A DNA stretch of 64,000 bases, taken from NCBI RefSeq assembly GCF_964204645.1, contig NC_134030.1, forward strand, positions 8,831,222 through 8,895,221, written 5' to 3'. Source of the DNA: Tubulanus polymorphus. Taxonomy: Eukaryota; Animalia; Nemertea. Positions 1 to 64,000 of this stretch are shown piece by piece. The position numbers were made by a program, and so were the translations under genes. The notes under the pieces are model-generated. The model worked only from the letters and a program-made list of their open reading frames with translations, was not told where the DNA came from and ran no database searches. How positions within the stretch are numbered: the stretch's first letter is position 1; each line of letters begins with the position of its first letter.

Positions 1-11
1 TGTTGTTGCAG

Positions 12-2934
12 CGTTGTTCGGGGAGATCACTCGTCTGCTGAATCACGTCATGGCCGTCGGTTGCCACGCGTTGGACGTCGGAGCGATGACGCCGTTTTTC
101 TGGCTTTTCGAAGAGCGTGAGAAACTGTGCGAAATCTACGAGCGCGTTTCCGGCGCTCGCATGCACGCCGCTTACGTTCGCCCGGGAGGAGTGGCCTTGG
201 TAAATATATAAAAGAAAAAATTGAAACGATCATTTTATGATTAATTGCTTTGGGGGCATGTACAGGGTGCAGGGTGTACTCTGATCTGGAAAACTCGGGG
301 AATTCGAAGAATTTTACCAAAAACTGGAAAACTCTGGGAATTCAGATTAAGACTACGTGTTTCTTTATCAATACGTGATTCGATGAAAAATGAATGAATT
401 GTAACATTTTAAACCTAGAAATTTCTCAGATTCACTTGGAGAATTTAGTGCAATCACTTGGAAAATTCAGGGGAAAGTTCGGGGCTTTGTAAATGGGTAA
501 AAAGTGGTTGTTATGATGTAAATTTGATATGTAAAAATCATCAAATGCTATGCCAACTCAGCAAATTCTTTTTAACTCGGTGCATAATCTACCGGGGTAT
601 TTGATAGATTCAGAAGACATTCACAATCCATGCCCCCAATAGTTGCTCAGCATGTTAAACTCGTATTATTGTATACTGTCTAGGATATGCCGCTCGGTTT
701 AATGGATGATATTTACGAATGGATCGAGAAATTCGGTCAACGAATCGACGAAGTTCACGAACTGTTGTCGAATAACCGAATCTGGAAAGAGCGAACAATC
801 GACATCGGTGTCATCTCGTCGGAGGAGGCGTTAAACTATGGCTTCAGGTATGTACAGCTGATCATCAGATGTTCCTAGACAATATTGATGAAAAAAAAGG
901 CGCGAATTAGAAAAGAACAGGGTTCATACAGATCAAGGAATTCAGGAATATTTTTCCCTGCTGAAGAAAATCAAAGAATCTGGACTCCCGGCTTTTTCCT
1001 TTAAAGTCATGGAATTTCAGATTCACAGAAATTTTCCAAGTACAATTGTTTTGTATCTACTGCCATGCATACTCTAGGCAGCATGCTGTCTATTTATTAC
1101 CAGCACACCTATTATGCACACTGATTATTGTTCTGAAACCACTTCAATGATTGAGCAATAAAGAGACCGGCTACAGGTTGATACAATAACCATGGCTTGG
1201 TGTCATTTATAAAGAAAACAAACAGTTAAAGGTTTCAATGGAAGATTTTTAAGCGCTTAATGAGTTGCTTTTACGATTTTCAGTGGAGTGATGTTGCGCG
1301 GTTCCGGTATCAAGTGGGATCTCAGGAAATCGCAGCCGTACGATAACTACCACAAGGTCGATTTCGACGTTCCGATCGGAAAATCCGGAGACACATACGA
1401 CAGGTATGCGCACTATTCATCCAGTCGTTTCATAGTCGATTTCATCAGAAGCAAATTTAACGCTAGGAAGACGTATCGTTTCTAGGTATCTGTGTCGTAT
1501 GGAAGAGATGAGACAATCGATTCGAATTATACATCAGTGTTTGAATAAGATGACGCCTGGAGAAGTCCGTGTCGACGACGCTAAAGTATCTCCTCCTCGT
1601 AGAGGTGAAATGAAGGTTAGTTGAATCAAAAATTTGAAATGACACGCGTACACAAGTGCCTCGTACAAGGTCCCTACAACTCCTCGATTTCTTTGTATCT
1701 CCTTCTAAATTGAATTTTAAAAGAGTCAACATTAATTGGGTAGATTTTACAGTACAGTAAATTTTCTCTTTTGAAACACCTTACGATATTTTCTAGGAAT
1801 GACTTATCAGTAGAGGCCTTGTTCTTACAGAGTGGCCACTGGCCTGCAAAATAGGGAAAATTCATCTATGTCTTACATCTTTGACCGTGTAAAATCAAAT
1901 CAAAGTGGACCCTTAGTACGTGTAGTGTAGACTGGTCCGTGCGATGAACGCATTTCATGACAAAGGTTTCCTGTGCATCTGCCACATGGAGTTTATATCT
2001 CCCTGCGATTGGCGATTCAGAAACTCGTACTTGTAATGTATAGAAGCATAATGTTTGGTTTCTTGTGCCATTGCAGGAATCGATGGAAGCTTTGATTCAT
2101 CACTTCAAGCTCTATTCGGAAGGTTATCAAGTGCCGCCGGGCAATACTTATACGGCGATCGAAGCTCCGAAAGGTGAATTCGGTGTCTATCTCATATCCG
2201 ATGGCACAAACAAACCGTACAGATGTAAAATCAAAGCTCCGGGTTTCGCTCATCTGGTAAGTATAGAACTGTCTTGGGGTACTTGTGAGACTTGTACAAG
2301 TCCATCAAATCCTTTTGAGTGCCCTTCTCTATTTCGTCAACAAAGATGATAGGAGCATTTCAGCGCGAGGTAACCTAATATTGCCTTCTGGACATCGAAG
2401 TACCCTTTTGGGATGTGACAAGTTCTTCACAACTAGCCCCTCATTGCGGGAGTACACCTAATATTGCCTTCTGGACATCGAAGTACCCTTTTGGGATGTG
2501 ACAAGTTCTTCACAACTAGCCCCTCATTGCGGGAGTACACCTAATATTGCCTTCTGGACGTCGAAGTACCATTTTGGGATGTGACAAATTCTTCAGAACT
2601 AGCCCCTCATTGCGGGAGTACACCTGATATTGCCTTCTGGACATCGAAGTACCATTTTGGGATGTGACAAGTTCTTAACAACTAGCCCCTCATTGCGGGA
2701 GTACACCTAATATTGCCTTTGTTGATATCAAAGTACCCTATTGGGATGTGACAAGTTTTTCAGAACTAGCCCCTGACTGTTAATCCATCGATGGTCAACA
2801 CACTTGTAAGGTTTAATTATTTGACTGTCCATTTTCAGGCTGGTTTACATAAATTATCAAAAGGCCACATGTTAGCCGATGTCGTCGCGATTATCGGTAC
2901 ACTGGACGTAGTGTTCGGAGAAGTCGATCGATAA
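12..2934 (+). CDS. NDUFS2: NADH dehydrogenase [ubiquinone] iron-sulfur protein 2 (complex I 49 kDa subunit), 3' part; 5' exons lie outside the window
   Basis: Exons with GT-AG borders: 12-199, 684-847, 1284-1403, 1486-1615, 2077-2256, 2839-2934 (TAA). Translation has family motifs [46 protein letters not shown], and the C-terminus DVVFGEVDR*. Confidence 0.97.
2373..2775. repeat. 83-bp minisatellite, ~5 copies, in the last NDUFS2 intron
   Basis: Unit ACCTAATATTGCCTTCTGGACATCGAAGTACC...CATTGCGGGAGTAC starts at 2373, 2456, 2539 and onward, near-identical, with no unique spacers. Confidence 0.95.
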
Positions 2935-3091
2935 TGCGAAACTGAAACCAAAATAGACGTCTTAGGAAATTAATGTTGAAATAGCTTTAGCGATTTGTAA
3001 ATAAGTACTAACAGTGACAAATACGTAAGATTCTCTCGTCTTGTACATAGTATTAACCATTAGTGAAACTCTATGTCCGTGTTGTGAGGAA

Positions 3092-3347
3092 ATAATCCCA
3101 CTCCGATATGACGAAAGACAAATTCCAAAAGGTTTCCGTTAAACTAATCATTTATTGATTCGATGTTTTTCGATTATAACCTAATACCGTCAGTCATACA
3201 GGAATACCGAGAAAACTATGATATATATATTTAATATTCCTGAAGATGACTATTAGGTTATAGCCGAAACATCGAATCAATAAATATATAAGCTTTAAAG
3301 GAAATTTTTCGGACCTCATCTTTCTCGTTATATTAGTGTGGGATTAT
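3092..3347. mobile_element. Palindromic MITE-like element (related copies at ~25460-25806 and ~58603-58807)
   Basis: Long imperfect inverted arms ATAATCCCAC...GTGGGATTAT and ATTTATTGATTCGATGTTT...AAACATCGAATCAATAAAT. The core TTCCTGAAGATGACT is shared with the ~58700 copy. Confidence 0.7.
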
Positions 3348-4373
3348 GTATTGTTCGGGTGAATCAAGCAGGTGGTCTTAATTTTTGGAGAGCCTCGCTT
3401 GCCGAGGTGTCGCATCTAAGAGAAATTGATTTTCTAACTTAAGATTTTCTTATTTATAAACTGTCTGCAAAATGTTCTCAGTAATCCCCAAGAGTTGTTC
3501 AGACTGATATTTTTCGCTTGTTGTTAATATTTTGAGTAGTGCTAGGTATAAATTGTATCGATTTGAAGCCTATAATTAAATGTGATGAATGGAAAGACTC
3601 TCGAGTTCGTGTTGGTGTACTGTATAGAAAGAATATTGTGGTATTTGAATAAAAATGATTGTAAAAGAAAACACGACCGTGTGTGGTGAATGTTAATTTT
3701 TTGGGTTTTAATCCAAGCTTCCATATTCAAGCGTAGCGAGTTTTCTGGAGATTCAGATTTAGTTTGGTCAATGGAAGAGCCAATGAATAGCATCAGACCG
3801 GTCTCCCTTTTTGTTTGGACTGTCATTGAATAGGGTTCCTACGACCGATTCCTTCTAGAAAACGGAAAATGTTTTAAAAGGAGCTAGAAACTACTTTAAT
3901 TTGAGCGAATTGCCCAAAACTTCTATTCAGAGAAATAGGCTATTAGAAATTGTTTGTCTCATTAGTTCGGTTATCGGAGTTAGTCGACTATAGTCGAACT
4001 AAATGAAACGGAATGTCCGTTAGTCGGAACTATGGTCCGGAAATCGTCGACCACGCAATTGAACACGGTTGCTATAGTTCGGACCTGGCTGATACTGTGA
4101 AATACGTTACGATCAAACTAGTTTTCCTTGAACCACTAGGTAAACTACAGTTTACCTAGTAATTCAACTAATAGTGTGTTCCGTGAAAAGCTGTGAATTT
4201 TATAGGGCAGTGAAATGGGGGTGTTACTAAAACTGTTTTCTGAAACGAAGACCTATGCACTTTGCGATACTAGAACTATGCCTGACTAAAACGAAGACCG
4301 AAGACCTACGCACTCATTAGAAATCATCACTTGGGCACTTGCTGTGTATTCAACCTCTGTCAATGAGTTTAGG

Positions 4374-4777
4374 CATGGACGTATCTCCTAGTTTATACGT
4401 CCATGGTTTAGGCAATACCAGATACAAACAAACGCATATGAAACGTAAATTGGTCGGTTTTCTCTGGTGCGTATAGTCTTCGTTTTAGCAGTGCTTTGTT
4501 TTAGTAACGCTTGTTGCTATATCAAACTTAACTAAACGAATGACAAATTTCAAAATCAATCATTTATTCTCATACAACAATTATACAAAATGCCAGGTTT
4601 GTGCTCGAGGAATTATAATGTAAGCTCCTCAAACACGGACTTTCAAAAACAACTAGTCCAACCACCATAGGCGTATAAACTATAAACGAGAGTTTATACG
4701 CCCATGGTCCAACCATAGACTCTAAAACAGAAACGTCTATGGCCCACAACCATGGACTCTTAAACCGTGAGTCCATG
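4374..4777. mobile_element. Four tiny CAT...ATG palindromic elements (27-41 bp), P-element-like termini
   Basis: 4374-4405 has a perfect 7-bp direct repeat GTTTAGG on both sides. 4666-4706, 4714-4741 and 4751-4777 share CAT(A/G)G(A/G)C...G(T/C)C(C/T)ATG ends. Confidence 0.55.
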
Positions 4778-4809
4778 GCTCCCCGCACTAAAACCAGAGA
4801 TAAACCTGG

Positions 4810-7100
4810 CCTAATACTCTGGAAAGTGTAGGATTAAGTAATCAATCTGATTTACCTTCTTACATCATTTTATTTTCACATCATATTAACTTTTAGCTTA
4901 TTTTCTCAAATTTTAATAGATATTTTATTTCTATTATTACTATGTATGAAATTGTACTAACTTAAAACAAAGTTACATGTAAGGTATTTAGAAGTCTTTA
5001 TCTACGATACATTTCCACTACAGCTGATTTATACAATTTGCATCAATAGGAAAATAACAAAAATACACAAAGAATAATAAACTTTGATCCATAAAAAAAC
5101 CGAAAAATGGACTAGTCTAAGATTATGAATTTGACAATTCATGATGTCAATATAAACGACACATTGTTATATTTTATGAAATATGAATCTATCATGTCAA
5201 CTTTTCAAATGACATCGATTGAGGACATCTCATTTATCAAGAAAAAGCTCAACTTTATTCGATAGGACCTTAATAAATCAATGTTTTATGAACAATTGAC
5301 ATGAACATGTCATTTTATCTCCACAACAACAATTATACCTAAATGACAGGTATTCATGTACTGGAGGAAGCGCCACATGCATTTACAAAAACGTGACCTG
5401 TATTTCAAAAAAAGTCTCCAACATAAAAAAATTAGAACCGGAGATAAAACCACAAATTCAATCTGGAAAGCTAAAGATTAGATTAAATAAACAGTCTTTG
5501 ATGTAATTTTCATTAACATTATTTTACAAGATAGCTAGTTTTGCCACCTTTGCCTTGTCTTTAGGAGGTTTCAAGACATTATCAAATTGGTTATTTTCTC
5601 AAATGTTACAGTTAATGCAAAGTATTTTGGAGGTATTCTCTTCTATGCATTCAGCAAGAGTATATAAATCGAGTATATAAATATTGTTCAACTGCCAATT
5701 TGAATAGAGCTAGGGCAATTACTAATAACTAATGGCTTTGCTACAATTAAGTTAAGATTCAATAACTAACTTTTTGAGGTGCTTCTTGTGCAGACATTCA
5801 GAACCCATACAGACATTGTTAAACCATGGTTTTAGAGTCCATAGCTAGCGTAATCTACTGATTAATACTGTTCATATATCCTCATTTATCAAGAGACTGC
5901 TCCTCTATTTTGCTACTCAATTTTCCATAAGGGCCTTAATGAAAATAGTATTTTATGAACCATTGATGAACACCACAGTATGAATGACGAAACATGTATA
6001 TCATTTTATTCTTAAACAACAACCCCACTAAATGAGTTATTTATAAAACAGTTCAACATAAAACCTACAAATTCACTCACTCTGGAAAGCGTAAGGTAAA
6101 CTAATTAATCTTAGTTATTACAAGAAAACTAAAAACATTGCCAAAAATTTCCTCGTCTGAGAGATTTCTTTAATTATCAACTAGCTTATTTCACAAATCA
6201 AATGTTATATTGAAACAAAGCAGGGTCTGATTTAAGCACTAGTCCAATTGCCCGAGACAAGTATATTTTCATTAGGGCATGTAGGTTATCACAATCACTC
6301 GTCCACCGGGCTTGTGTAATTCTATATCTCAAAGCTTTTATCCCACTCGATGCTAGGGATGATTGTGTCTCAATCGGACTACTCATGTAGGGCAAGTTGA
6401 TTTTTGAGGGGGCAAGTGATATTACATATGCTTGCCCCAAGGTCAAGTGGCATTTATTCCTTAGATCAAACCCTGCAAACTATTATAAAGGTTTTTCTTC
6501 GTGATGATTTTAAGATAAATCGAGTATCTTCATATAAATATGGTTTGACTGACGAAGCTACGGCAACTTCTTAATTTGTATTATTCAACTTGATAGTAGA
6601 TATCAATACAACTCTATATATAGATCAGAAATTCTTCTTGTCCAGATATTACAGGCCCCACACAAATGCGGTTAAACTGATAATCAAAACAAAGCTAGGA
6701 CAATTGACCAATTAGCACTATATCCTCGAGTTAGCCTATCAAGAAACTGCTCCTTTTATTCTATGCTCCTGCTAATCAAATCAGTATTTTATGAACCACT
6801 GAAAAGCCCCACATTGGAATTGTTGCTATAGAAATTAACAACTAAAAAGTTTCAACACGAATGATGAAAATGTACATCGTTTTATTCACATGACAATAAT
6901 ATCTTAAACGAGGAATCATCATCATGCAAGTTCCTAATTTCCAAACATGCGTTATGTGTTACAATAACAGTCTCCAACAGAGCATTAAAACTAGAGATGG
7001 AACATACAGATTCACTCTGGAAATCTAAGTATCAACTAATCATTACTTTCACTAGAAAACTAGAATTTTGCCTATTTTGCCCTGTCTTAAAGATGTCCAA
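4810..7100. repeat. Old, diverged tandem duplication (~620-930-bp period, 3-4 copies)
   Basis: Recurring blocks: TCTGGAAA at ~4819, 5462, 6081, 7016; (T/C)TATCAAGA..GCTC at ~5234, 5886, 6737; TTTTATGAAC at ~5284, 5951, 6787; TCATTTTAT/TCGTTTTAT further on. Confidence 0.7.
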
Positions 7101-8635
7101 GCACCTTGGCATTAAATACTAACTATTCTGATTTTTTTTTCTGGCAGCTGTGAAAACAACAACATAATCATACAATCGGTAACTTTTCAATAACATCAAT
7201 AACTTAAGTTTATAGCTGTTTTACATTCTTTCTAAAAAGTAATAGCTGTTTTACATTCTTATGTACCAGATTTTAGATAGTAAGTCTACCCCCGTATAAC
7301 AATCAATGGTCACAGCAGTGATTGAGTGCGACTAGTTCATAGGACGGTCGATCTTTCATCATAGTTATTCAAAGCATTTTATCATATCAGTTATTTCTTT
7401 TAAGTGTGTTCGATTTAGTTAAGGTTTATGGTTATTTGTTTTGTTCATTACAATAACTGAGTCCGATAGAATGCTTAAAACAACAACAGAAAAGATCTCG
7501 GGTTTTCGCTATACTTAAGGAATATTGTTCGATAAATGAAGAACCTTGTTGATAAATATTTGAAAAAATGCCTTTTTAGGTAAATAGAATATTAATTTGT
7601 TGTTTGTTTCTATTGTTGTTTATTATTTTTATCTATTTTTTTAATATTATCTATTTATGTATGTACTTGTATTTTGTTTTATTTACAATTTATTTATTGG
7701 TTTTTTTTTAAATCAATTTTTTTATTAATTTATGTACTTGTAGTTTGTATTATGTATTATTTATACGCCTCTATTTACAACTGCAGGCATTTTTTCACTG
7801 TAAAGTTTCCGGGTCCATTTTAAAAAAGCGCTACCAATTCACTGCCACTCCTTTATAATCATTATACATCCAATTTGAAGCTAAGTGATTATTCACTAGA
7901 GCCATCTCGTGATATGGATTTACCCATCACAATAACGTAGTTCAAAGTTCAAACAGCTATAAAACAATGTTAAAACGTTCAAAATTAGTTCTAGCTATAA
8001 CTTTATGCCTTGTTATTCCTAGCTTTACCTCTCAAATGTAAATAATGGTCTCCTTTCAAATAAAGCTTTTGATTTCTAATACGTAGCTATGATCATCAAA
8101 CAGATTGATGGAGGCTCAAAGTTAAAACTTGATGTGAAAATCAACATATACGATTCAATTGTGAAATCAGTAACATGGGCCTTCGAAGATATATATCCAT
8201 CAAATTGATACATCTACAATTCAGCAAATACTTAATATTTGTACATCAACACTGGCCTAATGTTATGTTCTATGTTTCCTAACTATGTGATACCTACACG
8301 GACAAATAGCCATAGTTGACTATGTTTAACTATGGTAAAGTTTAAAGATTACTCACAATATCATGTTGAAACTATATCTCAGTTTAGGAGTTAACTCAAC
8401 AGACCTGTGAGGCTGAACAAGGCGCTCAATGCGACCATTTACCCCTAGTGACTAACCTAACTTGACTTCACTATCAACCAAGGATCAAATACCAATATCG
8501 TGAATTAATGGAGCTTAGCTTTTATTAGACTCTCACATTGCATTAAACATTATAAAATAATTTCCTTGAAAACATTATATCAGACTGGTTTGAAAAAGGG
8601 TGATAAGTAAAAAAATTAATACTTTACTATTGAAA

Positions 8636-8835
8636 TCCGCTATTGTCTTTGCCGCTCCTTGATCTCAGTGTTTATAAGATGCACTATTGCTTATGCTGCT
8701 CCTAATAAGATACACTATTGTCTTTGCTGCTTTTAAAGCAGTGCTTATCCTGAATCAGTGTTTATGAGATAATCCATTAGCTTTGTCGCTCGAATCAGTG
8801 TTTATAAGATTCATTATAGTCTCTGCTGCTCCTGG
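8636..8835. repeat. ~35-50-bp degenerate tandem repeat
   Basis: CTATTGTCTTTGC(C/T)GCT and TCAGTGTTTATAAGAT motifs recur about 5 times. Confidence 0.75.
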
Positions 8836-8949
8836 TAAAATATTTCATAGCAATCAACCACCGTTTGTAGAAGAAACCATCGTTGAGTTATTAATCCGTT
8901 GCTGGGTCCTCAACTTCTAATCTGGGCCAATCGGTATTCATCTTCTTGT

Positions 8950-11900
8950 AGATTTTTTGACGAGTAGTTGATCTCAAGCTGGGTTTTTTCTCATAGTTGA
9001 TATTTAGCTGCAATAATTAAAAGAAGATATCCTGTAATGACAAAATATTTCAATAAGAATTAATCGTAATAATTTCATGTATATCAAGTTACCTTTTATG
9101 ATTGCTTGGTTCGTTATCGGTGTGGATCATCTAAAGTTGGTGGGTTAATGAGTTCGATCCTAGTTGGCTGTGCGATCTTCAAGTTGGTTGATTTTTTACG
9201 AATAGTTGTTCTCAAACTGGGTTTTTTTCGCATAGTTGAAATTTAGCTGCAAAGATTAAAAGAAGATATCCTGTAATGACCAAATATTTCAATAAGAATT
9301 AATCGTAATGATTTCATGTATATCAAGTTACCTTTTATGATTGCTGGGTTCGTTATCAGCAATTATCTTATAAGTTGGTTGGTTAATGAGTTCGATTCTG
9401 TTGGCCTCATCTGTTCGCTGTTCCAGTTGGTCGATTTTGGACGAGTAGCTGATCTCAAGCTGGGTTTCTTCTTATAGATGAAATTAAGCTGCAATGATTA
9501 AAAGAAGATATCCTGTAATGACAAAATATTTCAATAAGAATTAATCGTAATAATTTCATGTATATCAAGTTACCTTTTATGATTGCTGGGTTCGTTATCG
9601 GCAATTATCTTATTAGTTGGTTGGTAAATGAGTTCGATTCTGTTGGCCTCATCTGTTCGCTGTTCCAGTTGGTCAATTTTGGACGAGTAGCTGATCACAA
9701 GCTGGGTTTCTTCTTATAGTTGAAATTTAGCTGCAATGATTAAACGAAGATATCCTGTAATGACCAAATATTATATTATCTTAATAATTTCATGTATATT
9801 AACTTACCTTTTATGATTGCTGGTTTCATTATCGGCGATTATCTTATTAGTTGATTTGTTAATGAGTTCGATTCTAGTTGCCTGTGCACTGTTCAAGTTG
9901 GTTGATTTTTTACGAGTAGTTGTTCTCAAACTGGGTTTTTTCTCATAGTTGAAATTTAGCTGCAATGATCAAAAGAAGATATCCTTTCATGACAAAATAT
10001 TTCAATAAGAATTAATCGCAATAATTTCATGTATGTCAAGTTACCTTTTATGATTGCTTGGTTCGTTATCGGTGTGGATCATCTAAAGTTTGTGCGTTAA
10101 TGAGTTCGATTCTGTTAGGCTCATCTGTACGCTGTTCAAGTTGGTCGATTTTGGCCAAGTAGTTGTTCTCAAGCTGGGTTTTTTCTCATAGTTGAAATTT
10201 AGCTGCAATGATCAAAAGAAGATATCCTTTAATGACAAAATATTTCAATAAGAATTAATCATAATAATTCCATGTATATCAAATTACCTTTTATGATTGC
10301 TGGTTTCATTATTGGCGATTATCTTATTAGTTGATTGGTTAATGAGTTAGATCCTAGTTGGCTGTGCGTCATTCAAGTTGGTCGATTTTTTACGAATAGT
10401 TGTTCTCAAACTGGGTTTTTTTCGCATAGTTGAAATTTAGCTGCAAAGATTAAAAGAAGATATCCTGTAATGACCAAATATTTCAATAAGAATTAATCGT
10501 AATAATTTCATGTATATCAAGTTACCTTTTATGATTGCTGGGTTCGTTATCAGCAATTATCTTATAAGTTGGTTGGTTAATGAGTTCGATTCTGTTGGCC
10601 ACATCTGTTCGCTGTTCCAGTTGGTCGATTTTGGACGAGTAGCTGATCTCAAGCTGGGTTTCTTCTTATAGATGAAATTAAGCTGCAATGATTAAAAGAA
10701 GATATCCTGTAATGACCAAATATTTCAATAAGAATTAATCGTAATAATTTCATGTATATCAAGTTACCTTTTATGATTGCTGGGTTCGTTATCGGCAATT
10801 ATCTTATTAGTTGGTTGGTAAATGAGTTCGATTCTGTTGGCCTCATCTGTTCGCTGTTCCAGTTGGTCAATTTTGGACGAGTAGCTGATCTCAAGCTGGG
10901 TTTCTTCTTATAGTTGAAATTTAGCTGCAATGATTAAACGAAGATATCCTGTAATGACCAAATATTATATTATCTTAATAATTTCATGTATATTAACTTA
11001 CCTTTTATGATTGCTGGTTTCTTTATCGGCGATTATCTTATTAGTTGATTAGTTAATGAGTTCGATTCTAGTTGCCTGTGCACTGTTCAAGTTGGTTGAT
11101 TTTTTACGAGTAGTTGTTCTCAAACTGGTTTTTTTCTCATAGTTGAAATTTAGCTGCAATGATCAAAAGAAGATATCCTTTCATGACAAAATATTTCAAT
11201 AAGAATTAATCACAATTATTTCATGTATGTCAAGTTACCTTTTATGATTGCTTGGTTCGTTATTGGTGTGGATCATCTAAAGTTTGTGCGTTAATGAGTT
11301 CGATTCTGTTGGGCTCATCTGTACGCTGTTCAAGTTGGTCGATTTTGGCCAAGTAGTTGTTCTCAAGCTGGGTTTTTTCTCATAGTTGAAATTTAGCTGC
11401 AATGATCAAAAGAAGATATCCTTTAATGACAAAATATTTCAATAAGAATTAATCATAATAATTCCATGTATATCGTTATCGGTGTGGATCATCTAAAGTT
11501 TGTGCGTTAATGAGTTAGATTCTGTTGGGCTCATCTGTACGCTGTTCAAGTTGGTCGATTTTGGCCAAGTAGTTGTTCTCAAGCTGGGTTTTTTCTCATA
11601 GTTGAAATTTAGCTGCAATGATCAAAAGAAGATATCCTTTAATGACAAAATATTTCAATAAGAATTAATCATAATAATTCCATGTATATCAAATTACCTT
11701 TTATGATTGCTGGTTTCATTATCGGCGATTATCTTATTAGTTGATTGGTTAATGAGTTAGATCCTAGTTGGCTGTGCGTCATTCAAGTTGGTCGATTTTT
11801 GACGATTAGTTGTTCTCAAACTGGGTTTTTTCGCATAGTTGAAATTTAGCTGCAATGATTAAAAGAAGATATTCTGTAATGACAAAATATTTCAATAAGA

Positions 11901-14075
11901 ATTAATCATAATAATTTCATGTATATCAAGTTACCTTTTATGATTGCTGGGTTCGTTATCGGCAATTATCTTATTAGTTGGTTGGTAAATGAGTTCGATT
12001 CTGTTGGCCTCATCTGTTCGCTGTTCCAGTTGGTCAATTTTGGATGAGTAGCTGATCACAAGCTGGGTTTCTTCTTATAGTTGAAATTTAGCTGCAATGA
12101 TTAAACGAAGATATCCTGTAATGACCAAATATTATATTATCTTAATAATTTCATGTATATTAACTTACCTTTTATGATTGCTGGTTTCATTATTGGCGAT
12201 TATCTTATTAGTTGATTGGTTAATGAGTTCGATTCTAGTTGCCTGTGCACTGTTCAAGTTGGTTGATTTTTTACGAGTAGTTGTTCTCAAACTGGGTTTT
12301 TTCTCATAGTTGAAATTTAGCTGCAATGATCAAAAGAAGATATCCTTTCATGACAAAATATTTCAATAAGAATTAATCGCAATAATTTCATGTATGTCAA
12401 GTTACCTTTTATGATTGCTTGGTTCGTTATCGGTGTGGATCATCTAAAGTTTGTGCGTTAATGAGTTAGATTCTGTTGGGCTCATCTGTACGCTGTTCAA
12501 GTTGGTCGATTTTGGCCAAGTAGTTGTTCTCAAGCTGGGTTTTTTCTCATAGTTGAAATTTAGCTGCAATGATCAAAAGAAGATATCCTTTAATGACAAA
12601 ATATTTCAATAAGAATTAATCATAATAATTCCATGTATATCAAATTACCTTTTATGATTGCTGGTTTCATTATTGGCGATTATCTTATTAGTTGATTGGT
12701 TAATGAGTTAGATCCTAGTTGGCTGTGCGTCATTCAAGTTGGTCGATTTTTGACGAGTAGTTGTTCTCAAACTGGTTTTTTTCGCATAGTTGAAATTTAG
12801 CTGCAATGATTAAAAGAAGATATTCTGTAATGACAAAATATTTCAATAAGAATTAATCATAATAATTTCATGTATATCAAGTTACCTTTTATGATTGCTG
12901 GGTTCGTTATCGGCAATTATCTTATTAGTTGGTTGGTAAATGAGTTCGATTCTGCTGGCCTCATCTGTTTGCTGTTCAGTTGGTCGATTTTGGAGGAGTA
13001 GCTGATCTCAAGCTGGGTTTCTTCTTATAGGTGAAATTTAGCTGCAATGATTAAAAGAAGATATCCTGTAATGACAAAACATTTCAATAAGAATTAATTG
13101 TAATAATTTCATGTATATCAAGTTACCTTTTATGATTGCTGGGTTCGTTATCGGCAATTATCTTATTAGTTGGTTGGTAAATGAGTTCGATTCTGTTGGC
13201 CTCATCTGTTCGCTGTTCCAGTTGGTCGATTTTGGACGAGTAGCTGATCTCAAGCTGGGTTTCTTCTTATAGATGAAATTAAGCTGCAATGATTAAAAGA
13301 AGATATCCTGTAATGACCAAATATTTCAATAAGAATTAATCGTAATAATTTCATGTATATCAAGTTACCTTTTATGATTGCTTGGTGCGTTATCGGCAAT
13401 TATCTTATTAGTTTGTTGGTCAATGAGTTCGATTCTGTTGGCCTCATCTGTTCGCTGTTCCAGTTGGTCAATTTTGGACGAGTAGCTGATCTCAAGCTGG
13501 GTTTCTTCTTATAGTTGAAATTTAGCTGCAATGATTAAACGAAGATATCCTGTAATGACCAAATATTATATTATCGTAATAATTTCATGTATATCAAGTT
13601 ACCTTTTATGATTGCTGGGTTCGTTATCGGTGCGGATCATCTAAAGTTGGTGGGTTAATGAGTTCGATTCTGTTGGCCTCATCTGTGCACTGTTCAAGTT
13701 GGTCGATTTTGGACTAGTAGTTGATCTCAAGCTGGGTTTTTTCGCATAGTTGAAATTTAGCTGCAATGATTAAAAGAAGATATCCTGTAATGTCCAAATA
13801 TTTCAATACGAATTAATTGTAATAATTCCATGTATATCAAGTTACCTTTTATGATTGCTGGTTTCGTTATCGGCGATTATGTTATTAGTTGGTTGGTAAA
13901 TGAGTTTAATTCTGTTCGCTGTGCGCTGTTCAAGTTGGTCGATTTGGACGAGTAGTTGATCTCAAGCTTGGTTCTTCTTGATAGCTGAAATTTAGCTGCA
14001 ATAAAAAATATATCCTGTAATGAAAAAATATTTCATTTAGAATTTTTATAATCATTTCCATGAGAATAAACTTAC
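8950..14075 (-). repeat. Tandem array of ~22 units of ~230-242 bp; each reads on the minus strand as intron plus non-coding exon
   Basis: Unit anchors (GATATCC/GATATTC) at ~9031, 9270, 9512, 9754, 9983, 10226, 10464, 10706, 10948, 11177, 11420, 11636, 11873, 12115, 12344, 12587, 12824, 13065, 13307, 13549, 13784, 14014. Minus strand: CATAAAAG|GTAA(C/G/T)T ... TCTTCTTTTAATCATTGCAG|CTAAAT. Confidence 0.95.
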
Positions 14076-14414
14076 ATTTCAAAATTGCTGGATGCGGTGC
14101 TCCCTGATGCTAGAAAATAGTTTGAAGGAGAGGGGTTAGTAAAAGACAGCTATTAGCAAGAGGAATAAGACCTAAGTTTAGGATATCCTGTCAGGATAAG
14201 GCTCTCAATCTGACATACACAGTGAAATTGAAATATTCTCCCTTCCAAATTCAGGAATTTATTTGTGCATGTACAGATTTGTTTTATCTCCCTTCGATCG
14301 GAAGTAAATCTGCGTGAAATGATTTTGGCAATATGTATCAAAACTAATACAGCTGTAAGAAGAATCAGCTACATTTTAAATGTCCATGGACCTGAATGAA
14401 AAACAATTTCACAT

Positions 14415-15460
14415 AACATATTGAATTTACCTTAATCGTAGATATCTTATAGTAATATATTAATGAGTTTTCACCTTTGATTCTAATTGTCAGTTAAACA
14501 ATATCTATTATGCGTAACTTGACACACAGTATGGCTTTTAGATGAATCAGTTAGGTGTAGGTAGATTTTGGCTATTGTGAAGAACATGATTAGTTGCCAT
14601 AAGCACGGCAGTTGGAGATGTAAATACTGATCAGTCGATGAGACTGATTCAGATGTGCTCATACATATATCAGCTATATTTAAATTTTCAGTTTTACGAC
14701 ATTTATATTATGGACATGTATTACATACCGTATAAATAATTTTTGATCTTAGAAATATTGAATTCATCTTAATTGTGGATCTAAGCCATTGGTTAATGAG
14801 CAATTTTTCCTAGCTATATATGACAATTTTCAGTTAAACAATAATCATAGCGCATAACAAGGCACAGAGTATGGCTCTGTGGAATGATTTGAATCAATGA
14901 AAGCTTCTTTTACTCTAGATTTATCAAAGTGCTGAGACCTAATCACGGTTTCTAAAAGACCTGCAGTCCATAGTTATCCCCATATATATATTACACCAGA
15001 TCTCGATAGAGCCCTAGACAATATTTTATACATCTTTCCCCCAGAAATTCATTAATGCAATGGGTAAAGCAGCATATAATATATACTGTAAAGTGCCTGA
15101 ATGTTTATAAATGTATCAATATACTATTTGTAAAAAAATCTATTAACTGACGATAAAGTTTAATTGATATATATCTTTACAGGTAAAGCCAGCCTACATG
15201 TATACGGGGCCCTAAAATATCTACACCCGAAGAGTTTCTCGTCAAACATTATAAGATATTGAATGATTGCTAATATCTAAGCGATTGGTTAATTAGTAAA
15301 TTGTCCTATCTATATCTTGATTGTCAGTTAAACAAGCTTTATGAGGCCTGAAATATCTACGGTACATTTGAAAAATTTCACATTAGATATTGAATTTAGC
15401 TTAAGTGTACAAATCTTTTAATCAATAACTGACCAATCTACATTTTTATTATCAGACCAA
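14415..15460. repeat. Diverged dispersed/tandem ~100-bp block, 3-4 copies
   Basis: TTGAAT...TTAAT(G/T)AG...TCAGTTAAACAA blocks at ~14421, 14758, 15259, with a weaker copy at ~15390. Two copies end in CACA(C/G)AGTATGGCT; CCT(A/G)AAATATCTAC occurs at ~15211 and ~15347. Confidence 0.65.
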
Positions 15461-16023
15461 AGAATATTCAAGGGACCTCACTCAATCATTTCGTCTGATA
15501 TTGTAAATATTCAAGCAATCATTGCCCTAACTATATTTCAATTTACTTTTAACAATATGCCGGCCATAGAGCTTCAATAAAGTAGTGCGGAGATGGTTAG
15601 CTTGACCAGCATCTCTATCCTCACCAGTGCCTATGCATTCTACCCCAGATATGAAAAATCAACTTAGCTTTATGTATGTATGCATTCCTGTTGCCATGCA
15701 GGATGAGACTGCCAGGTTTGGTTGCGGCAGGACTTTCGGTGTTTGGTTCATTCAACGTGGAGTCTTTTGTGGGCACTTCTAGTGGGTAGATTTTAGATTG
15801 GCCTTTCCAGATAAACCTGAAATGAGTAAAAGAACGATATTCTGTAGTTACACAATCCTTTCTGAATCATACATCGTAATTTACACATGTATCAACTTAA
15901 CTTTCAATATTGCTGAGTTCAGTGTTCTTTTTTCGCCATCTTCTGTAGTCGCCTTCAGCATCTTCTTCTTGATCTAGGGAGTCCTGAAATGAAAAAAAAG
16001 ATACGAGCGATGAAAACCTGGTA

Positions 16024-16824
16024 CGGAACAAAACTAATGTCCGAAAGCTTTTCAGCTCTCCGTCGCCGGTCACATACCGAGAACACCAGACAAAGAGCCA
16101 GCCAGGAATATACTGCCCTCTACACGCCCTCACACAGAACACGAAAACCAGGATGACGACGCCTTACTTTCACCATTTACCGACAGGGTGTGCCGGGTGA
16201 CGTCAGTAACTGACAAACCTATCAAATTACCCAAGCCAAAAATAGGGCAGCGCAACTGGATTGCCCGCACTAGCACTCAAAGGAAGACAAGACTTAGCCC
16301 TGCCCGAAGCAACCCACGCGGAATCAATGAATACTAACACTCAAAGGAAGACAGGAAAATTAATCCCTGCCCGAAGCAATCCCTTAAAAGGAATCAATGA
16401 ATGCCAGCACGCAAGCGATCCCGCAGTGAATCAATGAATCCTAGCACGCAAAGGAAGACAGGGAAATTAATCCCTGCCCGAAGCAATCCCTTAAAAGGAA
16501 TCAATGAATGCTAGAACGCAAAGGAAGACAAGACTAAATCTTTGCCCGAAGCAATTCCTGAAAAGGAATCAATGAATACTAGTAGACAGTCCAGCTTTAC
16601 CACTCCATTTTTAACCTATGCAATCCGACTGACTTGCCCGTCATTGACGTCACCCAGCACACTCTGTCGATACATGGGGAGAGTGAGGCCTCGTCATCCT
16701 GGTTTTCGTGTTCCGTATGAGGGTGTGTAGAGGGCAGCCATTTCCTGACCGACTCTTTGTCTGACATCCTCGACATGTGACCGGCGAAGGAGAGCCGACA
16801 CTTTGGGACATTAGTTTTGTTCCA
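16024..16824 (-). other. Long imperfect inverted repeat (arms ~16024-16278 and ~16574-16824) predicted to fold as an RNA hairpin on the minus strand
   Basis: Arm 1 GGAACAAAACTAATGTCC...CACGAAAACCAGGATGACGA...GGGTGACGTCA aligns with the reverse complement of arm 2 over ~250 nt. No TSD seen. Confidence 0.93.
16273..16582. repeat. ~65-70-bp tandem repeat (~4.5 copies) filling the hairpin loop
   Basis: CAAAGGAAGACA...TGCCCGAAGCAA...GAATCAATGAAT recurs at ~16278, 16342, 16449, 16519, plus one short copy. Confidence 0.9.
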
Positions 16825-17358
16825 GCAAACGTTGAAATTCGACAGAGAAATCGGCCCTGAAAAATAGAAAGGGTTAAATCCTGAAAAATAGAACGGATTA
16901 ATTAACACGGAACAGCACAGGACAGCACGGAGACGAACAGTTACACATAAAACATAAAGACGTCGTTCCTCAGGAAGCAGGAACAGGAGCGGGAGCGCAG
17001 CGAAGATCGCCAGGAGGAGAATCCACGGTAGCATGTTCACAGTGTGAGTGTGCAGAGGTGAATGGCCTATGCTTGTGTACACCGTGGTCAGCCGGTGACG
17101 TATTCAATAGCGCGTATAAATGATATCAAATATCAAATATCAATTTCAAACTCTGAATAGCCGCAATTGTGTCTCTATTGTTGAATGGTTTATCATTATG
17201 AAAGATTCCACCGCCGGGTTGAATACGCGCCAGTAGCCAGCCGAACAATATAGTGGAGGAACTTTAATAAGGCCATGAAATAAATTACTTGATTCCCAAC
17301 AGCTACTTCCGAATTTATTAGCCGCCGCCTGTTTTTTTTTTTCTTAAATTCTAGAATA

Positions 17359-17562
17359 GGTAAAAGTGCAGATCCGCACCTCCTCGTGATCGACGCAATC
17401 TACTGAATGACAGAATCAAGGCTAAAATCTAGTGAAGATATCTTAGAATTAACCAATGGAAATCGTACTGAATTGCTGATGACATTTTGAATCTGAAACA
17501 ATGATAATTAATGTAATTGATTGAACCGTTTACGGGGAGAGGTGCGGATCTGCGCTTTTACC
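17359..17562. mobile_element. MITE with GG-initiated TIRs and 8-bp TSD (Merlin-like)
   Basis: TIR GGTAAAAGTGCAGATCCGCACCTC / GAGGTGCGGATCTGCGCTTTTACC, with CTAGAATA duplicated at 17351-17358 and 17563-17570. Confidence 0.85.
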
Positions 17563-18494
17563 CTAGAATAATTTGTAAATCAAAATTATACCGACCTATA
17601 GTGGTCTATTTGAGTAATTGGGGGAAACCCACTAATACCATGTATTCGTCATTAATCATCATTTCATACCGTTATCACAGAATCCCGTCAATAGACAGAT
17701 TTTCATTAAAAAACTCCTTGATTCAATTGAGGGGAGACTTAATTACTTGGAGCACCGATCCTCTGAAATTCTGCCAAAACACTTCATGCTTTACCACTCA
17801 TAATTTGAAAAAAAACCCAAATTGTTTTCTTTGATTTTGATGCTGGATTAAACGGTACATCATCATGCAAATTTAGGAAAGTCCATATTAGAATTTCGTT
17901 TCTTGTTCCAATTTACTCTTATCCCATTATTGATTTTGGTCAAGAGTATGGCGGTATCAAATCATGTACAGGGTCAGTAATCAAGATTCAAGATAATAAG
18001 TCGAAATTCGACATTTAAGTCGAAATTGTGAAAAAATTAACTCGTATGGCATCTACTAGGGGCTTGATCCGTATTTGAAAGAAAAAAATTTTTTTTCTTT
18101 AATTTTGATACTGGACTCATTAAACGGTTCCTCATCATGTAAATTAAGGAGTCCATAAGAATTTCGCCGAATTTCGTTTCTTGTTACTAGGACTTTGGGT
18201 CAACTAGCATTACGCCGGGCTTTTTTATGGACCCTGGTGTTAAATTGAAACGACTGGCGACGTCGCCGACACCGTCAACTATTTATTGAACTATTTAGCA
18301 ATTCGCGTCCGCCCCTTACTCCGGAGCCGCATCAGAAAACTCCTAATTTTGATCCTGATTTTACACTTTCCCGACGAACTGTCAAAATCTGACCTTCCTT
18401 GCAGATTTCTCCCCTAGATTTCTCGCTTCACCGACTTCTGAAAATTAATGAACGAAGCCGACTTTTCGTTTTTTAACTAGAAGCGTACGAGACG

Positions 18495-23677
<5,183 letters not shown>

Positions 23678-25459
23678 ATTTTTCCTCCTCCAACGCTCCA
23701 CTCATTAATGAAAGTCATCGTGTCAGAAAAATCGTGTCTTGTTTTTGCCTACGTTGGTTCTATGTCTCAGTAATGTTTGAAACCGAGGTGAATCAGAATG
23801 TATAAAGCGTTGTTAACAGAGAAACCATGAAGATTATATTCAAAGATTTGTCCTTTATTTACCATTGTGGATCGCAGCTATCGAAAAACCAAAAAGATGT
23901 ATAAGTATATTCGATGGTTATAATTGATTAGTGAACTAGAAATTATCGTACAGATGATGCTTTTTGATTATGATCATTCCAATCTATGATAAACGACTAT
24001 ATTAGATCAATTAGTAAATAGGTTTGGGATAATTAGTAATTGTCTAAAGCGATTGGTATTAATTTATATCATATTATGTAGCATGTTTGTTATTCTTACT
24101 CGTTATGAGATGACATTTTTTTATAATTTTGTTATAGTTATCGGTAGATTTTCTCACTAACCTAACGACATATATATACGATGATATACCAGATACCAAT
24201 ATTGTTACGATTGTTAGAAGCATCGATATTTTATATATTTTATCATTTTCATCCAATGTGTCAAATTACTTTTTTCAGTCAGTGTCCAAGTCAAAGAACT
24301 AACTGACATTTATTTGTTTCAAGTATGATATACGTGTATTTGAATTCTATGTTCGTTTTGTCATTCTACAAAGGAGATTTACCCACTACATGTATTAGCG
24401 AATCAAAATGATTTTATTGCTCCTTTCAAACAGCTAACAAGGTGCTTTCCGGCTGACAAGGAAAATGGAGGAAATAACCTTGCTGAATTACCTTTGCTAG
24501 TGAGCATTTGTGGAGGAAAATTAACAGATCTCAAATCGATCAATACTTTTTGCGTTAAAATTACACGTATCATTCACCATTGTTTTGTGAGATATATCAA
24601 AGAAATATTATAGTATACCAGTTATTGATGTTGATGTATCTGTATGTGTGTTACTGGTGCTATGTTGTTTTTTCTGTGTGATAAATATTGCTAATCAAAA
24701 AGCTACTTGTACAAAAAGACTTTATCGAACTTGCATGACATACGGTTTGCAAATCATCGGCTTGAAATCGATATTATGCGTTTTAATGAGATATTATTCG
24801 TTGTAATGGCAACATAGCAGCCATTGTATAATCAAAGAAGTAGTTAGTCTCGTTATAGCTTAGCTAGCTTATAACTTAGCTTATTTGTTATCGGGTAGGT
24901 CAGAATATCAGTAGAAAATCGTTAGTACGACTACGTGTAGCATATTTTCTATTTTCATGTTCATCTTTTTGATCTTAAAATAGGGATTATCCCTCTTCTC
25001 TATTTGATTGGTATAGATTTCGATTGATTTACTTTTGATTTACAAACTCGCCACACCTGCCGAAATCGAAACAGGAGTTTGATTTTGGAATTGGAAATCG
25101 AATTGCAGATACCGGTATAGTTGTGTGATCGACAGTCAAATTTACAGAATTTTTCGTTTAAATCGAAGTATATACTTAGAAATTTTGGTCCTGGCCCTCG
25201 AAGCATTTCGTCATGTTCTAGTTGTATTTCTATAGTGCAATGCATTGCAGTAGATCATCCATTGCTTATGCTATTCGATGGACTGTAGATTGCATGCTTA
25301 TTCTACTTAATGTTATGTAATGATTATATATAAAAGATTTGCATCCCCTTCCAGTAGTTGGCTGTGTTTTCTGCTACTAGTCTCCGTTATTAGATTGCAT
25401 TTATTGGAAATCAGTTACATAGTAGAATAGCCCATACACTCTCGCGTATGGAGAATAGA

Positions 25460-25806
25460 TGATAAGTTTAAAACCCACTATATACAAAATGATTAAAAGC
25501 GAATTTTATTCATCAAAAAATAAAATCAAAAGAGGGGTCATTCATTTATTACGTGCGCATTAGGAGAGGCGGGAGGGGTCAGTGCAATTGCGTACTCCAA
25601 TGCTTAATGTATATGAAAAAATGGCCGATTTTGTGTACAGAGGGGGAGGGGGGTTGAAAAATTCAAATTTTATGCGTACGTAATAAATGAGTGATCCCAA
25701 ACGATGGTCTCTAGTAAGAGTTCGAAACGTTGTGTCTTTCGATTTTAATTTTTGATGAATAAATTTTACTTTTCAACTTTGTATATGGTGGATTTTAAAC
25801 TTATCA
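25460..25806. mobile_element. Palindromic element with a second MITE nested in it (25534-25698)
   Basis: Outer arms TGATAAGTTTAAAA...TTTTAAACTTATCA; inner TIR GGGGTCATTCATTTATTACGT / ACGTAATAAATGAGTGATCCC. Confidence 0.7.
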
Positions 25807-26625
25807 GTTACATATTTGTAGAATATATTTAAAACTTTGTAGTTAGGGTATTCTGATAGAAATGGTTTAGCGACAATCACTTTTTGGCATCATTGAAACA
25901 GTTTTCGCGTAACATATCAGATTAAATCAAATATATATTTTTTGAGGGCAACATCCGGATGGTGTACCCTGTGCACGGATCTGAAAATGTATGTATATCT
26001 GAAAACCCTTAGCTAATTTTATGCTTTTTCCTAATCTAAGAGAATTTTATCTAAGATTATACTGTTGTTAACCACATTTTTCGTTGCAGTTCAATTTATG
26101 TACCGTACTAATAGTATTTATTTCTTTGTTATTTATTCAGAATTTTAATAAAGCTTCAATTTTGTCGCATATCGAGACTTTTTACAATTCTTTTTGCAGT
26201 AGTTTGATGAGTCAGTGAGTTGAGAAGAGAGATTTATTTGATAATGAAACTAGGTCAGCAGAGGAGTGCAATAAATATGAATTGAATTGTATTGAGATGC
26301 AGGGAAACCCTGATTATGCGGGGATTCCCCATTAACGAGGATGCGTATATCCGTGATGCTGTTTCTGTTCTGTGAGGATGTGATCGGTTTCCAGGTTTGT
26401 ACTACGGAGGTAAAGCGCGTTTTCAAACCTCGTTAAGCATTTCGTTAAAGGAATGATGATTGATTGATTGAATAAGTAGGCCTAATCGTTGGTGATAAGC
26501 CGCGCAGGATAAAAAAAGCTCCCGAAATGCTTGTCAAAAATACTGGGAACCTAACCAGCTAATTAACAACCACCACAGTCGCATTCACAATACAGGGGCT
26601 TGTTTGTCATGATAACTGGGGACAT

Positions 26626-26902
26626 AGTGGCGGATCCAGGGTTCAAATCTGAGTACTGCTCGAAGTAATATTGTGTAGGCCTATATAGGCCTAAAGAATC
26701 GGCAAGCCGTAAGCCTCGATCGTGTCTGGTGCACCGATTCACTACCCTGTAGTAAGGTACCACATATGTACGACAAGTATGTTGTACGACATGTTTGTGT
26801 GTAAAGTCGTGCAGGCAGATATTGTCTATATTGAAATTGTTGTAGTAGGGGAAATGTTGAATGCCGCTCAAGTGGCACTGGCGGTAGGCTGGATCCGCCA
26901 CT
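26626..26902. mobile_element. MITE with AGTGGCGGATCCAG TIRs (related ends at ~18868, 48131, 50465-50659, 54903-55157, 63799)
   Basis: AGTGGCGGATCCAG ... CTGGATCCGCCACTG inverted termini. Confidence 0.7.
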
Positions 26903-27180
26903 GGGGGTTCCAAAATCAAAGATTCCCCTGTAACAGATGATGTAATCTTTTTTCTGTTTGAGGTAATTAAAGAAAGGTTTCCACCTTTCAATTCCGCTTA
27001 CAAAGATAGGCCTACATCAGTGCCTACAGGGAAGCCGAGCATAGTGTGGTGCGAGTATAGAGGAATGCCGATACCTATCAGTGACTTAACAAATGACATC
27101 TATTTTAGGTTGGTGTAACCCGTATCAGTTGAGCTTGAACACTGAATTTTTAGGCTAATAAAGACAACAGAAAAAAAAGG

Positions 27181-30100
27181 ATGCCCTCCAAGGTTCACTT
27201 CGAAAAACTGGCCCAGCACGACGATTCAAGTGATCAAACCGCCACCTGTCCAGAACGAATCTCAATCTCATCAGATGACGATGAAGATGAAATTTACATC
27301 CGCGATAACAACCACGATCCGTCGCTGTCGCGTCCGCTGATGTATCCGCGCAAACCGAGAACGAAGGTCAAAGTGCACAACGCCGCCACCTTCAGGCGCG
27401 TCATCAAACCGATCTTGTTCACGATCGCAGCGTTGGCGTTTTCGATCGCGTTGATAATCGTCGTGAAGTACATCGTGAAATCGTTCCGTAAACATTTACA
27501 AGTACAACAGGCATTTCTAGCAGCTAATTCCATTCCTTCAAATGCACAGCAACTTATAGGATGCAGTAATATACAAGTAACCGATGTTTGGATTCGCGGC
27601 ATTCCAAAATTCATCACTGAATCGGCCATTCGCAATGTAGATATCAACGGCGATGGTGTTTTGGATCACCTAGTCGCATTTGGAACCGGTAGGTTGAACA
27701 GGCGGCCATTCATGTAATACTGCTTATGTGCCCCATATTGGCAGGGGTGAAAAATAACCCACTTTTCCCAATTTTTTGCCTTAAGAAGGGCATCAACTTT
27801 CGCGTCGTCATTTTGATGTACCTGGATTCATCATCGTTGTCTCATAAATGGGTGGCGATGGAAGCGGCTCATTGCGATTAACCAGATGATTCCATCACCC
27901 TCTATCGAGGTAGTCAGTAACCTGTCACATTCGAATAAAAAAATTCTTTATTCACTTATTTTCACAAACCACAATAGTTGGTACCGGTATCCGATTATAA
28001 AAGCTTACCACCAACATGTTTGGTAACTAACTAATGTTGAGGCAGATCTTTCAGTGAAAGCTATTCAGCCCATTGCCTTTTGGGCTATTCTGCTCTCTGG
28101 CGGTGAGGCTCATCATAAAGATTTTCTGGATTTTAGGTGCAGTGAATGAAGATGCGAATCCGTTAGTTTGTAATATATATTTTGATGGAAGTTTCCCGTG
28201 TTTCGGGGGAATCCTAGCTCTGAACGGTATCACCGGTGAGGAATTGTGGAGATACTACAGCCGTGAAGAACTGTTCGGATTGAATTGCAACATCGATTTC
28301 AACCGCGATGGTGTTTTTGATTGTTTGGGCGGAGGACGTGCCGGTGTAAGTGTGCGATGAAACCGGATTCAGTTCCATAGTTCTGAGTTCCAGTTTAACC
28401 TGAGGGTTAGACCTAAGGCTAAACTAAAATGATGCCCTGTTTCTCTGCAGCGGCTGGGTCATTTTTGTAAAATATGATGAAATTTGTAATCAGTTCATTT
28501 CTATAGCTGCCGGTTATGGTAAAATTCATCACGATTTAAAAAAAGTAATTATGTACAGGGTAGATAGGCGGCCGGCCGGGTCAATTTTTCAGCTCAGCAA
28601 AGCGGAGAAACAAAGGTATCAATTTTTTAGCCGAAGCAATTGAAAAATTGAACCAATTCTTACTATGGACTTAAGCTTTGGAACAGGGACACAGGGTACT
28701 AACTTGAACTGTGATTCATTTCTCACCCATCATCAAATGACATTAGAATGACATTTCTTCAACCTGATTTTTCAGGCATTCAGTCTAGTCAGTGGTAGAG
28801 ATGGCAAAGAAATTTGGACATTCGATGCGGAGAAAGCACGTCGTAGATTCGGTATTATGAATCTGTACACCGCTCAGGCAATCAAAGATTACAACGGCGA
28901 TGGGATACCTGAGGTTTTGGCTATACACGGAGGAGACCCTCTACGAGAACCTGGTAAAGAATATACTTTTAATACTTTATCTAATAATGGTATTTATTTA
29001 ATATGATATATGTATTAAATAATGTAATCTGATAATTGGCATTTTAGCTCACTTGGGATGAAGCCCCAGCAGGCAACTACATTCACTTTCTATCCCCTGA
29101 AATATGGTCTTGATATTTGGTTTATGTATACATCTACCCTAGATGCATCTGTAGCCCAAAAATTGACCCCATCGGAACCAAGATGGGTGACTCGTGGCCA
29201 TTATTGTTCGGCCAAATCAGCACTTATGTATTGTAAACCTGTTAGTTTCAATGGGAAATTGTAAAGAAGCCTTGAGGTTTGGTTCATAAGGCCTAACATC
29301 ACAGGAAAAATTAGGTCCATCGGAAACAAGATGGGCATTTAATTTAGGTCTGCATTCTCAGGCCTCTACCTCTTTATGGCTTATCATATTAATTACAATG
29401 TACATTGAAATTCTAGTTTATCGTATAAGACAGGTTTTCAGTTATTTTTATTAAATCCCCCACGAGGTCAAATAACAGCAATAAGTTTCTCTCCAAATTG
29501 ATTTGGCTCTATAGGCCCCTATAGACTTATAGACTTTATTGTTTTACAGGTAGTAAATTACGATTGGCCGGTCGTCTGATTATATTCAGCGGAGCTGACG
29601 GTGAGGTATTGCGGGCGGTGACCGTACCGGACAGACGCGAATCATACTATTCGCCTCAGATTCATACGTTATTAGACGGTACGCAGGTCGTACTGTTCGG
29701 CACGGGCGGTGAGACGCATCCCGGCTCATTTTGGTACATCGGCCTCGATGATCTCTACAGAGGAAATGTTGATAAGGTAAAATTGTAGATAATGATGGTT
29801 CAAGTAATGAACAGTGGGAATTGAAATTGTGTTTCAACTGGCGTGCCCAATTACTTATTCAGAATGTTTAGGGTACCTAGTACAGGTTGGCCACTAACCT
29901 CCTGGAAAGTCAGGGAATTTCTTTTCCTTAAAAAAGAAGGGGATTTTGTTTAAAAGAATAAAGCTAAAACTCAGCGAAAAGTCAGGCAAATTTGTTGAAA
30001 TTGCCAGATTACGTGTAAATTCAAACTGTTTTCATCTATGTCTTATATATTTGACTGTCTTAGTTGATTGGAATCTTAGCAGATCAAGTCAGGGGAAAAC

Positions 30101-33100
30101 AACATGCATGTCGGGGAAAAAGCAATTCAAACAAAAGTGGCCACCCTGTAGTAGTAATGTTGTATTTTGTTAACTGTTGTGCCATAGAGTACCTGCTTAC
30201 CGGTATATTCAACATGTTATCATTGTTTAGGCGCAGAAAGTATATTCGGATAAATTCAAAGGTGTGATGACTCCGCCGGTGTTGATCGATTTGAACGGAG
30301 ATTTCGTCGAAGATATCGTATTACCGATTTATAATTCTACGACTATCGCGTTCGATGGAAAAACGTTTGAACCGCTGTGGAAATACCACGTACCTTGGTC
30401 AGAGTCTTATAGGTAGGTTCAGTTAGTCAAATCCATGCATGATTTCATGGGCGAGGTATCGCTTACTTTATACCTCAGTGACTGATTGATTTTTGTTAGA
30501 ATTTTAAAAACCGGATCCAGAACATTTTGGAATTTACCTCAGTATCCCTCGATATTACTATGATAGTTAGCTTCTTGATTGTAACCTGAATACCGTAAGG
30601 TTGATATTGAATTCATACCCTTGAGTATGAAACTATCCCAGTTGTATGCAGCTAGTTAAGATAAGTTCACTTTCGAAGACCAGATTTTTTAGTTTTAGAC
30701 ACTGGATCTGGAACTGCGGCGATTTAGACCTAATTCAGATATTGATTAAAATATCTGATACAGAATGATTCAATATTTTCCAGTACTCCAGCAGTTGGTT
30801 ATTTTAATGACGATGCTGTCCCTGATTTCATGGTTCATTGGCAAATAGGACCAGGGTATCCAATATACTATCACTCCATCGTAAGTACAGGCATCGCATC
30901 AGGAGAAAGAAAACATTCACAGAAATTTACCTAATCTGTATGAAAAATGTGACGATTATTTATTTCAAGCTTGTAATTTTTTTTATTACAAAAATTGTTC
31001 TTCAAGGTAAAGTAGTTTAATCTAGGTCCTTGAAGCAATTTTAATTTTGCTTTGATTTTCACCTTAACATTCACTGGTTAGGTGTCGGTATATTAGATGA
31101 CACTCCTACAAATATAAATGATGGTGTTGGTATATCAAATAAACTCTTGGAGGTTTGGAGCAAATCTTTAAAATCTTATGCTATTACTGGTTTCTATTTC
31201 ATTTCTGAAATGCTTTTAAACCTTTTATCTTTTAGTACTCAAGTTTGTTATCCTTTTAATCAACTAATTTTAAAGTGTGGATCATTGGTTATTGCTGTCA
31301 AAAATGATTGAAAAAAAATAATGAAAAAATCAATCAATCAAAAAGTTACTAAAATTAGAACTAGAATACTAAAGCTGTAGTACATTACTCACTTCTGGTG
31401 AGGATTTCTTCTTATGGAAATTATATACTGCTATTGAAAAAACTCCCATCCAGACGATACTGCATATCACTTTCAGACAACTATTTTGGATGGAAAAACT
31501 GGTAAACCATTGATAGACCCAATTCGTGATTCCGTCGGAGCGCAGGCATCGCCCTTGACTGTAAGCGTTGAAGGTCATGGCAATGACATATTTCTTTATT
31601 GGATAGCTGATTGCCAAGGTCACGAGCGAGAAGGAGGAGAATTTACATTCATCAACGGTATGTTTGAAATCGAAGTGAACTGATCGATACGACTTATGAA
31701 ATCGTAATTGTTTAGTGAATCATTTCGTATTTCAGGCACTAACATTCACGAACAAAGTCGATCAGATTTCTGTCGACTTCGTTTTAAATCGTCCGGGTTT
31801 AGTAAAATGTATGCAATCAGTAAAAATGTTAAATCACCCGGAGTGAAAGTTTACTATTCAGGTAAATTATTAAGACTGGTTTTACTCACTATGTGCCCAA
31901 TGAAATTTTTAAGTCCTAAAACTGATTTTGGATATGAATATTTACTGAACCCAATTCGGGTAATTGAATGAATACTATATTCCAGTTGAACGTAAAGACA
32001 TTGAGAAGGCAAGTTGGGTTAATACGACGAAACAAGGATTAGACTTTGTGGAGAAACATCCGGAACATTTACGACGCTACCTCAAATTTGCAAAACTTTC
32101 TAAAATCGATATGATGAATAAACCAATCAATAAGTTAGAGGTTCGTACTGTCTTCCTCATGTTAAGAGTTATTCAATAATCAAGAAAAAGGCAAAAAAAT
32201 TGACACCTTGTTGCTGGATTGTTAAGTAAACTGCAATAAGATCTGTAATCAGTTTGTTTCCATAATGGCTGGATCTGTTATGGTTAGCTTGCTCAGGTCA
32301 TGGTTTAAAAAAAGTAATGTACAGGGTAGATATAGGCGGCTGGTCGGGTCAACTTTTAAGCTCAGCAGAAATGAGTCTCTTTAGCCTAAGTGATACATTT
32401 TATGTCTATGGCAAATTGAATAAAAGTATGTAATATATTGTATTTTAGAGAGTTGATTACGGCCATGATGATGAGGCTGACCTGGCAGACGACTTCAGTG
32501 AGGAAGATGCAAATTATCTGAATGAACTGTTGAAGAAGTACGGCGCAGACGATGAAGACAACGACCTGGAAAACATTGCGCCGCCGAGACATGAGCCGAG
32601 TTTGAATCGTCACCGGCCGTATCCGCATCAATCGAACATCGGTCGTATTTCCGATCATGACGGGATTCCCGGACGACGGAAAATCGATTACCGACGACGA
32701 AGGCCTAGTTACAGACGTCGACGGTCAACTCACAGCGGGCGACAAGGATCACGAGCAAACGATTTTCGCAAAACGACAAAAATTGAGGATTATCTGAAAA
32801 ATGCGCGTGGCAACGAGTTGAAATCCGAGGCCGAACGCGTCGATATGAACGACATGATGAGGGATGAGAATATACGAGCCAAAATTGAAAATCATCTAAA
32901 TCGGGATCGTGACGCGTTGGCGAAAAAGTTAAGAAAGAAACGCCACCTAGGTCCCCACGATGATGCAGGATTACAGCGACTTTTATCCACCGGTAATTCA
33001 TTCATCAACGTGTATCTTGTTTACTGCTGGGGTGAAAAGTTTATGAACTGCAAAAAATTCGATAATTATCTCAGATTCATCTCTAACGCAATATTGATTT

Positions 33101-36100
33101 TGCATTCTTGTTTTCTTGTTTCAATGTATAGGTACACTTGCGCCGAGTTTGTTACAGGCCAACCATCCCGACTTCAATCATTCCATCGATCTCGTGTTCG
33201 CCACGTATTGGTTTTTTCCGGCGAAGACGCAAACGTTACTTCCCGCCGATCAAAAATGCATCGACGATTTCATGGCTCAAGAAATGCGACGCTTTAATCC
33301 AAAAAGTAAGGAGATTTAACTTCTAAAAAAGAAATCGTGGCCCAGGAAAACTCAAAGTGCATTCAATTATCTATTTGAAGGTAAATATTTTCACATGGAT
33401 AGAGATGCGTATAACCACGCCGCCGAACACGAGTGCCTCGAGAAATCTGGCAATAAAGTCGACGATAAACACGGAACGTATCAAAGTCAAACTAGTTACA
33501 ATCCTTATAACTTACTGATGGGACAAATGACTGTGTATAGGTAAGCTATTTCACAATTTTTCCTATATCAATGTTGTGCATGCACCGACGCTTCTTTGCC
33601 CGCCCTAAATGTACGGTTGCCCTCCCAATTCTTCGAAACTGGGATTATTACAAGAATATTATTTGCCAGATAATAAATTGTGGCAGATGACTGCACATTA
33701 TTTCAGTATCTATAATATAAGCTAACTGCAAAACTATGTCATGGGTTGGCGCAGTCTGTGGCGCTATGCGTTAAACAAGTTTTATGGTACCAATTGAAAG
33801 ATAACGGCTGTATGTATGTTTTAGTATTGCATCGATTTTGTGTTGTTGCGATAAAGTTTAGACGCTCTGCGTGACATCACGCACGCGCTGTTCTTCGAAT
33901 ATCAACTTTGTAACTGCTATCAGGGTCTTCTTTTGATTAACAGTTAAATACAAAAACAGCATATGTACTTTAAACGTTCTCCCTCCACGGATTCTTGGCT
34001 AGTTGACAATATTTCCGTAATCGGGAACTTATAAGATTTTGGCACAAAACTGTGAGTGACTGATAGACATAGCTCCTAGCTTCAAACACTGATTACAGGT
34101 ATATTAAAATCCTTTTGTTCCCACTCTTATGTATTTGACCACAAATATAGGATTATGTGAACATGAAACCCATTATCCTTCAAACTTAAAAGGTGACAAA
34201 CTAATCTACTTGAGGAGTAAAATCTAGACGTCACAACACCAGGCGTAATGAACGTTCTTTGATTTTAATCTGTGATGAATTTAGTTTTTAAACATTTGAA
34301 TTGTAGAATAGTCGGTTTTGTACATGTAAACATGTATGTTTGAAGTAATTAAACTTGGCTGAACAAAAGAATTATCGGAATTACCACCACGTATGAATTT
34401 AATCATCGCCTTAAGCCAGGAGAAAGTGCATCATCACGCAAATTGACATTTTCTCCCGTCAGATACGCAATATCCATATATGTATATCGTAACTAAGCAA
34501 CGGTGACCTACTGTTCACTTAAAACTTACCGGGTATTCTATTAGCGTATTAACGGTTTTGGCCTGAAGTTTAATGCTTGTTGAAAAGTTACTGATTGCGG
34601 GGTTCAGTCCTTGAAAGTTTTGAAATACGAATTGGGTCAATTCAAGGCCTCAAGTATCATGGAATGTGCTGTAAAATCGTTAAATCATTGTGATTGTCCT
34701 TGAATGGCATCAGTCATTAGTTCTCATCTGCAGATCCGAGATACAAGTTCACTGTTTAAGCTCTTAAAATCTACTGATTAGATAAGAATGCCTGGAAAAT
34801 GTAGATTTCAGGATTCATGGCTTAAGCATGACGATTATATATAAGGCCTGGAATCAGAGTCAAAAAAGTCCTTGAAAGTCATTAGGCCTAAATGAGATAG
34901 GTCATGGACACTATGAACCCTGCAATTGTGAATTGTGAAATGGATAACAGTCGAAGCAAACAGTGAAAGATACTGATATTCATTTCATTTTCGATCTTTT
35001 CATACACAATTTCGGGTGGTCGAAGCTTAAATCTGGAAATCAGGAAAAGTCTGGGAATTTTCTCTTCTTTAAGAAAGGCAAGGAATAAAACTTAAAACCG
35101 GGGTTAGCCAGGGAAATAAAATCAAACAGTTTCCATCTATGTCTTACGTATTTGACTGTGTTAATTGATTGAATTCTTAGCAGATCAAGTTTAAGGGAAA
35201 ATAACGTGCATATCAGGGAATAGTGGAAGCTTGTCAAATAAAAGTGGCCACTCTGAATAGATTCTCTTTGTTGTACCGAATAAGTCTTCACTGAGGATCG
35301 AATTGAAAATGAACATTTGGAAATTATCGCGTAGTAAGCTATCTATAAGACCTAATACGCGCTGGTAAATTAGATTTAGTCAAACAGCTTTATGTTTGGC
35401 GTCATTTGTTCGGTGGGAATTGTGTAAGCCTAATTTAATTCGACGCGATCTAGTAAACTAGTTCTATATCAGAAGACACGTAGTCGCGGAGTTAGCCAGA
35501 AGAATCTCCGCGAATAACGGAATAATAAGCTTAAATCGCGTTAAACCCCGTCGACGGACGAGAACCGATTATTGTATAATAACCATTCATTGAAATGACG
35601 TCAATCTCTATTGATCAACACTTCGTCATATATCGATGGATGTTACCGTTGTCTGCTGTGACCAGGTGCGTCTTGACTCGTATATGTGTGTGTAGCGCGC
35701 TTAGCGATTCGGATGACAATCGGAGAATGTAATGGTTGAAAAATCAAGGGCGAATCCACATGGAGCTGACACCAAAAAACATTAAAGTCATCGGGTCTCG
35801 GGTTTTATAGACATGGTATTAGATTTTACCAGGGGGGGGTTAACTTAATTCATTTTCAATTAAGTTAACCCCTGGGTTAAAGATAATACTAGTCTATAAA
35901 ACTTTCACCAAGTCCGGAGAGTGGCCAGTTCTCACTGTATACCGCGTGTACTAAGAGCGATACACCACTGACTCTAAGGTTCTCAGTGAAATAAAACTGG
36001 GCCCCCTTGGGTTATTAGTGTCGAAATTAGCATCCCAACGACAGCCTCTGTGTATGATTGTGGCCTGTGCAGGCGTGCATTCAAGATCGTGTTGCCTTGT

Positions 36101-37578
36101 AACTCGAAAAAGGAAATTTCTGTCTTGTTTCAGGATGGGAATGATGCTTATTTGTTAAAATGAATTGCAGTTTATTTTCTTGATTGCTCGTAGTATGGAT
36201 TTTTTCAAGAAAAAAAAATGGGAGGGCGAAGGGAAAAAAATGAAAAATGAAAAGAACTCTTTTGTTATAAAGCGCTTTTCAGGTCAAGGGAATGGGAGAA
36301 AAAATAAATCTAGAAATTTCTTATCATTTGAGTATTTTCCGCGTAAAATTTTGGAAGAACTGCAAAATAGAAATAAACGAAAGAGTGGATGAGGTGCTGA
36401 ATTAATTATGCGAATGATGGAAAAAAGTGAAGGAAATAAACTTTTTGCCCATTACTGGATGGAAAACTAAGAGACGGAAATTGAAAAAATTGTGATGAAA
36501 TTTGCAATGAAAACACGACGAAGGACTGAAAAATGAAAAAAAAAAATCAATTTGTTGATTTTTGTGCAGTTACAGGAGGCGAATCTGTATGTCGCGTAAT
36601 CAAAAACTTGTCCTTGTGTTGGTGCTATCATAAAATTTGTATTCAATAAGGGTTTAACAAGTTTCGAGGAACCGTTAGCAATGCAGGTTTAGTATTTCAC
36701 TAATGAATAAGGTAAACTGGGATACCTTTTGGGATTTGAATTTGTCGACAATGTTAAGAGTGTGCGTTATACCATCGTTTCATTAATTCAAATGCCATCT
36801 TGACAGTTGACGGTAAATATCCAGCAGATCCTTAATTAATCCCAGAGAATAGGTGCTTTGGGTTTTGCATATGATTACTGGAGTGGCATTGCGCAATTTC
36901 TTGGATCGGTCTGAATGCAGTACAGAACTGACTTTGATATCTGATCTGATTATCTGAGAATAAACAAGCCAAGTTATCAACTCTGTTGACTTTCATCCCA
37001 TTTCATGTATATGTTTATGCTTTTATTGTCATCAGAAAGTTTTCCTTGCATATGTCAATGTTTTCTGTATTGGGGAGGCCACAGACATACAGTCCCAGAA
37101 GGGTTTGTCTAACCACATAAAAGGCATATCGTACTCGGTAATTTTCATTGGCAATTACAGGTAAGTACTGTTGACCTGAGTTGTTGACGTGAGTGCTAGG
37201 CAGAGGTCAGATAAGAATCTCATCTGCTTCTATTAGGAGTAGCAAGAAATTGAAATTTCATTGCACGGCCCTACCCCATGCACCCCTTGGCACTCTCCCT
37301 GTTCATCTCTGATGTAACTCGGAAATTGTCAGTTCGTGCTTCCAGTGGACCGTTCTGTTTTTCTCGTAATTTAATACTGATCGAATTGAATAATAGTTTT
37401 GTTTGTCGTTTTCGTTTCCAGAATGCGTATTACATGTAACTGTAAAGGAGACGAACGTATGAAATCACCAGGAGCACGGTGTAGCCGTGTACTGCCGTAT
37501 AAACAACAAGAATGGGCTGGATATATGGGCACGTATGGAGACAGTCACTGGAATCCGAGGTCTAAAACATCGTCGTAA
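27181..37578 (+). CDS. FAM234B/KIAA1467-like type II membrane protein with FG-GAP beta-propeller, ~965 aa
   Basis: Exons 27181-27688, 28137-28345, 28776-28953, 29550-29776, 30231-30412, 30784-30880, 31477-31657, 31736-31861, 31986-32140, 32449-32992, 33132-33305, 33381-33540, 37422-37578 (sum 2898 nt, in frame). One TM (ILFTIAALAFSIALIIVV), Ca-loop repeats DINGDGVLD, DFNRDGVFD, DYNGDGIPE, DLNGDFVED, plus FGTGGETH and C-terminal QEWAGYMG. Confidence 0.85.
28500..28625. repeat. Dispersed repeat (copies at ~32268-32370 and ~38757-38885)
   Basis: Shared GGTTA...TACAGGGT(T/A)..TAGGCGGC..GTCAA.TTTT..GC.CAGCA motif. Confidence 0.7.
34598..34922 (+). mobile_element. Internally deleted DNA transposon with a short transposase-like N-terminal remnant
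   Basis: Ends CGGGGTTCA / TGAACCCTG with subterminal GTCCTTGAA motifs. 34788-34844 encodes MPGKCRFQDSWLKHDDYI*, which resembles from memory the N-termini of hAT-type transposases. Confidence 0.5.
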
Positions 37579-39003
37579 CAACTGAATTCTGGTTCTGTGA
37601 AATGATTTATGTAATGATATGAATCCTTATGAGTGGATGATTTGCATCTTAAGATGGAATACAGTAGTGGGCTAGGGCCTACTATAATACATAATAATGA
37701 AACCATGTCAAAATGCACTGAGTGATGAAATATTTATAGTGCAATGCTAATGTATATATTCAGGTTTGTAATGCGAGTAATATGCAGGTGGGTTCTTTCT
37801 TAATTTGATTGGCACTGGCCAATTTCCAGAAAAAAAATTTAATGTTTTTGCTCATATATGGCCTGTGAGCGATTTCCACTGATATGACGAAAGCCTAAAT
37901 GAATGAATGAGCAAATTTGATATACAAGTATTATGTTGTAATAGTTGTAAGCGTAGATTAACTTAAATTAAAAACAAGCGGAACTGAATTCTTTGTGAGC
38001 CCCCCCCATCCCCCTACAGGCTTAATATTTTAAACTGAAAAATCTTTGCAGGGGTGGACTCATGGGAACTTCTTTTGGAATCTCAGAATTTTTAGTGCCC
38101 ATTTGTTTGAAAATACTTCTTTTTCAAAATCGCCACAATTGAGTCGAAAACAGAAATCTAGAAAAAGCAATTTATGTCTTAACCAATGAAAAAAATGATG
38201 GAAATTCTGGAAATGTGTTAAAAGGGTGCTGCCAGAAAGCTCTTTTTTTATTAATTTGCCCTGAAAATATTTCAAAGACCCTCCACTCTTTGACCCCTGG
38301 TCTATCCCTGTTTTTGAAAGTATGGTTGTTCGCATGAGGTGATGTAATTCCAGCTTAGACCGTTCAGCCATAATTTTGAAAACACATCAAATAATCTTCT
38401 CAATAAATGTGAACAGTATTAATCTTTTTGTTTTCCTCATCTGAAAATTAATGTCTAAAAAAGACTGGTCCTGGATTATATTTACTATATGGGAGTCCTC
38501 GAATCACAGGTTTTGTAGAAACTGTTGTCAGTGCGATGACTAATCATGTACTATGTTTTAAAGTATATTATCAAGACGAAGTATTGCGCATTTAGCATAA
38601 TATGTTTTTTTGTGTCCATACCATATCAATTCAATCGTAAAACGTCAAACGATTTTGTATTTTGTATTGTATTGTAAAAATGGTACCTTGTTTCTCCTAA
38701 TCGGCCAGGTCATTTTGTGAACTGCAATAAAATCTATAATCTGTTGATTTCTCAGTAGCTGCCGGATCTGTTACGGTTAGCTTGATCATGATTTAAAGTA
38801 TTTTAAGATTTAAAGTATTTTACAGGGTAGGTAGGCGGCCAGCCAGGTCAACTTTTAGGCCTAGCAGAAAGGAGAAACGAGGTATAATTCTTTTTTTAGC
38901 AATTTTTTTTTTGCAATATGATATCATTCATTATGTCGAGAAGAGCAGAGAGAAGCACATGGGGCATATCAATCAAACTTTTTCCTAAATGAACTACTGC
39001 TAT

Positions 39004-39427
39004 AGCTGCGTTCACACTAGATTCGGCGTTTACGAAGTACCGTACTTTGCTGGTGCCAAATTCACCAAAATACGGCGCTTACAAGGCCAGGTACGTTCAC
39101 ACTACAAGTCGGCAATTCAGCACTTAGTAAGCCCAGTATAGTAGTCGCCCGGTGTGCCAATAGAGGGGAGTGTAATTAGTGTTAAATGTTTTGTACTACG
39201 CGGATGTAAATACGCGGCTAGCTAAGCGCCGAATCTGCATCCACACTACAGAAAATACGCGGCCAGCTCCGTGCCGTACTGAGATCAGGTTTTCGGTGCA
39301 GAATCGCATTCTGCGCTTAATAAGCCGCGTATTTCAGTACGGAACTGAATAAGCCGCAAATAGGCCTTGAATAATTTCCTAGTGTGAACGCTTAGTACCA
39401 TACTGAAATCATAGTGTGAACGCAGCT
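39004..39427. mobile_element. MITE with GCTGCGTTCACACTA TIRs (PIF/Harbinger-like)
   Basis: AGCTGCGTTCACACTA ... TAGTGTGAACGCAGCT, with subterminal copies CGTTCACACTA (~39094) and TAGTGTGAACG (~39380). TSD not clean. Confidence 0.75.
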
Positions 39428-40194
39428 TGTAACTAGAATCTGATACTTCCTGGATGTTTGGTATCTCTTATTTTAAAACTTTATTAACCTAGCATGGCTT
39501 CGAGACTTTTTCACTCGCCACTACAGCTCCAGAGGTTTTTTGTTTCGCCTTGTATTGTGATGTCATTTCATGTCTTTATCTTAAAGCTATCTTCTTGTTG
39601 CTTATGCATAACTCAACTGTGTTTGTGAGCTGACGTTATAGCTGCAATTCATTTTCTTAGTACAATTTATAAAGCCATTTGATTTAGATTAGAATCAAGA
39701 ATAAACTAGATAATTGATTCATTAGAATCTCAAAATTTATAATGGGAATGATTGATTCTCGTGAAATACCGGTTCTTGGGAAGCCAAATACGATAAGTCC
39801 ATAGTTAGGACAATAGAGCCTATACTTGATCCGGTGAAATTCATCTGGTTAGGCTGATCCAAACATAATGCATTCATATGGGATGTCCAAGAGATGTGAG
39901 CTGTACTTCGTTCGAGCCCTTGTGTTCAAATTGTTGCATTTATTTCAGTGCTCCACAACGAAGAAAGTTTTTTGTATGAAAAGGCAATCGGTCATCGACC
40001 ATCAAGTCAGGGAAAGATGAAATTCTTCCATGGAAGGGTATGGTTGCATTACTAATGCGGTTTATGTAAATACGTGTAAAACAATTCCTCCAAGATTGCT
40101 TTTAGAGTTCAAGGTCACTATGTAAGGAGTTTTGGCAGAACATATAATATATATTCTAAGTAAAATAATAAGTCAATGGACGTTGTGTGCAATG

Positions 40195-40377
<183 letters not shown>

Positions 40378-41464
40378 ATATTGTGTAAGATATATGTACA
40401 TCTATATTTTTGTGGTGAATGTAAATATATATATTTATCTAATAATCGAAAAAAGGCTTTGTAAATCTCTGTTTTTAATGGTATGGGATTCAAAACCATT
40501 ATAGCATGTGGACTTTATAAGAGCCAGGGTGTGTGTCAATTGTTGTATATTTATAACAAAATTAAGATGTTTTAAAACTGTTCCATCCATCTTGAATTTG
40601 ATTCTTTTTGCCGATGGCAATTCGTAATTTTACGCCCCTTGCTCAATATCATGAATATAGCCTGGGTTTGATTTTATTCTCATTGTCTTGGTACCGTACG
40701 CACATGATCTCTCATCTAGAAAAAAAGAAACTGGTAAAAAATACCGCGTCCCATCTTATTGTTACATTATAGTTTCGAGAATTCTTCCAACTCTTATAAC
40801 GAATGAAACGATTTTCATAAACGCCCCTGACTTCTACATGAATGTTTAATGGTTTTCATAGAAAAATGCCACATCAGCCGAAAATTACATTACTGTCACG
40901 CACGTGTCGTGTGATACTTGGCGTCGTTTCTAGGATACGAGTACGTCATCAATCCCGGAAATCAGTACAACGCGGTAGCGCTATCTTCCAGCGATGATTT
41001 CATGATATAAAGGCGAATAATTCGATTGAATGATTTTAAAGTTTTTAACGTTACGAAAAAATAATCCTCGCTCGTAGTGGATTTTTAACATCATTTCATA
41101 AAGCATACGTTGGTAGGTCCCTAGACTGGCGATAAATTGTTGGCTAGAATTCATGATTGATGTATCACATGATCAGGTAATTTGTACTTTCAGCGTTAAT
41201 CTTTTAAGAAGACATACATTGCACCAGGCAGTAATGCGATATTTCATACCCTGGGAACTGGGTGCGTGTCCGGAGCTTATTAAATACCGCCACTCGGAAT
41301 TTACGTCATTGGCCGGGGTTTATTGATCTACCTACGTAAATCGGAACCTTCTAATAATCGATCGGATTTTATCGATCCCCCATTCAGCGTGTGTATTCTC
41401 CATCGGGAAAACATACTGAAAACCATCCGCTGATTAGTACAGCGTTAGCAGACGAAAATTCCAT

Positions 41465-42844
41465 TGACGTCATTACGCGTCGAATGGCATCGAGTATTGA
41501 AATTTTCGACGGTATAATTTGCTCGAATTAAAACGACGCGGAAACTTAGACGCTATTTGTCAATCGTCAATCGCTGGTCTTTAATTTCCGATGCATCGAA
41601 ACAATGCGGTTTGCCGAGCCGCGGACGCCGTACAATTCGGAGAAAAGCGGCGGTAATATTTGCGCGCGAAAATAAACAGATTTTCGTGCGATCAAATGGC
41701 GATTGAATTTCCCTCGTGTCGAGATGAGACGAAGAGCAGAAAGTCATCATCAACCCGATTTCTAGACATTTCATTTTGTATATACATAGATGAAATGATT
41801 ACCTCCTCATTCGGATTAATTCCTCTCAAATTGTTTATCTTCTAGGGCCTAATGAGAATTTAACCTACACATATACGATCGAATTCCTATTTTTAAAAAA
41901 ACAACCAAAAAACCTGATCCTACGCTTAAAAAGATGTACTATACAGCGGTATACAATTATTTCGAATCATTCGTTAAAAATGACCTATACGTTATTACAG
42001 AAAGGAACAGCATGCTGCGTACATACAAAAACATGTTAATAAAATCTGTGACGTCAATACTTGAAAAGGACACGTGACGCCTATTGCAGTCGTCAAATGA
42101 ATAAATGTCGACAAGCGAATCGAACTTTTCCTTTAAACTTCATCATTACTCATTGAATATACGTATATACATATAATGTTTTTGAATGTCTCACACATTT
42201 TAGTCTTTATGAATGATTTAATTTTAAGTGTTTTTTCGTATTTCAATGAAGTAAGACATTTTCAAAAGGATGTCATACGCCAATGCACGGTAACTGTACA
42301 TATATCTCGGTGTGATAACAATGAATCATGAATGATTATTCAAATGTCAGACTGTTGTGTGTTTCGCGATCGTGCTAGGTGAAGTACTGTTTAATTTCCA
42401 AAATTTAAAACAATCTCCAGACGAGCATAGTATATACAGTGTCTGATTCAGTCCACTGGACTTCAGTCAAAATAAATGAAGGTACGGTTGTAAAATGAAG
42501 CCCTTGGGCGCTTCGTGGAGTTATACCGAACGATACGGCCACAATAAAAACTCGATAACCTGCAACAAAGAACAATTTGTGTGGGAACATGCTCAACTAT
42601 TGCAATGGAATCGACAAAGATTTTTAAATCTTATAGAATTATCCAGGAAGCCCTTCAATCCAAATCCATCTATAGTTATTCAATGAAAATGAAACGACAA
42701 GCGACCGTGACTGATTAAAAGTGTCCCCTAGACACGTTTGCTGCCGCGGCAATCACAGCTGATTCTTTGTTTACATGCGTAAAGGAAGCCACACCCCCTG
42801 ACATAGCGGAATCACCGGCAATCCATGACGTCACAATGACGTCA
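41465..42844 (+). promoter_or_regulatory. Cluster of perfect cAMP-response elements (TGACGTCA) upstream of SIK
   Basis: TGACGTCA at 41465, 42049, 42826 and 42837; near-matches TACGTCA at ~40942 and ~41302. Confidence 0.75.
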
Positions 42845-42973
42845 GTAGAGCTGTATCTGTATGTAGTGGCGCGATCAATGCACGGTTAAGTTAGAAAATG
42901 CCCTAATTTCTCACGATTCGGGGGCTCTTGATGGCCGTTGGTGGTTCGAGCCGGCAGCGCGGTAGGCCTGGAA

Positions 42974-63687
<20,714 letters not shown>

Positions 63688-64000
63688 ATCTATATTAGGG
63701 GCTAGGCTACGTGTAGTACGTATATTCAATGTCAGTAATGTTCAAATAGAAAATCTTTATTCGTATGTAAGAAAATGTCGGGATCTATTGCAATCATTCA
63801 GGGGTGGATCAAGGGGCAGACTTCGACAGGAGCACAATGAAATGAAAAGGGCTGAAAAAGGGCAAATCAAGTATCCGCACAGCCAAAACTGGGGTCTTAC
63901 ATACTTTATAATTAGTGCATTTTGATACAATTTCTAGGCACTTGGGGGTCACTTGGGCTAGAATAGGCCTATATTAGCTAAATCTTATGCCGCAGACTGC

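Follow-up and report, generated by a model that had tools for sequence, protein, structure and literature searches.

A dispersed composite repeat with a strand-specific fold-back and an exon/intron-like satellite in the ribbon worm Tubulanus polymorphus

The stretch of DNA analysed here (the window) comprised 64,000 nt of contig NC_134030.1 of the ribbon worm Tubulanus polymorphus. The features found between ~3966 and ~18000 are listed in Table 1, and this part of the window sits between NDUFS2 and malic enzyme. Two features were prominent, a fold-back hairpin and a tandem array of 242-bp units with splice-like borders. An earlier note, made from the sequence of the window, had assigned both of them to one minus-strand transcript of a lineage-specific regulatory RNA gene.

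Table 1. Features of the repeat copy in the window (window coordinates; 3' and 5' are given in the minus sense).
Feature	Position	Strand	Evidence or remark
Left end region (3' in minus sense)	3966..4180	-	homology to other copies begins at ~3966
4.7-kb non-coding tail module	4181..8927	-	80-97% conserved, at least 40 scored copies per probe
Internal satellite, 21 units of 242 bp	8954..14058	-	Tandem Repeats Finder
Deletion junction, including GTAAGT at 14075	14059..14104	-	1.8-kb segment of at least 10 other copies missing
Spacer, weak internal repeats	14105..15649	-	scarcest module, 113 candidates
Two decayed exon-like units (15984-15900 and 15816-15650)	15650..15984	-	TTTCAG acceptors
Fold-back 3' arm (minus sense)	16017..16263	-	inverted repeat, fold
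Fold-back loop, 107/68-nt tandem repeats forming small hairpins	16264..16586	-	length differs among copies
Fold-back 5' arm (minus sense)	16587..16823	-	overlaps 3' half of ORF relic
145-codon ORF, signal-peptide-like start	16597..17034	-	relic or chance ORF
Upstream promoter-like part, TATA-like motif 17115-17122	17035..17358	-	present in other copies
Nested 204-bp MITE	17359..17562	.	24-bp terminal inverted repeats, 8-bp target duplication CTAGAATA
Further right-hand family sequence	17563..17990	-	window copy breaks off here

The array had a period of 242 and a higher-order period of 480, with 85% matches. Every unit carried the acceptor TTGCAG/CT and the donor AAAG/GTAAC on the minus strand (the slash marks the splice boundary), and consisted of an exon-like part of 150-158 nt and an intron-like part of 85 nt with GT..AG. 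Among 138 units, GT was kept in 136 and AG in 137, and the intron-like part was better conserved than the exon-like part (0.956 vs. 0.896, p = 0.001). The exon-like parts had stops in all frames, and their lengths fell into every residue class modulo 3 (66/46/26). The RNA of the array unit was less structured than its shuffles (z +2.1). The tandem arrangement of a non-coding exon and a better conserved intron resembles the snoRNA and miRNA host-gene arrays (SNORD116/115, C19MC). However, nothing was found in Rfam at E ≤ 1 over 3500-18600, and no C/D or H/ACA boxes were visible by eye. The number of units among copies ranged from 1 to more than 34 directly seen, with about 100 or more inferred, and the array would be an internal VNTR that grows and shrinks through unequal exchange. 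About 180 array units contained no intron-less (processed) junction, and this speaks against a route through spliced RNA. The earlier note had also described several generations of local duplication in this region. Short motifs and weak repeats inside 14400-15420 (14402-14451/15371-15420 and 14779-14841/15275-15335) agreed with this, but the array unit had no BLAST-level similarity to 15600-16000, and the duplication claim therefore rests on these motifs and weak repeats.

The arms of the inverted repeat (16025-16263 and 16587-16823) were 76% Watson-Crick paired and enclosed a loop of 323 nt. Their mismatches differed between the strands, with 35 G:U pairs on the minus strand vs. 9 on the plus strand (binomial p = 1e-4). 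The folding energy was -490.5 kcal/mol (z -56) on the minus strand and -351.2 kcal/mol (z -18) on the plus strand, and all 14 of the 14 copies folded 80-135 kcal/mol better on the minus strand. In the consensus stem of the family, all 215 of 215 pairs were Watson-Crick (183) or G:U (32) on the minus strand, and these 32 G:U pairs were A.C mismatches on the plus strand. RNAalifold yielded the same stem as the consensus, in which the wobbles occurred in both arms (18 and 14). The wobble asymmetry was thus already present in the family consensus. The wobble strand and the strand of the array GT..AG agreed, and the minus-strand polarity that the earlier note had read from these two signals was supported.

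Five probes across the interval were used for colinearity (4450, 7400, 14600, hairpin arm, and 16850). Each probe had ~110-320 candidate copies, spread over all 12 large contigs. For the hairpin arm probe, the best 40 of 316 candidates were scored and showed 88-99% identity on contigs C1-C11; the other probes had 113-308 candidates each. The copy numbers are rough, as scoring was limited to the 40 best candidates of each probe. The 10-15 kb protein-less repeat is present in at least 50, probably 100-300, copies in the ribbon-worm genome. Paralogous loci, which the earlier note had suggested looking for, were found: 51 loci matched at least two probes each and lay on all chromosomes, and 49 of them had the order and orientation of the window. 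The spacing of the 7400 and 14600 probes among these loci varied from 1.9 to 37 kb, and the 242-bp array was present at a minimum of seven other loci. The flanking DNA was unrelated from copy to copy and was not co-duplicated. The hairpin and the array were both multicopy and colinear elsewhere, which indicated that a large composite repeat is represented by one copy at ~3966 to ~18000 of the window. Judged from this shared dispersal, the two features belong to the same repeat unit with one polarity, as had been proposed, and the window contains one copy of it and not a unique gene. The unit is 10-15 kb in size and can reach about 40 kb in copies with a long array. Its modules have a fixed order on the minus strand: the upstream promoter-like part, the short ORF relic, the 0.8-kb fold-back, two decayed exon-like units, the spacer, the hypervariable 242-bp satellite, and the 4.7-kb tail.

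The window copy differed from the other copies in several respects. At the left end, the 82-nt piece 3966-4047 had the opposite orientation to that in at least 25 other copies, which did not share 4048-4180. The right ends of the copies were ragged. Several copies terminated within the upstream promoter-like part, and others extended 0.9-1.3 kb beyond the right break of the window copy. In the window, 18073-18185 was a 76% duplicate of 17803-17907. The nested MITE was absent from the family consensus. The window copy is a passenger: it lacks 1.8 kb internally, its right end is truncated and its left tip inverted, and a MITE is nested in it.

These observations bear on the proposal of a single regulatory RNA gene at this locus, divergent from malic enzyme. 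In its favour, the strand signals are consistent with one another, and there is a promoter-like region on the upstream side of the hairpin. However, the entire interval recurs at many other loci in the same order, with differing flanks, and the window copy is internally deleted, truncated, and MITE-bearing. The splice signals that were thought to link the hairpin to the array were all present at their places, but the donor GTAACT at 16944, the one good donor that precedes the hairpin, arose by a change private to the window copy, and 14 other copies have GTTACT. The units with the acceptors 15984 and 15817 ended in AAAG/TTAAGT and AAAG/CTAAGT in 13 of 13 aligned copies, and therefore the hairpin-proximal units have no GT donor. 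As to the putative terminal exon, the AATAAA at 8526-8521 lies 4.5 kb within the repeated unit, the homology to other copies continues to ~3966, and nothing marks this site as a transcript end. We regard a single lineage-specific gene between NDUFS2 and malic enzyme as extremely improbable. The outcome that the earlier note had set against its own proposal, insertion of one known transposon, was found in part: the interval behaves as one repeat insertion, but it belongs to no known family.

The repeat was shown to code for nothing and to contain no selected coding sequence. The 145-codon ORF was open in most copies, and its consensus had 147 codons, with 3 and 5 stops in the other two frames. 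Its substitutions (32 synonymous, 61 non-synonymous, and 4 stop) were close to the neutral expectation (27.9, 64.2, and 4.9) and were distributed over the codon positions as 31:31:35. No homologs were found among 5.8 billion proteins, no exact database record existed for this ORF, and no ORF in the interval had a Pfam match. A protein-coding role of the 145-aa ORF was rejected on these grounds. In the tail module, the longest ORF was no more than 82 aa; LINE or transposase remnants in 3900-8950 were also rejected, with eight ORF pieces and no Pfam match. The signal-peptide-like N-terminus of the consensus ORF and the exon/intron-like layout of the array could suggest decayed genes of secreted repeat proteins, with a signal-peptide exon and repeated exons, amplified by segmental duplication. 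The neutral ORF without Pfam match or homolog, the array "exons" in all mod 3 classes with stops in all frames, and the flanks that were not co-duplicated made this explanation highly improbable.

The substitutions in the stem indicated how the pairing had evolved. The shared sample comprised 15 events from 14 copies, which are not phylogenetically independent, and the pair set of the stem was chosen by RNAalifold on the minus strand. Pairing was kept by 13 of the shared substitutions and broken by 2, whereas 39 of the 82 private substitutions kept it and 43 broke it (Fisher p = 0.005; p = 0.015 without the divergent copy L035). Shared G>A changes affected 5 of 32 G:U pairs vs. 1 of 98 G:C pairs (p = 0.003), and private G>A changes affected 5 of 32 and 15 of 98, respectively (p = 1). 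Pairing was kept during family diversification and not in individual copies once they were laid down. Because the shared changes keep pairs and the private ones do not, the pairing was under selection in the source copies alone, a pattern that a mobile element would be expected to show.

A non-functional origin of the strand bias was considered, in which an old perfect inverted repeat in ordinary junk underwent strand-asymmetric mutation by deamination or editing of one strand. It agrees with C>U being the commonest shared change (7 events). However, the private substitutions showed no asymmetry (42 C>U vs. 40 G>A), and the shared G>A changes fell almost only where G:U became A:U, a concentration that is not predicted by one-strand mutation bias. 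The 5' neighbours of the wobble G's were not ADAR-like either, and this origin is very unlikely. ADAR hyper-editing itself was rejected as the source of the wobbles, since 12 of the 32 wobble G's had a 5' G, there was no ADAR-type neighbour bias, and the shared changes were C>U and G>A, not A>G.

The explanation that we favour, with somewhat better than even confidence, is that the interval from ~3966 to ~18000, in minus-strand orientation, represents one copy of a dispersed, high-copy, protein-less composite repeat that is putatively transcribed and mobile. The unit would be transcribed on the minus strand from its own upstream region, and the fold-back would be a cis-acting RNA structure that the source copies need in order to be expressed or to spread themselves. 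G:U pairing may keep the RNA double-stranded and lower the DNA palindrome to 76% identity, which would make a long inverted repeat tolerable in DNA. Hairpin transgenes designed with G:U pairs through C-to-T changes in one arm still form dsRNA and escape the self-silencing of perfect inverted-repeat DNA (PMC9263138). As proposed for the repeat, dsRNA is kept via wobbles and the DNA inverted repeat is imperfect. These transgenes are engineered plant constructs with a chosen target (PMC9263138), whereas the repeat is a natural animal sequence with wobbles in both arms.

Terminal inverted repeats, LTRs, or an obvious target duplication were not found at the ends of the window copy. No inverted repeat linked the two ends of the window, where the copy is truncated, and no direct repeat linked 3000-8950 to 14000-19000. 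A poly(A) or T-run was absent at the two left ends inspected, those of the window copy and of copy L037, and no autonomous partner came to light. Given these absences and the ragged right ends, mobility was inferred from dispersal and not from mechanism. The candidates for 400-nt probes along the unit (270, 308, 113, and 176) showed no 3'-to-5' copy-number gradient. Unlike in Foldback elements (FB/Tetris-type), the inverted repeat was internal (16017-16823 in a unit of at least 14 kb) and the ends had no inverted similarity. Unlike in LTR retrotransposons or LARDs, no direct long terminal repeats were found. The SVA elements of hominids are also non-coding composites with fixed-order modules and an internal VNTR that differs among copies. 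SVA retrotransposons have a poly(A) tail, target duplications, and LINE-1 as the known driver; in contrast, the repeat had no poly(A) at the inspected left ends, no target duplication that was found, and no 3'-to-5' gradient.

The same pattern as that of G:U pairs in RNA would be left by G:T wobbles in single-stranded DNA. The repeat could be a DNA-level mobile element, e.g., a non-autonomous Helitron/Helentron-like rolling-circle element with captured gene fragments and a central satellite, whose fold-back acts in a single-stranded DNA intermediate. The absence of terminal inverted repeats, LTRs, and obvious target duplication, the central tandem array of variable length, and the gene-like fragments that retain their "introns," with no intron-less junction between array units, would all agree with this. 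Helentron derivatives with satellite arrays and without target duplications are known in lophotrochozoans (PMC7492417). These Helentron-derived HINEs (Cg_HINE of the Pacific oyster; DINE-1) are similar to the repeat in being dispersed and non-autonomous, with a central variable array, a fixed orientation, and no evident target duplication, and in occurring in a lophotrochozoan (PMC7492417). However, HINEs are small and have 11-12-bp subterminal inverted repeats, a microsatellite, and a 3' palindrome (PMC7492417). T-rich insertion sites also define such elements. The repeat, at 10-15 kb, is far above the size of described HINEs and is gene-like, and its RNA-type fold-back lies internally and spans 0.8 kb, whereas Helitrons have short hairpins at the 3' end. 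A DNA-level element of this kind is an unlikely explanation.

The copies could also form a multi-copy family of hairpin-RNA (endo-siRNA) genes, in which Dicer would cut the 240-bp stem and the array would be a spliced non-coding scaffold. The resulting small RNAs would silence the family's own copies, a sister family, or the source gene of the arm. The strand-specific stem is long and almost perfect, and one arm overlaps the ORF relic with its signal-peptide-like start, as if copied from a gene. The known precedent is the hpRNAs of Drosophila, in which, as would be the case here, a long inverted repeat yields a single RNA strand. They are also similar in having a loop and arm built by local duplication and one arm that resembles a coding fragment. 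In Drosophila, one or a few maintained host loci encode hpRNAs, their target genes can be identified, and their Dicer-2 products, 21-22-nt small RNAs from the stem, are proven. In contrast, the repeat probably has 100-300 dispersed copies that decay neutrally after insertion, and no target was seen outside the family, the best 40 of 316 arm matches being all full-length family copies. The ORF had no protein relatives. A Dicer locus was present in the genome; only one Dicer_dimer locus and no RdRP match were found, which are weak negatives. The control of the RdRP search showed it to be uninformative. In plants, hairpins rich in G:U trigger RNAi effectively (PMC9263138). On balance, we consider such a gene family improbable.

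A more speculative form of the mobile repeat, which we hold to be improbable, is a mobile "RNA gene," i.e., a protein-less element of 10-15 kb that would carry its complete transcription unit along as it spreads. The components would be a promoter, a 240-bp dsRNA module buffered by wobbles, and repeated non-coding exons that are spliced, with the introns as the conserved portion. Small RNAs from the hairpin would act against a rival, which could be a host gene or a sister family whose hairpin differs. The intron/exon borders would be the sites of module exchange, of the kind observed between the window family and the L002/L007 variant.

For annotation, about 1% of the genome (a few hundred copies of at least 10 kb) mimics "novel hairpin-RNA" or "repeated-exon lncRNA" genes, and all copies are best masked as one family. 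The repeat also illustrates how, in a spiralian genome, a dispersed element can carry along a satellite of exon/intron-like units that varies from copy to copy. Should its proposed transcription hold, the repeat would be a rare example of a large non-coding element in which a long, strand-specific dsRNA is the main conserved feature. This dsRNA would be kept by selection in the source copies, as a natural version of the G:U trick used in transgenes.

The interval between NDUFS2 and the malic enzyme gene, in what is eukaryotic DNA, is occupied by one copy of a dispersed repeat. With the left hairpin arm as probe, the best 40 of 316 candidates were scored; they lay on contigs C1 to C11 and showed 88–99% identity. 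Probing with 481 bp of the array detected arrays at seven or more other loci, most of which had a hairpin copy within a few kb, in the order and orientation of the window. Probes at 4450, 6400, 7400, 14600, and 16850 gave 113–308 candidates apiece. Loci were defined by clustering the scored probe matches and were counted if at least two different probes were present. Among the scored matches there were 51 such loci, 49 of which were colinear with the window in order and orientation; of the remaining two, one consisted of two adjacent copies merged by clustering, and the other was a rearranged locus. The flanking DNA was unrelated between different copies. The earlier note had described the hairpin and the array as parts of a unique regulatory RNA gene: the colinear loci confirmed that they form one unit, but the unit is a multicopy repeat rather than a unique gene.

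Coordinates of the repeat copy, its neighboring genes, and a family variant (window positions unless a locus is named)
Feature	Position	Strand	Size or structure	Remarks
Last NDUFS2 exons	~2065-2935	+		Pfam Complex1_49kDa
Tandem array	8954-14058	- (splice-signal strand)	period 242, higher-order period 480	Tandem Repeats Finder, 85% matches
Inverted repeat (hairpin)	16017-16823		arms ~240 nt; 323-nt loop of 107/68-nt tandem repeats	arms 76% Watson-Crick complementary
ORF	16597-17034	-	145 codons	signal-peptide-like start; extends through hairpin 5' arm
Nested MITE	17359-17562		204 bp	24-bp terminal inverted repeats (96%); 8-bp target duplication CTAGAATA
Malic enzyme, start	~18495	+		Pfam malic and Malic_M
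Family variant	L002:1180-1310 and L007/L026			swap point is the intron/exon border at window 15817

Mismatches between the hairpin arms would become G:U pairs at 35 positions in a minus-strand RNA and at nine in a plus-strand RNA (p = 1e-4), and the minus strand folded at -490.5 kcal/mol (z -56) vs. -351.2 (z -18) for the plus strand. Together with the signals of the period-242 array, this wobble bias and this fold are well beyond chance; therefore, the observation made from the sequence alone was real and largely right. The minus-strand fold was better by 80–135 kcal/mol in all 14 independent copies. On the minus strand, the family consensus comprised 183 Watson-Crick and 32 G:U pairs, and the same 32 were A.C mismatches on the plus strand. 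RNAalifold returned the same stem from these sequences, in which many one-sided changes preserved the pair and seven double changes occurred. The agreement of copies, consensus, and stem indicates that the strand asymmetry is ancestral to the family. A palindromic CRE-like octamer, TGACGTCA, was present in both arms (16195-16202 and 16647-16654), and a related ACGTCAC motif was conserved upstream of the ORF start.

Single-sided substitutions shared by at least two copies kept the pairing in 13 cases and broke it in two, whereas private ones kept it in 39 and broke it in 43 (p = 0.005, or 0.015 when the divergent copy L035 is left out). Shared G>A changes occurred at five of 32 G:U pairs vs. 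one of 98 G:C pairs (p = 0.003), and private G>A changes affected both kinds of pair equally. A mutation bias of one strand as the source of the wobbles does not explain the shared G>A changes at G:U pairs, and among private changes C>U and G>A were equally frequent (42 and 40). An origin through ADAR is also unlikely, because 12 of the 32 wobble G's were preceded by G and the shared changes were C>U and G>A, not A>G. The simplest reading of these substitutions is that selection favored pairing of the single-stranded minus strand in the source copies and not in the copies after their insertion, which is the pattern of a mobile element and not that of hundreds of working host genes.

In each array unit, the minus-strand acceptor TTGCAG|CT and donor AAAG|GTAAC bounded an "exon" of 150–158 nt, with stops in all frames and lengths that were not multiples of three. 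Across 138 units from nine loci, GT was retained in 136 and AG in 137, and conservation of the 85-nt intron-like part was 0.956 throughout vs. 0.896 in the exon-like part (p = 0.001). Exon edges were also better conserved than the exon interior (0.88–0.90) in the window array, L014-L025, and L037. This is the opposite of the ordinary exon/intron contrast, and the better-kept intron-like part resembles snoRNA or miRNA host genes. Neither an RNA family (no Rfam match at E <= 1) nor a fold (the unit RNA folded worse than 198 of 200 shuffles) accounted for this conservation, and no unit junction lacking the intron-like part was found among ~180 units. The 7400 and 14600 probes were 1.9 to 37 kb apart across loci vs. 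7.2 kb in the window; the arrays of L022 and L023 each exceeded 8.2 kb, reaching past the end of the DNA examined, and one copy on C5 had a single unit. Thus, the array is a hypervariable satellite inside the element.

The splice signals said to link hairpin and array fared less well. The GTAACT donor at 16944 was private to the window copy, with GTTACT in the 14 others. The acceptors at 15984 and 15817 were good and belonged to the two exon-like units adjoining the hairpin; however, these units ended in AAAG|TTAAGT and AAAG|CTAAGT in all 13 aligned copies, and therefore no canonical donor paired with them. L002 and L007 had the hairpin module in common exactly as far as the 15817 acceptor and then carried a different exon-like unit, which suggests that modules are exchanged at intron/exon borders.

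No ORF in 3900-18000 had a Pfam match. The 145-codon ORF was open in 12 of 15 copies. Its private changes (32 synonymous, 61 non-synonymous, and four stop vs. 27.9, 64.2, and 4.9 expected) and the substitutions by codon position among copies (31:31:35) fit neutrality, and the changes shared between copies showed no different pattern. No homolog was found among 5.8 billion proteins. A selected gene was rejected on these grounds, and the ORF may be the relic of a captured gene fragment.

No LTRs, terminal inverted repeats, poly(A), or target duplication of the big repeat were found in the DNA examined, which stopped short of the true termini. The left end was constant and the right ends varied between copies, a picture resembling 5' truncation; probes of equal length gave no copy-number gradient. 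The closest parallels already described are oyster Helentron derivatives that carry satellites (PMC7492417), SVA-type composites, Drosophila hpRNA genes, and, as a parallel to the wobble design, transgenes with G:U hairpins, which retain dsRNA yet escape the silencing to which perfect inverted-repeat DNA is subject (PMC9263138); none of them fits as a family. One Dicer_dimer locus was found in the genome, and an RdRP search of it, itself uninformative, gave no match.

The window copy lacked a 1.8-kb segment found between the array and position 14105 in at least 10 other copies. Its left-terminal 82 nt (3966-4047) were inverted relative to at least 25 other copies, and short inverted ATAGTTCCGAC-like motifs lay on both sides of this piece. 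Its right side ended near 17990, and L032-L036 extended 0.9–1.3 kb further. A piece of the nested MITE was also present in L029. A fragment of a second small palindromic element, built of TAAGTCGAAATTCGAC-like motifs, was observed at ~17990-18070 and at L035 ~4360-4710; its insertion point in the big repeat differed between the two copies. In L037 (~1053-1093), a 41-nt perfect palindrome with a flanking TTCCGAC duplication was inserted in the left end. Outside the repeat, the last NDUFS2 intron held ~7 tandem copies of a 60-nt unit (2360-2780), and just 3' of the stop codon a 256-nt self-complementary stretch (74%; 3092-3347) is possibly another small inverted-repeat element.

The window locus is an ordinary and slightly broken copy from a repeat family that is itself unusual. 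The chief points of this family, which is of moderate interest, are an apparently selected, wobble-buffered RNA-type hairpin and an intron-conserved satellite.

Follow-up and report, generated by a model that had tools for sequence, protein, structure and literature searches.

A one-strand, wobble-biased rod in a dispersed non-coding repeat of the nemertean Tubulanus polymorphus

The genomic window considered here (64,000 nt of T. polymorphus; contig NC_134030.1, positions 8,831,222 to 8,895,221) holds a long inverted repeat in which many of the differences between the two arms are transitions that become G:U pairs in the RNA of one strand. Is such an asymmetry the trace of an RNA fold kept by selection, and if so, what could the folded RNA be doing? 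The window belongs to a 23.04-Mb contig of a 268-Mb genome, and the inverted repeat sits between what we take, by eye, to be an NDUFS2-like gene (1-2930) and a malic-enzyme-like gene (from about 19.5 kb). The last intron of the NDUFS2-like gene contains an 83-bp tandem repeat (2373-2774, 4.8 copies), and a large SIK-family kinase exon, with a 98% match to a SIK2-like protein of T. polymorphus, lies at 61498-63687.

Folding of the arms and of the tip

Local alignment of the arm at 16015-16279 (the 3′ arm in minus-strand RNA, supported by the alignment and the fold) with the reverse complement of the arm at 16573-16833 (the 5′ arm, which reads in the sense of a putative LINE ORF2 fragment) covers 261 columns, 198 of which are identical (75.9%). 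Thirty-seven transitions (18 A/G and 19 C/T) give G:U pairs in minus-strand RNA and eight go the other way (binomial p=1.5e-5), so that 90.0% of the columns can pair on the minus strand, compared with 78.9% on the plus strand. The sequence-only reading from which this analysis started had counted about 33-37 against 7-8 such transitions by hand, with a DNA identity of 75-80% and about 90% pairing on the minus strand, and these estimates hold; so does its count of two small indels (two 2-nt gaps). Transversions number 18 (16 without the frayed outer end), for about 12 counted by hand. The binomial test on wobble direction and the folding of both strands, which it had proposed as checks, both come out one-sided: the minimum free energy of the RNA is −491.6 kcal/mol for the minus strand (z −28.8) and −355.8 kcal/mol for the plus strand (z −17.1). 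The module of about 800 nt is predicted to form a single rod. Its helices near the base measure 46, 33, 18 and 18 bp; they are long and nearly unbroken, the G:U pairs being scattered along them.

The 'loop' between the arms, at 16280-16572, is itself structured, which goes beyond the sequence-only reading. On the minus strand this tip consists of four tandem units of 64-75 nt and a mini unit, each unit being composed of a closing stem and two hairpins flanking an invariant UUGCUUCGG linker (a three-way junction). The tip (about 300 nt) has no clear inverted repeat at the DNA level, although its minus strand folds (z −6.7, with 28 G:U pairs, compared with z −1.1 for the plus strand). Across the units 97% of cells are paired, against 35-49% in slid controls, and the units vary mainly by wobble exchange, with one A-U/G-C swap; as the units are few and related, this is weak evidence when taken alone. 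The unit motif had no match in metagenome or viral contigs. Likewise, Rfam gave no match at E<=5 over 13000-20000, and hammerhead, viroid-like and tRNA/SINE identities of the rod are unsupported.

Could selection have acted on the fold of single-stranded DNA instead, the fold serving a Helitron-like carrier in cis as a signal in a transposition intermediate of the rolling-circle or self-priming type? G·T is better tolerated than A·C in DNA as well. When the module is folded as DNA, however, the strands differ little (−201.7 kcal/mol, z −18.7, for the minus strand and −183.5 kcal/mol, z −17.6, for the plus strand), the gap being merely 18 kcal/mol compared with 136 kcal/mol for RNA, and the tip is mostly open in the centroid fold. 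Other fold-backs in the window and in the other copy loci were used as controls, and their transitions are symmetric (17:19, 9:8, 8:6, 6:7 and 4:4), with a single exception at 5:0; the bias is therefore not general to the inverted repeats of this genome. One of the symmetric controls is a decayed 256-bp palindrome (74%) at 3092-3347 of the window, probably a MITE. The exception is a 188-bp palindrome next to a Polinton-like insertion (1052-1239 of copy locus L022), and its one-strand G·T bias speaks for a fold selected in DNA.

The carrier repeat, its copies and its putative transcript

The rod module is the best-conserved part of a dispersed non-coding repeat of T. polymorphus of more than 13 kb. 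In the window this carrier extends from 4181 to 17978, as delimited by similarity between copies; other copies reach at least 3 kb further right, and the ends are ragged and masked by nested insertions. We found no coding frame of its own in it. Within the carrier lie a 242-bp satellite, whose array length varies among copies, further tandem arrays, nested insertions and a captured exon, common to many copies, which by eye we take to be a likeness of the TXNL1 C-terminal exon (PITH domain; L038:6332-6631, plus strand). The satellite occupies 8954-14058 (minus strand, about 21 units), and each unit reads as a donor, a 61/85-nt intron, an acceptor and an exon-like piece of about 158-182 nt, with splice zones conserved at 0.96-0.97 compared with 0.90 for the remainder. 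One frame of the exon-like piece reads like a decayed coiled-coil coding exon, which suggests that a captured exon was amplified.

Several other elements lie in or beside the carrier. A 204-bp MITE at 17359-17562 (24-bp terminal inverted repeats and an 8-bp target duplication, CTAGAATA, from whose length we assume it to be hAT-like) is inserted in the window's copy only, outside the module. Frames that by eye we take to be Polinton-like (integrase, ATPase, polymerase-like; L022:1451-7676 and L035:3796-6070) are found in or beside two copies. A short repeat family (3966-4120 and about 19150-19240 of the window, L038:3350-3545) occurs near gene starts and also at the left edge of many carrier copies, where it often forms an inverted pair. 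A distinct mobile element, whose interior holds a 163-bp tandem repeat (L008:1-1036, L035:8314-9197), lies in or beside several copies, and one copy adjoins two tandem GPCR-like frames in a 2.1-kb direct duplication (L026:434-2003 and 3791-5359).

The genome holds about 120-150 copies of the module in at least three subfamilies, a multiplicity that the sequence-only reading had likewise not described, and we found no published description of the module. A DNA search returned about 40 copies at 91-98%; with a 31-codon stretch of the arm as query, matches numbered about 123 at 81% or above plus some 27 weaker ones, and a second arm piece split the copies into about 31 close ones, about 85 at 57-69% and one more distant group. 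From one subfamily to another the sequence of the inner stem is replaced to a large extent, with about 60% identity at the peptide level. The tip of the window's type is confined to subfamily A and occurs in only about 40 copies, its unit number varying between them, some being shorter by one unit. Twenty copies, all from the closest subfamily, were aligned (19-20 used per statistic), and the wobble bias is present in 20 of 20 (33-44 against 8-19). Among them the rod diverges by 2-3% and the flanks by 4-6%, with far fewer indels in the rod, and the best genome matches are at 91-98% for rod queries and 83-95% for flank queries; the conservation of the rod is inflated by the choice of copies for their likeness to it, and the flank indel counts by alignment. 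The inserted MITE aside, the coverage by genomic read contigs peaks over 15.9-17.1 kb, a depth that is not a copy number.

The sequence-only reading had set against itself the case of arms that are the termini of a multicopy DNA transposon whose consensus already carries their differences. The module is indeed multi-copy and every aligned copy is biased, but the arms are not termini: homology continues for kilobases past both of them, which rules out a MITE or other DNA transposon bounded by the arms.

Two tandem splice-acceptor-like sites lie just 5′ of the rod on the minus strand (16857-16901, with intron ends at 16881 and 16857 in a 24-bp duplication) and are kept in 18-19 of the 20 copies; in the 500 bp upstream of them we found no donor that is both strong and conserved. 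On the 3′ side of the rod, strong acceptor-like sites at 15984 and 15817 (15817-16018, minus strand) frame a short exon-like piece, in which a 4-nt indel shifts the reading frames of one copy group against those of another. Splice sites were scored with a rough matrix drawn from general knowledge and checked on host introns in the window. The splice-type signals and the folding strand coincide, and we infer that the carrier makes a minus-strand transcript, probably spliced.

Since introns and satellites are retained, the copies must have spread as DNA. This mode of spread, together with the ragged ends and the captured exon, fits cis selection at the level of the element, as a DNA fold in a Helitron-like carrier would have it, and it sits awkwardly with an explanation by RNA structure, which leaves unexplained how an RNA fold favours spread. 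On the other hand, the rod is internal rather than terminal, and neither Helitron ends (5′-TC, and 3′-CTRR with a subterminal hairpin), which the nested insertions may hide, nor a Rep/helicase were found. Taken with the small difference between the DNA strands, we regard selection on a DNA intermediate as unlikely.

Selection, mutation bias and the origin of the stem

The aligned copies allow changes to be divided into private ones (in one copy) and shared ones (in at least two copies), as singleton and shared counts without ancestral states. At Watson–Crick pairs the private changes are strand-symmetric, with 33 making G:U, 28 making A·C and 52 transversions. The shared changes are skewed, with 26 making G:U and 10 making A·C (p=0.011), part of this class being recurrent CpG change, and 14 further shared changes turn G:U into Watson–Crick pairs. 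Of the 59 shared changes, 40 (68%) preserve pairing, compared with 51 of 138 private ones (37%; p=9e-5). The divergence between the arms (37:8:16 for G:U, A·C and transversions) departs in the same way from the private spectrum (33:28:52; p=9e-5), the direct contrast of single and shared changes for G:U against A·C giving only p=0.089. Double compensatory changes are nearly absent within the aligned subfamily, where wobble exchange dominates. The flanks, whose mutation spectrum was computed with misaligned rows masked, are symmetric in both classes (56 and 52 for shared changes) and have no G+T skew, and the strand skew of the satellite runs opposite to that of the rod.

A strand-biased mutational process in the founder (transcription-associated deamination, or ADAR/APOBEC editing followed by reverse transcription), preserved by copying without any selection, would also leave a one-sided arm comparison. 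Indeed, the ratio of A·C changes to transversions between the arms is neutral (8:16, compared with 28:52 for private changes; p=1.0), so an added directional excess of G:U fits the arm counts as well. Against this, the private changes and the flanks show no strand preference, the shared variants run both ways (26 to G:U and 14 from it), and the A/G and C/U classes are even (18 and 19), which ADAR alone would not yield; moreover, only one of the two strands folds in the tip, and the rod carries few indels. We therefore consider mutation bias without selection still less likely than a DNA-level fold. Because private changes and flanks are symmetric while shared changes keep pairing, the data argue for selection in the source lineages, and their simplest reading points to purifying selection on the one-strand fold in the copy-founding lineages, followed by neutral decay. 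The structural constraint on the minus strand proposed by the sequence-only reading is thereby supported.

Could the constraint be on a protein instead? An open frame of about 146 codons (16597-17037, minus strand) with a hydrophobic start runs into the 5′ arm and is open in most copies, as would be expected of a family of small secreted-protein genes in which the fold is incidental. However, its synonymous share is neutral (0.31 observed, 0.29 expected), stops and frameshifts are present, searches returned no homologues or domains, and a C/T-rich hexamer repeat accounts for the hydrophobic start. The frame is probably not a protein gene, and a secreted-protein family is a very improbable explanation of the module.

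The stem itself has another likely source. Read in shifting frames, the arm gives R(R/Q)LS(F/V)AGH.., DKEP and ALYTPS.G.RKPG, which we take to resemble the C-terminal end of ORF2 of RTE-clade LINEs. A pattern requiring an Arg codon where the copies have TGA gave ten near-identical matches, several of them beside diverged module copies, and none in the control. A HMMER search over 1.8 billion proteins for LINE relatives of the arm returned chance repetitive matches only, no intact source LINE was present among the scored genome matches or in the DNA of the window and the fetched copies, and no copy restores a continuous LINE frame. With fair confidence, we consider an RTE-type LINE, and more precisely the 3′ end of its ORF2, the likely source of the stem.

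Possible roles of the rod

At a probability of roughly 60%, we favour the reading that the dispersed repeat gives rise to a minus-strand, probably spliced, non-coding transcript, within which the rod is an RNA structure kept by selection. A piece of about 260 bp stands as an inverted pair on either side of the tandem units; the founder lineages kept changes between Watson–Crick and G:U pairs and purged mismatches, and the single copies now decay neutrally. The rod, with its helices and branched tip, could serve as a long dsRNA for dsRNA-handling proteins, recognized by its shape rather than by its sequence. Our best single guess for its output is docking on, or processing by, the host dsRNA machinery, altering the fate of the repeat's own RNA; candidates would be the one Dicer with a siRNA-type Argonaute, or a binder of the Staufen/ADAR type, and the effect would fall on the repeat's own RNA rather than on the silencing of one host gene.

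A special case of this explanation is a true hpRNA, as the sequence-only reading proposed, in which the rod would be diced to endo-siRNAs of 21-23 nt; these would act in trans to silence a host gene, the repeat family itself or relics of LINEs. The long inverted repeat, the extended and nearly continuous stem on one strand with its scattered G:U pairs, the pairing kept by selection through wobble exchange (double changes being rare within the subfamily) and the probable LINE origin of the stem are all features that such a locus would have. In Drosophila, hpRNAs may exist in several copies (PMC10317233), in plants hairpins with G:U pairs work as triggers of RNAi (PMC9263138), and nemerteans have kept siRNA-type Argonautes (siAGO) while being reported to lack DICER2 (PMC11114477). 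This absence, however, speaks against dicing of this kind, as does the lack of an endo-siRNA signature reported for Notospermus gonads (PMC11114477). Our search of the genome found a single match to the Dicer dimerization domain (PF03368), a search that a diverged second Dicer could escape. In addition, the inner stem turns over between subfamilies, and among the scored genome candidates searches with arm pieces gave module copies only, with no intact source LINE or other trans target. With one Dicer found and Dicer-2 reported absent from nemerteans, an endo-siRNA output is doubtful; the rod cannot be filed as an hpRNA locus, and we give dicing into endo-siRNAs a minor share of the likelihood. 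Slightly more tentative is a second version, in which a selfish or host repeat with a LINE-derived, wobble-tuned rod would feed small RNAs to the siAGOs of nemerteans or act as a decoy for the dsRNA machinery and so favour its own spread; here the tip would offer a row of junctions to which proteins bind, in a host lineage that lacks Dicer-2.

Known systems resemble the rod in part. The hpRNAs of Drosophila have G:U-rich stems, and the rod is like them (hp-CG4068, Nmy/Tmy) in being a long imperfect inverted repeat, built from pre-existing sequence, that folds on one strand. It differs from them in lying within a large repeat in 120-150 dispersed copies, in its branched repetitive tip and in a host lineage without Dicer-2. 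Rice MIR820, carried in CACTA elements, and maize Mu killer are transposon-borne or transposon-derived hairpins, and they share with the module a fold-back RNA (here predicted) that travels with a mobile element or was formed from one; unlike them, the rod has no target, transposase or defined termini that we could find, belongs to an animal and turns over in its stem between subfamilies. The carrier recalls non-autonomous Helitrons and Pack-type elements, being large, dispersed and non-coding, with variable arrays, a captured gene piece and ragged ends, but the diagnostic Helitron ends were not found in it, and we know of no such element with a long wobble rod on one strand. Retrozymes, viroid-like rods and LARDs, too, are repeats that code for nothing and conserve a rod-like fold of their RNA; unlike them, the module has no hammerhead or Rfam match, no LTRs were seen and introns are kept. 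By analogy, the rod may at most work like a Drosophila-type hpRNA or a transposon-borne hairpin.

The rod is thus a well-supported structural signal with a putative function. For the siRNA-type Argonautes that nemerteans are reported to keep without Dicer-2 (PMC11114477), a long, putatively selection-maintained dsRNA present in more than 100 copies is a candidate substrate. The module also offers a clear example from nature of wobble pairs building up in a fold-back, in which the dead copies provide a built-in neutral control.
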